From positions 96,001 to 160,000 of IMG/VR virus record IMGVR_UViG_3300033555_000001: a stretch of 64,000 bases of DNA; one strand, written 5' to 3'. The notes beneath the pieces are model-generated. The model was not told the origin of the DNA and searched no databases. It was given only the letters and a program-made list of their open reading frames with translations. The stretch is from a virus. Lineage: Duplodnaviria; Caudoviricetes. The first letter of the stretch is position 1, and each line of letters begins with the position of its first letter. Both the position numbers and the translations under genes were made by a program. Of the stretch, positions 1 through 64,000 are shown piece after piece.

Positions 1-999
1 GCGCCGGACAAAGTGCTCAACGCGGTGATGGAGCTTATTCAGTTTAAAAGTATCAACGGTCGTAAACTGCATAACTTAAAAGTAATCTGGGCTGCCATTA
101 ACCCAGCGGACGATCAGGGTGATTACACCGTATCGCACCTGGACAAGGCACTGCGTGATCGGTTCCACGTGCAAATTCAGGTTCCGTATAAATTAGACGA
201 GAATTATTTCAAGACAAAGTATCCTCAGACTGCTGATGCGTTTATTGCTTGGTGGTGCGATTTACCAACAGCAGTGCAGAAAACAGTATCGCCACGGCGG
301 TTGGATTACGCGGCGGCGGCCCATGAGAACGGCTGTTTACTCTCGGACTTTTTGCCGGCTGAATCTAACATAGGCAAGCTTAAAAAGGCAATCAAGGCTA
401 TTCCATTTCAGGAACAGCTCTCAGAATTACTGAGCAAAAACGATGCCACCTCTGCTGGTAATTTCCTGGCCGAAATTAACCACGCCACAAAACTGCTCTT
501 GCTGATCAATCAAAAAGATCCTACTGCGGTTCAGTTTTATAAGAAGTTCGGCGCTGTGTTGCCAAAAGAGCTGGTAAACGCGCTGGCGCCGCAGATTAGC
601 GCTTTTGAATCCGGCGCGCGAATTACTACCTTCAATGAACTACTGCCAGTGCTGAATGGAAAAGCTGGTGAAGTTGCTATTACGCAAGAGATTAATAGCG
701 TTGCGTTTGCGTACTCAAATGAAACACTGCACGATGCAGTAAAACGCGAGGTTGCCAGCCCCTCCATCGGGCTTAGAAAATTAGTCAACCATATGACTCT
801 TGTAATGTCTAGAGCACCCGAGCCAGTATTGCGGGCTGCAATGTTTAAGCCAGGTACTTGCGAGCGGTCTAATTTTGCCGCATTGGCGCTGTTTATTGCT
901 GACGCTGACAAAACTTTTGCCCTGTTTTCTAGAGAGGATCGCAAGAAAATTAACTCACACACGTATGCCTTGAAGTGCGCCGCGTCAAAGTGGATGTAA
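1..999 (+). CDS. MoxR-like AAA+ ATPase, C-terminal part (5' end outside window)
   Basis: Frame open from base 1; IWAAINP and LDKALRDRF sensor-1/Arg-finger motifs typical of MoxR/AAA_5; followed by vWA partner. Confidence 0.8.
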   Translation, partial: APDKVLNAVMELIQFKSINGRKLHNLKVIWAAINPADDQGDYTVSHLDKALRDRFHVQIQVPYKLDENYFKTKYPQTADAFIAWWCDLPTAVQKTVSPRRLDYAAAAHENGCLLSDFLPAESNIGKLKKAIKAIPFQEQLSELLSKNDATSAGNFLAEINHATKLLLLINQKDPTAVQFYKKFGAVLPKELVNALAPQISAFESGARITTFNELLPVLNGKAGEVAITQEINSVAFAYSNETLHDAVKREVASPSIGLRKLVNHMTLVMSRAPEPVLRAAMFKPGTCERSNFAALALFIADADKTFALFSREDRKKINSHTYALKCAASKWM

Positions 1000-1000
1000 T

Positions 1001-2323
1001 ATGAAGAGCACATTTAACTCAAGTGACACTGTAGCTCTTACCAGAGAAGAACTGCTTAAAATCAGTTTGGACTTGGAGCAGTATCACCGGGTATTCGACG
1101 CATTTTGGAACATGAGCCAGGTATTTTTTACTACTCGCGCGAATATCCGCACTGCAGCCGTGTGCTTTCCGCCGCATCAAAAGCCTCACATGCTGCTTAA
1201 CCGTAAATTCTGGGACTCACTAGACAACAACGGCCAGCTGTTTGTGATCTTGCATGAGTGCCTACACGTTATGTTGGACCATGGGCTCAGGAACGCACGT
1301 CATGTCACAGGAGCTACCGCACGCAAAATCAACATTGCTCAAGACATTACCATTAACGAGATGATTGCCGGGTTGTTTGGTTTTCCGCGCGGCTTGCTGC
1401 TAGGCTGGGAAAAATACTGCTGGATTGACACATGTTTTAAGAACCCAGAAACTATTGAGCACAATCAAGTATTTGAGTACTACCTTAGAAAGCTGATTGA
1501 ACAGGGTGCAGATCCTGAGGTGAGCACCGTTGATGATCACCGCGGATCCGGCGAGGATAGCGGTCCTGTTGATGATGAGGCCAACACTGCTGATGGCAGT
1601 CAAGAGGTTGAAAATAGCGATGATGGCGATCCAGATGACGCAGCGCAGGAGCTCGGTACTTACCTGTCTGCCGACGAGCTTGAGGCTCTACTGAAGCGCA
1701 CAGGTCCTGAGGGCGGCGCAGGTATTAAACACTCGCCATTTAGAACGGTGCTAGAAAAAATGGTGCCACCACGGTTAGATTTCAACACCATTGTGCAGCG
1801 CCTTAAACGCTCAGCAAAATCAAAAGAACAGCGCGCTGACCAGTCTTTTACTCGTGAAGACAGGCGCTTTAATTCTCTGCCCCGCAGCCTAAGCTTGCCA
1901 GGTAGTATTGATCGCAAACCAAATAACAACAAGCTTATTACGGCCGTGTTCTTTGACGTGTCTGGGTCGTGCATGCAACACATAAACGCATTCTCTGCAG
2001 TTAAAGATGCCTTTGAAAAAGAGACAAAGTTATTTGAAATGCGTGCGTACACCTTTGATACTGCGATTGCACCGGTAGATTTATCTGGCGATATTAGGAT
2101 TGGCGGTGGCACAGCATTTCATATTATTGAAGCAGAGTGCCAGCGAATAATGATGGAAGATGGCCGGTATCCTGATTGCGTGGTTGTTATTACCGATGGT
2201 TACGGCACTGCAGTTCACCCCGCTTACCCTGGTCGGTGGGTCTGGTTGCTCACGCCTGATGCAACTACCAAATTTATTCATAGTGCGTCCGGCGCTTGGG
2301 CAATCTCAAAGGTTACTTTTTAA
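1001..2323 (+). CDS. HExxH metallopeptidase-like (DUF2201-type) + vWA domain protein, MoxR partner
   Basis: LHECLH; acidic linker; MIDAS DVSGS, GGGTAF, VVITDG. Confidence 0.85.
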   Translation: MKSTFNSSDTVALTREELLKISLDLEQYHRVFDAFWNMSQVFFTTRANIRTAAVCFPPHQKPHMLLNRKFWDSLDNNGQLFVILHECLHVMLDHGLRNARHVTGATARKINIAQDITINEMIAGLFGFPRGLLLGWEKYCWIDTCFKNPETIEHNQVFEYYLRKLIEQGADPEVSTVDDHRGSGEDSGPVDDEANTADGSQEVENSDDGDPDDAAQELGTYLSADELEALLKRTGPEGGAGIKHSPFRTVLEKMVPPRLDFNTIVQRLKRSAKSKEQRADQSFTREDRRFNSLPRSLSLPGSIDRKPNNNKLITAVFFDVSGSCMQHINAFSAVKDAFEKETKLFEMRAYTFDTAIAPVDLSGDIRIGGGTAFHIIEAECQRIMMEDGRYPDCVVVITDGYGTAVHPAYPGRWVWLLTPDATTKFIHSASGAWAISKVTF

Positions 2324-2333
2324 TCGCAGCCTT

Positions 2334-2397
2334 GTTACACTTTTCAAGAAACCGTTACACTTCTCTAGTTTTCTCTGGCCGGATCCTGAGATATAAT
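2334..2397 (+). promoter_or_regulatory. Early-type promoter: TATAAT -10 with upstream tandem GTTACACTT repeats
   Basis: TATAAT 2392-2397 in intergenic gap; GTTACACTT at 2334 and 2354; ACCGTTACA also recurs at 5803. Confidence 0.5.
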
Positions 2398-2427
2398 TCT
2401 TCTTGTCAACAAGAGAGGAATTAAAGA

Positions 2428-3426
2428 ATGTCTAAATCATGCGCCGTACAATTCAATCAAACCGCAGGTCGCTGGGAAGCGATTTTCGCCGGTAAAGTTC
2501 TCTCCTCAAGCACGGATGTTGTTGGTGGTAAAGACTATATTATTCGCGTTATTGAGGGCGGCTTCAGCAAGAAAGCTCGCGTGCACAGTGTTACTAAATG
2601 CCAAATTATTGAATCCCAAATAACACCAAGTGCTGGTATTGAAACCTCCGCCCCAGTTGCTGTTGAAGTCTGCGCAGTTGAAAAAGAGTTCTTAATTAAC
2701 GAACGCTTCCAGATCATGGAAGACTATGTTGACATGGTTGCTGCACGCAGCCTTGCATCTACCATTGTTACTGGCGAGGGCGGCCTTGGTAAGACGTACA
2801 CCGTGATGAAAGCGCTGCGAAACAGCGGATTAAAAGACATTACTAAAATGGACATTGGCGCCAAATTTGACGGCCAGCGTGGTTATGTGGTTGTAAAGGG
2901 CTACAGTACTCCTAAGGGTTTGTTCCGCACTCTCTACGAGAATCGCAATCAAATCATTGTGTTTGATGATTGCGACAGCGTGCTCAGAGATCCAGTCGCC
3001 GTAAACATTCTAAAAGCCGCGCTTGATTCGTATGAAGAGCGTGTGGTAACGTGGAACGCAGAGAGCTGGAGCAACAGCGAAGATTTGCAAAAGAGCTTTG
3101 AGTTCACTGGTGGTGTGATCTTTATCTCAAACATGCCAAAAGCCAAAGTGCCGCAAGCAATTCGCTCACGCGCCATGTGTGCCGATGTTGGCATGACACG
3201 TGATGAGGTAATTGAGCGCATGCAGGTAATTGTTAACTCTGAAGAGTTCATGCCTGAGTTTGACGCTGAAATGAAAGAGGAAGCACTACAATTTGTTACT
3301 GAACACGCTTACCACCCGCTTATTACCGAACTTAACCTGCGATCCCTTGTAAACGTGATTAAGGCACGAGCTGCAAAGCCTGATTCTTGGAAGCGGCTGG
3401 GATTATATTCAATGGCCAACGGCTGA
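2428..3426 (+). CDS. AAA+ family ATPase
   Basis: Walker A GEGGLGKT, Walker B IIVFDDCD, FISN sensor, AIRSR; SD GAGG. Confidence 0.8.
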   Translation: MSKSCAVQFNQTAGRWEAIFAGKVLSSSTDVVGGKDYIIRVIEGGFSKKARVHSVTKCQIIESQITPSAGIETSAPVAVEVCAVEKEFLINERFQIMEDYVDMVAARSLASTIVTGEGGLGKTYTVMKALRNSGLKDITKMDIGAKFDGQRGYVVVKGYSTPKGLFRTLYENRNQIIVFDDCDSVLRDPVAVNILKAALDSYEERVVTWNAESWSNSEDLQKSFEFTGGVIFISNMPKAKVPQAIRSRAMCADVGMTRDEVIERMQVIVNSEEFMPEFDAEMKEEALQFVTEHAYHPLITELNLRSLVNVIKARAAKPDSWKRLGLYSMANG

Positions 3427-3440
3427 TGTTTGGAGGAACT

Positions 3441-3659
3441 ATGAATCTTTCTAGAAGCCAGTTAAAAGATCATGCACTGCACTTGAAGTGCACAACCTGC
3501 GGCCATGAACAGACCGTTATTCCGGCCGCAGGAATTGTGGAAGAAGACGGCGACATCTGTTTTTACTTTGGTTCTTCAGCTCACTTCTGCGATGAATGCG
3601 ATGGTGGTGTGTTAGACGGAATGCGGGTGACCCACTGCGATTTTAAAAAGAGGAACTGA
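3441..3659 (+). CDS. Small zinc-finger protein
   Basis: GGAGG SD before ATG 3441; CTTC and CDEC. Confidence 0.6.
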   Translation: MNLSRSQLKDHALHLKCTTCGHEQTVIPAAGIVEEDGDICFYFGSSAHFCDECDGGVLDGMRVTHCDFKKRN

Positions 3660-3660
3660 T

Positions 3661-4146
3661 ATGCTCTATACCCCTCAAGAACCGTGTGAGCCTGGCACCC
3701 CTGGCAAGTGCCCGCTCTCTCACGATGCAGTCACCCACATGCCTCCCGGCAAGTATTTCATCGGAGATCCTGGACTGGTACTTGATAGCCTATGGGACGA
3801 GGTACTTGAAGCAACTCAAGTTTTTGATCAACACCGAACTTCACTCGCTGGATTCGAGCTTTGGGGCGCACGCACAGCTCAGTCCTTCAAACACGTCTTC
3901 ACAGATCAAAATGATGCCGAGTATTATGTCTATGATGGTGTACTTGGCTGTGTTCCTATTGAGCTCATCGAAGATCCGCACGGAGAGGATTTTGGCACGG
4001 TTGTCGATGCTCCTCTTGGGCTAGAAATATCAGTCTTTAAGGGCGTGTTTAGATTTGGCGATATTGTTATCAACACTAATCTGCCTCAAGAAGACAGTAA
4101 TAATGGGCACGACCTTGATCCAGAGGACGACCGGTTGGTGCCGTAG
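3661..4146 (+). CDS. Hypothetical phage protein
   Basis: GAGG SD; GKYFIGDP motif common in phage hypotheticals. Confidence 0.65.
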   Translation: MLYTPQEPCEPGTPGKCPLSHDAVTHMPPGKYFIGDPGLVLDSLWDEVLEATQVFDQHRTSLAGFELWGARTAQSFKHVFTDQNDAEYYVYDGVLGCVPIELIEDPHGEDFGTVVDAPLGLEISVFKGVFRFGDIVINTNLPQEDSNNGHDLDPEDDRLVP

Positions 4147-4170
4147 AGGGGCAATAAATATCCTAAACAC

Positions 4171-4602
4171 TTGGAGAATATTTTGCCTGAAAAATTGCGG
4201 AACAGCCTTATTCACAAAGCGGCGGCGGGTTTATTAGTTATTGGTTATCAATTAAAAGAACTCCTAGATGCCTATGATTTTTTTGCTGAGCGCTATCCGC
4301 CCGAATCGCTGTCAGACGAAATGGTGCTGCGAGATCTAGAAATTTCTATTATTGCGCTTGGCTATTTGCCGCATCAAGTAGCTGCTACAGTAACTGCGTG
4401 GCAGAAAAACGAGGAGCAAGAGCTCAGCGTTATGGGGTTTGAAGTCAATGTGCTCAACGAGCTAGCAGTGCACTTGCATACTATTTCAAGCTTCATGACT
4501 ACTCGCGACGTTAAAATAGATTACAAACCGCTGTTGATCAATGAAGCTTTTACGGCACTTAGAGTTGCAAATAGACTAATTGCGCACTCCAGAACTGCGT
4601 AG
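4171..4602 (+). CDS. Hypothetical protein
   Basis: 143-aa ORF, TTG start, operon packing. Confidence 0.55.
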   Translation: MENILPEKLRNSLIHKAAAGLLVIGYQLKELLDAYDFFAERYPPESLSDEMVLRDLEISIIALGYLPHQVAATVTAWQKNEEQELSVMGFEVNVLNELAVHLHTISSFMTTRDVKIDYKPLLINEAFTALRVANRLIAHSRTA

Positions 4603-4677
4603 ACCTGAATTCTCTTAAACCATTTACTGCTGCAAGTTGTTAAAATTAATCTTTCAATAACCTACTGAGAGATACAA

Positions 4678-4971
4678 ATGGCGCGCGCTAAAACTGGGTA
4701 CCCACGGGGCAGGCAACGCAATGGTGAAACCCGGCCAACGATCCCAAAAAACGTGCGGCGCTGCGCGCGTCGTGCTGAACGTATCGCTGCTGAACCAAAT
4801 TACGCTGGGAAATTAGCAGAAAATATGCGCACCTGGCGTGCTAATAATCCAGAGCGCGCGAAAGAGATCTCAAGGAATGCTTATCTTCGCAAGAAAAATT
4901 GGGACACCTGTGGCAATAAGTTTGGGGTAGCTGGTGACTTCACCGTTAAACGAAAAGCTAAAAAGGCTTAA
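4678..4971 (+). CDS. Small basic protein, possibly nucleic-acid binding
   Basis: R/K-rich; WRANNPER helix like HNH-endonuclease N-termini. Confidence 0.55.
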   Translation: MARAKTGYPRGRQRNGETRPTIPKNVRRCARRAERIAAEPNYAGKLAENMRTWRANNPERAKEISRNAYLRKKNWDTCGNKFGVAGDFTVKRKAKKA

Positions 4972-5001
4972 TTAATTTCTTGCACCTAAATCAAAAATAA
5001 A

Positions 5002-5790
5002 ATGTCAACAGATAAAACCACGCTAGGTGACCGCATTAAATCGTATGAGGCCGCCTCTACCTCTAGGTGTGCCGTTAAAGGCGAACCAATTATTGCCAGA
5101 TTAGACGGCCGCGCCTTTCATACTTTTACTCAAGGGCTAGAGCGGCCATATGACGCACGGCTCTCAGCGCTTATGAGCGAGACGCTCAAGGCTCTGGTAG
5201 AAAATACTGGGGCAAAGATTGGCTACCAACAAAGCGATGAAATATCGCTGGTTTGGTATGTACCCGCTGATTCTACAACGCAGTACCCGCACGGCGGTCG
5301 CTTTCAAAAATTAGACAGCTTGCTTGCCGCCTACGCAAGCTCGTACTTTAACAGCAGAATTCCAAAGTTGCTGCCTGAGAAAAGTGGAACACTGGCACTC
5401 TTTGATGCGCGCACCTTTTCAGTACCTGATTTGCAGACAGCGTATGAGTGCCTGCTCTGGAGGCAGCGAGATTCTTTGAAAAATTCAATCAGCATGGCGG
5501 CTCAATCAGTGTGTAGCCACCGTGAGCTACAGGGTCTTAACGGCCTGCAAATGAAGACCCTAATGGCGGAACGAGGTTTAGAATACAGCCGTCTTCCAGA
5601 GTTCTTTAAATTAGGAGTTTTTGCACAGCGCACAAAGGTGAGTAGACGGCTCTCTGTAGAAGAACTAGCAAAATTGCCGGAGTGTGCCAGGACGGATGGT
5701 CTGGTAGTGCGGCCGGTGACTTCATTAGTGCATATTAATCTAGAGCATCTTGCAGATCCAATAGAGCAGCTATTTGGGTTGCAATTGTAA
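5002..5790 (+). CDS. thg1: tRNA(His) guanylyltransferase Thg1-like 3'-5' polymerase
   Basis: IIARLDGRAFHTFT, YQQSDEISL, FDAR, WRQRD Thg1 motifs. Confidence 0.9.
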   Translation: MSTDKTTLGDRIKSYEAASTSRCAVKGEPIIARLDGRAFHTFTQGLERPYDARLSALMSETLKALVENTGAKIGYQQSDEISLVWYVPADSTTQYPHGGRFQKLDSLLAAYASSYFNSRIPKLLPEKSGTLALFDARTFSVPDLQTAYECLLWRQRDSLKNSISMAAQSVCSHRELQGLNGLQMKTLMAERGLEYSRLPEFFKLGVFAQRTKVSRRLSVEELAKLPECARTDGLVVRPVTSLVHINLEHLADPIEQLFGLQL

Positions 5791-5877
5791 CGGACTAAAA
5801 CCACCGTTACAATTTAGTCAAGCACTATTTCCTGGTTCATGATATTATGGCTCTGTGCTAAACAACCAGGGAACAAT

Positions 5878-5967
5878 ATGTTAAAAGTTTTAAAACTCCA
5901 GGCCGAAATTTTTGTGATTGATGTGCAACTGGCTGTTAACTCGTTTCTGACTTTTATCTATTTGTAA
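5878..5967 (+). CDS. Possible 29-aa hydrophobic peptide
   Basis: ATG after AGGGA, downstream of promoter-like motif; fills gap before 5969. Confidence 0.35.
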   Translation: MLKVLKLQAEIFVIDVQLAVNSFLTFIYL

Positions 5968-5968
5968 C

Positions 5969-6277
5969 ATGACTAATGAGACGCAGTTAAGCGCGCAGGA
6001 ACTGATAGACCGTGGTTATCGCATGGTCTCTAATTCCGGTCGAATGGTTGCAAGAATCGACCGAGAAGACTGGGTTGGTTCAATGGCCAGAAGGATGAGA
6101 GTAAACCCAAGGGATTTTTATGATCATCGCGGATTTCCAAGTAGCCAATGGTGTGATTATTATCGCAGAATGTTCAGCAGAGATGTGCTGATCGTTAACG
6201 AGGAAATTCTTAGTAAGATTCCAACATCTGGGCATGATCCAGTTGGATATGTGAAGTGCCAGGTTAACCCTGAATAA
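5969..6277 (+). CDS. Hypothetical protein
   Basis: 102-aa ORF ending before terminator. Confidence 0.55.
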   Translation: MTNETQLSAQELIDRGYRMVSNSGRMVARIDREDWVGSMARRMRVNPRDFYDHRGFPSSQWCDYYRRMFSRDVLIVNEEILSKIPTSGHDPVGYVKCQVNPE

Positions 6278-6297
6278 AGAATGTAGCGCATACTAAT

Positions 6298-6319
6298 CGA
6301 GGGACCACTTGGTCCCTCG
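6298..6319. terminator. Hairpin between convergent genes (likely bidirectional terminator)
   Basis: CGAGGGACC-ACTT-GGTCCCTCG perfect 9-bp stem. Confidence 0.7.
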
Positions 6320-6339
6320 GCTGTTTCTAGTGCTGAGAA

Positions 6340-6888
6340 TTACTTCTTCATTGATTTGATATCGTCTTCATCAAAATACAAGACGTCGTAGGCGGAAATA
6401 TCTCCATCGCCTGCATGCTCTGCACTTAACTCATCAGCTCGTTCAAATGCAGCGCCCTTTTGCATTGGGCCTTCAACTGGCTTGTCCATGTGATCAACAA
6501 CATAATGACCAGGTTCAGTAACTTTAAAATGCTCGGCGCCCTCTTTAATTCCAAGCTTTTTACGGATGCGATCTGCTTCTTTGTCGCGCCATGCGTCGTC
6601 TTTTGCTAAAAATTTACGATCATTGGATCCAAGCGCCGCTTGAAGATCTTTATCAAGAATAACTCCTGGCTTTTTGCCTGCTGCCAAGTTCTTAAGAGCA
6701 ATATCGAGTGCGTCTTCTTTGTTACCAGTAACGCCAGCGCGCTTGGCCTTTAGCCGCTCACGCTCTTTTTTCAATTTCTCAAGCTTGTCATTATTTTTGA
6801 ACAGACCAAATATCTCAGTGATTTGTTCGTCAGAGGTCTCGGGGCCATCTATAAAGAGCGAGAATTTTTTAAAAGAAATATCGGACAT
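6340..6888 (-). CDS. Hypothetical late (probable virion/internal head) protein
   Basis: Charged 182-aa ORF; TAAATA late motif at 6916-6921 (-); ITE site near N-terminus. Confidence 0.6.
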   Translation of the reverse strand: MSDISFKKFSLFIDGPETSDEQITEIFGLFKNNDKLEKLKKERERLKAKRAGVTGNKEDALDIALKNLAAGKKPGVILDKDLQAALGSNDRKFLAKDDAWRDKEADRIRKKLGIKEGAEHFKVTEPGHYVVDHMDKPVEGPMQKGAAFERADELSAEHAGDGDISAYDVLYFDEDDIKSMKK

Positions 6889-7011
6889 GCTGTCAACCTA
6901 GAGAGTTAGATCAATTATTTAGCGGAATAGGCAGTGATCCCACCACCGGCTGTACAGCTACAGGGATTTAGATTTAGAATAACAGTATTAAAATAAAGTC
7001 TGGAGCCAGAC

Positions 7012-7443
7012 ATGAGCGTTGAAAATTTAGTACAAGACGGCGAGAACCAGGCAGTACGAGTATTCTTGAGATTTTACCATCCTGACAATTGCGCCACAAC
7101 TGAGTTTATGCGCGAGATGATGGCCGGGTCAGGCTATCCGCACTGGCCAGAGTGGGCTTTTGAAAATGAACTGCTCACAAAAGCTAGTGCTCAAGCGTGG
7201 ATTAGATACCTGTTTAGCCTAGAGCCAGCAAAGTCAGAAACCCAGAGCACTGAGTTTTACAAGGGAATACAGCACGCACTGCATATTGCGGAAGATGAAA
7301 AAGCTAACATAACACAAAAATACATTGATCGCATCAATCAAGACAGAGCAGAAATGAATGGAAATATGAATTGGGCCAGGCTTGAGGGCGCAGTCTGCGT
7401 TGTGGAAAAACTAAAACAGTCTTTGGGTTTATCAACACTATGA
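7012..7443 (+). CDS. Hypothetical protein
   Basis: GGAG SD; TGTACA..TAGAAT promoter-like motif upstream. Confidence 0.65.
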   Translation: MSVENLVQDGENQAVRVFLRFYHPDNCATTEFMREMMAGSGYPHWPEWAFENELLTKASAQAWIRYLFSLEPAKSETQSTEFYKGIQHALHIAEDEKANITQKYIDRINQDRAEMNGNMNWARLEGAVCVVEKLKQSLGLSTL

Positions 7444-7766
7444 CGCGTCAATTTGTACTTGTTAAAGCCACAATCAGCGAACAGGGTTTTGCTGACAGGC
7501 AGGGCAGCGGAATCTGCAAATTAAAGCGTAACCAGAACTTATCAGAGTTTATAACGCAGTACACACTTGATCGTGGGTTTAGTAATCTAGAACTGTACGA
7601 GCGTGGCAGTAGTACAGCCGCTATTTTTAGAACTGACACTCAGATCATGACTTGGAACTTTACAGTGTACGGCGAAGATGATATAATGCAGGCTATAGTT
7701 AATCTTTCTCGCGAAGAGCTTATTAGAGATCTGCAGGAAATCCTTCCATTAAAGGAATTACAATGA
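7440..7766 (+). CDS. Hypothetical protein
   Basis: ATGA overlap coupling. Confidence 0.6.
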   Translation: MTRQFVLVKATISEQGFADRQGSGICKLKRNQNLSEFITQYTLDRGFSNLELYERGSSTAAIFRTDTQIMTWNFTVYGEDDIMQAIVNLSREELIRDLQEILPLKELQ

Positions 7767-8383
7767 CTAAAGTTTTTGGAATTAGCGGTGCACAGGGCGC
7801 TGGCAAATCAACTTTGCTGGCAGGTCTGGAAAAACGGCTGTACGTTGTAGACAATTTTAAAGTATCGCGAGCTGTGCAAGAACAACTGGGTTGGAGTTCA
7901 CTTGATCGAGTCATGGATTCACCAGAGAGCATGATGGAGTTTCAGCGAGCGGTGTTTGATCAAAAGTACAAAAACGACCGAGCACTATTGCAGCGCTCAA
8001 AGATAACCTCTGACGTGATTTTAACCGAGCGCACGTTTGCAGACATTTCCGCGTATACTTCGCATTGGGTGTGGGAGTTTGTGCATACTGACCGCCTTGA
8101 TATTGAAGAAGGCCTGAAGTTTTTAAGAATTTTTAATGTTGATTGCAGCGCAGCTCATACTGAGATTTATGCTGGCACACTTTTACTTCCACTGATGCCG
8201 CACGTGCAGTTTGAAAACGATCCAAACCGCGCCAAGGAAAGAGACGCCAGTAAAATATACGCTGACGTCTTTAGGTTCTGCGAAAAGAAACTTTCAATAC
8301 GGCATCCAAGGTTTGAAATAACTGCAAAGACTACTGAGGATCGTGTTAAGCAAGTAGTAACATTCATTAATGGAGTTGCATAA
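7763..8383 (+). CDS. P-loop nucleotide (dNMP/NadR-type) kinase
   Basis: N-terminal GAQGAGKST, ILTERT motif, DPNR lid. Confidence 0.7.
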   Translation: MTKVFGISGAQGAGKSTLLAGLEKRLYVVDNFKVSRAVQEQLGWSSLDRVMDSPESMMEFQRAVFDQKYKNDRALLQRSKITSDVILTERTFADISAYTSHWVWEFVHTDRLDIEEGLKFLRIFNVDCSAAHTEIYAGTLLLPLMPHVQFENDPNRAKERDASKIYADVFRFCEKKLSIRHPRFEITAKTTEDRVKQVVTFINGVA

Positions 8384-8384
8384 T

Positions 8385-8582
8385 ATGAAGTCCGTTCAGA
8401 CGCTACTGCTGTTTGTGCTGGCATGCCTGGCGATTGTTGGTGTTGGTATGTTTGCGCTCATGAGTGTGCAGGGTGCTACTCAGTTATATCACTTAGTTCA
8501 ACTAAAAGAAAACTGTCGAGAAACCGACAGGGCCCTGATAAAATCAGGTGGTAAATTAATTTGCGCGGCACCCGAGCGCTAA
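8385..8582 (+). CDS. Small membrane protein
   Basis: GGAG SD; N-terminal TM helix. Confidence 0.5.
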   Translation: MKSVQTLLLFVLACLAIVGVGMFALMSVQGATQLYHLVQLKENCRETDRALIKSGGKLICAAPER

Positions 8583-8612
8583 TACCAACTTTAAGTGCTT
8601 AAGGAGAATGCT

Positions 8613-8795
8613 ATGGGTAAAGACCGAGGATTCAAAGAAATTACGGGTGCAATGATCACAAAAATTAATGTCTCAGCTGTCAATGAGGTAATTTTGTATG
8701 ACAGCAACACAAATACACGATACATTATAGAAGCAGAAATAGGGCCGTTAGGTATTCCAGAAATTTCCCTAAGGGTTGACAATAATGTCTCCTGA
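8613..8795 (+). CDS. Hypothetical protein
   Basis: AAGGAG SD; 60 aa. Confidence 0.5.
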   Translation: MGKDRGFKEITGAMITKINVSAVNEVILYDSNTNTRYIIEAEIGPLGIPEISLRVDNNVS

Positions 8796-8973
8796 AAAAT
8801 TCAGAAAATTTTTATTTGCGGTGTGGTTGCTGTTGGTACTTAGCTTTGTAATAGGAGTAACTGTGCTGATGGTAGTCACACAACATCGCATTACTGACGC
8901 CGCGCTGTTACGCAGCGCCATGAGCAGCGCTGCGTTTGGTGGCACTGCGGGCATACCTCTAGAAAGAAAATAA
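8785..8973 (+). CDS. Small membrane protein
   Basis: One TM helix; overlaps neighbours. Confidence 0.5.
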   Translation: MSPEKFRKFLFAVWLLLVLSFVIGVTVLMVVTQHRITDAALLRSAMSSAAFGGTAGIPLERK

Positions 8974-9593
8974 TGGCGTACACTAAAGCATATTCAAGAC
9001 ATCATCCCGGAAAATTTGCGCTTTTAATTGATTGGGAAACAAGTGGTGCAGAATTTGGCGCTGACTCGTCAAAGCGCTTTCAGGGCCTGGCGTACGGTGC
9101 CATTATTTTTGACACCACGACCTTTGAAGCAGTTGATGAAGTTTACTGCGAAATGCACTTTGACGACACCAAGTACGAGTGGACTGAAGCTGCCGAAAAA
9201 ATTCATGGCCTGAGCCGTGAGCATTTGTTGGCAAATGGCGTCTCCCGTGAAGAAGGACTTGCACTGTTGCTTGAGCTCATTCTCAAATACATTCCGCCTG
9301 GTTCCAAGGTTATGATTGGTGGTCATAACTGTAATTTTGACATGGACTTTACTAATCAGCTCTTTGCTGATTTTGGGCTAGAGATTGTATTTCACCACGT
9401 GGTGCTTGATACCAGTTCTTTAGCCTTTACTCTGATTGGTGAGTACAAATCAGATGTGGTGTTTGACTTGCTGGGTGGTATTGAAAAACGTAATCTGCAC
9501 AATGCCTTAGAAGACGCCAAGGCCACTCTTGCTGTGCTCAGAAACGCGCGTCAAATCTTTGAAAAAGGTCTTGCAGCTGATATTGCAGGGTGA
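8973..9593 (+). CDS. DEDDh 3'-5' exonuclease (DnaQ/RNase T-like)
   Basis: LIDWETSG, GHNCNFD, LDT, HNALEDA. Confidence 0.88.
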   Translation: MAYTKAYSRHHPGKFALLIDWETSGAEFGADSSKRFQGLAYGAIIFDTTTFEAVDEVYCEMHFDDTKYEWTEAAEKIHGLSREHLLANGVSREEGLALLLELILKYIPPGSKVMIGGHNCNFDMDFTNQLFADFGLEIVFHHVVLDTSSLAFTLIGEYKSDVVFDLLGGIEKRNLHNALEDAKATLAVLRNARQIFEKGLAADIAG

Positions 9594-9605
9594 GGTGAAC
9601 AAATC

Positions 9606-9851
9606 ATGAACGCACAGCGCGGTATAACTTTGTCTGCTCAAGAGGTTGATTTTGCGGCGGGGGCTATTAAATCCTTACGTGAATCTCTTGAACAGCACGC
9701 TTCATGGCTTAAAAATCATCAGGGCATACCTCTTCCAGGAACAGGTATTGCAATTAGCGAAATTAACAGTGAAGTCTGTGCTTTACTAACTTTAGAATTA
9801 AAGCTGATGAAAACATGCTTTAGTTTTGCAACACCTAATGATTCAATATGA
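9606..9851 (+). CDS. Hypothetical protein
   Basis: GAGGTG SD. Confidence 0.55.
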   Translation: MNAQRGITLSAQEVDFAAGAIKSLRESLEQHASWLKNHQGIPLPGTGIAISEINSEVCALLTLELKLMKTCFSFATPNDSI

Positions 9852-10039
9852 CACGCTCAATTATCCATCGCGAGCGTGGTGTGTTCAAATTCCAATGCTT
9901 ATTCCGACACGCATGGGGTAAGTTTTGTAGTCCTAAAATTCGGGACTGCCCATTTCCATCGCTTGATACGTACATCTGGCAACAGCGCACCTGCTCTAGA
10001 TGCGGCGCTGAGCACGGAATTGAGACGGACAACGCTTAG
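9848..10039 (+). CDS. Small Cys-rich protein
   Basis: C..HAW and CSRCG motifs; overlap coupling. Confidence 0.45.
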   Translation: MTRSIIHRERGVFKFQCLFRHAWGKFCSPKIRDCPFPSLDTYIWQQRTCSRCGAEHGIETDNA

Positions 10040-10043
10040 ACAG

Positions 10044-10077
10044 AATAGTGTACACCTAACCCGGCCCGTGTTATAAT
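10044..10077 (+). promoter_or_regulatory. Promoter AATAGTGTACA-N17-TATAAT
   Basis: Same 11-mer and 17-nt spacing recur at 22484-22517. Confidence 0.65.
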
Positions 10078-10104
10078 AATTCTTTTGATGATGAGGCTAA
10101 GCAA

Positions 10105-10329
10105 ATGACTCTAAAAGACACGGTTGGTCGATACGTAATGGGCGATGCAGAGGTACGGCTTACTGGAAGAGTTGCCACTCGCCCAATGCCGGGTGGCAGA
10201 TCTCAAGAACTGGTAGAAATTACTCCCGCTGATGAAAATGAAGGTACCTGGAAGAAGTGGGTACCAGAAGCGTCCTTGTTTAAAATTTCAGGCGAAGCAC
10301 CAGCAATTTTAAAGGAGAGCTCAAAATGA
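10105..10329 (+). CDS. Hypothetical protein
   Basis: GAGG SD behind promoter. Confidence 0.6.
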   Translation: MTLKDTVGRYVMGDAEVRLTGRVATRPMPGGRSQELVEITPADENEGTWKKWVPEASLFKISGEAPAILKESSK

Positions 10330-10571
10330 GTACACGCTATACGACACTTACGTACTTTCAAGTTTTCCTCTTGGCGCTCTTAACCGGCTTTATTGCTGGA
10401 GCAGTAGTGCTTGCTTATACGCAGTACACCGCCTATCGAGTTCTGCCACAGGTTGTCTCGGGTGCAGACGGCAAGTGCGTTAAGGTGGTGAACTTTGAAA
10501 ACGGCCATGCCTTTGGCTGCCCTGATGTTGACGTGTTGCTACGCCGCTACCGACCGGTGTCTGGTTTTTAA
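10326..10571 (+). CDS. Small membrane-anchored protein
   Basis: AAGGAG SD; N-terminal TM, two Cys. Confidence 0.6.
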   Translation: MSTRYTTLTYFQVFLLALLTGFIAGAVVLAYTQYTAYRVLPQVVSGADGKCVKVVNFENGHAFGCPDVDVLLRRYRPVSGF

Positions 10572-10622
10572 GGAACCCCTGACCCAGTAAATAGGGTATA
10601 CTTTACCTTAAAGAGGCATGAT

Positions 10623-11786
10623 CTGAAGCGCTACGTTACTCTCCAGTGCAATACCTGCCAGCGCAGCAAAGACGCGCTGATTAACCTGACGCATTACGCG
10701 CCAGATCGATGCACAATTACGCTTGGTTGCGAGGGGCGGCTGTCTCCTACTGGCTACACCAGCGACGGCAATGCTGCTCTTAGCGTGCCACCAGCCGGAC
10801 TTACTAACTGGTACCCACGCGGTTCGGTTATTACCGGAACACAGGCTCTTCAGCCCTCGCTGCTCTACAACACTAGTACTGGAACTCTGCAACAACTGGT
10901 TATTGCAGTACCAATAACAGAGCTTGGATTTACTCCTGGCGCACGTGCCACAGCGCGTCTTGTGCTGGTATCCGAACAGCAAACCGCAAAAGATTACCGC
11001 CAGTACACTTACAGAAAAAGTGGTGCCTTTACTGCGGTGAACGGTGTTGAAGACGGTGCAGCCCAAAAAGTCCTGAGATACAATATTACTGGCCCCTCAC
11101 CAGACAGCGTAGAAGTCTATGTGAACGGCGTGAAGCGAGATGCTGGCACTGGCAGTACTGAGTATCAACTTTTTTTAGGGCCTGATTCTGCCGCACCACC
11201 AAACTCAGTGCTCTTTAATACTGCGCTCTCTGATTCAACCACGCAAGTTGATGTGATTATTACTCAGGCCTCGTCCGTGAGTTCAGTTGAGCTTAAATTT
11301 AAACGCGTGATTGACAACGATGCTCGAACCGGCACAGGAGCCTGGGAAGGTGTAGATGCTGTTTCATCTCCAGCGCTGGGACGGCTGTGTTTATTTTACC
11401 TGGATTTCTCCGAGATCTCGGCTACACTTGCCCTTGACATTAAATTAAAGTTTGGCACCGGTTCCGTTTTGCAAGTACAAGACGAGGCACAGTCCGGAAC
11501 TGCACGACCTGTGATACTATTATCACGTAGCGGATTGTTTACTGAACTAGACAGGCTGCGATCAAGAGTAATTAATTTTGCTGAACTGTCAAGTGCTACT
11601 GATTACTTAATTGTTAAGCTAGTAAACAAGGTCAGGATCCTGTTTGTAACTGAGGATTCAGCAAAGGATATTTTCCCAGCACTACAGATTCACCGGTATA
11701 ACAAGCCTGTGTTACAGACCCAACTGGCTGGAAATTCAGACGGTGCACAGTTAGAAAACTCTATCATTATAGGTCCTGATCAGTGA
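10623..11786 (+). CDS. Late hypothetical (probable structural) protein with N-terminal Cys4 motif; start uncertain (CTG 10623)
   Basis: Frame open upstream of the track start 10785 encoding CNTC..C..C; TAAATA at 10588; AAGAGG 6 nt before CTG. Confidence 0.6.
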   Translation: MKRYVTLQCNTCQRSKDALINLTHYAPDRCTITLGCEGRLSPTGYTSDGNAALSVPPAGLTNWYPRGSVITGTQALQPSLLYNTSTGTLQQLVIAVPITELGFTPGARATARLVLVSEQQTAKDYRQYTYRKSGAFTAVNGVEDGAAQKVLRYNITGPSPDSVEVYVNGVKRDAGTGSTEYQLFLGPDSAAPPNSVLFNTALSDSTTQVDVIITQASSVSSVELKFKRVIDNDARTGTGAWEGVDAVSSPALGRLCLFYLDFSEISATLALDIKLKFGTGSVLQVQDEAQSGTARPVILLSRSGLFTELDRLRSRVINFAELSSATDYLIVKLVNKVRILFVTEDSAKDIFPALQIHRYNKPVLQTQLAGNSDGAQLENSIIIGPDQ

Positions 11787-12247
11787 TTACACCGCCTGTT
11801 GGAACTGAAAGTTACTACACCGCAATGCTTGAAACTGACGCAGCGCGCTATGTAATTAATTTACTTGTTGGAGAAGCTGCTGCGCAGGACGTTGCGCACG
11901 TAATGTTAACGTCCAAAGACATGGGCTCCGAGCTTGAGGCCGCGCACGAACTTCGCACGGGTGCCGAAATAGTTATTGGCGCGGTATCAAGTGGTGAAGT
12001 ACCAGTAATTAATATGAACTTTAATCCGCTGTACTTGCCCAACATCGAGACGTTCCAACACATGGATGTGGACGAAGAGGGTGACATTATTGAGATTGAC
12101 GGCTTTCAAAATCCGTTTATTGCGGTAACTTTTAAAGTCCAAAATGAAAATCAGCGCACCAGCATTGACTGTAAGATAAATTGGAAGCAGTTCACGCTGC
12201 CCGACATGCACGAAATGATTAATGACCGGCCACAGTTACTCTCATGA
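11783..12247 (+). CDS. Hypothetical protein
   Basis: GTGA overlap. Confidence 0.65.
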   Translation: MITPPVGTESYYTAMLETDAARYVINLLVGEAAAQDVAHVMLTSKDMGSELEAAHELRTGAEIVIGAVSSGEVPVINMNFNPLYLPNIETFQHMDVDEEGDIIEIDGFQNPFIAVTFKVQNENQRTSIDCKINWKQFTLPDMHEMINDRPQLLS

Positions 12248-12654
12248 TTACATACTCTACTCCTCCGCTGTATCGGTACGCCATAAATTTAAAGCTGAGC
12301 CAAGTTCTTGCCAGCACTCAGATTAACGGCGTATTTCCAAACATTGAAGATGTGATGATTAGCTCAAGGGATTTTACTGAATTTGAAGAGGCAGTAACAA
12401 GCACTACTGCACTTGCAAAACAACTGACGCTGTCGCTTAATGTAGCAGTGCAAGCTGAAAAGTACAAACTTGTGTCTGAAGTAAATCCGAAAATATCAGG
12501 AACCGATACCGTGTCTAAAGAGTGGGCAGACAACGAACTGCTTAAAATTTGGATTTTAGATAACGCTGACGGCGTTCTCCTAGACGGTTCAATGCCAGCC
12601 ATTGGTCTTGCCCAGCTAATTGAAATCGACAGTCCGCCAGTATTTATTAACTAA
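12244..12654 (+). CDS. Hypothetical protein
   Basis: ATGA overlap. Confidence 0.65.
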   Translation: MITYSTPPLYRYAINLKLSQVLASTQINGVFPNIEDVMISSRDFTEFEEAVTSTTALAKQLTLSLNVAVQAEKYKLVSEVNPKISGTDTVSKEWADNELLKIWILDNADGVLLDGSMPAIGLAQLIEIDSPPVFIN

Positions 12655-12731
12655 CGTCCCACGTTAGCTCAACCCGGTACCCCAACTCTGGGGTACAATC
12701 TCTTACCATCAACACATCACCGGAGTCTTGA

Positions 12732-13088
12732 ATGAACACCCTTGTCAATGCTGAAAACAAAAAACAGAACACGAAATTCCGCGCGATTCAGGACATTATG
12801 AATAATCCTGCTCTTAAAGCCAAGCTCAATAACTTGGTTGACGAGGCAGTGCGCACTAAGCAAAAAATCTTTGAAGAGCAGCTTACAATTAAAACGCTGC
12901 GTGAAGTAGCGCTCAATGATGTAGGCCTGAACCCAAAGCTGTTTAACTACTATGTTGCCGCGGTATTCAACAACGACTACGCCATGCGCAAAGACAGTTT
13001 GACGGAATTGTCAGACTTGATTGACAACGTAATGGCGCTCCTGCCAGCCACAAATTCAAACTTCCAAAACGGTCCAGACGAGGACTAA
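12732..13088 (+). CDS. T4 DsbA-like dsDNA-binding protein
   Basis: LVDEA..K.KI...IK.LR..A...GLNPKLFN pattern resembles T4 DsbA; upstream of polymerase. Confidence 0.55.
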   Translation: MNTLVNAENKKQNTKFRAIQDIMNNPALKAKLNNLVDEAVRTKQKIFEEQLTIKTLREVALNDVGLNPKLFNYYVAAVFNNDYAMRKDSLTELSDLIDNVMALLPATNSNFQNGPDED

Positions 13089-13255
13089 TGAGCGCACTTA
13101 TGGCAGGGCATGAAGCCTATTATCAGTGGTGTGAAAATGGTTTTGAAGACTATCCCACACCACCGGTAGATTTTACGCCTGAACAAGTCATAGATTGGGA
13201 AATTGGATTTGATGACGCCATGGATTATTACCTTTACTATCAATATGGCGAGTGA
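13088..13255 (+). CDS. 55-aa acidic/aromatic protein (not in ORF track)
   Basis: ATG overlaps previous stop, GAGG SD; MSALMAGHEAYYQW...WEIGFDDA. Confidence 0.55.
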   Translation: MSALMAGHEAYYQWCENGFEDYPTPPVDFTPEQVIDWEIGFDDAMDYYLYYQYGE

Positions 13256-13307
13256 TAAACAGTACAAAGTGGTTGAGACGAAGACTGATTATTAACCCAA
13301 TTATCGT

Positions 13308-14018
13308 ATGTCAATACCTAAAAAGCCCAGGATACACGTACTGTATAAAATCACGTCTCTCACTGACGCGTACTACTATATTGGCATTCACAGCACCTTT
13401 GACATAAATGACGATTATTTGGGCAGCGGTAGAATTATAAGAAGGGCGATTAAAAAGCACGGTAAAGAAAATTTCAGAAAAGAAATTTTGGAAATTTGTG
13501 CTAGTAGAAGCAAGCTGCTTGCAAGAGAAAAAGAAGTAGTGAACGCTGATTTATTAAATGATCCTCTCTGCACTAACTTAAAGATAGGAGGTTCCGGAAC
13601 CGATTCTGCCACCTGGCTTAGAATATGGGATAGACCAGGTTATAGGGAAAATCAAAGTAATAATTTAAAAGCTAGATGGGCTAATCCTGATAACGCGCTT
13701 TCAATGGGTAAAGCCCTATCAAATACTATTAGCGGTTTATCGGAAGAAGAAAAAATCAAAAGACTGCGAATGTCATGCTGGTCAGGAGATCAAGAAAAAA
13801 GAGCACTGAGTATTAAGCGCGGAAAATCATCCTTAATGCAAGTCACAAAGCCAGATGGAACTAAGATAGAATTTAATTCTTTAGATTCTGAAAGTATTGC
13901 GGGCATCACATATGCTAAAATAAAATACTTTCTCAGATATTACGGTGGTGTTGATAAATCCACTAATAATCTATACTCATACATTAAAAAATATGGCGAA
14001 CATGCAGCAAAAAACTAA
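13308..14018 (+). mobile_element. Free-standing GIY-YIG (Seg-like) homing endonuclease
   Basis: LYKIT..YYYIGIHST..YLGSG..EILE..N; AT-rich; overlaps polymerase start. Confidence 0.85.
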
Positions 14019-16983
14019 TTATATTTCCTCAATCCACGACTGGGATTCAGACCAAATTGCGGTGTGGGAGCGGCCAGTAGAGGGTGGGGCTAGAACAATG
14101 AGCTACTACAAACCTCCACGGTATTTTTATGTTCCAGATGAAGATGGTGAATTTACCTCTGTTACTGGTGAAAAGCTTAAAAAAATAGTCTGCGATTCTA
14201 AGGATGAATTTACGGCTGAAACAAAAAAATATCGTAAACGGTTTGAATCCGACTTTCAACCCGAGGCCCGCCTGCTTATGGACGAATATTATGGCAGAGA
14301 AACTCCAGTTATTAACTATGCTTTTCTGGATATTGAAAACGACTATTCGTCAAAGCTTGGCTGGAGTTCACCAGAGAATCCGTACGCTCCAATTAATGCC
14401 ATTACCATTTATCAGAGCTGGACTAAAAAGTACATCACCTATGCCGTGCCTCCAAAAGGTTGGAAGGGCAATAAAGTTGAGTTAATGGCGCAGTGCCAGG
14501 CTCTGTGGACAGAACATAAACTTGGGTTTGTGCCTGATATCACGATCTGCGATACTGAGCGAGATCTTTTGCTGTACATGCTCGGCGACATTGAAGATGC
14601 TGATATTATCAGTGGTTGGAACTCCGAGTTCTTTGATAATCCGTACATCATTAAGCGACTGGAGCGGGTGCTTGGCAAGAAAGGTCCGGCTGGCATGTGC
14701 TTTAAGGGTGCCAGGCCACCAGCAGAAAAGATCGTTAATCGCTTTGGTTCCCCATCTATTACATACACGCTGTACGGCCGCACTCATCTGGACTACCTTG
14801 ACCTGTTTAAGAAGTTCACGTTTGAGGGTCGGGTTTCCTATTCCTTGGCTAATATTTCGGCAGAAGAACTGGACACGCCTAAGCTTGATTATCCTGGCAC
14901 ACTTGAGCAGCTGTACCACAATGACTTTGCGCACTTTATTTGTTACAACGCACGTGACGTCGAGGTCATTGTTCAACTAGATGCTAAGTTTAATTTAATG
15001 CAGCTTGTAAATCAAATGGCGCATGAGAACACCGTGCCGTTCACCGCTATTCTTGGTACCGTGCGATATGTTGAAACTGGTATTACTAATCGTGCGCACA
15101 ACACGCACAAGTTAATTGTCAGCGACAAAAATATCTCTGGTGAAGAGAATGAAAAAGTTGAGGGTGCCATTGTTATGACGCCGCGTGCCGGGCTACATGA
15201 GTGGGTAGGCTCTGTAGATATTACGTCACTATATCCGTCAGTTGCCCGTGCGCTTAACATGTCTATTGAAACCTTTAAAGGTCAGTTTGTTCAAGAGGAA
15301 AAAGCATGGGAAGGTATTAGAGCAGCTGACAATAACACTTGGGAGGCCGAGTTAACTGAGGCTCCAGGAGAATTGGTTGCTGCTACTGGCAAAGAATGGA
15401 GTGCTTATCTCAAAGAACAGAATTATGCTATTTCTGCGTTTGGCACGGTCTTTGATCAAAACAAACCGGGTATGGTTGCTGACACGCTTACATATTGGTT
15501 TGAAGAGCGTAAACGGCTGCAGGCTGAGAAGAAAAAATATTCTAAGAAATTAGCAGAACTGCATTTGGCGTTCAGCAATGATGTCAAAAAGCATGGCATG
15601 GGGTCATTTGCATTTGATGAATTCTTAGATGTGGAAGATGACCCTAAATCCGAATATCCTAAAAAATTAGATGGGGCTATGGAACTAGCAACTAAAAAAT
15701 GGGGCGCTCAAATTGCAGAATGCAAGAGACTTAAAGATCACTATGACCTTCTTCAGCTTACCAAAAAAATTCAGCTGAACTCAGCGTACGGCGCGTTGCT
15801 CAATGAAAATTTTAGATGGGGACGCAGAGAAATTGGCGCCTCTATTACTGGTAGCGGGCGGCAAATTACAAAGCACATGGGTCAGACGATTGCGGCAGTT
15901 ATTACTGAAAAGAAGTGGGAATTTGAAAAACGTTTTGCTCACACCAATACTGCTGGAAATGGTTGCACTTTTGTTCCCGGTGAAACTTTTGCCAAAGCTC
16001 AGTTCCGTGGTGATTATGAATGGTTAAGAAATCATCCTACTGAATCCGCTTATACTATGAAGTGGAATAAAGACAAGGGTGTTGAACAAAAAGTCTGGTC
16101 AGGCGCGATATGGTTTACCGAATGTCCTGCAATCATCTACGGTGATACCGACTCATGCTACTTTCTAACATATGGTAAGAACTATGAGGATGCGGTAGCA
16201 AGGGCTGACAGCATTGCAGAGCGAACTAACGCTACATTCCCGGAGTTTATGGCATCTGCGTTTAATTGCACGGGTGGTCGTGAAAAGTTAATTAAGGCTG
16301 CGCGAGAAATTGTTGCCGAGCGCGGGTTGTTCATGTTTGCCAAAAAGAAATACACGCTGCGAGTTGTTAATCTAGATGGCTTTGACATGCAAGACAAGCC
16401 TAAGCTGAAGTCCATGGGCTCTGAGATTAAAAAAGCCGATACCCCAAAAGCTATTCAGGACTTCTTAAAAGAGCTCATGAATTTAATCTTAACCGGTAAA
16501 CAATATCCGGAAATAGAAAAGTTCGTAAATCAGCATCGTGGCAGCATGATCAATAAAGACTCAGACGTGCTTGCCCTGGCACCGGCAAAACAGGTAAACA
16601 ATCTTGATGCGCTCTATGCAGAGTATTGCCGTACTGAAAAAGTAGCCAATGGTAAAATGAAACACTGTCCTGGCCACGTGCGTGCAGCTATTAACTACAA
16701 TGAAATGTCAGAGCTGTTTGAACCAGGGATTGCTAAGCCCCTTAAAGCTGGCGATAAAGTTGCAATCTTGTATTTGCGGCCTAATCAGAGTGGAATTAAA
16801 TCAATTGGTTTTCCAGCAGAGATGTTGCACTTGCCAGAGTGGTTTAAGGAGAATTTCGAAGTTGACATGAAACTTACCGAACAAAAGATGATTGATTCAA
16901 AAATCGAGGGCATCTTTGAAGTACTTGGCGAGAACGTGCCGTCACCTCAGAACTCTCACCTGAATTCAACGTTTGTGTTTTGA
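13993..16983 (+). CDS. gp43: Family B DNA polymerase (T4 gp43-like)
   Basis: Exo FLDIE, GWNSEFFD, YNARD; pol DITSLYPS, KIQLNSAYG, YGDTDS, KKKY. Confidence 0.97.
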   Translation: MANMQQKTNYISSIHDWDSDQIAVWERPVEGGARTMSYYKPPRYFYVPDEDGEFTSVTGEKLKKIVCDSKDEFTAETKKYRKRFESDFQPEARLLMDEYYGRETPVINYAFLDIENDYSSKLGWSSPENPYAPINAITIYQSWTKKYITYAVPPKGWKGNKVELMAQCQALWTEHKLGFVPDITICDTERDLLLYMLGDIEDADIISGWNSEFFDNPYIIKRLERVLGKKGPAGMCFKGARPPAEKIVNRFGSPSITYTLYGRTHLDYLDLFKKFTFEGRVSYSLANISAEELDTPKLDYPGTLEQLYHNDFAHFICYNARDVEVIVQLDAKFNLMQLVNQMAHENTVPFTAILGTVRYVETGITNRAHNTHKLIVSDKNISGEENEKVEGAIVMTPRAGLHEWVGSVDITSLYPSVARALNMSIETFKGQFVQEEKAWEGIRAADNNTWEAELTEAPGELVAATGKEWSAYLKEQNYAISAFGTVFDQNKPGMVADTLTYWFEERKRLQAEKKKYSKKLAELHLAFSNDVKKHGMGSFAFDEFLDVEDDPKSEYPKKLDGAMELATKKWGAQIAECKRLKDHYDLLQLTKKIQLNSAYGALLNENFRWGRREIGASITGSGRQITKHMGQTIAAVITEKKWEFEKRFAHTNTAGNGCTFVPGETFAKAQFRGDYEWLRNHPTESAYTMKWNKDKGVEQKVWSGAIWFTECPAIIYGDTDSCYFLTYGKNYEDAVARADSIAERTNATFPEFMASAFNCTGGREKLIKAAREIVAERGLFMFAKKKYTLRVVNLDGFDMQDKPKLKSMGSEIKKADTPKAIQDFLKELMNLILTGKQYPEIEKFVNQHRGSMINKDSDVLALAPAKQVNNLDALYAEYCRTEKVANGKMKHCPGHVRAAINYNEMSELFEPGIAKPLKAGDKVAILYLRPNQSGIKSIGFPAEMLHLPEWFKENFEVDMKLTEQKMIDSKIEGIFEVLGENVPSPQNSHLNSTFVF

Positions 16984-17023
16984 CTAATGTGTTATAATTA
17001 CTCATTATTTTAAAGGATTAATC

Positions 17024-17224
17024 ATGGCCTCAGTAAACTTAGAACTCTCCCCATTTGCAGTTCCAACCGAAGTATCTATCCGTGTTCCGGGTGGTGGCAA
17101 GCGTGAAGATGGAATTCAAGCAGCAATGACCATGAAACTAGCGCAGCTCGACGAAGAAACTCTGGCCGCTCTCTGTGAAGAATTCACAACTGCCGTGTTT
17201 GCGGCGGCTGGTAAGTCCCTGTGA
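17024..17224 (+). CDS. Small phage hypothetical protein
   Basis: AAGGA SD; TATAAT at 16993. Confidence 0.65.
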   Translation: MASVNLELSPFAVPTEVSIRVPGGGKREDGIQAAMTMKLAQLDEETLAALCEEFTTAVFAAAGKSL

Positions 17225-17952
17225 AATTAACGACCGAAGATAATCGCAAGCTACGAGCGGCCATTGCGGCGTGTAAGCTCGCTGATATTGATCTGGCCGT
17301 GATTGCTGAAGGCAAGATCCGCGGGCTGAGCGAAAGCAGAAATGCCGTGATCTTTAGCGATCTTGTACTCTCTATTGACCCTGAGATTCAGCTTGGAATT
17401 ACACGACTTTCAGAACTGGACAAACGGCTCGCCTTGTTTGGTGATGACATTCTTGTTGAGGGTGACCTCACAGACGCCAAGAAAGTCCGCAAGCTAGCCA
17501 TTCGCGGCAAAGCCGGTAAGATTGAATTTCGCTGTACTGACGTTGCAATGCTTGACAAAAAGTACCCGAAAGAAAATCACGATGTGCCAGGCACAGTGAT
17601 CACGTTTAGCAAAGCTGAAATAGCTCTTATTTCGCGCGGTGTAAAAACGCTGGGCGCTGAACAGCTTACCATTCAAGTAAAGCGTGATGGTGCCGTACAT
17701 ATTGAAAGTTTAGATACTTCAAACGACAGATTTGAAACTGATTTAGTAACAAACGCGGACTTTATCGATGATGCAGTATCCTCAGTGTTCTCGTATAATT
17801 CTTCAAGCTCTGGTGTTTTGCTAGGACTGCTGGAGCACACGGTAAAAGATGCTGAGAGTTCGCAAATCATACTCATGAAATCAGGCAACATTGGCGTAAC
17901 AGTTTTTGGATTTGATATTATTGCTATTCCACGTATTATTACAGGAGTTTAA
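17221..17952 (+). CDS. Probable DNA polymerase sliding clamp (gp45-like)
   Basis: 243 aa, alpha/beta alternation, directly after polymerase; inferred from size and synteny. Confidence 0.55.
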   Translation: MKLTTEDNRKLRAAIAACKLADIDLAVIAEGKIRGLSESRNAVIFSDLVLSIDPEIQLGITRLSELDKRLALFGDDILVEGDLTDAKKVRKLAIRGKAGKIEFRCTDVAMLDKKYPKENHDVPGTVITFSKAEIALISRGVKTLGAEQLTIQVKRDGAVHIESLDTSNDRFETDLVTNADFIDDAVSSVFSYNSSSSGVLLGLLEHTVKDAESSQIILMKSGNIGVTVFGFDIIAIPRIITGV

Positions 17953-17953
17953 A

Positions 17954-18322
17954 TTGGACAACTACGACATCGAAAAAACGCGCGTGGACTATGTGCAGAC
18001 TATGGAAATCCAGGTGCGGCACCTACAGACTGAGCTTGACAAATATAAAGCAATTGCTGAAAAATGGGAACCGCGCTTTACAGCCCAGAGTGATGCTGCG
18101 ACACAGATGCTTGCTATTGGGCTTGAGTTTGGCGGCAAACGTGCTAATGTAAAAGTCAGTGAAAACTTTCTGCATCAAATGGACGCTACTGGAGCCACCA
18201 GCGAGCTGCTGCACGCGCTGATTAACGGACTTGTTAAAGACCAACTGCACGCTGTCCTTAAACCAATAGTTGAGCGCGCGCAAAAGAATGTTAACAGCGT
18301 GGGTGGTGCTGGACAATGGTAA
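17954..18322 (+). CDS. Hypothetical protein
   Basis: AGGAG SD before TTG 17954. Confidence 0.6.
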   Translation: MDNYDIEKTRVDYVQTMEIQVRHLQTELDKYKAIAEKWEPRFTAQSDAATQMLAIGLEFGGKRANVKVSENFLHQMDATGATSELLHALINGLVKDQLHAVLKPIVERAQKNVNSVGGAGQW

Positions 18323-18690
18323 GCTGGTTTAAAAAGCTGCTGGCCAGGGGCTCCAGGAAATCTAATTTTCTGGATCCAGATGGCGGACTTGCTTTGCGCG
18401 AAAAATTCTTAGAGGCCCAGGTAAAGACCACTGAGCCGTGGGCCATGTTTGAAGTTGCTGGCTTTGACGAAAAAGAAGAGCGCATAAAGATGGTGTTCAA
18501 TTGGAACAGCGCTTTTATTGAACACCTAAATGGCATGGGCTTTACTGGCGAAACTGAAGACGATACAGTGCAAGCGTTCTTCTTTACAAGTCAAATGGCG
18601 CCTGCAGGTTCAGATCCTGACGGTGACGAATCTGTTCAAGTTGAAGACTTGCCTAATTTGTCAAACCGAGTAAACAAGGTTTCCAGATAA
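18316..18690 (+). CDS. Conserved-looking phage hypothetical protein
   Basis: EPW..., FNWNSAFIEHL..G motif. Confidence 0.65.
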   Translation: MVSWFKKLLARGSRKSNFLDPDGGLALREKFLEAQVKTTEPWAMFEVAGFDEKEERIKMVFNWNSAFIEHLNGMGFTGETEDDTVQAFFFTSQMAPAGSDPDGDESVQVEDLPNLSNRVNKVSR

Positions 18691-18726
18691 CTGTGGTATA
18701 ATGCAGATTGACCAACCGGGTAAATT

Positions 18727-19788
18727 ATGAAACAAAAACGCTTAGTGGTTGACGTATCAAATATCTTTTGGCGGGCGGTATCGGCTCTACAGCGGTACGG
18801 TCCCGTTGACACCGCTGATTCTGCCGGACTAGGCTTGCATGGTTGCCTGATGTCGCTTAAAAAGCACTACAATAATATCAAACCGCATAAGCTAGCAATA
18901 GTGTTTGAGGGCAAACAAAACTGGCGCAAAGAGTATACAAAGAGCGCAGCGTGCGTTTCCAGGCGCCTCTACAAGGGTAACAGGGTTGCGGATCCTAGTA
19001 TGGCAGTGCTCTTTGATGTGATGCGATCTTTTGAAGATTTGGCACGTAACCACACTAACATTGTAACGCTGGTTCATCCACGCCTGGAGGGTGATGATCT
19101 AATTGGCGGGTACGCGGATTATTTCGCTAGCCCGCACGACGGTTCCTCGGATGGCGACGAAGTGTTTATACTGTCAGGTGACAAGGACTTTGTGCAGTTA
19201 CTTGGCAATCCAAATATTCACCTTGTAAACCCAGACGACGGGCTAGAGCGCACGCTGACTAAAGTATGCGATGTTGATGACGCCGGATATTTTATGTTTG
19301 AGAAATGTTTCCGAGGAGATTCAGGCGATAACGTACTGCCTGCGCTGCCGCGCGTCCGCAAAACAAAACTGCACAAGGCGTACGGCGTTAAAGATGGCAA
19401 GGTTGATGCGTCACTGGCGGACTCATTTGAAATGAGTAATTTGCTAAATTCTACGTGGGAGTTCATGGATCCGGAGACTGGCGACAAGCGCATGATGTCA
19501 GTTGCTGAGATGTACGAAGAAAATAGTCTGTTAATGAACTTGCGCGGCCAGCCACAGGAAATCAGAGACCTGATCAAAGAAGTAATTGAGCACGAGAGCG
19601 ACAATCACGGCCAGTTTAACTTTTTTAACTTTTCAAAATTTCTGGGCAAATACAAGCTACAGCAAATTGCTGATAAATCAGCGGACTTTGTTCCAATGCT
19701 CAGTGGCAAGGGATTTAAAATGGCCGCAACACCGACCGCCGAACCTGTTGCTGACGAGCAGCCAGCACTTGGAGGTCTGCAATTTTAA
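18727..19788 (+). CDS. rnh: RNase H / 5'-3' flap exonuclease (T4 Rnh-like)
   Basis: VVDVSN, VFEG, EGDDLIG, SGDKDFVQL, GDSGDNV. Confidence 0.92.
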   Translation: MKQKRLVVDVSNIFWRAVSALQRYGPVDTADSAGLGLHGCLMSLKKHYNNIKPHKLAIVFEGKQNWRKEYTKSAACVSRRLYKGNRVADPSMAVLFDVMRSFEDLARNHTNIVTLVHPRLEGDDLIGGYADYFASPHDGSSDGDEVFILSGDKDFVQLLGNPNIHLVNPDDGLERTLTKVCDVDDAGYFMFEKCFRGDSGDNVLPALPRVRKTKLHKAYGVKDGKVDASLADSFEMSNLLNSTWEFMDPETGDKRMMSVAEMYEENSLLMNLRGQPQEIRDLIKEVIEHESDNHGQFNFFNFSKFLGKYKLQQIADKSADFVPMLSGKGFKMAATPTAEPVADEQPALGGLQF

Positions 19789-19861
19789 AACTCAGGGTTA
19801 GCCACTGGTTAAGGGCTCTAATAACCGGTATATAATAGCTTATCATCAACCGGAGACCGTA

Positions 19862-20947
19862 ATGTCGTACATGATTAAGATCGCGCTGTTTTTATTAGCA
19901 TGTACGGCAGCTGTACTATTTGCGGGTTATAAATCTTTTGCTGTATCTTACTTTGATCATTCCCCAAACTGGGGAACCGTGGTCAGAGTCCAACAAGAGG
20001 CCGACCGGTCGGCGGTGGTTGTTTCTGTAAAAAAGACCGCTGAAAAACAGATTGAAGTTCTTACTGACGAAGTTAACGGGTTACTCAAAAAAAGTGCCAT
20101 GTACGTGGCACATGAGAAATCACTGTACCTCTTGTTATTCACTGCAGTAATTACGCTTGAAGAACAGTCAGCTCTATCAACCGCAGCACTTGCTAAATTT
20201 GGCCCGCTTACAACTCTTTACCTAAAAGACTTTACTGGCACTGATGTTGCAAGTAACGCGGTCTCACAGTTTGAAAGCACAATTGTTGGTGAAGCACTCT
20301 CTGAGCGCTCGCAGGCGTCTGAGCTGCGAATGAACTTTAGAGCAGTTGTAGATTTTAGAACTGAGTTTCTAGAAAAGATAAACGCCAAACACGCGCAAGA
20401 CTTTGCTGGAGAAGTAGAGCTGTTTACTGCTGCCCAGCCGCCGGTGAGTGATCAGTATAATCAGTACGACCCAAGTACCATGACATTTGCGCCCTTTGAA
20501 CAGATGCGGCACCGGGGCTGGGATGTCAGTGATGAGGATGCGCATCTCCTGTACAATGCGCACAAACTAATAAGTGACATAGACACAGTACAAACCAGGC
20601 TGGCCACTGCTACAGCCAGTGCCGCGCAAAAACTAATTTTAATCTCTGAGTACCGGGCGCAGCTCGCGGACTCAACTGAGAGCGGTGGAGTAAAAGCGCT
20701 GCTGTTCATGCAGAACAAATCAAGAGGTGTAGTTAAAGAGGGTGATAAGCTGTACCGCTGTACACTAGGAGTGTTCAGGTGCACACCAGTAGCAGAAGTT
20801 AAAGTGCTCTTTGACGATGTGTTTTCAACACCACACCCAACCAGCGGTAAAGTCGTGCCAGGTTTTTTGATTAAAATTGAATTTTTTAACCGGGCAAACA
20901 GCGGACCCGGCCAGTTGTACCTTTTGCCGCCAACATTAAAGAGGTGA
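19862..20947 (+). CDS. Membrane-anchored/secreted coiled-coil protein
   Basis: N-terminal hydrophobic helix; own TATAAT promoter and GGAG SD. Confidence 0.7.
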   Translation: MSYMIKIALFLLACTAAVLFAGYKSFAVSYFDHSPNWGTVVRVQQEADRSAVVVSVKKTAEKQIEVLTDEVNGLLKKSAMYVAHEKSLYLLLFTAVITLEEQSALSTAALAKFGPLTTLYLKDFTGTDVASNAVSQFESTIVGEALSERSQASELRMNFRAVVDFRTEFLEKINAKHAQDFAGEVELFTAAQPPVSDQYNQYDPSTMTFAPFEQMRHRGWDVSDEDAHLLYNAHKLISDIDTVQTRLATATASAAQKLILISEYRAQLADSTESGGVKALLFMQNKSRGVVKEGDKLYRCTLGVFRCTPVAEVKVLFDDVFSTPHPTSGKVVPGFLIKIEFFNRANSGPGQLYLLPPTLKR

Positions 20948-20950
20948 GCC

Positions 20951-21199
20951 ATGATAGTATTTGGATGGGTTGGATCTTTTTTACTGGCAATCTGCGCACT
21001 GCCACAGGCGTGGATGTCTTATAAACAGGGGAACTCTAACGGCGTGTCTCATGGGCTCTTGTGGCTGTGGGCCAGTGGAGAAGTTGTCACGCTTGTTTAC
21101 GTTGGTGATAAAATGGACCTGCCGTTAATTATGAACTACGCGACAAACATAGTTCTTATTTCAATTGTAATTTGGTACAAATATAGACCGCGAACATGA
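20951..21199 (+). CDS. PQ-loop / SemiSWEET-like 3-TM protein
   Basis: ALPQAW PQ motif, three TM helices, NY near end. Confidence 0.8.
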   Translation: MIVFGWVGSFLLAICALPQAWMSYKQGNSNGVSHGLLWLWASGEVVTLVYVGDKMDLPLIMNYATNIVLISIVIWYKYRPRT

Positions 21200-21501
21200 A
21201 AGTATATCTTGATGACGAGCGTAAGACGCCTGTGGGTTGGGTGCGCGCGTATTGGCCGGATGAAGTGCAAGAGCTCTTGCAAAATAATGATGTTACCGAA
21301 CTCAGTCTTGATCACGATTTAGGTGATGACGAGCGCGGTACTGGCTATGATGTAGTGCTGTGGATTGAGGAACAGGTAGCGCTCTATAACTTTGTGCCGC
21401 CAATTATTACTGTGCACTCTGCTAATTCATCAGCACGAGATAAGATGCTAAATGGTATTGAATCAATTCAGCGGTTTGACGCCATCAATCTACTGAAATA
21501 A
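21196..21501 (+). CDS. Cyclic-phosphate-processing receiver domain protein
   Basis: YLDDER.P, LSLDHDLG, G.D, VHSAN signature. Confidence 0.8.
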   Translation: MKVYLDDERKTPVGWVRAYWPDEVQELLQNNDVTELSLDHDLGDDERGTGYDVVLWIEEQVALYNFVPPIITVHSANSSARDKMLNGIESIQRFDAINLLK

Positions 21502-21826
21502 CAAGCTCGTGCCGGCGACATGCCAGTACTGACCAACCCGCAGACGGCCCACGAGTAATGGGCCGTTGGTCGTTAAAGTTCGCACGGTTTCTCAGTGAGT
21601 AGTAATTAAGCCCGTGCGCAACGCAAAAGTTATTCATCTCAGCAGTTCTTACTAATTCCCCGGTTGGCGACAGTAGTATCCATACTTTGGCTGCCCAGTG
21701 CGCGGTGCCGCTTATTGAGGCACCTTGCTTTGCGCGGGACTCTGTGCTGCGAGTAACACCCCTTTTTGCGGTGGCCATTTTCTCTCGTGTTTCTGCAGTA
21801 AGTGCGGGTTTGGGTTTAGTGCTCAT
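21485..21826 (-). CDS. NUMOD3-type DNA-binding protein without nuclease domain (homing endonuclease remnant)
   Basis: ETREKMATAK, ESRAK repeats; WILLSPTGE..NFC..HGL tail; GGAG SD; TAAATA at 21849-21854 (-). Confidence 0.7.
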   Translation of the reverse strand: MSTKPKPALTAETREKMATAKRGVTRSTESRAKQGASISGTAHWAAKVWILLSPTGELVRTAEMNNFCVAHGLNYYSLRNRANFNDQRPITRGPSAGWSVLACRRHELVISVD

Positions 21827-21987
21827 TATAAGTGATCTCCAGTTCTGTTATTTATCGACTGGAGAGTGCGTAGATCCGGCGTAAATAACCCGAGAGCATA
21901 AATTATGCCTCACTAAAGGGTTCCAGCGAGCGTTAGGCTCAACGGTTAAAACGTCGAACGTCTTCCCACACCTCAAGGAGTACTCTC

Positions 21988-22422
21988 ATGGCCGTAACAA
22001 AAATTGAAAAACGCGCAACTAATCTTCAACACATTTTTGTAGTAGATTGGAATGATGATGGCATGCTAAAAGAGATCGCTGTTGTTATGGAAACACAGGA
22101 CGGTACACTGTTTGGTATTGAAGTAGATCGTCTGCATCCAATCGACAAGCAACGCCTTAAAAAGGTTATTACTTCAGTGCACGCGGACAAGTACCCACTA
22201 TGGGAACTGTTATCGCAGGGCAGACTGAACAACGGCATGAACGCCTTGGATTTCTTCCACGCTAACTACGTTAAAGTAAAGCGCCCACGCGGTGCGGTTA
22301 TCGGCGGTGGACTGGCCTCAGTTGAGCTTGACCTGGACGACGGCAAGCAAATTGGATCTAACTTCAGTGATCCGCGCGGTGGAGTTGTTTCAAGCGAATC
22401 GCCACCAATGTCCTCGTTCTAA
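21988..22422 (+). CDS. Late hypothetical protein
   Basis: AAGGAG SD; TAAATA at 21882; terminator after. Confidence 0.75.
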   Translation: MAVTKIEKRATNLQHIFVVDWNDDGMLKEIAVVMETQDGTLFGIEVDRLHPIDKQRLKKVITSVHADKYPLWELLSQGRLNNGMNALDFFHANYVKVKRPRGAVIGGGLASVELDLDDGKQIGSNFSDPRGGVVSSESPPMSSF

Positions 22423-22442
22423 AATCTAAATCACAGTAACTT

Positions 22443-22470
22443 GAGGGGTCGCGAGCGCGACCCCTTTTCT
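22443..22470 (+). terminator. Rho-independent terminator
   Basis: GGGGTCGC-GAGC-GCGACCCC followed by TTTTCT. Confidence 0.8.
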
Positions 22471-22483
22471 ATTGCGCCGAGAT

Positions 22484-22517
22484 AATAGTGTACATGCCTC
22501 GACTTATACAGTATAAT
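22484..22517 (+). promoter_or_regulatory. Promoter AATAGTGTACA-N17-TATAAT
   Basis: Identical 11-mer and spacing to 10044-10077. Confidence 0.65.
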
Positions 22518-22573
22518 TGCACAACTCTGACCAATAGGCGGTATGTTTACTGCCAACACACTAAGGAGATATT

Positions 22574-23206
22574 ATGTACAAGACTTTTACTGCTCTTGGC
22601 GTTGTTGTTGCACTGGTTTCAACCGTGTTTGTAAAACTGATTCAGCTCGAGCCAGAGCCACGAGGAAATGTTGTTATTGCCGAAAAATCAGACGTAATCA
22701 AAGGCGGGCAAATGGCGGTAGTGGTACCAGCTAATTTGTCAAACACGCAGCACCAACTCCTGAACGATGCGTATAAAATTGCCAGGGAAGACGGTCATAA
22801 AAACCCTGAATTAGTACAAGGTGTTATTTTACAGGAAACCCGGGCTGGTGCAATGAGCGTGTACAAAGTCGCTGGAAATCCGGGTGATCTGTACTACGGG
22901 ATAGGCCAAATTAAAATTGGAGCGGCCAGGGACGTGATGTCCGCATTCCCAAAGCTGTGGGCAAAGTATAAATTTCATACTCGAACCGACGACGAGCTCA
23001 AGGCTAACTTGATTTTAAATCAACTCTTCAACATTGAGATCACCTCAAAGTACTTAAAGCTATTACAGACTAGGTACGGCTACAGCGGCAGAGAACTTGT
23101 AAATGCCTATAACCGCGGACCGACCGGTGTCAAGGCCGTTGATAATCAATTTCACTATGCGCGTGGAGCCGAGTCAAAGCTAGCTGCATTTAAGCGAGGT
23201 CCGTAA
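22574..23206 (+). CDS. Lytic transglycosylase (SLT) with N-terminal membrane anchor
   Basis: ILQET (catalytic Glu), GIGQIK, AYNRG; hydrophobic N-terminus. Confidence 0.85.
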   Translation: MYKTFTALGVVVALVSTVFVKLIQLEPEPRGNVVIAEKSDVIKGGQMAVVVPANLSNTQHQLLNDAYKIAREDGHKNPELVQGVILQETRAGAMSVYKVAGNPGDLYYGIGQIKIGAARDVMSAFPKLWAKYKFHTRTDDELKANLILNQLFNIEITSKYLKLLQTRYGYSGRELVNAYNRGPTGVKAVDNQFHYARGAESKLAAFKRGP

Positions 23207-23286
23207 GATATTGGCAGGGCGTGAACCACTGAAGCACCACTTAAAATATTTCCGACAGTATAGAATTACAGTATTACTTCTAGAAA

Positions 23287-23484
23287 GTGCCTATGTTTTT
23301 TCTGTTTATTGCTTTTACACTTGGTTCCGCCTTGGCGGCATTCTATAACATCACGCCATTCATTATTGCCTGCGCATTAATCGCCGGTGTGTGTTTGGCC
23401 TTTTCAGTATTTCAGACGCTCTATGGACTGCTCGTAGAGGAAGAGGAATATTCTGAAAACACTGATCGCGATCAGCGAGGATAA
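23287..23484 (+). CDS. Small 2-TM membrane protein
   Basis: Two hydrophobic helices, acidic tail. Confidence 0.5.
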   Translation: MPMFFLFIAFTLGSALAAFYNITPFIIACALIAGVCLAFSVFQTLYGLLVEEEEYSENTDRDQRG

Positions 23485-23488
23485 AATA

Positions 23489-23638
23489 ATGATTGCACTG
23501 TTTGTCATCTTCGTCTTGGCAGCCATGGCCGCAGCGGTTGCAGAAGACTCAGGCTCGCGGGCTATGTGTGCGGCATTTTTAGCCACGTCTACAATTTCTT
23601 TACTTGCATCTGGTTATTTGTTTTTGAAAGTTTACTAA
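23489..23638 (+). CDS. 49-aa 2-TM membrane protein (not in ORF track)
   Basis: GAGG SD; MIALFVIFVLAAM...SGYLFLKVY. Confidence 0.5.
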   Translation: MIALFVIFVLAAMAAAVAEDSGSRAMCAAFLATSTISLLASGYLFLKVY

Positions 23639-24456
23639 TAAGATGCACGGCAAGTAGATCTACACGCGTAAACTGAGGCGCATTTTTGAGCCAACCAACC
23701 AGTGGTATTTGCTCTGTGTTTGGCAGTATATTTATACGCGTGGTGAGGTGGAACAGGTAGCCCGCTTACTGAAGTTACCGTGAGAGTTGGAGCGTGGAGA
23801 CTGTGCTCCTTACAAAAGTAATTAAGGTGATTTATTTTATACTGCTCGCCGGTTGGGGAAGTAATAATCCATTTTGGACCTTCAACTCTTTTAGGAATAG
23901 TACTTCCGTATTTTTCAATTCTAGTAGCAGACATTTTAGCTCTGGTTTCCACGCTATGTAAGCGCCCGAGGGCTGAAGCTCTTTTCCTAGCACTTACTTC
24001 TGGAGTTACAGCCTTCATTGCAGCGGCTCTACGTTCTTCCGTAGTTCTCATATTGCACTTATCCCTAAAAATTGGATCATTCCACATAGCTTTAACCCTG
24101 ATCCCTGTTCTCTCTGCGTGTCTAGTCCTCAGCTCTTCAAACAATCTCGAGGTAATTCTGATAGAATTTGACCTTTTACCTTTACCAGTAGGATCCATAA
24201 AAACCATCAATCTTAATCCAGCCCAAGCCTTCATCAAATTTTCGCCAGAGGTCATTTTTACTAATAGCCAATGGCACACATAATGTTCTTTTGCAGTAAG
24301 CTTTACTAAATTATCTTTATTGTTTGAGCCGCCCATTGATCCTGGGATGATGTGGTGCCGTTCGTAGTAACCTTCTTTTAGGATAACTCTTTCGCGGGCT
24401 CTTGTTACAATAGAAAAATAAATCTTTGTATACTTACTATTATTAAAAATGTCCAA
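23635..24456 (-). mobile_element. Free-standing HNH homing endonuclease with NUMOD3 motifs
   Basis: ERHHIIP..MGGSN..NLV.LT.KEH..CH.LL; HSVETRAKMS; AT-rich. Confidence 0.88.
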
Positions 24457-25489
24457 AGCGCAAACCCTCCAGGAGTTAATTCAAGACCGTATACCATTGG
24501 GCCGGCAAAATGCGGCGGGGTGGCATGCAGTAAGATGTGCAGTCTGCCACGATCATAGTGAGAGAGCAGCTTTTAAATTTGATAGTATTTATGCCGGGGC
24601 AAGCTGCTTTAATTGCGGGATCAAATTCAGATACGAAGAGGGCTCTGGCAAATTAAGCAGAGATGCTAAGCTTATTCTACAGGCGTTTGGAATTACAACG
24701 CAGGAGCTTGATAAGATTACAAGCTCTGCGTTTTTTAATAAAGCGCCAGTTGAAAAAGACATTACGGTAGAATCACTAAAACCAAAGCTGCAGTTGTTTA
24801 CGCCCGTAATTGAGCTGCCGCCAAAATCACATTTGCTAGGTTCACCTTTTTCTGAAGAGCTCCAAGTACCGCTTATTGAGTATATTACTGGGCGAGCGCT
24901 GGATCCACTAGAGCTTAACGCGCACTTTAGTTTAGATAAAAAATTTCTGGGCCGCGTCATTTTGCCGTGCATGAGAGATGGAAAAGTAATTTACTGGCAG
25001 GCACGTACTGTTATTTCTGGAGACACTCGAGCTCGCTATCTTTCACCGCCCGTAAACAAAGATGCAGTAATGTGGGGCTATGATAATATTTGGCGCAGAT
25101 CAGATGAGCCGCTGTTTATTACTGAGGGTATTTTCGATGCCGCATCAATTAATGGTGTTGCTCTGTTAGGCTCGACGCTCAATGAAGCCAAGCTTGAAGT
25201 GCTGAACAAGTGCAAGCGCAGGAAAATTGTTGTGGTTGACAGAGACTCTAATGGCGGTGCGCTTGCAGTACTGGCCCTGCAAAACGGTTGGGAAATTACA
25301 TTCCCGCCTAAGGGTGTAGAAGATGTAAATGGCAGTGTTAGAAAATTTGGTCGATTGGTAACAATTTGGACGCTGTTAAAAGAGGCCACCGTCCCAACTG
25401 GTCTAAAAACTGCGGATGGTCTAGGTGTACAATCAAAGTTAAATCTGGGCATGGAGCTCATGCTTGCAAACCTCTCAAGGAGAAAATAA
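24449..25489 (+). CDS. gp61: DNA primase (T4 gp61-like)
   Basis: CAVC..CFNC zinc ribbon; YWQAR; TOPRIM ITEGIFDA, DRD, EDVN. Confidence 0.92.
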   Translation: MSKAQTLQELIQDRIPLGRQNAAGWHAVRCAVCHDHSERAAFKFDSIYAGASCFNCGIKFRYEEGSGKLSRDAKLILQAFGITTQELDKITSSAFFNKAPVEKDITVESLKPKLQLFTPVIELPPKSHLLGSPFSEELQVPLIEYITGRALDPLELNAHFSLDKKFLGRVILPCMRDGKVIYWQARTVISGDTRARYLSPPVNKDAVMWGYDNIWRRSDEPLFITEGIFDAASINGVALLGSTLNEAKLEVLNKCKRRKIVVVDRDSNGGALAVLALQNGWEITFPPKGVEDVNGSVRKFGRLVTIWTLLKEATVPTGLKTADGLGVQSKLNLGMELMLANLSRRK

Positions 25490-25490
25490 A

Positions 25491-25664
25491 ATGGCAAAGT
25501 ATTCAATCAGCATTGCATTTGACGTCACGGCAAAAGACTACGAGGACGCGCATGAAAAGCGTGATGCAATTATGTATCTGGTGAAATCAGAAAAGATGTG
25601 CTCTGATTCTCAGGAAATTGACGTTGAGCTCACAGAAGATGATGAGGAAGAAGGCGAAGAATGA
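25491..25664 (+). CDS. Small acidic protein
   Basis: AAGGAG SD before ATG 25491. Confidence 0.55.
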   Translation: MAKYSISIAFDVTAKDYEDAHEKRDAIMYLVKSEKMCSDSQEIDVELTEDDEEEGEE

Positions 25665-25876
25665 AATTGCCAAGACTGCTTCCGGTTTATACGATCAGAC
25701 TTGTGTATAAGTCTGGGTATACACATAACTTTGAAGTATACACTTTTTCTATTGACGACAATAATACGTGGAAATGGAGCGCTGTGTCTAAGAGAAACTC
25801 GCCGGTTGCAATAGGGATTACGGATATTGTTGCTATTTGGACGATCGGAGTGCGCAAGAAGCTGTGTTTTATTTAA
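25661..25876 (+). CDS. Hypothetical protein
   Basis: Overlap coupling. Confidence 0.55.
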   Translation: MKLPRLLPVYTIRLVYKSGYTHNFEVYTFSIDDNNTWKWSAVSKRNSPVAIGITDIVAIWTIGVRKKLCFI

Positions 25877-25910
25877 AACACATTGTAAGTCAGTTGGTTA
25901 AAGGAGTCAC

Positions 25911-27257
25911 ATGAGTGAGTTAATGATTGATGACGTTGCGCAAAGACTGTACATTAGCTCAATGTTAGGAGACCCCGGGCTGTTTGCCCGGGTGCAACAC
26001 CTATTAAAGCCGTCGTATTTTGATGCAAACATGCAGGGTGGTATTAAGTTTTTACAGGATTTTTACAGGGAACACAGAGGTGTTCCGTCAGCACCTGTGT
26101 TTTTTGCGGGTACAAAGCTTGACTTGCCAGCGCAGCCACTGCAAAAACAAGATGTGGCGTTCATCTCAGAACAGATTGCAAAATTTTGTCAGATCCGAGC
26201 GGTGACTGAGGCAGTACTGGCGTCTCCTGCACTGATTGAAAAAGGCGACTTTGGTGCGCTAGTGGCCAGTGTAAAGTTAGCAACGCAAGTACAACTGCAC
26301 ACTGATTTAGGCTTGGATTACTTTGCTGATCCAGTTGCGCGGCTTACTGAGAGTGAGAGCCAAGAAGTGCTGATGCCACTTGGGTGGGATTCTGTCGATG
26401 AAATGATTGGCGGTGGAGTTGGTCGGCAGGAATTAATACTTTTTACCGCAAATTCAGGTGGTGGTAAGTCCGTAGCAATGCTGAACGTTGGTTTTAATAT
26501 GCTCAGCCGAGGACTCAATGGCGTCTATATCACTCTTGAAATGCGAGATCGAGTTGTAGCAAAACGGCTGGACTCAATGATCAGTCGTATTAGCGGCAAA
26601 AATATTAACGCCAATAAACTAAAAGTTGGTCAGGATATTGAGTGCGCCAAAGAGCAGGGTTTTGGCCGGTTTTTTGTAAAGCGAATGAGAGAGGGCAGCA
26701 CAAACGCCGATCACATTATTTCGTACTTGAGAGAGCTAGAAGCGGTTCATGGCTTTAGACCGGACTTTGTTATTGTTGACTACATTGATCTCTGCGCCTC
26801 AGTTCAAAAACACGATGGCGGTAATATGTTTACCAAGGACAAGTACGTAACAGAAGAAATTAGAGCCATTGGTTTTGACTTTGACTGTCTCATGATTAGC
26901 GCGTCTCAACTTGGTCGCGGTGCTATTGTTGCAACCCGAGAAGATAAATCCCTGGGTCAAGATCATATCCAAGGTGGTATATCTAAAATCAATACTTCTG
27001 ACTTAGTTATTGCGCTTGTAAAAGATGAGGCAATGGATGCTGCGGGCGAATACAGATTTGAATTTTTAAAAGCCAGAAATTCAAATGCAGTAAACAAAAA
27101 GCTAATTATGGCCTGGGACTCTGAGAGTCTGCGCATTTCCGATGTAGGGTTAAAACTTATGGCTCCGCGACAAAAGCCACGGTCTGGTCTGACGCTTGGT
27201 GACACTGTTCCAGGAAAAACTCTCGGGTTAAGTGATTTACTGGGCAGATCGCAGTAA
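25911..27257 (+). CDS. gp41: Replicative DnaB-like helicase (T4 gp41-like)
   Basis: ANSGGGKS, YITLEM, VIVDYID, SASQLGR, KARN. Confidence 0.93.
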   Translation: MSELMIDDVAQRLYISSMLGDPGLFARVQHLLKPSYFDANMQGGIKFLQDFYREHRGVPSAPVFFAGTKLDLPAQPLQKQDVAFISEQIAKFCQIRAVTEAVLASPALIEKGDFGALVASVKLATQVQLHTDLGLDYFADPVARLTESESQEVLMPLGWDSVDEMIGGGVGRQELILFTANSGGGKSVAMLNVGFNMLSRGLNGVYITLEMRDRVVAKRLDSMISRISGKNINANKLKVGQDIECAKEQGFGRFFVKRMREGSTNADHIISYLRELEAVHGFRPDFVIVDYIDLCASVQKHDGGNMFTKDKYVTEEIRAIGFDFDCLMISASQLGRGAIVATREDKSLGQDHIQGGISKINTSDLVIALVKDEAMDAAGEYRFEFLKARNSNAVNKKLIMAWDSESLRISDVGLKLMAPRQKPRSGLTLGDTVPGKTLGLSDLLGRSQ

Positions 27258-27300
27258 GAATAATCTGATAATAAATAAGACGACACGACACGGAGGAATT

Positions 27301-27549
27301 ATGGATCAAACAAATTCAATTACAGTAGATGGTATTAGCTATGATGCAGGGCAATTCACACAAAGCGTGCAGCAAGCCGTAAGCATTTATAAAAACTTTC
27401 AGGCTGATTTGCAAAAAGAGCAGCTTGCGGTTATTAAGACTCAGGCTGCACTTGACAATATTGGCAAGCAAATTGGCGAAGCTGTTAAAACAGAACTGGC
27501 TGAGAAACTTGCAAACGCGTCAAAGGTAGAAACTGGGTCAGCCGCCTAA
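27301..27549 (+). CDS. Small coiled-coil protein
   Basis: GGAGG SD; ITVDGISY followed by coiled coil. Confidence 0.7.
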   Translation: MDQTNSITVDGISYDAGQFTQSVQQAVSIYKNFQADLQKEQLAVIKTQAALDNIGKQIGEAVKTELAEKLANASKVETGSAA

Positions 27550-27609
27550 GTAGAATTAACAGCATATCACTTTGGCCGGCTGTTTGTCTGCCAGAGGTTG
27601 TTTCCGGCA

Positions 27610-27615
27610 TAAATA
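27610..27615 (+). promoter_or_regulatory. T4-like late promoter core TAAATA
   Basis: TAAATA recurs before late/structural genes: + 10588, 21882, 27272, 27610, 34739; - 6916, 21849, 38229, 41717, 44069, 46462, 49088, 49785, 63722. Confidence 0.7.
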
Positions 27616-27619
27616 GAAG

Positions 27620-29929
27620 ATGACTACAAATCAACAATCCAGCAGTATCTCGCACATTGAAGACCTGAGTGTAGATGAGTTTTTAAACTTGCTCCGAAAT
27701 ATCTCTACCCAGCACGCCACTGAGAAAATGGACGGCTCTAATCTGTGGATTGGGGTAGACGAAAACAACACGCTCTTTACTTCGAGAGAGGGCAAGCGCT
27801 CGGGCTCTAGCCGGTGCTATTCTCTGGATGACTGGCCTGATGTGGCCGCCTTTAATCAATTTAAAGCAGCTCATGCTGCACTCGAATTAAAATCCGCTGA
27901 CATCACCAAAATCATGCCGCCTGGCTCCATGGTTGAGGCCGAGGTGTTGTTTGGCAGGCAACCTAATAGCGTCATTTACGGCAGTGGAAATAAGTCCTAC
28001 ATCGCCTTTCTGCGCGGTGTAAATGGTACCTCAGACGCAGTGGTTGATAATTTAAATTCCCAGTTACAAAATCAAGAAGTAGAAGTCACGGTTGAGCTGC
28101 TTGACACCTCAGACGGTGAAACGCTGGATAAAACACGTGAAAGTTTTCGGGTACAGTTCACAACACCACAAAAAATCGATTCAGCCAGTTTGCAGGGTGC
28201 GGATGTTACTGAGCAATTAACGGCTCTTGAGGCTTTTTTGCGGGCTGAGTCTGCTGTTGCCGGGTTGAATAACAAAGAGCTCATGCTGACGTCGCTGACA
28301 CAAGTTAAAAAAGATGCGCGGCCAGAAGTAAAGGCTGCCAGAGAGGCAGTGCTGGCCCAAGTGCAGCGCGAATTTAAGATTCCAATCAAGCAAGTACTGC
28401 TGGACAAGATTGTAAAAAAGCTTAAATCGGCTCTCAGTGATGAACCGGATGCAGGAATTGGAATTGAGGGCATTGTGCTGCGTGACCCAACCACTGGCCG
28501 ACAGGTTAAAATTGTTGACAGAGATACGTTCAGCATTATTAACCGATTCAATCAAGCAGTACGTGGTGAGATTCAAGGCGCGCTGAACACAACTGATCCT
28601 GATTCACCGCTTGAATCGCGGGGCGGTTTAGTTGGAACACTGCGAATTAGAATTGCAGACGTGCTTGGTAACAGAGAGCTTGCTCGGCCGGGTGCAGTAA
28701 AGAAAATTCTGGAACCAATTAAAGGTGAAACACCAGAGCAGGCAATTAGAAACTTTGCTGACACAATGGCCGGTATTAATGATTACACGGCGATAAAGAA
28801 AAAAGTACTTGCAATGACTGCTGGTACTGCCACTGAGTTAAAAGAAAAGCTTGAGGATTTTAAAGAGAACCAGAGCGGTTATTCGCTTAAATTAAAAAAT
28901 GGCACTGAGCTTAAACTGTCTCCTGAAGTAATAAAGCGTACACTGCTCTCTTTTGCTGAGGCAAAGAAAAATCTTACCGTGCTGTTTGATAAAGTAAAAG
29001 TAACAACATCTCTGGCGCAGCTCTTGGCAATTTTATACGGGGTGCAGGCCAAAAAAGTTCACCAGCAAGTACCGGTTGAAGAGCGTCTCTTGGAAAATCG
29101 TGGGCACGGTGAAATTGACCGGGTTGAGTACAACAAAAAAGATCAGTACATGTTATTGAACTCTTATTTGGCCACTGTGCTGATGACAATGCTTATTCAC
29201 CACGAACACGACACAATTGGCGCGCGACGGCTCAGAGACAGAAAAAATTACATGATAAAGCGCTGGCACAGCGACATGAGCCCGCTGAATTTCTGGGGAT
29301 ACGTGATCTGGAGAAATGAAAAGCCTGATATTAAAAAGCAACTTGCCACTCGAACTCAGCAAGCGCTTGAACTTGCAACAAAGAAGATTATGCCGGTTGC
29401 CTGGAAAATGCTGCACATGCAGTTCTCCTACAATAAAGAACTAAAAATCAGGTGGGTTGAGCATCAAAAAATGTTGCACCGGTTGATCGACGTTGCTGGT
29501 CTTCGCTCTGAAAGACTAAATACGATGCTTGATAACATGATTGAATGGCCGGCACTGACGTCTGACGAAAAGAACAAGACCATAAATCGACTGTATCTGT
29601 ACGCGCAACAGTTTGTACCACGCTCTAGCCTGTTTGCTCGGTTGCGTGTGATACAGACAAATCTGCTGTTAAATGCTACTGGAACTAATACCCAAATGGT
29701 AGAAAGTCTATTAAAAGCTGTTACTTCAATTCCTGAAGAAGAGGGTGATGGCGGACCGCCAAGTGGCGTTTCAGTCTCTACACCTGCTTCAACACACACC
29801 GGTGCCAGCAGCATAGCCGCTCTTCCAACTCGTATTGGTGATAGTAAAACTATCATTAAGCGCAAGCGCAATCCAGGCGCAAAATTGACAACTCTAAAAT
29901 TCCCAGATCCCAGGAAAGCCGCTAAATGA
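27620..29929 (+). CDS. Covalent nucleotidyltransferase (RNA-ligase-like) domain fused to long helical extension; probable virion protein
   Basis: TEKMDGSN (I), SR, EAEVL (III), IEGIVLRD (IV), VKIV (V); basic C-tail. Confidence 0.75.
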   Translation: MTTNQQSSSISHIEDLSVDEFLNLLRNISTQHATEKMDGSNLWIGVDENNTLFTSREGKRSGSSRCYSLDDWPDVAAFNQFKAAHAALELKSADITKIMPPGSMVEAEVLFGRQPNSVIYGSGNKSYIAFLRGVNGTSDAVVDNLNSQLQNQEVEVTVELLDTSDGETLDKTRESFRVQFTTPQKIDSASLQGADVTEQLTALEAFLRAESAVAGLNNKELMLTSLTQVKKDARPEVKAAREAVLAQVQREFKIPIKQVLLDKIVKKLKSALSDEPDAGIGIEGIVLRDPTTGRQVKIVDRDTFSIINRFNQAVRGEIQGALNTTDPDSPLESRGGLVGTLRIRIADVLGNRELARPGAVKKILEPIKGETPEQAIRNFADTMAGINDYTAIKKKVLAMTAGTATELKEKLEDFKENQSGYSLKLKNGTELKLSPEVIKRTLLSFAEAKKNLTVLFDKVKVTTSLAQLLAILYGVQAKKVHQQVPVEERLLENRGHGEIDRVEYNKKDQYMLLNSYLATVLMTMLIHHEHDTIGARRLRDRKNYMIKRWHSDMSPLNFWGYVIWRNEKPDIKKQLATRTQQALELATKKIMPVAWKMLHMQFSYNKELKIRWVEHQKMLHRLIDVAGLRSERLNTMLDNMIEWPALTSDEKNKTINRLYLYAQQFVPRSSLFARLRVIQTNLLLNATGTNTQMVESLLKAVTSIPEEEGDGGPPSGVSVSTPASTHTGASSIAALPTRIGDSKTIIKRKRNPGAKLTTLKFPDPRKAAK

Positions 29930-32900
29930 CATCTCTTATTAAAGAATTCAACAAGGGCGATCAGCAGCAGAGCCTCAAGTCTGCCGACGGCAGTGATGCC
30001 GGTGCTGCAGATTTAAACAAGGCAGTAGACGTCAAATTCTCACTAATGAGAAATATGATTAACCGAGACGGCGATGTTACTGGCGCTGACGTTCACGACT
30101 ATCTGGAGCGTGCTAAAGACCTCAACAATGAAATTGATACCGTTGGATTTGCAATTGAAACCGACGACGGCGAAATCATAAAAATATATGTTAACGCAGA
30201 ACAGGCCACGGCCTTTGAAGCTGAAATGTCTACCTTGTTAGGTTTAGAGGGCGATTCAGAAGAAGCAATCAATACACTGGCGCAGAAATTTGACATTGTT
30301 GACGTGGTTTGGCCAGATGATCCGGCTGATCCGGCCACTGACCCAGACGGCGAGTTGGGTATTGACGATGATCTCTCTGATCTTATGGGAGACGACGAAG
30401 TTGAAGTTACAGATGCTGACGCCGTGACTGACGCAGACGCTGCTCCTGAAGCCGACGCTGTTGCACCAAAGAAATCGCTTATGAAGTCCGTGCTTGGCAA
30501 TAAAGACGAGCCAGCAAACGACGAAATTACAGATGATTCCGACAAAGAAGCTGACGCGGATGAAGAATCAGATGAAGAGCCAGAATTAGACGATGATGGA
30601 AATCCGGTAATTGATGACAATGGAGATCCTGTTCTCAAGAAGAAAAAGAAAAAAGAAGAGCCAGCAAAAGTTAAAACTGAAGGCTTATCTCGCCTCTCAA
30701 AAATTTCAGAAGATGCCAAGGCTGAAATACAACAACACGTGCAGCAAGCAGAAGAACGTGGTAACAAAGGAAAGTACTGTATTGCTGCGGTTGTTACGGG
30801 CGGCATACGCGGTAGAGTTCAGTTTGATGTCAAGAAAAGTGGTCAGGTTCAGTGTTTTGACGACAAAGAATTAGCTGTAAAAGAGGCCAGCCGGCTTAAC
30901 ACAGAGCGTAATATGGCTGGCGCAAAAGCGCACTTCAGCTATTCACCAAAACTTATCGAGGGAAATATGAAAATTACTGAACTGACGCAGAGCACGCAGC
31001 CAATCATGGAAGCTGAAGGCGAAGATATGAAGCTTGATACGGCGTGGAAGGGTTTGGCAAACAGACTCAAGCGTCCGTACGAGAAAAAAATCGTTGCTCT
31101 TTTGAGCGCAATTGGTATTCCCGGCCGCATTGCAGCAAATGCTGAAGGTATCAAAGAAAGCATTGAAGCAGGCGGAGATGTTATTCGTCGTGCTGGTCGT
31201 AAACAAGGGCTGTTTAATCAGTTCTTTGATCAGTACACTGGTGGTGGTGCTGAAGCAGTTACCGAAGCTAAAAAGCGCGGTGGCCGTGTTCAAAAGATTT
31301 TAGAATCAGTGCTGGTAAGGTTGGGCCTGCCAGAGTCAATGACTACAACTGATGGCGCTGGTATGCTTGCAGCAGTATTTTCCCGCGCAGCTGCTAAAGT
31401 TTCGGCTGATGGCGAGTTAGAAACAACGCTTATGCAGTTAGCAAAAGCTATGGGTGTTACCACAGCCGAAGTAAACGAAGATGTTGTTACTGAAGAAGTA
31501 GATGTTGGAAATGATGAATATGCACAAAGCGTAATTAAACTGTGTATGGCACTTGGTATCCCTGAGCGTCAACTACAATTTCAACGTCCTACATTAATCA
31601 AGAGCCTGCGCGACATGCGCACAAAGCTACAGAGCCGCGGTACTATAATGCAGCGTATGGACGCTCTTGTTGCACTGCTAGACAAGAATACGCGTAAAGG
31701 CCCAGCTCCAGCAATGGAGAGTTTAACAGAAGCTTTTGGTCAGCTCAAAAAATTCTCTGACGCGGCTATGAGTGCGCGCGATGGTGGTGGTTATTTGGAT
31801 ACTCCTTCTGCAGGGCCTGCCCTGATAGCAAAATATGATGGTGAGGATCCAAATAATACTGTTTTAATTCTGGCAATTGACAGTGACCACAGCAATAAAA
31901 ACAAGCTTTTAAGAGTTGCCATTGAAGATGACATGGACGGTACTCTTAAGGCAAAGTACTTTACAGATGACAAAGAAGGATACGCATTAGCTCTTGACTA
32001 CGCAAATAAAGTTCGCACTAGCAACTTTAAGTCTACCGTACAAAAAATATGGAAAGATAGCGATGCAGTTACTAAAATAGCAGCGAAATTATCAGACCCA
32101 GAGGGAGCAAAGAGCTTGCGCAAGGGTACATACACGCCGGGCGAAGAGTTTAGAATTTCAATTACATATGATTCTCCCAAAGACGCGCCGACTGCTGCGG
32201 ATTTAAAGAGAGCATTTTATCCAGAATTTAAGAGTGTTACAATACAAAAACCTTCTGAATATTTTAAAGATGCAAAAACTTATACATATATCTTTGACTA
32301 TAACGAAAATTTTAAATCAAAGCCTACTATGGAGAGCTTGACGACAGAGAAAAAAGCGATTGCTAGGGTAAAGGCAGCTTTAATGCAACCTCGTGATGCT
32401 CAAGATCTTCGTGAGACTCAAGATGAGCGTGGCGAAGATTTTGTAATGACTGTAGCTTATGATTTTCCTGAGAACGCACCTACCGTAGCAGAACTAAAGG
32501 ACGCTCTAGCTCCAGAATTTAAAAAAGTTCGACGTGAACGGTCACAACGAGATCGTAACGTGGCAATTTATTACTTTCAATACAACAAAGGCTTTAACGA
32601 ACTGCCAACAATGGAGAGCTTGACCGAGGCATTTGGCCCGCTGGAAGCACTGTCTCACTCTGATTTGCAGAACTTTAATTTGGATGAGCCAGTTGCAGGA
32701 CCTGCGTTAATGGCTGGCTATGAAGGTGGTGGCACTCATGAGGATACTGTTCTTGCACTTGGTGTAGATCCAGATGCAGATGATGAAAACAAATCACTGC
32801 GAGTTGGTATTGATGGTCCATGGGACGGCATGCTGCACGCTAAGTACTTTCAAAATAATAAAGAAGGCTACAAGGCCGCGCTTGATTACGCTAACATGCT

Positions 32901-32958
32901 GCGCACCGCTAATTTAAAATCAGGCGGTCGCCCAAAGGGCTGGAAAGACAATAACTAA
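29926..32958 (+). CDS. 1010-aa modular acidic protein, probable internal-head polyprotein
   Basis: D/E-rich linker, many [ILV]-x-E sites, three PxMESLT repeats separating duplicated domains. Confidence 0.8.
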   Translation: MTSLIKEFNKGDQQQSLKSADGSDAGAADLNKAVDVKFSLMRNMINRDGDVTGADVHDYLERAKDLNNEIDTVGFAIETDDGEIIKIYVNAEQATAFEAEMSTLLGLEGDSEEAINTLAQKFDIVDVVWPDDPADPATDPDGELGIDDDLSDLMGDDEVEVTDADAVTDADAAPEADAVAPKKSLMKSVLGNKDEPANDEITDDSDKEADADEESDEEPELDDDGNPVIDDNGDPVLKKKKKKEEPAKVKTEGLSRLSKISEDAKAEIQQHVQQAEERGNKGKYCIAAVVTGGIRGRVQFDVKKSGQVQCFDDKELAVKEASRLNTERNMAGAKAHFSYSPKLIEGNMKITELTQSTQPIMEAEGEDMKLDTAWKGLANRLKRPYEKKIVALLSAIGIPGRIAANAEGIKESIEAGGDVIRRAGRKQGLFNQFFDQYTGGGAEAVTEAKKRGGRVQKILESVLVRLGLPESMTTTDGAGMLAAVFSRAAAKVSADGELETTLMQLAKAMGVTTAEVNEDVVTEEVDVGNDEYAQSVIKLCMALGIPERQLQFQRPTLIKSLRDMRTKLQSRGTIMQRMDALVALLDKNTRKGPAPAMESLTEAFGQLKKFSDAAMSARDGGGYLDTPSAGPALIAKYDGEDPNNTVLILAIDSDHSNKNKLLRVAIEDDMDGTLKAKYFTDDKEGYALALDYANKVRTSNFKSTVQKIWKDSDAVTKIAAKLSDPEGAKSLRKGTYTPGEEFRISITYDSPKDAPTAADLKRAFYPEFKSVTIQKPSEYFKDAKTYTYIFDYNENFKSKPTMESLTTEKKAIARVKAALMQPRDAQDLRETQDERGEDFVMTVAYDFPENAPTVAELKDALAPEFKKVRRERSQRDRNVAIYYFQYNKGFNELPTMESLTEAFGPLEALSHSDLQNFNLDEPVAGPALMAGYEGGGTHEDTVLALGVDPDADDENKSLRVGIDGPWDGMLHAKYFQNNKEGYKAALDYANMLRTANLKSGGRPKGWKDNN
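31714..32637 (+). repeat. Three in-frame direct repeats ATGGAGAGYTTRAC (MESLT) at 31714, 32329, 32611
   Basis: Read directly in DNA and protein. Confidence 0.85.
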
Positions 32959-33341
32959 TGCTGTTAAGCCAAATCAGAGAGGAAGTTTCGCAAAAGCAGC
33001 TTGACCAAGTTGAGCTCTTTGCGGACCGGTTGTGGGGTAGGTTGGGCGTTGATGTGTCGTTTACTCGGCACTTTATTGAGCGGCTAAATGACTCACGTAA
33101 TGGAAAAGAAATTTCCTCGGCAGAACTGATTAGGCTGTTTAAAAAAGAGTATGAGGCCTATGGCGATAAAATCAGCGGGATTACCGCTGATGGCGAAGCT
33201 GTAATGTTAGATCTTTTGACAAGCATTAATTTGCCATTTGTGATGAAAACCGCGCGTGACGGTTCCAGAGAACTTGTCGCAAAGACGGTAATGCGCAAGA
33301 AAGATTTTAAATCCAGTGATCAAATTTACAAGGTTCAATAA
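32958..33341 (+). CDS. Hypothetical protein, possible RelE/BECR-fold RNase
   Basis: FTRHFIERLNDSRN and C-terminal KTVMRK strand. Confidence 0.6.
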   Translation: MLLSQIREEVSQKQLDQVELFADRLWGRLGVDVSFTRHFIERLNDSRNGKEISSAELIRLFKKEYEAYGDKISGITADGEAVMLDLLTSINLPFVMKTARDGSRELVAKTVMRKKDFKSSDQIYKVQ

Positions 33342-33883
33342 TGGAACCAGTTGAAGTAGATGGTTGGAATGTTGCGCACTTAAACGGCGGGTTGCTCTTA
33401 AGCTCAAACGATTTTATGGTGCAGTTTAGCCCATCAGAAGTTGATAAGTTACTTAACATTCTAAACACCCAAACCCCCGGAAAACTGCGTGACACGCGTG
33501 GCGATGTTGTTACCGTAATCCCTGAAAAAAATCACGTGATCCTTACTAGAGCCTCTGATGAGATATACCCTGGTGGTATTATTCTTCCTGTAGACGCGTT
33601 CTCTGATTTTGACGAGGATGAGCCAATTGTAGAGGGCATTAAACCAGCGTTTAGACGAGTTGGAAATAAAATTAAGCGCGGTTATAGAGTTACTAGTGGT
33701 CGCCGTAAGGGTCGAGTAATTGTAAATCGTGCTACTGCAAATAAGCCGCCAATCAGCGGCCGGACTCGCGCTAAGCTAAGAATTGCTGCTCGTAGAAACA
33801 AATTTGTTCGGGCACTAAAATCTAAAATGACACGCAGAAAAGGCGCAAGTATCCGCTTACGCCGAATGAACCACACGGATTAA
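33341..33883 (+). CDS. Probable virion protein with highly basic C-terminus
   Basis: IVE then R/K-rich YRVTSGRRKGRV segment. Confidence 0.7.
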   Translation: MEPVEVDGWNVAHLNGGLLLSSNDFMVQFSPSEVDKLLNILNTQTPGKLRDTRGDVVTVIPEKNHVILTRASDEIYPGGIILPVDAFSDFDEDEPIVEGIKPAFRRVGNKIKRGYRVTSGRRKGRVIVNRATANKPPISGRTRAKLRIAARRNKFVRALKSKMTRRKGASIRLRRMNHTD

Positions 33884-33884
33884 C

Positions 33885-34031
33885 ATGGACTTTAGCGCGG
33901 CCAGAGAGAAAATTATTGAATTGCAGGTTGAACTTGCAAAAGATAAACCCGGTTCAAAAGATCCAAAAATAGAGGCGTTGGTAATTGCGCTGATGAGAAC
34001 CCGCACCGCACTTGAAAAGCTCATGACATGA
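33885..34031 (+). CDS. 48-aa helical protein (not in ORF track)
   Basis: Fills gap; stop overlaps next ATG. Confidence 0.45.
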   Translation: MDFSAAREKIIELQVELAKDKPGSKDPKIEALVIALMRTRTALEKLMT

Positions 34032-34708
34032 CTTTTTCCTACCAAGATTACAGTACCGAGAGCGTCAAGGGTTGCAGGTACTACATAACTCCAGCTGGCG
34101 CTTTTCCTTCAATTACAACCGTGCTTGGTGGCAGTGAAACAGCCGAGAAAAAGGCGTCTCTTGAGAACTGGCGAACATCGCTTGGTCAAGAGAAAGCTGC
34201 AGCCGTATCAAAGAAAGCCACAGATCACGGCACAATGGTTCACTTGTTAACTGAGCGATTCCTAAAGGGAGAAGATGTTTTTGCTCCTGTAAATGGTGCA
34301 CCGGTTCCTGGACCGGATATGATGGCATTTAATGCGCTAAAACTTAAGCTCAAACAAATCAACGAAATTTGGGGTCAAGAGCAGTCGCTGTACTCGCCAT
34401 CGCTTGAAATTGCTGGCCGGTTTGATTGCATTGGGCTCTATAAAAATATACCTTCAATCATTGATTTCAAGACCGCTAGCCGCCTCAAGACGCGCAAGGA
34501 CATTGAAGACTATGAACTGCAACTGTTCTTTTATGCCACTGCGCATAACGAGCTCTTTGGTACTGACATTAAGCGTGGTGTAATTCTAATGAGTTCCGCA
34601 GGCGGTATGCCACAGGAATTTGTTGTGGATTTTACTGAGGATCATCTCTTAAAGCTAAAAGCTCGTGTCGCTATCTTCTACGAAAAACTTCTAAAAGACT
34701 TTGAATAG
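34028..34708 (+). CDS. PD-(D/E)XK exonuclease (Cas4/RecB/lambda-exo-like)
   Basis: FPSITTVL, GTMVH, AGRFD, IIDFKT, QL..YA. Confidence 0.88.
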   Translation: MTFSYQDYSTESVKGCRYYITPAGAFPSITTVLGGSETAEKKASLENWRTSLGQEKAAAVSKKATDHGTMVHLLTERFLKGEDVFAPVNGAPVPGPDMMAFNALKLKLKQINEIWGQEQSLYSPSLEIAGRFDCIGLYKNIPSIIDFKTASRLKTRKDIEDYELQLFFYATAHNELFGTDIKRGVILMSSAGGMPQEFVVDFTEDHLLKLKARVAIFYEKLLKDFE

Positions 34709-34771
34709 TCCTAGCCTCTAGCAGGTTCCTGAGACGTGTAAATAGAGCATAGTTTATTTCTTGGAGTCTAC

Positions 34772-35260
34772 ATGTCTGCGCTTAACGAATTTACAATGAA
34801 CCTTCCTATGATTGGCACGTCTCCAATCGGCAATACTGTTAGTGAATTACCTGCTGAAGTACCGGCTGACCAGGTTCCAGCAGAACCTGAAATGTACGAT
34901 GTCACGGCAGACACTGAATTGCCCGCGTGCATTAGCCCAGAGTGCTCCCATATTACGGTAAGTGTAGACAGCGCGTCTGGAGCTGGTCCTTATTCTGATA
35001 GTTCACCTGAGGTATTCGTGGATCTTGTTCTCAATGTTAACATTATGGAGAAACCTGAGGACGGTTCTGTTGGCTATGGCACTACACGCACATACAAAAT
35101 AGTAAAACGGGTTTCTCTAGATAAATTAAAGCTTGCTTTTCAAGCTGAGTCTGAAACGCCTGTTAGCATTGTAGAAGCCCTTTCCCCAGAAGCCCTGCAA
35201 AAACAAGCCGCATCAGCACGCGCCGCTCAGCGCGCACGTCAACTTGCCGGTCTAGAATAA
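34772..35260 (+). CDS. Late hypothetical protein
   Basis: TAAATA 34739; GGAG SD. Confidence 0.7.
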   Translation: MSALNEFTMNLPMIGTSPIGNTVSELPAEVPADQVPAEPEMYDVTADTELPACISPECSHITVSVDSASGAGPYSDSSPEVFVDLVLNVNIMEKPEDGSVGYGTTRTYKIVKRVSLDKLKLAFQAESETPVSIVEALSPEALQKQAASARAAQRARQLAGLE

Positions 35261-35269
35261 GGAAAAATT

Positions 35270-36157
35270 ATGCACCCAATCATTATCATGTCGTATGACA
35301 GATCGCCCGCAATTAAAAAGGCGATAGAGATTTTAGAAGACGCCGGTTTAGAAGTTCGTTTGCTGAACACTAACAGCGCTCGCTTGGCAGATTTTTTGGG
35401 TGCCTTGGCGGGTGACGAAGATGACGATGATAAGGAAGACAGTAAAAAAGACGCGCCAGTTGTTGACACGGAAATTGCTGATGCGGCTAAAGATGCAGCT
35501 GACGCTTTTGACGACGATGCCGCAAAACCTGAAGTTGCCCTAGAGTGCATTATCGATGGAGAAAAAGTAAAAGTTCTGGTGGTAGAAGGAACAGGTATTA
35601 TGCTGCACCCATCGTCAATTACTGCCGGCGCTCGCACTGTGTACTCCATTAATGAATCGCAATTTGCCTTTTGGCCAAGCGCGATTTCAAACGCGCCTAT
35701 TACTGAGGAAGTAGAATTAAAGTTTGAAAATGTCAGTGGGCACTTTGAAATTGTATTAAGTGAAGAAGCGCAAAATCCACCAGTGCTTAAAATTGGGCGT
35801 AACTGGCTGATGGAAGCAGACTATCCAAAGAACAGTTGGGCAATCATGAAGGGTTATCACTTCGAAAAAGGCTCGGTCAATTTAGAAGACATCCGTAAAG
35901 AGCGCTTGGTAACTGCACAGCTATGTATGAAGAACGATACAGGCAGATTAATGTGGATTCTGACATCTGGAGATGGTTATGAAGTCGGACACACTCACGA
36001 CATTCATAATGATCAAACGCTACGCCCAATGGGTTCTGTAAAGGTAATCGCAACTGTTAAGCTGGGCGAGACTGCCGCAGAAGATAAAATTACCGGCAAA
36101 GCGCCTGAAGGTAAAGACATTACTAAGCTTTCAGCTCCAGTGTACGTTTTTAAATGA
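35270..36157 (+). CDS. Late hypothetical protein with acidic linker and appended C-terminal module
   Basis: AAGGA SD; composition shift after WLME. Confidence 0.7.
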   Translation: MHPIIIMSYDRSPAIKKAIEILEDAGLEVRLLNTNSARLADFLGALAGDEDDDDKEDSKKDAPVVDTEIADAAKDAADAFDDDAAKPEVALECIIDGEKVKVLVVEGTGIMLHPSSITAGARTVYSINESQFAFWPSAISNAPITEEVELKFENVSGHFEIVLSEEAQNPPVLKIGRNWLMEADYPKNSWAIMKGYHFEKGSVNLEDIRKERLVTAQLCMKNDTGRLMWILTSGDGYEVGHTHDIHNDQTLRPMGSVKVIATVKLGETAAEDKITGKAPEGKDITKLSAPVYVFK

Positions 36158-36164
36158 TCATATT

Positions 36165-36365
36165 ATGCTAGTCCAATATAATCATCTTTCAGAGCTCACA
36201 GCTGCCGATCTTCAACGCTTAAAAGTTAAAGTTATGAATTCGCCGGTTGGTGGGTCACCAGTATTCTTAGACGACAAAGTATTTCCTCTTACGGAAATTA
36301 TGGCGCAAAAGAAAATTTGGGAAGCAGAAACTCAACTAACGTCAAAGAAAATTCTACTCGGATGA
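36165..36365 (+). CDS. Hypothetical protein
   Basis: Operon packing. Confidence 0.5.
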   Translation: MLVQYNHLSELTAADLQRLKVKVMNSPVGGSPVFLDDKVFPLTEIMAQKKIWEAETQLTSKKILLG

Positions 36366-36997
36366 TCCATAGCCCATTTCACGTTGTAGAAAACTTTATT
36401 TCTCCGCTGCAGTGCGAATCACTGATTAGCGCTCTGGCGCTGACGCGGCCGGACTACGCTGAGAACGGTCAGCCACTCAAGCACGAGCGCCAGGTTCCAT
36501 CAGAACACGGTGGAAGTCTTCTAGGTGAGCTGTCAGCAATTGAGCCACTTATTGAGCGCCGCTATTCAGGTGCTGTTCAGAATACTCAACTGCTATTTCA
36601 ACAGTACTGGGAAAATGCAAAAGCGCCGGCCGAGGGACTTGGATGTGAGAGCTCTAAATTCCTACGCAAAAAATGGACGCGTATTAAAGACGTTGATTTA
36701 GTTGGGTTTATTTGGCTTAAAGATTTTCACAACACTGTGCCACTTGATCCGCGGCATGAGGTGTACGGCGGCAAAATAGAATTTCCCGGTTACGACTTTA
36801 GCCTGACACCAGTGCGAGGAACTCTGGTATTATTTCCGGCAACACCTCATTTTGTAAGCGCAATTTCTCACGTCCTGTTAGGATCGTTAGAACAGATTAA
36901 AGTAACAATGAAGCTCACGCAAGATGGAGCTGCCTGGCAATACATGGCCGCTAATTTTCCAGGGTCGTATCAGGAATGGTTTACTGAGGAGTTGTAA
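36362..36997 (+). CDS. 2OG-Fe(II) oxygenase-fold protein, apparently lacking HxD
   Basis: HVVENFISP.QC, YGGKIEF, P.RGTLVLFP; GCE where HxD is expected. Confidence 0.65.
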   Translation: MIHSPFHVVENFISPLQCESLISALALTRPDYAENGQPLKHERQVPSEHGGSLLGELSAIEPLIERRYSGAVQNTQLLFQQYWENAKAPAEGLGCESSKFLRKKWTRIKDVDLVGFIWLKDFHNTVPLDPRHEVYGGKIEFPGYDFSLTPVRGTLVLFPATPHFVSAISHVLLGSLEQIKVTMKLTQDGAAWQYMAANFPGSYQEWFTEEL

Positions 36998-37007
36998 AAC
37001 GCAGTAC

Positions 37008-37925
37008 TTAGGAATATCGCTTCCAGGATCCAGCAGTAGCAGAAGATCCTACCCACTCAAATACTTGATTTAGAGTTCCCAAAGATCCGTCATCTAGTTC
37101 TGCGTAGTTTAAATGAATCAGCGATCTTTCAGGCCCAGTGTTAATTGAACCTGGGTCTGAGGGTAAACCATCTCCCCCTGATAAATTCATAGGTTCAAAT
37201 GCTGTCAACATGACGGCGTCTGCACCATCATCAAATTTATCTGCGTTCATAGTAGTATCTACTACGGTATCTGGCACGGCTTTGACACGACCAGGCATAA
37301 TAATCCACGGATCTTCTTGATTCACGGTGTCGCGCAGGGCATCTATACTCCCACCCATAGCGCTCATCATACTTGTCGGATCGGTGGAGCTGGTAAGCAC
37401 CAGTGGATACCGGCGGACGCGCGGCTTCAGCACTAACACTCCATTTTCACTCCACTCGGTGCTACTAATTTTAAAAGCTAAACCGGGAGCGCTAAACAGC
37501 TTTCCAAGTACTACTGTCCCTAAATTTTTAACTAGAATTCCAATATCGCCGGCTATTTGCCACCTAATGCCTGTAATAACTGCGCCTAACACTCCATCGG
37601 TGTCTCTTTCTATTCTGACTTCTTGATCGTGCGGTAACTTAAAATCGTACACGACAATCTCGGGAACATTCATTCCACTTGAGAAAAGTTCTGGCGGCAT
37701 AAGTCCGGTATGGTGCGTTATAAAAACACCCATTGGATTAAGCACATCAGAAAAATCTTCTAGGACCGCAACTTTGATTTGGTTAGCTGATTGGCCCAGC
37801 TCACGTGATCGGAAAAAAGTACCACCGGCAGTTAGTCTAGCTCGAGTTGCAGATCTAGTTTGCAGCTTAATTGGGCCAACTGGTGCGGGCTTGTAGGAAT
37901 ATAGCTTGGGATCGTTCAGCGCCAT
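37008..37925 (-). CDS. Probable baseplate/tail structural protein
   Basis: 305 aa, co-transcribed after PAAR. Confidence 0.6.
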   Translation of the reverse strand: MALNDPKLYSYKPAPVGPIKLQTRSATRARLTAGGTFFRSRELGQSANQIKVAVLEDFSDVLNPMGVFITHHTGLMPPELFSSGMNVPEIVVYDFKLPHDQEVRIERDTDGVLGAVITGIRWQIAGDIGILVKNLGTVVLGKLFSAPGLAFKISSTEWSENGVLVLKPRVRRYPLVLTSSTDPTSMMSAMGGSIDALRDTVNQEDPWIIMPGRVKAVPDTVVDTTMNADKFDDGADAVMLTAFEPMNLSGGDGLPSDPGSINTGPERSLIHLNYAELDDGSLGTLNQVFEWVGSSATAGSWKRYS

Positions 37926-38224
37926 TATGACTCGATTGAAACGTCAGGAGATCCGGTTGTGGCTACCCCATCGTGAATTTTTTTACCGCACTTGTGTGGA
38001 GCAATCTTTGTTACGCCAGTAAGGGCTACGGGCCTGTTGTTAACAAAAACAGTTGTGGACCAGCCGCCAATAAAAACAGTTGGTGGAAAGCAGCCATGGC
38101 CGGTGGTAGATGGAGTCTCTTGAGTGGTGATGGGCAGCCCATTTGCAAAAACATTTGCACTGCCGCCTGCGGCATGATCACCGCAACTTACACTGTCACC
38201 TATTCTTACTGTGTTTCCGCTCAT
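37925..38224 (-). CDS. PAAR-like spike tip protein (T4 gp5.4-like)
   Basis: RIGD..CG..G.GSANVF.NG.P, H.C, H.G..TGS.DV. Confidence 0.9.
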   Translation of the reverse strand: MSGNTVRIGDSVSCGDHAAGGSANVFANGLPITTQETPSTTGHGCFPPTVFIGGWSTTVFVNNRPVALTGVTKIAPHKCGKKIHDGVATTGSPDVSIES

Positions 38225-38227
38225 TCA

Positions 38228-38806
38228 TTATTTAGAATCCGGAGCCGGATCTGAGGCGGCAACGTTAATGGTATCAGTAAAACCTAGCCTGCACAATTCA
38301 AAAAACAGTTTTCCAGGACTTACGATTATGGACGGCAGTTGTATTCCGCCCGCAATAAGCGCGCTGGCGCAGAGTTCACTGCATACCTGCCCAGTGCCCT
38401 TTCGCCCAATATCAGTGTTAAAGAATTCTTTAAGTCCTATTGAAACTAAATTGTATAAACTATAAGGTTGAATGTTTACGCGACTCATGAGCGCCGGTTC
38501 CATGTCTGTAAAAAGCACTTTTGCGGAAGTTAGCTGCACTGTTATGCGGTGTGAGCTGTATGTGCTTAGCGGTAAAATACGCTTTCCGGCAAACATATTA
38601 GCCTCTACTATCATGAGGCGCTTTTCACCAGAGGGGCTCGTCATCCACAGCGCTACGCCATTATGATATATTTCTGATCCGGTAAAAAACCAGATTCCGG
38701 AATACAAGAGAGACTTAAGAGCAAACTTTTTAGGTATGAACACGTGAATAATATCGCCGTTAGAAATAACCTCACGCGCTTCTTGGTAAGTGATTGTTCT
38801 AGACAT
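38228..38806 (-). CDS. Permuted papain-like amidase (YiiX/YaeF, C92 family)
   Basis: GDII, YHNGV (His) preceding VCSEL (Cys). Confidence 0.8.
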   Translation of the reverse strand: MSRTITYQEAREVISNGDIIHVFIPKKFALKSLLYSGIWFFTGSEIYHNGVALWMTSPSGEKRLMIVEANMFAGKRILPLSTYSSHRITVQLTSAKVLFTDMEPALMSRVNIQPYSLYNLVSIGLKEFFNTDIGRKGTGQVCSELCASALIAGGIQLPSIIVSPGKLFFELCRLGFTDTINVAASDPAPDSK

Positions 38807-38813
38807 AATAGAC

Positions 38814-40445
38814 TTATAGCGGTAAGGATTTACAATACGATCTTACTTGTTCAACTCTTCTCAGCCAGCCCGCTTTAAACGCTGCTTTAGACGGAGCTTT
38901 TTCTACTTTTCCGAGCAAATACGCCTTCATTGAATTACACACGGCGTCAACGGATTCAACGTCTGATAAAGCAGAAATATTAGCCCGCGTCAAAATTGTA
39001 TTTGCGCCACCAAGCCCGCATAAAAAACCAATATTAAATATTGCAATCGCAGTACGTGGTTTATCTTGAGCCAGCGCTGAAGGTCTTTTACCATTCCAGA
39101 ATGAGCTGTATCCTGCGTCACGCGCCTGTTGGTACTTGACGTCTGTTACTTTAATGTTCTTGTTAAACACCTGCGCAATACCGAATTTTGTTTCACCGCC
39201 CGGATCTTTAGGATGATTTACATAGCCTACTTTTCTGCGCTGAGTTTTTGTACTGATTAACCCGTCGCTAACTTCTTGATCAGTAGGCGGCGTTGCCTGC
39301 CATGCAATTACTTCAGTAGCCATAGTGAGTGCCCACGCAAGCTCAAATAAATCAGTGGTGGCCGGTGCAGCTGTGATTGGCACAGCATCTACAGTGTTTG
39401 GGTACCCTGGCCCAAAGGGCGCGCATCCACCTGATCTGGCTCTGGCATTTTCAGGAGTGAGAACGGCGTCTGATGTTCGTGTTTCCAACGACGTTGGATC
39501 CGCGGAGTTGTCTGCGTTAGTGCGCTGCGCCACAGCAAGTGAACCTCTGATGAGCGGCTCAGGATCAATCCTGGTATCATTTGGGAGGCGGCATTCAAAG
39601 TGCAGGTGAGCACCAGTGCCATGCCCGGTATTTCCTTCTTGACCAATCACTTGCCCAGCAATAACTTTTTGATTTTGCGCTACCAGCATTGTGTCTAGGT
39701 GCATGTACACTGTAGTGCACAAGTGTTCGCCAGCCGCGTTAACGTGTTTAATTTTAATGTAATTACCAGCGCCCCTGGGCTCAACCCCTTTAAACACAAC
39801 CTCACCATCCGCTGCCGCCAATACGGGACCAAGCTTGCCGCCCTTGTAGGCAAAGTCGCAGCCCTTGTGTGGCTTGACGATTTTATCGTTGGGGTGTAAG
39901 CGTGCAATACTGAAGCGAGAAGTAACAACCGAGCCAGGAAGAGGGTGTATGAATTGAATACTGCTTGATTTGCTGCCAATTGCTGGTGAGAAAGTATAGC
40001 CGCGCTTATCAATTAACCCAGCGGCGTCTGAGGCCGAGACAACTATCTTAAATGTTTTGCCGAGATTTGGCGCAGAAAAAACACCAAACAGCCGAGCGGT
40101 AGGACCTGCTGAAGTAAATGCCACGCCTGACCATGTTGGTATTTCAGTAGACTCTGCATACCTAATTGACCAGGATGTTGGTGTGCGTTGCTCTCCGGCC
40201 GGCAGTGATTGTAGTTTGAAAGTAGTGTCTACGTTACCGGCGCTGTTAAGAGAAATAGAGGTTGTGTCTATTTTGTTTGCGACATTTCCAGTAGCGTCAT
40301 GATGCATGCCAGTAGGATTGTTTGCGGTTGCCATAAAGCAATCCGCGGTTTCTCCTGGCAGCGGCTGATTGTCCTGAATGCCAGTGGCCCGGTCGGCCCC
40401 TGCACCCTGAACTACAACCGGCGGTTTAGGGCAGCAACCAGCCAT
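38814..40445 (-). CDS. Virion-associated lysin: Ig-like + M23 peptidase + GH108 muramidase + PG-binding domain
   Basis: HKGCD, YMHL, HLHFE (M23); GYVNHPKDPGGETKFGI (GH108); FKAGWLRRV. Confidence 0.88.
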   Translation of the reverse strand: MAGCCPKPPVVVQGAGADRATGIQDNQPLPGETADCFMATANNPTGMHHDATGNVANKIDTTSISLNSAGNVDTTFKLQSLPAGEQRTPTSWSIRYAESTEIPTWSGVAFTSAGPTARLFGVFSAPNLGKTFKIVVSASDAAGLIDKRGYTFSPAIGSKSSSIQFIHPLPGSVVTSRFSIARLHPNDKIVKPHKGCDFAYKGGKLGPVLAAADGEVVFKGVEPRGAGNYIKIKHVNAAGEHLCTTVYMHLDTMLVAQNQKVIAGQVIGQEGNTGHGTGAHLHFECRLPNDTRIDPEPLIRGSLAVAQRTNADNSADPTSLETRTSDAVLTPENARARSGGCAPFGPGYPNTVDAVPITAAPATTDLFELAWALTMATEVIAWQATPPTDQEVSDGLISTKTQRRKVGYVNHPKDPGGETKFGIAQVFNKNIKVTDVKYQQARDAGYSSFWNGKRPSALAQDKPRTAIAIFNIGFLCGLGGANTILTRANISALSDVESVDAVCNSMKAYLLGKVEKAPSKAAFKAGWLRRVEQVRSYCKSLPL

Positions 40446-40448
40446 AAC

Positions 40449-40697
40449 TTATTTGCAGCTCTTAAGGGCCGCGCGCTGCTCGATTTCATAAGCGGTAGAC
40501 AGCTCGCGATCACCCAACAAATCCCTGATTGCGTCAAACACCGAAGTATACGGCGGCTCGTACTGATATGTAGGCTGCGCAGGATCAGGGGTAGCGCACG
40601 GTACTGCAATAGGAATATTCACTGTTTCGGGAATTTTTACCCCGCTTGTAGCGCAACCGCTCAAGAACACAGTTGCGACTAAAATTGCTAATTTCAT
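40449..40697 (-). CDS. Rz1: o-spanin lipoprotein
   Basis: MKLAILVATVFLSGC lipobox, Pro-rich, downstream of i-spanin. Confidence 0.85.
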   Translation of the reverse strand: MKLAILVATVFLSGCATSGVKIPETVNIPIAVPCATPDPAQPTYQYEPPYTSVFDAIRDLLGDRELSTAYEIEQRAALKSCK

Positions 40698-40698
40698 A

Positions 40699-41064
40699 TT
40701 ATGGCCTTTCGTTAACCAAATCCAACGCTGACTTACAATCATTGCCAGGCGTGCTTGGGGTTTTTTTGTAAATGATTTTAGCTTGAGCTTTATTTTTTGC
40801 TGCTAGAGCGGTTGCTTTTTGAACTTCAATTCTGCCAGCCTCAACACGAGCATCCGTGTCTATTTTAAGCTGCGCAATGGCATCATTTTGAGACTTTAGC
40901 GTGGTTGACAAAATAGTGTTTTGCTGTGTCAAAGAGACTATTTCTTTGTTTAGGTTAACAATTTTTTTCTTTAGCCCGTTAACGTATAAAAAAGCTGCAC
41001 CCAGCACAAGAACAATCAAACCAACCCCAATTAGTCGGGTGTACAACGCAGACAATCCAAACAT
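40699..41064 (-). CDS. Rz: i-spanin
   Basis: N-terminal TM, coiled coil, C-terminal Cys. Confidence 0.85.
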   Translation of the reverse strand: MFGLSALYTRLIGVGLIVLVLGAAFLYVNGLKKKIVNLNKEIVSLTQQNTILSTTLKSQNDAIAQLKIDTDARVEAGRIEVQKATALAAKNKAQAKIIYKKTPSTPGNDCKSALDLVNERP

Positions 41065-41089
41065 ATGTTTCTCCTATATTATTGTTACT

Positions 41090-41317
41090 CTATGCCGTAT
41101 AACGAGCCACACCTGAATATGGCAGCGTGAAAAATATTGTTGTTGTGTTGTTATCAGCTGACATTTGAATATCGTACGGCATGAATTTCTGAACGGCGCC
41201 GTCGAATACCGAACTGATGTCGACAATAACTGGCTTACCAAGATTATGGCTAATGACCCATGTTGTTGCTGGAGTTGCTTGGACAAATGTAAAAACTGGC
41301 ATTCCTGAGATAAACAT
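41090..41317 (-). CDS. Small collar/fibre-accessory domain protein (W.I.HNLG family)
   Basis: Paralog of N-terminus of 41835-43169. Confidence 0.75.
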   Translation of the reverse strand: MFISGMPVFTFVQATPATTWVISHNLGKPVIVDISSVFDGAVQKFMPYDIQMSADNNTTTIFFTLPYSGVARYTA

Positions 41318-41565
41318 TAGACCACCATAGCGATACCAGCTCGCGCAGATTGAAAGGTAACTACGGCAGTTGTATTATTGACGTACGAAATACCAAATGG
41401 AATAACCCTTGAAAGATTACCATCAACCGTAATGTAGACGTCAATAATTGGGTAATCATACAGCCCGTGATTAATTGTCCATACTGTCGCAGGAACTGCT
41501 TGCGTGTGTTGATAGCAAGTAGCAACGCGGCTTTGTAGAATCTGCCCAGTTGATCCTGTACTCAT
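41317..41565 (-). CDS. Small collar/fibre-accessory domain protein
   Basis: Paralog of 43169-43414 (RVAT.YQHTQ..W.I.H.LYD.PIIDVY). Confidence 0.8.
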   Translation of the reverse strand: MSTGSTGQILQSRVATCYQHTQAVPATVWTINHGLYDYPIIDVYITVDGNLSRVIPFGISYVNNTTAVVTFQSARAGIAMVV

Positions 41566-41577
41566 TTTTAGTGCTCC

Positions 41578-41673
41578 TTAGATTAGACGAGCGTAACCAG
41601 CCGTAGAGGAACTAAACGTGGCTGTCATTTGATTATTACTATCAACACGATTAGCATTACTGTAAAACTTCAC
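41578..41673 (-). pseudogene. 31-codon internally deleted copy of gene 43423-44025
   Basis: VKFYSNAN fused to RVDSNNQMTATFSSSTAGYARLI*, matching both termini of the 200-aa paralog. Confidence 0.8.
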
Positions 41674-41699
41674 GGTAATCCGTTATTGATTGGCACTGT

Positions 41700-41820
41700 G
41701 TGAAATTCATCAGATCTATTTACGATTATTTGCAATTATTTGCGGCATATACGAAGAAAGCGGCACTGGGCCGCTTTCTAATTACTTCTGAGTATTACTT
41801 AGACTGCAGCAAGACCCATG
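41700..41820. repeat. ~120-bp direct repeat copy 1 (end of fibre gene + terminator + TAAATA promoter)
   Basis: Near-identical to 44052-44162. Confidence 0.9.
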
Positions 41821-41834
41821 CTCCTATATTGTTA

Positions 41835-43169
41835 TTATCCTAAGTTACTAAACAGCTGCAGTTGTCCTGCTTTTGTTGTGACAACGTTAGCTTTAGTGGT
41901 CCAAGTTACTCCATCAGGCGAACTCTGCAGCGCGAACTCTTTTGCGTGATAACCGCTGTCGGCGTTGAAGGCTTCCATTCTGATTGACCTTACGGTTGCA
42001 GCACTAGCAAACTCAAGTTCCCAAAAAGTTGGGATTGTCGCGTTTGGCCCGTATGGGTCGTTTTGCCAGTAAGTAATTGTATTGTTATCATTAGCGTTTG
42101 ACGCCGGATATTGAGGAGGGGTTGTATTTGCAGAAGCGGTACCCACGATTCGCGCACCCGTACCATCAGTTGACTCGTAGAACGAGAACTCGCGAATGAT
42201 TTGGAGGTACGTGCCAAAATTGGCTTCCCAACTAGGTTGCGTTGCTAATAGTCTCCAGCGAGATGCGCCACTAACCACTAGAGGGCCGTTAGTGTATCCG
42301 CCTGCTCCAATTGGAAAAAAGCCCTCAGGATAACTTCCAGCAAATCCATTTGTTGAGGCAAACGACGAGGTTGGGTCAGCTACTAGTTTAAAACCATTAC
42401 CAATGGGGAGTTGATAATCATTTGTTACGGCCCAAAGATTACCAAGAGAATCTTTTTGATACGCAACTCCGGCGAGCGGACCGTCATACTTCATGCCATT
42501 GTGCAGCGTGGTCAAATACGAACCATTACTTTGTATACATCCACCTGCTGGCTGGGTACCCTCAGACCATGTATAAAGCCCACAAGGCGCATATGAGCCC
42601 GCACCAGGCGGCACGCTAAAGTTAATGCTTCCAGTGCCACCAGGACTGCTAATTTCAGCAATAATCTGATTTGCAAATGGCGCGTAATTTCGATAGGACT
42701 GAGTGTACTTATTGCTTATTGCCAAACCACGCTCGTTGAGCAGCATATATTCTGGAATGTCATTTTGATTAGCGTAAACATTACCGTTGTATCTACCGTA
42801 AGTTTCACCGGTAACAGGGTCAACAAACAGGGACTCAGTGAATTCAGCGCTAATCTGCTGTCGTGCTGATTGCACCTGATTTAAATCATGTTCGTGCTCG
42901 GACAACAGCACATAGTAATCTGTAGTTGGCTCAACAACATCGTAGCCGACAATCCTGGCCTCACCAAACAGCGGGCTGGCAAAAAGAATAGTAGTTGTGT
43001 TTTGGTCTGCCGAAGTTTGAACCGCTAGCGGGGTAATGGGCTTTAACACGCCGTTAAGTGTTGCCAACACTGTTACAATTACAGGCCTGCCAAAGTTATG
43101 ATTAATCACCCACGATTTAGAGGGCGGTCCTTGCACAAATGTATTGATAGGTAAGCCGGTTTTTGACAT
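41835..43169 (-). CDS. Collar-domain protein with C-terminal discoidin (F5/8C, CBM32-like) domain; putative receptor/carbohydrate binding
   Basis: NANDNN..TYW, WELEF, KEFALQSSPDGVTW. Confidence 0.75.
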   Translation of the reverse strand: MSKTGLPINTFVQGPPSKSWVINHNFGRPVIVTVLATLNGVLKPITPLAVQTSADQNTTTILFASPLFGEARIVGYDVVEPTTDYYVLLSEHEHDLNQVQSARQQISAEFTESLFVDPVTGETYGRYNGNVYANQNDIPEYMLLNERGLAISNKYTQSYRNYAPFANQIIAEISSPGGTGSINFSVPPGAGSYAPCGLYTWSEGTQPAGGCIQSNGSYLTTLHNGMKYDGPLAGVAYQKDSLGNLWAVTNDYQLPIGNGFKLVADPTSSFASTNGFAGSYPEGFFPIGAGGYTNGPLVVSGASRWRLLATQPSWEANFGTYLQIIREFSFYESTDGTGARIVGTASANTTPPQYPASNANDNNTITYWQNDPYGPNATIPTFWELEFASAATVRSIRMEAFNADSGYHAKEFALQSSPDGVTWTTKANVVTTKAGQLQLFSNLG

Positions 43170-43414
43170 TAGATCACCAGTGCCACGCCTGAGCGTGCCT
43201 CTTGAAAAGTTACGTTAGCCACAGTATCACTTACGTGGGATATTGATGCAGGAACAATTTTAGTCAGTGTTCCGGCAATATCAGTATAAACGTCAATGAT
43301 TGGGAAATCATACAGCCGATGCTCAATTACCCAGGTTGTTGCTGCCGTAGTCTGTGTGTGTTGATACAGCGTGGCCACTCTTGGTGTAAGCTGGCCAGGT
43401 TTGTATGTTTTCAT
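43169..43414 (-). CDS. Small collar/fibre-accessory domain protein
   Basis: Paralog of 41317-41565. Confidence 0.8.
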   Translation of the reverse strand: MKTYKPGQLTPRVATLYQHTQTTAATTWVIEHRLYDFPIIDVYTDIAGTLTKIVPASISHVSDTVANVTFQEARSGVALVI

Positions 43415-43422
43415 CTCGACCT

Positions 43423-44025
43423 TTAGATCAAGCGCGCGTAACCAGAAACTGCCGTGCTGAAAGTAAGTGTTACTTGATTATTGCTGTTGTGTTCTACAGT
43501 AAGCGGCTGCACTTCGTTGGTGCCGACAAATGCGCGTACGATTGGCTGATAGCCCAAGTTGTGCAAGATGACCCACGATGTAGCTGGTGCTGATTGGTAA
43601 AATGTAAACGCGTATGTTGGTCTGCTTGCACCATCTGCATGGCCAGTAAGAATAACAGCACGACCAATTGCCAGCGCAGCAAGAGATACTTTTACTGAGT
43701 TTGGTGACAGTACTTCAATTTCGTCAGGAATAACAACGCGTGATAGCCCGTCGAATACTTGAATTTGTACCGAGGTAGTATTTAAGTTGTGAGCAATAAC
43801 CCATTCACCTGCAGCGACCGATTGGTTGTGTGTAAAAGAAGTAATTTCGCGGGTCATTGGTACCCATACTGGCAAATTATCAGTAAGACTCAGGCAAATA
43901 TAAACAATTTTGTTTACAAAGGCGATTTGACCAACCTTTGGTGATATTGGAAATGCTGTCTCAATTGGTAAAACTGCGTTTTGGAGTTCGTTCTGTTGTA
44001 GATTAGCGTTGCCGTAAAACTTCAT
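43423..44025 (-). CDS. Structural protein with two W.I.HNL domains
   Basis: AAGGA SD, late promoter; tandem domains. Confidence 0.8.
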   Translation of the reverse strand: MKFYGNANLQQNELQNAVLPIETAFPISPKVGQIAFVNKIVYICLSLTDNLPVWVPMTREITSFTHNQSVAAGEWVIAHNLNTTSVQIQVFDGLSRVVIPDEIEVLSPNSVKVSLAALAIGRAVILTGHADGASRPTYAFTFYQSAPATSWVILHNLGYQPIVRAFVGTNEVQPLTVEHNSNNQVTLTFSTAVSGYARLI

Positions 44026-44051
44026 GGTAATCCTTTATTAATTAGTAATGC

Positions 44052-44162
44052 GTGAAATTCATCAGATCTATTTATGATTATTCGAGGCATATACAAAGAA
44101 AGCGGCACGGGGCCGCTTTCTAATTACTTCTGAGCATTACTTAGACTGCAGCAAGACCCATG
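44052..44162. repeat. Direct repeat copy 2; contains terminator hairpin GAAAGCGGC-N5-GCCGCTTTC and TAAATA (-)
   Basis: Near-identical to 41700-41820. Confidence 0.9.
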
Positions 44163-46171
44163 ATTACAACTTTACACGCAATTGCCGTGTTGAAAGTAAC
44201 TTCCAATGAGTTAGCAGTCAAGAACTTGATGCTTTGTGGAATGACAACTTCGTCAGTACCATCAACAACTGTTACGCTGCAGTACATCTGGCCAAGGCTG
44301 TGCGTTACGGTGTGTGTTGCTGCAGCGGTTGCGCCGTTGTACAAAAAGTACATTTTTCCAACGCGAGCATTAACAGCAGTAACACTGGCAGTAAGTACGC
44401 CTTCAGCAGCAGTAGCACGTGTAACTTCCGACGCAAGATCAGTACGCAGTACGCCTTCAGCAGCAGTAGCACGTGTAACTTCCGAAGAAATAGCTGCTGC
44501 GTTTGTTGCATCACCAGCAATACGAGCTGCAACTTCATTTGCAATATCAACTGCAAGTACGCCTTCAGCAGCAGTAGCACGTGTAACTTCCGACGCAAGA
44601 TCAGTACGCAGTACGCCTTCAGCAGCAATAGCGCGCGCTTCTTCCGTGTTAACGTCTGCAATACGTGCGGCCGTTTCTGCGGTGTCAGCGGCAGCGCGAT
44701 CAGTTGCCTCTTGCATGATGGCAGCAGCATTTACGCCTTCAGCCGTTGTGGCACGGGTTGTTTCTGCAGAAATTGCGGCAGTGTTATCAGAAATTGCCGT
44801 TTGAGTAGCTGCAGAGACAGCAATAGCATCAGCAGTTACTGTGATGGAACCATCAGCAGCAACAACATTAACAACATTACCAGTCTGCGTTAAACCATTA
44901 CCAGCAGTGACTGATCCAGCGCCGTTAAACTGAACAAAAGATACTGCAGTAGTACCAACAGTAACAACTTCCGCCGTTTGTGTAAAGCCCAGATCGGCGT
45001 TAACAGCACCTTCACGAACATAAACGCTGGCTGCATTAAACTCTGCGGCCAAGTCCATGTCTACTGAACGAGTCAGCGCGGCGCCTGTGCCATTGAAAAC
45101 ATAGATACCGTTTTCTGACAATATAGCTTGGGACCTAACCAACACGCGATCACCAGTAACAAGGGTTACACCGTCGTAGCCAGCAGCCGCAATAGCAAGA
45201 TCTATGTTACCAACTGTTGCTACGCGAACTGGATTTTTCCAGGAGAGACCCTGAACACGTGCGTTAAAGTCGGCTTCAATCGCTGTTTCGCGTGAAGTTG
45301 CGCGCGAGATCTCAGTTGCCAGGTTGCTAGCAATTAGCGCTTCAGCAGCAGTTGCACGTGTAACTTCAGCGTCGGTTGCAGCAGTTTGAGCAGTATCAGC
45401 GGCGGTTGAACGTGTAACTTCCGAAGCAAGATCAGTACGCAGTACGCCTTCAGCAGCACGAGCAGTACTTGCTTCAGCAGTAATAGCTGTTTGTAGTACC
45501 GTGTCAGCAGCAATACGATCTGCAACTTCAGTAGTAACACGACCATTGACCGTTGTTTCTGCCAGTGTAGCACGTGCAATTTCGCTAGCAATGTCAGCAG
45601 TAAGTACGCCTTCAGCAGCAGTTGCGCGGGTGATTTCAGAAGCTAGGTTACCGGCAATAACGCCTTCGGCGCCAGTTGCGCGAGTTGTTTCTGCAGAAAT
45701 TGCGGTAGCATTTGTTGCATCACCAGCAATACGAGCTGCAACTTCAGTAACAATCCGACCGTCTAACAGGGAATCGGCTGCAAGACGTGCTGCAACTTCA
45801 TCTGAGGTAGCAAGAACAGCTGCTGCAATCAGAGCTTGAATTTTTTCAAACAGATTTACTACTGATGTTGCGGTTGCCAGGTTACCAGTATAGGCGCCCG
45901 GAGCAAATGTACCATTTGAGTTCAGGCCAACAGCAGCTTCGATAGCATCAACTTCTGCCAACAGCGCAGTAGCGTCACCACCAGTAGCAAGTGGGATCCA
46001 GCTATCAGCAATACCGACATAGATAATGCCAGAACCGGTGACAAACAAGAGACGGCCGACGTTGCCAATTAGGCTGTTATGAACTGGTAGTACGCTTACT
46101 TTTTCAAGGCGAAGGTTTTGAATCTCTGACGCGCTTGAGCCGTCAAATACTAATGAGCCATTAATTTTCAT
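44141..46171 (-). CDS. Coiled-coil fibre/whisker-like protein with 18-aa repeats
   Basis: Repeats RATAAEGVLRTDLASEVT; central WK.PVRVAT..GDRVLV..Q..ENGIY domain; C-terminal HSLG domain. Confidence 0.85.
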   Translation of the reverse strand: MKINGSLVFDGSSASEIQNLRLEKVSVLPVHNSLIGNVGRLLFVTGSGIIYVGIADSWIPLATGGDATALLAEVDAIEAAVGLNSNGTFAPGAYTGNLATATSVVNLFEKIQALIAAAVLATSDEVAARLAADSLLDGRIVTEVAARIAGDATNATAISAETTRATGAEGVIAGNLASEITRATAAEGVLTADIASEIARATLAETTVNGRVTTEVADRIAADTVLQTAITAEASTARAAEGVLRTDLASEVTRSTAADTAQTAATDAEVTRATAAEALIASNLATEISRATSRETAIEADFNARVQGLSWKNPVRVATVGNIDLAIAAAGYDGVTLVTGDRVLVRSQAILSENGIYVFNGTGAALTRSVDMDLAAEFNAASVYVREGAVNADLGFTQTAEVVTVGTTAVSFVQFNGAGSVTAGNGLTQTGNVVNVVAADGSITVTADAIAVSAATQTAISDNTAAISAETTRATTAEGVNAAAIMQEATDRAAADTAETAARIADVNTEEARAIAAEGVLRTDLASEVTRATAAEGVLAVDIANEVAARIAGDATNAAAISSEVTRATAAEGVLRTDLASEVTRATAAEGVLTASVTAVNARVGKMYFLYNGATAAATHTVTHSLGQMYCSVTVVDGTDEVVIPQSIKFLTANSLEVTFNTAIACKVVIMGLAAV

Positions 46172-46207
46172 TTAGAAGTCCTCAGTGGGTGAAATTATAC
46201 GGGCGAA

Positions 46208-46435
46208 TTAAAGAATTCGCTTTGTTGCCGTGGTCAGTGCTTTGACCGCGTTGTTAAGTGCTACGGGCTCTACTAATGCCTGCCCAAGGTTAAACTCAGT
46301 GAGATACTCCGTGTCAACGTCTGCAAAGCAGAAGATTCCGCGTTTCCCATCTTTTTCAATTTTGTCTAGCTTAAACCCTTTTACTTTAAGAGCTGCCGCC
46401 AACACAATATCGCTTGTTTCGAGGTGTTGTTTCAT
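46208..46435 (-). CDS. Small protein (DUF5659-like)
   Basis: TSDIVLAAAL..KG motif; TAAATA at 46462. Confidence 0.6.
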   Translation of the reverse strand: MKQHLETSDIVLAAALKVKGFKLDKIEKDGKRGIFCFADVDTEYLTEFNLGQALVEPVALNNAVKALTTATKRIL

Positions 46436-46481
46436 GAGTACGCCGTTATTTGGTATCCAGGTATTTAGTATTATCTGGGTT

Positions 46482-47420
46482 TTAGAACAGCAAAACAATT
46501 GCACGGCCAACAGCCGCAGTGTTGAATTTAACTAGCACAGCGTTTTCATCAACAATTCTAATTTCATCAGGCAGCACCTGCACATCGTCTGCGTCGTAAA
46601 TGGTAACTGTTGGTCGCCGCGAGTTTTTGTTGTGATTAATTAACCACTCAACCGCGGCAACAGTTTGAATGTGCTCCCAAGTTTTGATTGAGCCATTAAG
46701 TTGCGCGTCTATTGAGACCAGCGCTTGCTCTACCGTGTCTCCGACAATTTTCTGGAATGGACCAGCTGCGCTAATTTGCGCAGCGCTGTGCTTAATTCCG
46801 GTTGAGCTTAAGTGCGCTGCAAGATCCGAAACGCTAACACCATTAATTAGGCCAAGCAAGCTAATGTCACCACCGACATTTAGCGATCTAATAAATGTAC
46901 CGCCTGCGCCATCGATGCTGAATACTGGCTGACCACCGGAAACTGATCTAATTATTACCAAATTAGACGTCATTGATACGCCGGCAAGTGGCTCAATAAC
47001 TAAAGCAGTACTGGCTGATCCTGGCGGATTAATAATCAGTTGATCTAGATTACTAATTGTGCCTTCAATAACGGTGCTTGATCCAAGCACTTCCAAATCA
47101 CCAGAGATGGTAACTTTTCCTGACGCTGCGTCAACACTAAAAAATTTATTGTTTAGCGCGTTAAGAACAAAGGGTTTATTTGTGCTGAGGTTAATTGCCC
47201 CAGTCTGTGAATTAGAGTACACCGCTTGCAGCGCAATCCCATTCCCTGTGCCGCCACCGTCGCTTGAAGTACCGTCGCTAAACATCAGCGATCGGCCGCC
47301 CACCGTGAATATTGGGCCTGTTACACCACCTATATTAGCAATGCCATGGTCAGGAACAAGACCTAGTTCACCAGACTCACTGTTAAGATAAATTAAATTG
47401 AAAGCGGGTTTTTTGCTCAT
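46482..47420 (-). CDS. Tail/collar structural protein with C-terminal W.I.HN domain
   Basis: Gly/beta-rich; HIQTVAAVEWLINHNKN. Confidence 0.75.
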   Translation of the reverse strand: MSKKPAFNLIYLNSESGELGLVPDHGIANIGGVTGPIFTVGGRSLMFSDGTSSDGGGTGNGIALQAVYSNSQTGAINLSTNKPFVLNALNNKFFSVDAASGKVTISGDLEVLGSSTVIEGTISNLDQLIINPPGSASTALVIEPLAGVSMTSNLVIIRSVSGGQPVFSIDGAGGTFIRSLNVGGDISLLGLINGVSVSDLAAHLSSTGIKHSAAQISAAGPFQKIVGDTVEQALVSIDAQLNGSIKTWEHIQTVAAVEWLINHNKNSRRPTVTIYDADDVQVLPDEIRIVDENAVLVKFNTAAVGRAIVLLF

Positions 47421-49063
47421 GGTTTTACCACAATCGTGACGCTTTGTGAATTATCGCCCGGAGTGTTGTCAACCTCTGGTGACACTGCAGTGCCTTCAAT
47501 CTGTATTGCTGAAGCGCTAGATGTTCCGACCGCATTTAATATCGCTGTGGCGCTCTGACCGCTGCCAAGAGGAATGCGCGGTAAGCTAACAACCGTAAGT
47601 ACTCCCTCTGTCAGAACAGTAGTACCAGCCGGAGAATTTGTTATTGTAACTGCAGTGCCATTATTTGAGCGCAGCTTGATTACTCGCTGCACCTCAGTAG
47701 CCGGAAGTAATCCGTCGTTTGTAGTTATTACTTGAAACGCGAACTGTGCACCGCCAATGATTTGTGTAGGCGCATTAAAGGAGAGACCCAGATTAACAGT
47801 TGCACCCTGCTGCGGGGCAGTAACGGTAATAATATTAGACTTTATTTCGTCATCAAAACCAAACTGATTAATGGCGCGTAGCCGCACAGTATAGATACCA
47901 GGTGTGGCAAAAGTCCACACGGGATTTGTGGCTGTTTCGTCAACAAAGCCGTCATTTGTAAAATCCCACTGCAGCGTTGTAGCATCAATTGATGTATTTG
48001 TAAAGCTCACGACCAGCGGAGCAACACCAGATAATACGCTTGCTGTAAACTGCGCTGTTGGGGCTTGCGTTGGCGGTATTTCTGGAACAGGCACATCCAG
48101 GGGATTAGACAGCACAACAACTTGTTTAATGTCCATCATAATAGCGTTGACATCATACACAAACCCTACTTGCTGTAACACGCCGGTTCTTGGCGGGCGC
48201 AGTGTTACTTGCCCTGTTGCACCACAAAATACCGGTCGATTGATTTCATCGTCGGTAAATGTCCAATCATCAGATCTGACAACTCCACGTGTAATGACTT
48301 GCTCAACTTCACCCTCGTACATGTCGGTCGTAATAATACCAGAAACTCTGGTTGTGTAATCTGTACTGCGCGCCAGGAATAATCTGCGACCTTTTCTTAA
48401 CTGCACCAGTGAGAACTGCGGCAGCTCCTCTGCCGCCTGGCCGCTCATGATTGGCTCTTCAAGACGCGTTGAAGTAGTGCCTAAATTAACTACGTTGAGC
48501 CAAGAGACCGTTGTAACAAAGGTGCCGTTGCTCTGTCTTAGAGGAGAACCTAAGCTGTCAAGAACAATATGACCGCCCTCAGTGTCTCCAACCAGCCCTG
48601 CCTCTGAGCCAACGCGTGCAGGATGAACCACGGCGTTAGATGTTACTGAACCCGCAAACACCCGCAGCTTCTCTACCCACTTAGTACCATTAAACACCCG
48701 CCCAATATTTTCAACCGTGTCAAACCAATACTGATCTGGTGCGGGTGCAGTTGGAGCTGATGAGGTGTATATAGGCGGGAGAAGTGTAATACTGCGGGTG
48801 AGCGTACCTGTCATAAGACTTAAGTCCCAGTACAGGTATTTTGTTCCCGGTCCAGAGAGCGGACCCCACGCACGGGGCACCGTTCTTAATTCTTCAACTA
48901 TGTAAGTGCTAGCGCGATGGGCAAAGGAGAGTATTGTTTGATCTGGCGAGACAATTAAATCAATAAATTGCCCGCCTGATGCAGTAGACCGCTGCAGAAA
49001 AATAGCATTTCCGCTAACGTCTGTTTGGTGTCTAACTATTCCTTGTCTAAAATTTAATTTCAC
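47417..49063 (-). CDS. Structural protein with PKD and Ig-like (DUF11-type) domains
   Basis: TAQFTASVLSGVAPLVVSFTNTS..WDF..DG..PGIYTVRL; DN..DNS. Confidence 0.75.
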   Translation of the reverse strand: MKLNFRQGIVRHQTDVSGNAIFLQRSTASGGQFIDLIVSPDQTILSFAHRASTYIVEELRTVPRAWGPLSGPGTKYLYWDLSLMTGTLTRSITLLPPIYTSSAPTAPAPDQYWFDTVENIGRVFNGTKWVEKLRVFAGSVTSNAVVHPARVGSEAGLVGDTEGGHIVLDSLGSPLRQSNGTFVTTVSWLNVVNLGTTSTRLEEPIMSGQAAEELPQFSLVQLRKGRRLFLARSTDYTTRVSGIITTDMYEGEVEQVITRGVVRSDDWTFTDDEINRPVFCGATGQVTLRPPRTGVLQQVGFVYDVNAIMMDIKQVVVLSNPLDVPVPEIPPTQAPTAQFTASVLSGVAPLVVSFTNTSIDATTLQWDFTNDGFVDETATNPVWTFATPGIYTVRLRAINQFGFDDEIKSNIITVTAPQQGATVNLGLSFNAPTQIIGGAQFAFQVITTNDGLLPATEVQRVIKLRSNNGTAVTITNSPAGTTVLTEGVLTVVSLPRIPLGSGQSATAILNAVGTSSASAIQIEGTAVSPEVDNTPGDNSQSVTIVVKP

Positions 49064-49110
49064 GTTTTGCCTTAACGGTGTGTCCCCTATTTAGGAACAA
49101 AAGCAGGTTA

Positions 49111-49755
49111 TCAGCTAACGGTGATTACCAAAGTATATACAACTGTAAGCTCACGGTTTCCAGTATGCTCAATTGGCGAAAAGATTAAATGTGACAGCAT
49201 GAGTTCGTCTGTCTCATTAAGCAAGTTTGTACCAACGCCAGCGGTAAAGAGACCCAGCTCATCAAAAAAGAACTGACCTTCTGTTGGAATGGCAGCGCCA
49301 ACTCCAACGCCGTCAAGTCCACCGCCCGAACCCGTGTCACTGTCTGCGCCGTCGGTAGGACGATTTGCAGCTTCGTCTGCTGAAATAACACAGGTAACAA
49401 TAACTCTGGTAGACGTGCTGTTTGGCACGTTAGTAAACGTTACGCTATTGCCGGCACCAACGCCAGAATCCGCATCATCAACAACTTCAAAGTACGTTGG
49501 GTTATACAAATCAGCAGCAACACCAGTTGTGTTAGGTGGTCTAAACACAATTTGCTGCGACGAATCAATATACGTACCTTGATTACCAAGCTTTAGCTTG
49601 AAAATTTCAAAGTTAGACGCGTTAGACAGGCCCCGAGCAATTGCTGTAGCCATGTTTCCAGGGTGAATAGCGTTCTTCTTATCAACAAGCACTGTACCGC
49701 TGCCGTCAGTAATTTTAACGTGGCCCTGAATAGATGTTTTGAATAGTTCCTTCAT
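49111..49755 (-). CDS. Baseplate/tail-tip structural protein
   Basis: DELGLF..LSHLIFSPIEH..Y motif typical of fibre-attachment/baseplate proteins; late promoter. Confidence 0.7.
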   Translation of the reverse strand: MKELFKTSIQGHVKITDGSGTVLVDKKNAIHPGNMATAIARGLSNASNFEIFKLKLGNQGTYIDSSQQIVFRPPNTTGVAADLYNPTYFEVVDDADSGVGAGNSVTFTNVPNSTSTRVIVTCVISADEAANRPTDGADSDTGSGGGLDGVGVGAAIPTEGQFFFDELGLFTAGVGTNLLNETDELMLSHLIFSPIEHTGNRELTVVYTLVITVS

Positions 49756-49796
49756 GTTTCTTTCCTAGAGAGGATTAGCAGTTCTATTTATCAGAA

Positions 49797-52700
49797 TTAC
49801 AGAACGATGAGTTTCAACTCTGTCTGCGCTATTAAACTCAACCTGAATAATCTTGAACTACCCCGTTCTACCACGGTAGCAAGCTCAGGTGCAGGATCCT
49901 CTGGACGCCACACGTAAAATACCGGTGTGGTTGATGGCTCCATTGAAAAAGAGAGTTCTATTACTCGCGCACCAGGTGCTGGTATTACAAAAGGCGTTTC
50001 AAATTCGCTGTACAGCGTTCCGGCCGGCGGCAAGCCCGCAGCAGGTAGCGGTGGCATTTCAGCAGAGTAAATTATTGCCGTGCTCTCGGCCTGGCCGTCC
50101 ATTGGTCCAGCATCAAGGCCATATTGATCTAAACCGTACGCAGTGTCCAGGGCAAATACTGACAGCGCTTCAGTTATGGCCGTTGAAGCCGTAACACCAG
50201 AATTTTCCTGCACTTCAAAACCAGCGCCAATTGCCGGAACACCAAAATTAGGAGTGATGTCGCCTGATGCTACAGCTGCGTTAAATGCTGCAATAAAATC
50301 GCCGAATGTCGTATCATCAAGCGCGTTGTTAATGAGGTACCCAGAAATAAGAGCAATAAGATCGTTTAATCTGCTAGACTCGACTGGGTCAAGTTCGGTG
50401 CGCGCAGAAAGAGCCTTGGCCTCTAAAAAATAATCAGTAAGCGGCAAGCCCGTATCATAGGCACCGTCTGCAACTTCTGCGTCGTACGGCGTGTTATCAT
50501 ACCCTGGTAAAAATCCAATAAATGGGCCGTCACTCACCGTTACATCGAGCGGCATATCATAGCTTGACTTTATTAGCAGCTCATTGAGCTCCGCAATCTG
50601 TACACCAGTAACCTCGCTAAAGAGCGCATCAGATTCTCCGCCATCACCCTTTAGTAAAAATGCAATACCCTCTTGCATGTTTACGATAACATGCTCGTTC
50701 ATACCAGAGCCAAATGTTACCAGTGTGGATTCAGCGTTGAGCGGCAAATACTTTGTGTGAAAGTCCAGGTCCCAATCAAATATTACAGGATCAGTAACCA
50801 AAGATCCAATTGTGCGTACTGTTCCTATGAGCTCACCAGTCACTGCTGCCCTGATCACTGCGTGCGTCGCCGGATCACTGAACTCAGCAATGGATAGCGC
50901 ACTATCTCTAAACTCGGTAGATGCCGGTATCCACCCCTGCAACACCGCCGTTTCAGGTGAGGTGTTAAAGAGGGGTACGCCAGATCGCGCAGTGTGATCT
51001 ACAAACCTGACATCAATAGTCTGCGGTGCCAGGGGCGCCAGCACTTCAGCGTGTGCCGCGTCTTTTGCTTTAATTGAGATTGAAATAGCATCAGTGGTGG
51101 TGCGCTCAAGGAGCACAAAATCCGCTGCAGTTGGGCTTCTGCCTGCAGTTGTTTTAATAATTGCAAGGTCGTGGCCCAGTGCCAATCGGTGTTCATCACC
51201 TGTAATCTGCAAAATAAAAGAGCTGCCAGCTACCGCAGTTGGTACTTCTAACAGCACATAATCGTCACTCAGCGAATTGGTTCCTCGAGCAACAAGGGCG
51301 CCATTACGGTACATGTTCCAGGCGCCATCAGCCAAAGATTTTATTACGTAAGTTAAATCAGGGGCATCTTGCCGCAACCTTTTAAGAGACACAAGTCCTG
51401 CAGGTAGTTGCCACTCGCCATCGCCAGGTACTTTTTGATTACTAATAAACAGTTCAGCGGTTGGAGCGGTAATTTTAAAACCAATTTTCCCGTTCCAGTA
51501 CCACTCGCCCACCGTTGCGGCAGGCTGCCACCCCGATACTGAACCATGAACTAAGTATGATGGCCGAGAATTAAGTGTTTCAAACGCAATACTGTCTGAT
51601 TGTTTTAAGCCGGTGCGACCTGGCCTGATTGTAAAGTGCAGCCCATGCTCGCGGTCTCGATAGCTAAAGCCAGCCTCTAATTGAACCAACCTAGGTGTGC
51701 TAAAAACAGGCGAACCGTTTAACGCGCCAGCAGTATAAAAACCCTGCAGCTCGTACGCAGTGTTACTTACCCATGTAAGTACCCACTTTGCCGGGGTGCT
51801 GTTGTGATATGCCGCCCCGTGCATTACCAAGCGTGGGATTCGTGCTGATCCAAGTGCTGCCGCTCCAATTTGCTCGGGTGGCGAATTGCGCACGGTCCAT
51901 GAAATAACATCACCGCCAAAAACACTCTCTTCAATAAATGCGGCAGAGGTGTCTTGGTACCGCGATGAGTTCAGCCGAGCAGCAATAAATGGTTTTGAGG
52001 CTTCAACAAGTTTAAATGACAGGCCAATCCCCGTGTTTGAATACGCATTACCAACTTGAATATTGTCAATCAACACCCACAGGAGCGTCTCAGTATCAAA
52101 GTACTCTAGCGCAAACGAACTGCTGTACCACAATAATAAATCTGCTGTAGTATCAGGATCATTTCCAGAATGAACGCCCTCAGCCGTGGTGGTATTCTCT
52201 GAATCATACACTGGCACGGCAGTTGAATCTGTGCCTGCTAAATTTACGCGATTTTCCGGTGATGTGCTCTGTAGTGGCAGTGGTCGATCAAAATCAGGCA
52301 GCGCTCTCAGTCTCCACTGGCGGCCGCTAACAACGTTTCCAGCAAGTACCAGGTTAAATGATTTAAGATCATAAGACGCAAAGCGCGTGTCAAATTTAAA
52401 ATCTAATGTTTTAAAGTAGTCTTCACCCGCTGAATTAGTAGCGTTGTAAACTAATTCACTTGCGTCGTAGCTGTCAAAATCATATCCATAAAATAAATCA
52501 AGATCATCAGCAACTGGTTCGTTGTTTTGAATCTCAATATCAAAGCGATCACCCGCTGTGAACTGGTAATCAGTTCCTGCTCTTATAGTAAATGCAAGTA
52601 CACCATCGTTAAACAGCGTATTAACTGTAGCCACACCCGCATATTCAAGATCACTGGTGGCGCTAATAATAAATTGCGTGCTGCTGATAGCTGTCAGTAC

Positions 52701-53912
52701 AACTGAACCAGTTTTAAATCCAGTGTCAAGAACCGTAATTTTATTTTTAGTACCACTGGTATCAGTCAAGTATCCGTATCTGGTACTTGTAAACAGTGGA
52801 CGTGAATAAGCAATTGGATTTACTTTTATCAGGCTCCACGCTTCAAGAGGGGCTGTTGGGTGCACCGCAATTTTACTGGATGGCGAGAGCGCAAGTACAT
52901 CTGTTGTGTTAAGCTGTTGATCAGCTCGTAGACTAAAGCTTAATTGAAAAGAATCAAACTCACCCGCATAGTAAGGTGCACCGTCAGTTGGCGTAACCTG
53001 AGCAATAGTTCCAGCGCCAATAATCCCAGTAACTTTACCACGCACTATAAATGTTGTGGCGGATGTGGCTTCAACACTCCACTCTTCGTATAGAGCGCGC
53101 GCAAAGTTAGCGCTAATATCAAAAATAGAGACACCACTGCGCAGTACATCAGGATAGGCAAGCGCTCCAGATTCCCGGCTAGCGGGCAGGTTTTCATTAG
53201 CCCGCTCGACAAAAACCGGCAGGTAATTTGGTTTATCCGACAGGCCCATTACTTTAACGGCGCCAGGGCCAGTAATCTGTACCTCAGAGAGCGACACCTG
53301 TGTAACTGGTCCCAAGAGCAACAGCGAATCCGCTTGAAAGCTTAACTGTACAGAAATTGGAAAAGTATCAGTAACCTCATAAGTCTCGGCAAATCTACCG
53401 GTAATAAGCGGCTGAGAGCTTATTGTTTGCTTAATCTGAAACACGAACGCACCGCGTGATTCAAAAAAGTCATGGCCTTCAAGCAGTGGCTCTGAGCGCG
53501 CCGCTTGCCCGGCTCGTTGAACAAACGCATCGCTAATTCCCCGACCCTGCGAGGAACGTGGGTCAAACGCAAATGGCACTAGTGGCAGGTCAGTGTTCTC
53601 GTCACGGAAAGCGCGAAATGATCCGCGATTTTCGGCTGGAGTTGAATTTTTAGTAAACGTGCTAAAGCTTGGACTTACTAATCTGTGCAGTGGAACAGTT
53701 GGTGCAAAGCCCGTTGGGCCACCTGAAAAATAACTAGTAGGCCAAGCACCCTTTGCAAGCACTGAACTAAACATACGCTCACCAAAATTTACGGACATAG
53801 TATCCGTAAAGCGATATTCTTCTACGATTTCTGATAATTTCGAATGATATGGCTTAGTGTCCAGGATAAACGCAACAAGGGCATTAACGTAAGTACTATT
53901 TTTATTTGCCAT
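49797..53912 (-). CDS. Large baseplate-type structural protein (1371 aa)
   Basis: GAGGG SD before ATG 53912; KPYHSKL N-terminal motif; repeated beta domains. Confidence 0.75.
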   Translation of the reverse strand: MANKNSTYVNALVAFILDTKPYHSKLSEIVEEYRFTDTMSVNFGERMFSSVLAKGAWPTSYFSGGPTGFAPTVPLHRLVSPSFSTFTKNSTPAENRGSFRAFRDENTDLPLVPFAFDPRSSQGRGISDAFVQRAGQAARSEPLLEGHDFFESRGAFVFQIKQTISSQPLITGRFAETYEVTDTFPISVQLSFQADSLLLLGPVTQVSLSEVQITGPGAVKVMGLSDKPNYLPVFVERANENLPASRESGALAYPDVLRSGVSIFDISANFARALYEEWSVEATSATTFIVRGKVTGIIGAGTIAQVTPTDGAPYYAGEFDSFQLSFSLRADQQLNTTDVLALSPSSKIAVHPTAPLEAWSLIKVNPIAYSRPLFTSTRYGYLTDTSGTKNKITVLDTGFKTGSVVLTAISSTQFIISATSDLEYAGVATVNTLFNDGVLAFTIRAGTDYQFTAGDRFDIEIQNNEPVADDLDLFYGYDFDSYDASELVYNATNSAGEDYFKTLDFKFDTRFASYDLKSFNLVLAGNVVSGRQWRLRALPDFDRPLPLQSTSPENRVNLAGTDSTAVPVYDSENTTTAEGVHSGNDPDTTADLLLWYSSSFALEYFDTETLLWVLIDNIQVGNAYSNTGIGLSFKLVEASKPFIAARLNSSRYQDTSAAFIEESVFGGDVISWTVRNSPPEQIGAAALGSARIPRLVMHGAAYHNSTPAKWVLTWVSNTAYELQGFYTAGALNGSPVFSTPRLVQLEAGFSYRDREHGLHFTIRPGRTGLKQSDSIAFETLNSRPSYLVHGSVSGWQPAATVGEWYWNGKIGFKITAPTAELFISNQKVPGDGEWQLPAGLVSLKRLRQDAPDLTYVIKSLADGAWNMYRNGALVARGTNSLSDDYVLLEVPTAVAGSSFILQITGDEHRLALGHDLAIIKTTAGRSPTAADFVLLERTTTDAISISIKAKDAAHAEVLAPLAPQTIDVRFVDHTARSGVPLFNTSPETAVLQGWIPASTEFRDSALSIAEFSDPATHAVIRAAVTGELIGTVRTIGSLVTDPVIFDWDLDFHTKYLPLNAESTLVTFGSGMNEHVIVNMQEGIAFLLKGDGGESDALFSEVTGVQIAELNELLIKSSYDMPLDVTVSDGPFIGFLPGYDNTPYDAEVADGAYDTGLPLTDYFLEAKALSARTELDPVESSRLNDLIALISGYLINNALDDTTFGDFIAAFNAAVASGDITPNFGVPAIGAGFEVQENSGVTASTAITEALSVFALDTAYGLDQYGLDAGPMDGQAESTAIIYSAEMPPLPAAGLPPAGTLYSEFETPFVIPAPGARVIELSFSMEPSTTPVFYVWRPEDPAPELATVVERGSSRLFRLSLIAQTELKLIVL

Positions 53913-54002
53913 GTTGCCCTCGCGCAACGCAAGCGCTGACACGCGCCGCTTTGCTGTTTCTGCTTAGCGCAGTATAAAAATAAACCTTGTTTTCAGTCAT
54001 GG

Positions 54003-57000
54003 TTACTCGTAAGATGGAGCAATTGGCGCAGATCGCACCACTTTAATCGAATATGCGCTCAGTCTAGATGTCTTAAAAATATCTGTCATTTCATACTGAG
54101 CAGCGCAAATATCATTTAGGACGGCAAAAAATAGCTCATTAATCTGAGAAGGTTTTGCGGTGTTCCAGATCCGTGACATTGTATTGCGAGTATTTTCTGC
54201 CGAACTGAACAGACTGTCGCTTTTACTAAAATCCAAAAATGTCATGTAATCCGGCATTTGAAACGCACCACTGTCATCAACCAGTGCTGTATTTAGGACC
54301 GTGAACAGAAGTGTTGATTTGACCAACTCGCTCGGCGCTAGAACCTGGTCGGAACCAAATCCAAACTGCGTGCGCGTACCATTTCTTTCGTCGTACGAGG
54401 CCCGGCGAGGAGATGGCAAAATATTACCAGCAGCGTCGGCACCACACGCGGTGTTTACCATTTTATCCCACAGTGCCTCAGGAATACGAGTTCTTTGTCC
54501 CGGTCTAATTAGCGCCCACTCAACGTGCGTATTTTTAAGATCCAGTTCCTGTGAGTCGTCTCTGAGTGTAAAGTTTCGCGTAAAGCGCAGCTTAAACGTG
54601 TCATCTTTGGTAACAACATATGACAAACCAGAAATTGTAATTGCGTCGTAACTGTACGGATTGCTCGCAGAGCCAGTTCCACCAAAATTTTGAAAGGTCA
54701 AATAATTAGATGGGCCAGTTATAAGCAACTGAGTAACAGCTCGAATCGACAGTTTCTTTCTGCGAGCCTGTGTTGAGCGATTTTTAACCCAGAAGAAATA
54801 CTTAGTGCGCGTGATTTGACCTTCGCTGTCACGTACTGGTACCGCAACGTACTGATAGTCAATTTTATACTGGCTTTGAATCAACAACACATCGTTGACT
54901 TCCGGATCAAAATCCAGCTCAGACTGCAGTGGAGCATAGGGCCTAATAATAACTACAACCTCTGATCCAAATGCTACAGACTGCACTGTTAGTGCAGTGC
55001 CAACAAGGGTGAATGTGCCGCTTAGCTGCGCAGCGCCGTTTACGTAAACAGAGATTAAATCTTTTGTAGTGCCGGCCGGAACAGCGAGGCCCGCAAAGCC
55101 CATTGTTGTTGCAGTAGTGCGGAGCACTGTGCTCTCAAGCTCAGCCCAAGCGCCCCACGTAGTTTGATAAGCGCCGGGTGAGGTACCATCATTAAGACTG
55201 AGCGCAGCGTTATTAGTGGCAAGTTTAATTAATTCTATTGTTGGCTCAACAGAAACAAATGCGCCTGGATAAGGCAGCCATGAGTTATTTGGTACTTTGG
55301 TATCAGCGTCAAGCTCGTCTTGGGATGGGACAGACCACGCTCTCCAACCAACCCCGTTGTTAATCACATTCGCTGGATCGGTTGGATCATTGCTGAGAAT
55401 CAACCCATCGCCCACTAATCCGGAGGGGTCTGACAGCGGTACCAGTGTTAACACTTGCACTGCGTCAAGTAACTCTACTGAACTTCTTAAAGCGTCAACA
55501 ATGGTATCAACCAATATTTCCGGGCCGTACACGTTATTTTCTGTTACCCGCACTGAAATAGAGAGGCCAAACTCAAGGAGCGGCACAACAAGTACTTGAT
55601 CAGCAAAAACTTGAAGCTCATCATTTATTGTTTCTTGAACTGCAGGTATTAAATTTTCTCCGGCGATTGAGGTGCCGAGCAAATCAAAATCATTAAGATC
55701 TGCAAATAGTGCTGAATTTCCAATGCTTACTGTTGAATCAGCCCCGCTTGTTCCAGAAATAATTATAATGCGGTTTTGATCAAGTTTTGCTGGGGCACCG
55801 GGGAACTGGGAATTAATCACGGAGATTAATTCACCAAATGTTTGCGCTTCATCGCCAGTAAATGTTACCGTAAGTGCTGTGCCGTCTAGCGTAATTACTA
55901 GAGAATACACTGTAACTGTGGCTGGATCTGTAGACAACCGCAGCCCGGTTTTACTGGCTTCAGTTTTAGTGGATCCAAAATTAATTGCTTGATAGCCGCG
56001 CGTTGCCGCAACAGCTGGTTTAGCCAGCACACCAGTAACCCGTGAACTATTAACTAACTGCACGGTGCTCTTACCAGAAGATACCTCAACGGCTCTTAGA
56101 TAAGTAGAAACGGTCCACATGTTTATAGGCTCACCCGCATCATTACGCTCCTGCACGCGTTGGGTTGGCTCTTTAATAAACAGCAACTCACCTACAACAT
56201 CAGTATTTCCAACTGATTCTATGGATACCACGCCCAGTGGCTGATCTAGATCAGGGTTGTTAAGCGATATAAATTTAGAGAATCCGTCAAGCACTAAAAA
56301 CTCAGACAGCGGACGAGTATGACTGTCATCTTGCTGCCACGCGCCAAGCCTCATCCCCGCAGAAATTCCCAAAATTTTAAACGTTGAACTTTCAAGAACC
56401 GCCGTAAGTGTTTCTTCTTTTTCTACCAGGGTCAAATTAGAGAAGAACGAACCATTAAATGCTGGGTGAGCAGCCTGGATGGCAACACCAGCGTGGCTCC
56501 AAGCCACTGGTCTAGTTTGCCAGATTCGTGTTCTGCTGTAGGTTTTTGCGCCATACACTTGGCCATCAGCCCGTGTTAAGACATCAAGATCAGCGTTACC
56601 AGAATCAACAAGCGCAAGTGCGTCGTACTCAGTTGGTGGTACACGACTTTCAATCCATTCAACTACATCAACGGTTGAAAAGTCCGCAAGCGTTCCCCAA
56701 CGACTAAGTCGCTCGTCAATTGAGCCATAAATCTTATCGTCCGAATAAGGAGTGTACTCCAAATTTGTGGTATCCCACCACACGCGGCCCAGCTCTTTTG
56801 TACCCCACGTGCGGAGCGGATCAAAATTAGAGTTTCCAACAACCTGTGTTGACACGTTATAACGCGCAGGGTCGATGTCTGAAATAATGTTAATGCTCTC
56901 AAGAGCAGTTGGGGTGTGCTGACCAATCAGCGGGTGCCACTGCGGAATCTCTTCAATGAGCTCTGCATCCACATAGTTAAACAATTTAATCGGATTAAAC

Positions 57001-60000
57001 TTAGGTGTAGCTGGGCCATAGCCGGTTACTGACACGGTTCCTGGTTGCAGCACATACAGTGTTCGATCATTTATAATCTGCGCACCACTTAAATCAACAA
57101 GCTCATCAGCCACAAATGGCAGAGTTACCTGCAATGGGTAAATTATTGCTGCACCCCGTGCGTCAAACTCTGTAAATTCGTGAATGTAAGTTCCAACAAC
57201 TTGTGCCTCAAATGCTGTTTCACCATCAAGATCGTCAAGCGTAAACCACCGCCCTTCATCTCCTCGCAGGATAGTTTTAAAGCCAAAATTCTGCAAAGTG
57301 TTAGAGTCAAATTGGAACTTAGTAAACTGCTGCAGCGTATCGCTTACCAGTACTTTTAGCTCTGGGAATACGCGCGAGCGTGAATCACCATACTCGGCTA
57401 CTTTGTAGGCCCAGTACTCGTCAATCTTAGCATCTTCAAATCTGTCATTATTAAGAAAGGCGTCAATGGAAGAGTTAGTTCCCTTCATTTGCACCAGTCC
57501 ACGCCAGAAATTAAACTGCGTTCTCTCCGTGATGTCCAAGTCGTCCATGTATTTTTTAGGAGAAAAACCAAGCAGCGCCAGTGCGTGACGCGTTGAGGTT
57601 TCATCTTCAAACACATGATCTGCATCATAGTAATGCGCAATTTTATCCGTGCTGGCCTGCAAGTTTTGCTTGACCTCATCACCTACCAGATAGTGACCGC
57701 CAAACTCTGGACGCAGCGTTTGTGCTGCTTGGCGTCGGCCATTAAGCTTAATGGTGCTGATTCTGGCGCCACTAAACGGATCATAAATCAAACCCTCGTT
57801 TGTTGATGGCGAGGTTAGATTGTTGAACACAAACAAGTGCTCGTATTCATCAACCTGCGCGTGCACGCTGAACATTGGAATGCTGGATCCAATCTGCGAT
57901 TTACCGCGCGACCTTAAAATGGTAAGATCAGTAGTGTTGATTTTTGCGCCAAGCGTGTCAAATACACCAGGGTGACCGGTAATATCAAACAGCGAGCTGT
58001 CAAAAAACTTGCTTAACAGCCCAACATCTTGGTCTAGCCAAACGCGATCCATAAATGGATTAATGACATGACCCTGACCAAGCTGGATGCCGGCATAGAC
58101 GCGATCTACTAATTTTTCTACTTCGAGCTGCCAATTTCTAGTTCTGCCAGTTCCAGCATCAATGTTAGAGCTGAGCCCATCACTAAATCTCCAGCCTTCT
58201 TTTTCGCGCAGCTGTGCATAACCAAACAGGAAATTTAACACGTTCTGCAAGCCAGTAATTGTAAGCGGAAGCTGTGTCACCACCGGTGTGGACAATTCTG
58301 TGGTTGGTTGGTACCACGGCAGAGCGGTGTGTTCTCCGTTAAGAGCCGTAAAGGAAACTCGGTCTCCTGCTGTGTCAAAGGCGCTGAACGATACCTCTAA
58401 AAATCTGGCGTTATAACCATCAACTCTAAAGACCCAATCACTGGCGTCTCCAGCTGGTACAAAGCCTGATACAGTTGCGGCGTTGCTGGATCCAATTTGA
58501 ACCACTGAGACTCGCAGACCCTGCAGCCACAGGTCGCGTGCGTACGGCGACCGCTTAAACCGCAGTGCAAATGCGCTCTCTGGCAGGGATTCTACATCGT
58601 TAAAAACACGCAAATCATCAGTGCTGACTAGCCCACCTGCACGATAGCCAAGATTAACGTCCCAGCCACGGTAGGCCTGAATTGCATAGCCCTGCGTTGT
58701 ATCAATTGAGCCTTCACGCAGTGCATGCGAAAACACCTGCCCAAAACCTAAGATTTGGTTGTGCGTTGCTGGCTCAAATATTACAACTGGCAGGCCAGCA
58801 GTAACGGTCACGCTGAACTTGTCGCCAATTCTAAATGGTTTGCCGCCATCATTAATTACTGCGTCTGCAATGCTGAATCCTTGGCCAGACACTGTGTTAC
58901 CTGCTCCAACGCGCAGGTATCCAACTATTACGCCTTTAGCCGCGACGCTAAATGACTGCGCCCGATCAGCAGTATAACCGTCATGTGTAATACTAAATGT
59001 GGTTCCAGCGAGTCCAGTTACTGAGCTAAAGAGAAACTCAGGCGTGCGTGCAACAGCCGCTATTGGATCGCCGTGCAGCTTAAATCGGCGATGACCAGGC
59101 ACTGCCATATCAAAGCTGTCATACAGAATGCCATCTACTTCTACCCACTTAAATCCCCACAGGTGACCTAAAAATCCCATTGGGTCAGCTCTAAAGAGCG
59201 CACGAGCCAGCGAATATCTAAATTCAACTGACTTTGTCCACACTGTTTCAACAGGTGAACCCTCGCCAAATACATACGCGCGTGTTGGAGCAGGTGGCAG
59301 CGTGGTAGTAAGAGCGTTAGTACTGTACGCAAATCCTGAATTTACATAGGGTGGCAGCAGCATATCACGGTTAGTGTCTACCGATAATTTTAATCCTGGC
59401 CGAGCAGCCTGAATGTCTGTCCACATTGTGCTCTTCCACGAGCGGGCTTGCGTGAATACCACCGGGCTTGTATTTAAATTTGGTGCATCAGCGCGCAGTA
59501 CCCACTCAGTTCCAGCAAATGATTCGCCATCCGTAATTTGAATTACTAATTTTTCTACAAGCGCGGTACCGGCTCTGGCCCAACCATGTGACGCCACTGT
59601 CCACAGCCCGTTGTTTGCTGGGGATGCTTCGCTTACTAACAACACGGTTTGTCCAGCAGAGAGTTGGCGGCCGTCAACTACCGGTAAACCGCTCAGTATA
59701 GTATTGGTTTGAACCGCGCTAAACAGCACAACACGCGCAGTTTGACCGGTAATATATCCGTTTGCTGGTGCGTCAATCATGTCAAGCGTGATTTCGGCAG
59801 CATAGCTAGAATCCCAGGCTGGTGGTTTGGTTTCAAAACCCAACAGTCTCCATGGATCCAGATTTGGGCGAGCCGTTTTTAGGACGCCAGGAATAGTTTG
59901 TTGGTGCGCAGTAAGTGCGTTAAACCACCGGGCTGGCAAACCAGCAGAACTGTAGTTCCAAGTAAAAGCGTCAGTGTTTACATAGTCCGGTGCAGTTGGG

Positions 60001-62978
60001 TCATAGCCGTTTGCTGCTGCCCAGACTGCAAGTTCGCGTTGGAGCTGTGCGCGAAGTGGACCGGTGAGCGCAGTACTTATATCAGTTTCTGAAAAATAGT
60101 ACCGTGCTTCACTGTTAATTCCATTAAACAGCCGCGTCTCAATCTCCATGATCACGCTGTTTAGCAGGCTAGCCGGATTAATTGATATAAACGCGCCGGT
60201 TAAATTAGGTTGCGCAATCCACAGTGCACCGTCCCACATTGAAAGAATATTAGAACCGCGGTTGTACCAGTAATCGCCGATTGCGGTTGCGACTGGTGAG
60301 GCACGCTCATCGCTGATTACGTTGAACACGCGCAGGTCGCTGCCGTTAAACCAAAGCTCGCCCTTAAATGGTTGCGCTGGCGGGGTCTCAGTAAATGAGC
60401 CAACGGCCGGAGTAAATGTACCGTCTGATCGCTTTACTAGAGTTCCTGGCAGGAGCAACCGATCTCTGAACTCTGATGTAAACTGATAGAGCGGTGTGAG
60501 GTGGCCGTCATGGTTGCGCAACAGTGAAACACCAAGCTCGTTGTCAAAAATAACGGCGGGCTGAACCAGCGCACTTACGCCAAGCTGTGGCAGCGTTGCT
60601 GGAAATCCAATTACAGGTGATGTTGAATCATAGAGCACGGAGCGTACATCACCGTCTCTCAGCCGCTGGTTTAATAAAAAGTCCGTGAGCTCTGTTGCTG
60701 ATGGATTAGCAGTATTTGCGCTCAGAAAATTTACAAACTCTTGGGTGAATAAATCAGCAATTGAATTTGTAGCCGTTTCGTACTGACGCTGTGCCAGGTC
60801 AACAACAGACACTGGGGTCAAGTCACGCTGCATAAGCAATGAAGCTAACAAGTTTTGCTGTTCTGACCACAGCTTAATTGCGCCGCCAAATGCACGGTTT
60901 TGTGCGGTACCCGGTAATTGGTTAGTCAGTATGCTGCGGAAGTGCGAGTACAGGGTGCCTTCAGGAATTTCAGCGCCGTTATCAGCAGCCACGTTCGCAT
61001 AGAACATGCGCGGAACCTGCCACGCACCAATTCCTGCAACATCAGCCACTGGGCCGCCAAAAAAGTCAAATATGGCCTCGTCCTCATCTCGGTACACATA
61101 TCTGGCACTTTCAAAGGCGCCTACACTAATTGTAAAGACATCACCTGGGGTGAACGGGGTGGATCCTGCGGTGATGCTGACGTTAAGCTCGCCATTAGAA
61201 TACGGCACGCCAACTGCTGCCGTACTAAATTCGGCTGGCAGTACTTTAAGCTTAGATCCCTCAACAGCAAAGGTAGTTCCCGTAAGTGCAGTAAGAGTCC
61301 AAATTTGCTGCTGCGCAAATGGATTGCCCGCCGTTACTACTAGGCTGCCAGTTCCATCGCCCGCAAATTGCTGCTCTATTACTGCAGCGGTGCCATAACC
61401 TGGGTGCCAGATGGTATGCAGTGCGGCGTCTGTTGTTCGGTAGAACAGGAGAGAATTATCGCCCTCCGCTAATCCATGCGCAAACAAAAAGTCAGCGCTT
61501 TGATTTGAAGCCTGTGCCAGCCTGCGCTGTAGAGCCGGATCAATTGCTGCAGTAGGATCTTCAGCGTAAAAGAATATTGCTGAAACTTTACCAGCGTGCG
61601 TGCCGTTGTAGCGGTACAGGTTAAACAGTGGTGCTTGATTAAATTCAGTTTTGCTCTGTCTGTACGTGGTGCCGGTGGCCGATGGCGCACCATCTTTAAA
61701 TGTAGAGTTAAGTTCTACATTAGCTTCGTACTGGATAATTGGTCGCACGGCCTGAATGATTTTAGAGCGGTCTAGTCCAAGTCCGTCAAGCTCATCACGG
61801 TGATACCAAAAATTAGCCTCTTGCCAGTCGCTGGTATTGCTGGTAGTATCACCAGTAAGAACCCACTGCTGATTGGCTTCCGAAATATAAGTCTTGCTGG
61901 CATGGGCGTCAAACACACGTGCACCTGCAACAGCCGTTTCTCCGCTGTAATCTCCGGCCCGCGTAAAAGTGCCAGGCTGCACAGTGTAAATCCCGTTTTC
62001 TGCTGAGGCACCCTGGTTTTTCACAAGTACGCGATCACCAGCTTTAACTACAACGCCGCCGATTGTTTGATATGTGTCCAGCGAATCAATTGCGGTAATC
62101 TTGCCCTTTACTCCTGGGCCTACATTTGGTGTTACTGAGTGCACGCTAGAAATAAATGGAGCAGTAATGCTGAACTTATCGCCTGTAACAAATGATTCGT
62201 ACGAGGTAAGAACGCCGCTCTCACTATAAATTGGGTCTCTTACAACCGTAAACTCAAGCAGTACTTTACCGCCTGCCTGGTATTGCACATCAAGCGGGCC
62301 AGTTTCTGGCAGAGCGTATGACTGAACACGCTCAGCAGCCGAAATACCTGGGCCACTTGCAGTAATGGTAAAGTTTTGTGCGTCTAAGAAATCTATAACC
62401 CAAGTTTGCTGGTAAAATCCGGTGCCAGAGAGCACAATCTGGCCAGTGGTTGAGGTTACAACATTTAGTTTATCAGCACCAGAATTTTTTGGCGCTGCAA
62501 TAACATAGTACTCTGGAGAAAGAGTTGGATTCCATGAGAGTGCTGGAGCGCTTGGCAGCCCTTGAGCAACCCAGTAGTAATTAAAGAAGTTAGTAAAGCG
62601 TTCCAGATCAATTGGCGGAGAATAGTTGTTGCTCTGCGAGTACAGCCATGTAGACTGATTCGCCGAAATACCAAGCACTTCAGCCTTGCGAATTAAATCT
62701 TGAACGGTAAAAGAGTGAACTTCGGTACCAACTTTAAACGACAGCACAGGAATAAGCGCGTTAATGTCGCGTTCAGTACTTTGCTGTGGGATCTTTGGAG
62801 TTCTGTCGTCTACTGAAGCTGGCTTGCGGCCAACATAACCGTACAGTGGAACAGCCTCGTCACGCGTAAGAAATCTATTAAAAAGATTGTCTATGAGTGA
62901 AGTGAGCATAGGGTTCCTCAAATTCTGAGGAACAAGTGAAATAAGATCCTGGTGCGGAAGCGTGTAGTCTTTATTCAT
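54003..62978 (-). CDS. Giant baseplate wedge-type structural protein (2991 aa)
   Basis: Uninterrupted ORF in baseplate cluster; repeated beta domains. Confidence 0.8.
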   Translation of the reverse strand: MNKDYTLPHQDLISLVPQNLRNPMLTSLIDNLFNRFLTRDEAVPLYGYVGRKPASVDDRTPKIPQQSTERDINALIPVLSFKVGTEVHSFTVQDLIRKAEVLGISANQSTWLYSQSNNYSPPIDLERFTNFFNYYWVAQGLPSAPALSWNPTLSPEYYVIAAPKNSGADKLNVVTSTTGQIVLSGTGFYQQTWVIDFLDAQNFTITASGPGISAAERVQSYALPETGPLDVQYQAGGKVLLEFTVVRDPIYSESGVLTSYESFVTGDKFSITAPFISSVHSVTPNVGPGVKGKITAIDSLDTYQTIGGVVVKAGDRVLVKNQGASAENGIYTVQPGTFTRAGDYSGETAVAGARVFDAHASKTYISEANQQWVLTGDTTSNTSDWQEANFWYHRDELDGLGLDRSKIIQAVRPIIQYEANVELNSTFKDGAPSATGTTYRQSKTEFNQAPLFNLYRYNGTHAGKVSAIFFYAEDPTAAIDPALQRRLAQASNQSADFLFAHGLAEGDNSLLFYRTTDAALHTIWHPGYGTAAVIEQQFAGDGTGSLVVTAGNPFAQQQIWTLTALTGTTFAVEGSKLKVLPAEFSTAAVGVPYSNGELNVSITAGSTPFTPGDVFTISVGAFESARYVYRDEDEAIFDFFGGPVADVAGIGAWQVPRMFYANVAADNGAEIPEGTLYSHFRSILTNQLPGTAQNRAFGGAIKLWSEQQNLLASLLMQRDLTPVSVVDLAQRQYETATNSIADLFTQEFVNFLSANTANPSATELTDFLLNQRLRDGDVRSVLYDSTSPVIGFPATLPQLGVSALVQPAVIFDNELGVSLLRNHDGHLTPLYQFTSEFRDRLLLPGTLVKRSDGTFTPAVGSFTETPPAQPFKGELWFNGSDLRVFNVISDERASPVATAIGDYWYNRGSNILSMWDGALWIAQPNLTGAFISINPASLLNSVIMEIETRLFNGINSEARYYFSETDISTALTGPLRAQLQRELAVWAAANGYDPTAPDYVNTDAFTWNYSSAGLPARWFNALTAHQQTIPGVLKTARPNLDPWRLLGFETKPPAWDSSYAAEITLDMIDAPANGYITGQTARVVLFSAVQTNTILSGLPVVDGRQLSAGQTVLLVSEASPANNGLWTVASHGWARAGTALVEKLVIQITDGESFAGTEWVLRADAPNLNTSPVVFTQARSWKSTMWTDIQAARPGLKLSVDTNRDMLLPPYVNSGFAYSTNALTTTLPPAPTRAYVFGEGSPVETVWTKSVEFRYSLARALFRADPMGFLGHLWGFKWVEVDGILYDSFDMAVPGHRRFKLHGDPIAAVARTPEFLFSSVTGLAGTTFSITHDGYTADRAQSFSVAAKGVIVGYLRVGAGNTVSGQGFSIADAVINDGGKPFRIGDKFSVTVTAGLPVVIFEPATHNQILGFGQVFSHALREGSIDTTQGYAIQAYRGWDVNLGYRAGGLVSTDDLRVFNDVESLPESAFALRFKRSPYARDLWLQGLRVSVVQIGSSNAATVSGFVPAGDASDWVFRVDGYNARFLEVSFSAFDTAGDRVSFTALNGEHTALPWYQPTTELSTPVVTQLPLTITGLQNVLNFLFGYAQLREKEGWRFSDGLSSNIDAGTGRTRNWQLEVEKLVDRVYAGIQLGQGHVINPFMDRVWLDQDVGLLSKFFDSSLFDITGHPGVFDTLGAKINTTDLTILRSRGKSQIGSSIPMFSVHAQVDEYEHLFVFNNLTSPSTNEGLIYDPFSGARISTIKLNGRRQAAQTLRPEFGGHYLVGDEVKQNLQASTDKIAHYYDADHVFEDETSTRHALALLGFSPKKYMDDLDITERTQFNFWRGLVQMKGTNSSIDAFLNNDRFEDAKIDEYWAYKVAEYGDSRSRVFPELKVLVSDTLQQFTKFQFDSNTLQNFGFKTILRGDEGRWFTLDDLDGETAFEAQVVGTYIHEFTEFDARGAAIIYPLQVTLPFVADELVDLSGAQIINDRTLYVLQPGTVSVTGYGPATPKFNPIKLFNYVDAELIEEIPQWHPLIGQHTPTALESINIISDIDPARYNVSTQVVGNSNFDPLRTWGTKELGRVWWDTTNLEYTPYSDDKIYGSIDERLSRWGTLADFSTVDVVEWIESRVPPTEYDALALVDSGNADLDVLTRADGQVYGAKTYSRTRIWQTRPVAWSHAGVAIQAAHPAFNGSFFSNLTLVEKEETLTAVLESSTFKILGISAGMRLGAWQQDDSHTRPLSEFLVLDGFSKFISLNNPDLDQPLGVVSIESVGNTDVVGELLFIKEPTQRVQERNDAGEPINMWTVSTYLRAVEVSSGKSTVQLVNSSRVTGVLAKPAVAATRGYQAINFGSTKTEASKTGLRLSTDPATVTVYSLVITLDGTALTVTFTGDEAQTFGELISVINSQFPGAPAKLDQNRIIIISGTSGADSTVSIGNSALFADLNDFDLLGTSIAGENLIPAVQETINDELQVFADQVLVVPLLEFGLSISVRVTENNVYGPEILVDTIVDALRSSVELLDAVQVLTLVPLSDPSGLVGDGLILSNDPTDPANVINNGVGWRAWSVPSQDELDADTKVPNNSWLPYPGAFVSVEPTIELIKLATNNAALSLNDGTSPGAYQTTWGAWAELESTVLRTTATTMGFAGLAVPAGTTKDLISVYVNGAAQLSGTFTLVGTALTVQSVAFGSEVVVIIRPYAPLQSELDFDPEVNDVLLIQSQYKIDYQYVAVPVRDSEGQITRTKYFFWVKNRSTQARRKKLSIRAVTQLLITGPSNYLTFQNFGGTGSASNPYSYDAITISGLSYVVTKDDTFKLRFTRNFTLRDDSQELDLKNTHVEWALIRPGQRTRIPEALWDKMVNTACGADAAGNILPSPRRASYDERNGTRTQFGFGSDQVLAPSELVKSTLLFTVLNTALVDDSGAFQMPDYMTFLDFSKSDSLFSSAENTRNTMSRIWNTAKPSQINELFFAVLNDICAAQYEMTDIFKTSRLSAYSIKVVRSAPIAPSYE

Positions 62979-63690
62979 TTATATACCTAAAATTTGGGTG
63001 ATTCTTTCCAGCTATTCCATAACCTAATTCAGCAATTAACAATTTCTGGCTTTCATAAATTTTAATTCCGTCTATTGTACATCTGCGACATAGTGAGGCA
63101 CTAACTTTTTTATAAATTTCTGCTTTAGTTTGTTCAGAAATATTGGCGTTAATTTTTTGTCTAGCCTTAGACATTTTAGCAGAAGTGATAGCTTTTTGCT
63201 CATCTGATCTAGACAACTGAAAATCTGTTTTAATTTCAGACAACTGCTTTATCCACTTTTCACGGGAAGCGGGTGACATTTCTGCCATTGCCGTTTTTAC
63301 TTTTTTAGAGTGACTTTCTTTTTTCCCAGGCTTTTGCCATTCTATTATTTGTAATTTACTCTTTGCGGCTTTTTGCTCCTCGGTCCACTCACCCCTGCCA
63401 CCGCCGCCTGGCGCGCGGTTAAAGAGTGGGCCAGTTTTTAGATCAGCTCTGCCGATCAAATCTATAAGAAATATTTCTAACTCCTGCGCCTGGGATTTTG
63501 ATTGAACTTCAATAATTTTAGGCGCCATCTGAAATCCTTCGACAGTTCTTTTGTCGATTAATCTTCTTAGCCGTGTGCAATGAGTATGTTTAAGATGGTC
63601 AAAAGCTCTCCCTGTTCGCCCTTCGCCTATGTACACAGGCATTTGCGTTTTGGGATCATAATAGATATACGTGCAGTGAGAAAGTTCCAT
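62971..63690 (-). mobile_element. Free-standing GIY-YIG homing endonuclease
   Basis: YIYYDP...YIGEG..RAFDH..E..LI..N; basic NUMOD-like repeats; AT-rich. Confidence 0.8.
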
Positions 63691-63816
63691 GCGTACTTGA
63701 GCCAAGAGGTTACCAGTACGCTATTTAGACTCCGGGCAAAATGTCAAAAAACACAACCCGATACTACATGGCCATATCAGTACAGGCAAGAAGAACCTGT
63801 ACTCCCTCTTTAAATC

Positions 63817-64000
63817 TCATCGCATTTGCCTGATAACCGTTGGAGTAAGAGCTTCAACAATTTCAATGTCGGCCAACTGCGCTGCTGATTGCAAGATTTC
63901 ATCAAAGCCGCACTCAATAGTAAACATGTCGCCAAATGAGTTTGTGCTGTACAGTGGAACCAGGACGGCACTTGCTATTTCAGTTGGCAAGCGGGTGTGC
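63817..64000 (-). CDS. C-terminal end of upstream structural (probable baseplate) gene
   Basis: Open frame HTRLPTEIAS...TVIRQMR* running in from window edge. Confidence 0.6.
   Translation of the reverse strand, partial: HTRLPTEIASAVLVPLYSTNSFGDMFTIECGFDEILQSAAQLADIEIVEALTPTVIRQMR

Follow-up and report, generated by a model that had tools for sequence, protein, structure and literature searches.

The window (the whole stretch of phage DNA analysed, 64,000 nt) carries an operon in the order small ORF, 769-aa gene, 1010-aa gene, 127-aa gene and 180-aa gene, and the features of the locus are collected in Table 1. The 1010-aa chain contains about 10 modules. Three of its units each open with (P-A/T)-MESLT, the MESLT being located at aa 597, 802 and 896 (nt 31714, 32329 and 32611, respectively), and the three repeats with their spacings of 615 and 282 nt had been given correctly in a first-pass annotation of the DNA. 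No Pfam or PHROG family was matched above threshold by the 1010-aa protein. Upstream of the operon, AATAAATA was found at 27270-27277, 24 nt ahead of the ATG at 27301, then GGAGG, and this geometry is that of CTAAATA ahead of the CTS-led genes at G000:188273 and 187876. TAAATA at 27272-27277 may accordingly be named a candidate late promoter; the exact T4 late promoter TATAAATA was absent near the 1010-aa gene, and no RNA run was found to contain the stretch. In the motifs given below, a slash marks the putative cut.

Table 1. Coordinates of the features in the window (aa numbers refer to the 1010-aa protein)
Feature	Position (nt)	Strand	Remark
Free-standing 182-aa gene P0078	6340..6888	-	C-terminal half is the EPG(W/H)YVVDHMDKPV module
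Candidate T4-type late promoter core TAAATA	27272..27277	+	upstream of the operon
Ligase-like nucleotidyltransferase gene, 769 aa	27620..29929	+	weak PF09414 RNA_ligase match; 4-nt overlap with the start of the 1010-aa gene
Mosaic ORF P0066	29926..32958	+	1010 aa, single reading frame, no stop between units
Leader MTSLIKE(F) and conserved N1 domain (aa 1-130)	29926..30315	+	
Acidic low-complexity spacer (aa 131-260)	30316..30705	+	from the translation; no cross-family alignment
N2, then three helical N3 units (aa 363-447, 448-523, 524-596)	30706..31713	+	
Repeat 1, PAMESLTEAFG	31708..31740	+	putative cut after E602
Inner A module (aa 597-715)	31714..32070	+	lacks the terminal GGRPKG motif; fast-evolving
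B module core (aa 716-801)	32071..32328	+	N-terminal helix from about aa 702, overlapping the tail of A
Repeat 2, PTMESLTTE	32323..32349	+	L-T-T-E, non-canonical against L-x-E
B' module (aa 802-895)	32329..32610	+	length of the free-standing 93-aa B gene
Repeat 3, PTMESLTEAFG	32605..32637	+	putative cut after E901
Terminal A' module (aa 896-1010)	32611..32955	+	orthologous copy; C-terminal end LRTANLKSGGRPKGWK

The paralogy of the repeated units, proposed earlier from their alignment, was significant: inner A (aa 597-715) and A' (aa 896-1010) are identical at 61 of 121 positions (50%, E 8e-35), and B (aa 702-801) and B' (aa 799-895) at 35 of 100 (E 9e-20). At the DNA level, repeats 2 and 3 have 14 nt in common (ATGGAGAGCTTGAC), and repeat 1 departs at most silent positions. 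The GC contents of A, B and B' are 0.41, 0.36 and 0.43, respectively, against 0.48 in A', and the corresponding GC3 values are 0.34, 0.28 and 0.30 against 0.43; the AT-richness that had been noticed in the first cassette is thus common to all inner cassettes. A Logan assembly made independently, probably from the source sample, has the whole stretch in one 56.6-kb contig (depth 24.7) with no differences. The contigs from the one DNA run contain no deletion variant, rare variants being invisible in contigs. The distance from repeat 1 to repeat 3 (32611-31714) is 897 nt or 299 codons, and its removal leaves a clean reading frame, as had been pointed out. Exactly this 'deleted' architecture is borne by the nearest relative P0001 (715 aa, syntenic locus L005), which has one MESLTEAFGP and one A, and the 897 nt are therefore read as an in-frame addition in this phage.

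A' is 60-80% identical to the A modules of 42 orthologues, against 35-46% for inner A, in which all 14 invariant family columns are retained; the respective branch lengths in the tree are 0 and 1.76. The two copies were grouped together (support 86/89), and AU tests of in-situ duplication against import of inner A gave p values of 0.15-0.43, with both origins compatible. No further copy of the A and B domains was found elsewhere in the 310,728-bp genome. A free-standing A gene (P0077, locus L009, on three contigs) has its own RBS and the leader MMFKTLRMLTE/AFS, and a free-standing B gene (P0067, locus L006) has the leader MLLKELMKLTE/AK and comes last in a tandem row of three small genes, all with this leader. 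B' is 51% identical to P0067, 47% to P0070 and 35% to B. The B-profile representative search gave three real matches together with three spurious repeat proteins; no relative was obtained with the B profile in IMG/VR, nor for the A-B-B' block among proteins of 164-523 aa. The earlier notion of swappable passengers is supported in that both modules occur free-standing elsewhere behind capsid-targeting-like leaders. The extra units within this phage seem to be duplicated more than brought in from outside.

Structure prediction, which the first-pass annotation had suggested for A and B, was carried out for A' and B'. The A' model (pLDDT 72.7; below 50 in the FNELPTMESL linker) had no fold match in the PDB by Foldseek. 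The B' model (pLDDT 77) is a small alpha/beta domain, and its best PDB matches were the periplasmic domains of GspL/EpsL (TM 0.55-0.68), a generic fold. No enzyme fold was matched by either model, and the predicted folds of A and B are no functional clue.

Homologues of the 1010-aa protein number 65, with lengths of 560-1460 aa and no Pfam domain on record, and the N1 domain is 57-73% identical across nearly all of them. The family is one of unannotated 'beads-on-a-string' proteins of T4-related jumbo phages; its members come from uncultivated relatives, with more distant ones in RsoM2USA and XacN1. Searches with the full-length protein (tblastn, GenBank phages) and with 20 kb of DNA (megablast) gave no match, nor was a usable match obtained in the ESM Atlas; cultured relatives came to light only with N1 and the gene upstream of the ORF as queries. 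ORF347 and ORF350 are not mentioned in the text of the XacN1 paper. The architecture was not invariant among the orthologues, for which a comparison had been recommended, and about 27 kinds of variable insert (27 clusters in 66 proteins) are exchanged at linkers of the type seen here; MESLT itself is no standard repeat across the family. For 60% of the insert borders, [LIV]xE[AGSDE] lay within 12 aa, compared with 27.5% for random positions, and none of 1000 random draws was as high. Some module swaps are placed exactly between ...VNE/ and /AKAFKV. Internal duplications were sought by a chunked self-search of the family proteins and were found in P0013, P0041 and P0045. A further module that occurs both ways is carried by the free-standing P0078, whose EPG(W/H)YVVDHMDKPV module is an in-frame cassette in other family members: its region was matched by variable inserts (tblastn against the genome) at 40-60% identity with E down to 3e-19, its translation reads LGIKE/GAEHFKVTEPGHYVVD, and TAAATA lies 27 nt upstream of its start. 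The EPGWYVVD module is also present in another polyprotein (L017), behind an internal KLTFKEFLLAE/.

The junction before A has L, I or M at P3, E at P1 and A or G (E once) at P1' in 44 of 44 family sequences, with at least seven residues at P2. Fixed P3 and P1 with a free P2 are the pattern expected of a T4-type prohead-protease site. The motif is kept in register at the position of repeat 1 ([LIM]xE in 39 of 39 aligned homologues) and at that of repeat 3 ([LM]xE in 24 of 24), and both repeats read SLTE/AFG. The N3 units are likewise each preceded by [IV]-x-E (IME/AEG, VTE/AKK and VTE/EVD), the equivalent junctions in orthologues being VTE/AE, VSE/AKK, VNE/G, A or D, and LGE/E. V occupies P3 at many junctions, which is a point against their being sites of a T4-type protease. 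A T4-type prohead protease (PF03420, Peptidase S77/U9; E 9.3e-24, above the curated cut-off) is encoded at G000:178565-178972 (-), and the scaffold-like and MCP-like proteins of its head module have similar motifs (ALLE/G, HVNE/D and QVAE/S). Leaders of the genome itself end in ITE/A or LTE/A (MILKQLLQITEAK and MILRELIALTEAI). At the N-terminus of the family, M-[SK]-L-[LI]-[KQ]-E-F is conserved, with [LI]xE in register in 32 of 35 sequences; MTSLIKEF resembles MITFKEFLGE and MRFKEFLAE of the same genome and has L-x-E at residues 5-7, without a second I/L-x-E at residues 8-10 as in T4. The leaders of the free-standing A and B genes are fuller than MTSLIKEF. The idea that the repeat doubles as a prohead-protease site is thus favoured by the motif in all 44 sequences, by the encoded protease and by the linker residues, which are disordered in the AlphaFold models, but it does not extend to repeat 2, whose L-T-T-E is non-canonical.

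The further role proposed for the repeat, that of a recombination anchor, was not borne out, and the anti-defence role suggested for the cargo is hypothetical. A recombination anchor would be expected to be kept as DNA, and the silent sites of the linker are not conserved between phages: the codons for MESLTEAFG run ATGGAGAGYTTRAC... in this phage but ATGGAATCACTCACG... in its closest relative L005, silent differences separate L012-L016 at the ...QVNE/ and /AKAFKV junctions, and the divergence of linker DNA is that of ordinary silent sites. The ATG inside the repeat is taken up below with internal initiation.

We consider it somewhat probable that the 1010-aa protein is a head-cargo polyprotein, with a capsid-targeting-like leader and small modules at prohead-protease-type linkers, cut into internal proteins. 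The alternative that retains most weight, though rather unlikely, is that of a conventional multidomain protein in which a tandem duplication has occurred within the gene and whose chain stays intact; ESLTEAFGxLEA would be the first structural element of A, MESLTTEKK the first helix of B', and [LIV]-x-E incidental. The residues F14, L17, E18 and A19 that follow the motif are also conserved, and part of the repeat therefore belongs to the A fold; the first helix of modelled B' opens with MESLT, inner A goes with A' in the tree as fits duplication in situ, [LIV]xE is a common tripeptide that is frequent by chance (within 12 aa of 27.5% of random positions), and repeat 2 has no canonical site. 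Against an intact chain stand the invariance of P3 and P1 with a free P2 in every one of the 44 sequences, the occurrence of these modules in genes of their own, behind leaders that contain the motif and are common to unrelated neighbour genes, the swap points falling exactly on E/, and the matching protease in the genome.

The neighbourhood of the gene bears on a second alternative, which is judged quite improbable, namely that the protein stays out of the virion and assists replication or repair together with the ligase-like enzyme, for example as a flexible replisome scaffold. The gene adjoins primase, helicase and PD-(D/E)XK exonuclease genes and lies outside the head module; its position between primase/helicase and exonuclease is kept in L005, L011 and RsoM2USA. 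The ligase-like nucleotidyltransferase is fused to the N1 domain in P0045, P0064 and P0065, and the basic GGRPKGWK tail at the C-terminus of the A module could touch DNA. On the other side, the 769-aa protein is 31-33% identical (E 1e-59 to 3e-71) to RsoM2USA_438, and ORF438 is among the 10 abundant bands of purified virions of Ralstonia phage RsoM2USA (PMC8504454), although the 769-aa protein is without the leader present in RsoM2USA_438. In PA5oct, the genes neighbouring the ligase-like homologue are MS-confirmed structural proteins despite following primase, the homologue itself being undetected by virion MS. The candidate late promoter and the CTS-like leaders of the free-standing modules also speak against a replication role. 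The mass gap of ORF438 (51.69 kDa in the paper, PMC8504454, against 62.4 kDa from the GenBank CDS) was considered as a sign of processing and was not used.

That the repeats mark separate genes started at three ATGs, or an assembly artefact, is scarcely credible: an ATG does lie inside each repeat, but no Shine-Dalgarno sequence precedes those at 32329 and 32611, most orthologues have E, Q, N or K in place of the Met (so that the internal ATG noticed earlier is not conserved), no stop codon separates the units, and the independent 56.6-kb contig of depth 24.7 has the same arrangement.

For the head-cargo polyprotein, the anatomy, the mosaicism across the family, the conserved motif, the free-standing homologues and the encoded protease are established from sequence; late expression, packaging, cleavage and cargo function are what we infer, and the course of events may be envisaged as follows. 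The chain, laid out as a capsid-targeting-like leader, N1, the acidic spacer and then modules of 8-12 kDa, each preceded by a flexible linker with [L/I/V/M]-x-E at its end (the pattern of the T4-type prohead protease), would be synthesized late in infection. It would enter the prohead, possibly alongside the ligase-like protein from the upstream gene, with which some phages have it fused, and cleavage by the protease would release the individual internal proteins, to exit along with the DNA. The terminal A, normally single, is present twice here with two copies of B in between, and the extra 897 nt would have arisen by in-frame duplication or by recombination at a linker, after which the inner copies would have diverged quickly. 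In a broader and more tentative form, which we regard as somewhat less likely than not, T4-related jumbo phages would have a second, in-frame cargo route, in which modules shuttle between free-standing CTS-led genes and a protease-cut polyprotein; a single gene would then supply internal proteins as an exchangeable set in linked stoichiometry, along with a ligase-like enzyme that is packaged too, and cassettes would be born by duplication at a linker followed by quick divergence, as with the inner A and B copies here.

The earlier statement that no described system corresponds to this arrangement holds in part, since the proposed polyprotein builds on the CTS/internal-protein principle of T4 and is similar to polyvalent proteins, but differs from both in some respects. 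In T4, IPI, IPII, IPIII and Alt are small, diverse cargo proteins whose short, conserved leader directs them to the core of the prohead (Mullaney & Black 1996, summarised in PMC3012670 and PMC5694885); the leader is removed by the gp21-type protease after Glu in an L/I-x-E context, and the cargo set varies among related phages while the leader is kept (PMC3012670, PMC5694885). The present genome similarly has a T4-type protease and many T4-like leaders. Unlike T4, which has one gene per cargo with an N-terminal leader, up to about 10 modules lie here in one chain with the leader-like motif internal, packaging and cleavage being predicted, and the 1010-aa gene is outside any classical IP locus. 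Polyvalent proteins of phages and conjugative elements are long mosaics of 2-15 modules with much duplication and rearrangement, are predicted to be packaged and to be delivered with the DNA, and are in some cases proteolytically processed (Iyer, Burroughs, Anand, de Souza, Aravind 2017, PMC5512222); they are defined by MuF, ART, MPTase, PBECR and other domains, and peptidase domains of their own have been proposed for the processing (PMC5512222). The many modules per polypeptide and the mosaic and duplicated architectures across relatives are shared with them, whereas the present family is without MuF, ART, MPTase, PBECR and lysozyme domains, has very small modules and would depend on the prohead protease. 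In phiKZ, 201phi2-1 and SPN3US, the head protease, a relative of T4 gp21, cleaves behind the Glu of A/S/G-x-E, several times in some internal proteins (PMC5694885, PMC10052503); the ejection and inner-body proteins of the phiKZ type, however, lose long propeptides, have a different motif and are not described as strings of exchangeable modules. PeSLs of T4-type phages are intergenic promoter/stem-loop elements, conserved as DNA, that flank shuffled cassettes (Arbiol et al. 2010, PMC2839356). As in PeSL shuffling, short conserved flanks bound cassettes that are gained, lost and swapped among related T4-type phages; unlike PeSLs, the joints here are coding and in frame, their silent sites are not conserved between phages, and a common stretch of 14 nt is limited to repeats 2 and 3 of this gene.

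The phage studied here represents a fresh expansion, in which each module (A and B) has one old and one fast-evolving copy and both modules are traceable to free-standing leader-tagged genes. If the chain is uncut, what remains is a common kind of domain duplication in a family of proteins about which little is known. The idea can be put to the test in RsoM2USA, XacN1 and PA5oct, cultured relatives whose virion proteomes are published. Should the linkers be cut, sequence could reveal which proteins a large group of uncultivated giant phages inject, and capsid cargo could also evolve by steps resembling exon shuffling within one gene, beyond the gain and loss of genes.

In the 1010-aa ORF, three copies of the MESLT repeat were located at aa 597, 802 and 896, and their spacings (615 and 282 nt between neighbours, 897 nt from first to third) were exactly those of the first-pass annotation. 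The pairing of modules was likewise borne out: A (after repeat 1) and A' (after repeat 3) are 50% identical across 121 aligned positions (E 8e-35), and B (before repeat 2) and B' (between repeats 2 and 3) 35% identical across 100 (E 9e-20), in the order linker-A-B-linker-B'-linker-A'. No further copy of the A or B domain was found in the rest of the genome, a 310,728-bp T4-related jumbo phage (G000) of which the window covers positions 96001-160000. The inner cassettes are AT-richer, as had been noticed, with GC3 values of 0.34 (A), 0.28 (B) and 0.30 (B'); A' stands at 0.43 and the window at 0.44. The repeat stretch is intact, with zero differences, within one 56.6-kb contig of a Logan assembly; the underlying run, the sole public one to contain the stretch, is probably the source sample. 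The upstream N3 region consists of three helical units following IME↓AEG, VTE↓AKK and VTE↓EVD (the arrow marks the putative cut point throughout). AlphaFold pLDDT was below 50 for FNELPTMESL (before A') and GFNELPTME (after B'), and the joint is therefore predicted to be a flexible linker.

Features of the polyprotein operon and of related free-standing genes (window positions unless a locus is named)
Feature	Position	Strand	Remark
Ligase-like nucleotidyltransferase, 769 aa	27620-29929	+	stop overlaps the 1010-aa ORF by 4 nt
Mosaic ORF, 1010 aa	29926..32958	+	single open reading frame
127-aa protein	32958-33341	+	PHROG 23027 match confined to its C-terminal residues 488-602 (of 602)
180-aa ORF	33341-33883	+	operon-coupled; extremely basic C-terminal third (RRVGNKIKRGYRVTSGRRKGR...RRKGASIRLRR)
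Free-standing 182-aa gene (P0078)	6340-6888	-	C-terminal half is the EPG(H/W)YVVDHMDKPV module after LGIKE↓G
Three tandem small genes	L006:3869-4912		common leader MLL[KR]EL[LM][KN]L[STN]E; third is a B domain

A search of 5.8 billion proteins returned 65 homologues (560-1460 aa), all metagenomic and none with a Pfam domain. In 42 homologues the layout is N1, acidic spacer, N2, N3 and a single terminal A, and the B module is absent from all of these. The A of these 42 is always nearer to A' (46-80% identity) than to inner A (30-46%). The closest relative, P0001 (715 aa), lies at a syntenic locus (helicase, two small genes, 772-aa gene, 715-aa gene, 126-, 181- and 50-aa genes, exonuclease) and carries a single MESLTEAFGP followed by A. 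Therefore 299 codons are extra in this phage, and deletion of the stretch from repeat 1 to repeat 3, which had been said to leave a clean protein, restores the usual family architecture. At L011:4216-6001, gene calling recovered just the last 190 aa of a family gene (P0073), preceded by an uncalled 1.8-kb gap after a 741-aa ligase-like gene; a frameshift, an interruption of the gene or a failure of the gene caller could each account for this.

For the origin of the extra cassettes, inner A was placed as sister to A' in the maximum-likelihood tree (support 86/89; branch lengths 1.76 versus 0), and AGY serine and TTR leucine codons are common to all three repeats versus TCA and CTC in the closest relative. 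The sister placement and the codon choice fit duplication within this lineage followed by fast asymmetric divergence. Inner A has kept all 14 invariant family columns and has lost the terminal GGRPKG motif. Import of the inner cassettes would also fit, since their low GC3 is compatible with it, and trees grouping A' with orthologues to the exclusion of inner A were not rejected by AU tests (p 0.15-0.43); a search for the A-B-B' block in other proteins gave no match. At the end of the A module (32905-32955, aa 994-1010) a near-invariant, AT-hook-like LRTxNLKxGGRPKGWK tail with a GRP core was observed, for which DNA binding is a guess; inner A has STVQKIWKDSD in its place.

Both modules also occur as genes of their own. 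A B/B' profile run against 1.84 billion representatives gave three real relatives, one of which, P0067 (93 aa), consists of an entire B domain with the leader MLLKELMKLTE↓AK. Its gene comes last in a row of three small ones starting MLLRELLKLSEAK, MLLKELLNLNESI and MLLKELMKLTEAK. Other genes of this 5.4-kb contig with starts like the T4 capsid targeting sequence (CTS) begin MKLHELKPYELLEAK and MKNLTFKEHLFLMEAR, an Endonuclease VII gene adjoins, and the tandem CTS-led genes are arranged as is classical for T4-type internal-protein loci. B' shares 51% identity with P0067 but only 35% with the neighbouring B, and in the alignment its MESLTTEKK falls on the last residues of the P0067 leader. In a length-restricted search, a free-standing A (P0077, 117-118 aa, starting MMFKTLRMLTE↓AFSALEA) was found on three contigs as a separate gene that has a ribosome-binding site of its own and stands between an unrelated upstream ORF and a downstream PD-(D/E)XK exonuclease. 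A and B are thus both known as independent genes, and their leaders end in L-T-E↓A like the internal repeats.

When orthologues were compared, the architecture proved not to be invariant: the family is a mosaic, with module swaps and inserts at linkers of this kind. Coverage profiles showed conserved cores with rare or unique inserts, the non-acidic variable segments of the 66 proteins falling into 27 clusters, most of them singletons. Of 80 insert borders, 60% had an [LIV]-x-E-[AGSDE] motif no more than 12 residues away, versus 27.5% of random positions; 0 of 1000 random draws reached 60%. Between ...QVNE↓ and ↓AKAFKVREPGWYVV, three unrelated modules stand in P0003, P0005 and P0011, and none in P0013 and P0014. 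P0041 repeats one module before N3 and after A, and P0013 carries the EPGWYVVD module twice. The latter is also present in a different polyprotein (L017), directly after an internal KLTFKEFLLAE↓, a full T4-like targeting sequence, but chain-internal. At least 12 family members carry the EPG(H/W)YVVDHMDKPV module as an in-frame cassette; it was further observed in the unrelated L017 polyprotein and a 145-aa ORF (L018). The proposal that the repeat DNA is a recombination anchor was not supported, as silent positions of the linker diverge between phages as much as elsewhere, it is not a DNA word, and only repeats 2 and 3 have 14 nt in common; breakpoints may therefore lie at linkers because events that keep the frame and the domains survive, and not because recombination is targeted there. 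Nor was a start at the ATG noted in the repeat supported, the Met of MESLT being not conserved and without a ribosome-binding site.

Alignment of 44 A modules gave the junction consensus E-x-x-L-x-E-A-F-G-x-L-E-A, with L, I or M at the third residue ahead of the cut point, always E directly before it, A or G (E once) directly past it, and the middle linker residue free (T, M, F, N, L, I, D, A, S, Q). The T4 gp21-type protease cuts after Glu in L/I-x-E (PMC5694885), and the junction has the same pattern as T4 gp21 sites. A Peptidase S77 prohead protease is encoded in the genome (PF03420, E 9e-24); scaffold-like and MCP-like proteins of its head module bear a similar motif, and T4-like capsid-targeting leaders are many (MITFKEFLGE, MRFKEFLAE, MILKQLLQITE↓AK, MILRELIALTE↓AI). 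The linker before A fits the suggested prohead-protease site as a putative cut point; repeat 2 reads L-T-T-E, which is not a canonical site. In the head module, between the protease and scaffold genes, a 180-aa protein led by MILRELIALTE↓AI (G000:178430, minus strand) shares a DYYG(I/V)NVLF...KQW segment with an L017 polyprotein module (43%, 42 aa, E 2e-8), which links polyprotein modules to head-core genes.

As the stop of the 1010-aa ORF also overlaps the start of the next gene, overlaps exist at both its ends, which suggests translational coupling of these genes. The first gene of the operon is preceded, at 24 nt, by a TAAATA core, spaced as upstream of CTS-led genes. The ligase-like protein and N1 form one polypeptide in the metagenomic P0045, P0064 and P0065. 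In Ralstonia phage RsoM2USA, gene 438 (ligase-like, 31-33%, E 1e-59 to 3e-71) adjoins 437 (N1, 45%), the same exonuclease follows the pair, and their products start ...MLTFKQYAQPILTE↓G and MTKFLQSLLE↓K, respectively; the 769-aa protein is without a leader, unlike RsoM2USA_438. ORF438 is among the ten most abundant purified-virion bands by LC-MS/MS, at 51.69 kDa (PMC8504454); the ORF numbers of that paper correspond to the locus tags, as checked by the sizes of ORF359, 361 and 383. From the GenBank CDS (L019, 309479-311161) a mass of 62.4 kDa is expected, which would drop to about 54 kDa after cuts at ILTE21↓G and SLLE509↓D; the mismatch may reflect processing or a different ORF model. A capsid-packaged ligase-like enzyme is thus, from the N1 fusion and the ORF438 homology, a separate lead. 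In PA5oct the ligase-like homologue was undetected; the genes surrounding it, which follow the primase directly, carry annotations as structural proteins from ESI-MS/MS. The 127-aa protein, from its C-terminal-only PHROG match, corresponds in other phages to the tail end of a far longer protein. The product of the basic 180-aa ORF may be an internal protein that condenses DNA; at its position in RsoM2USA a small basic gene (436) was seen.

The AlphaFold models of A' (pLDDT 72.7) and B' (77.2) gave no specific structural match, and an anti-defence cargo role, as first suggested for the modules, would therefore be pure conjecture. A literature search found no paper on CTS-type cargo modules arrayed in frame. 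In principle the T4 internal-protein and CTS system comes nearest (PMC3012670); among described protein classes it is the polyvalent proteins (PMC5512222), and among precedents for shuffling the PeSL cassettes (PMC2839356). In phiKZ-like phages, internal proteins are known to be processed at several sites (PMC5694885). The neighbours, the candidate promoter and the cultured relatives make packaging plausible for the 1010-aa protein; the protein detected in virions is the ligase-like homologue of RsoM2USA. The 1010-aa protein is almost certainly modular, duplicated and mosaic, and on balance we lean towards its being a packaged and protease-cut polyprotein.
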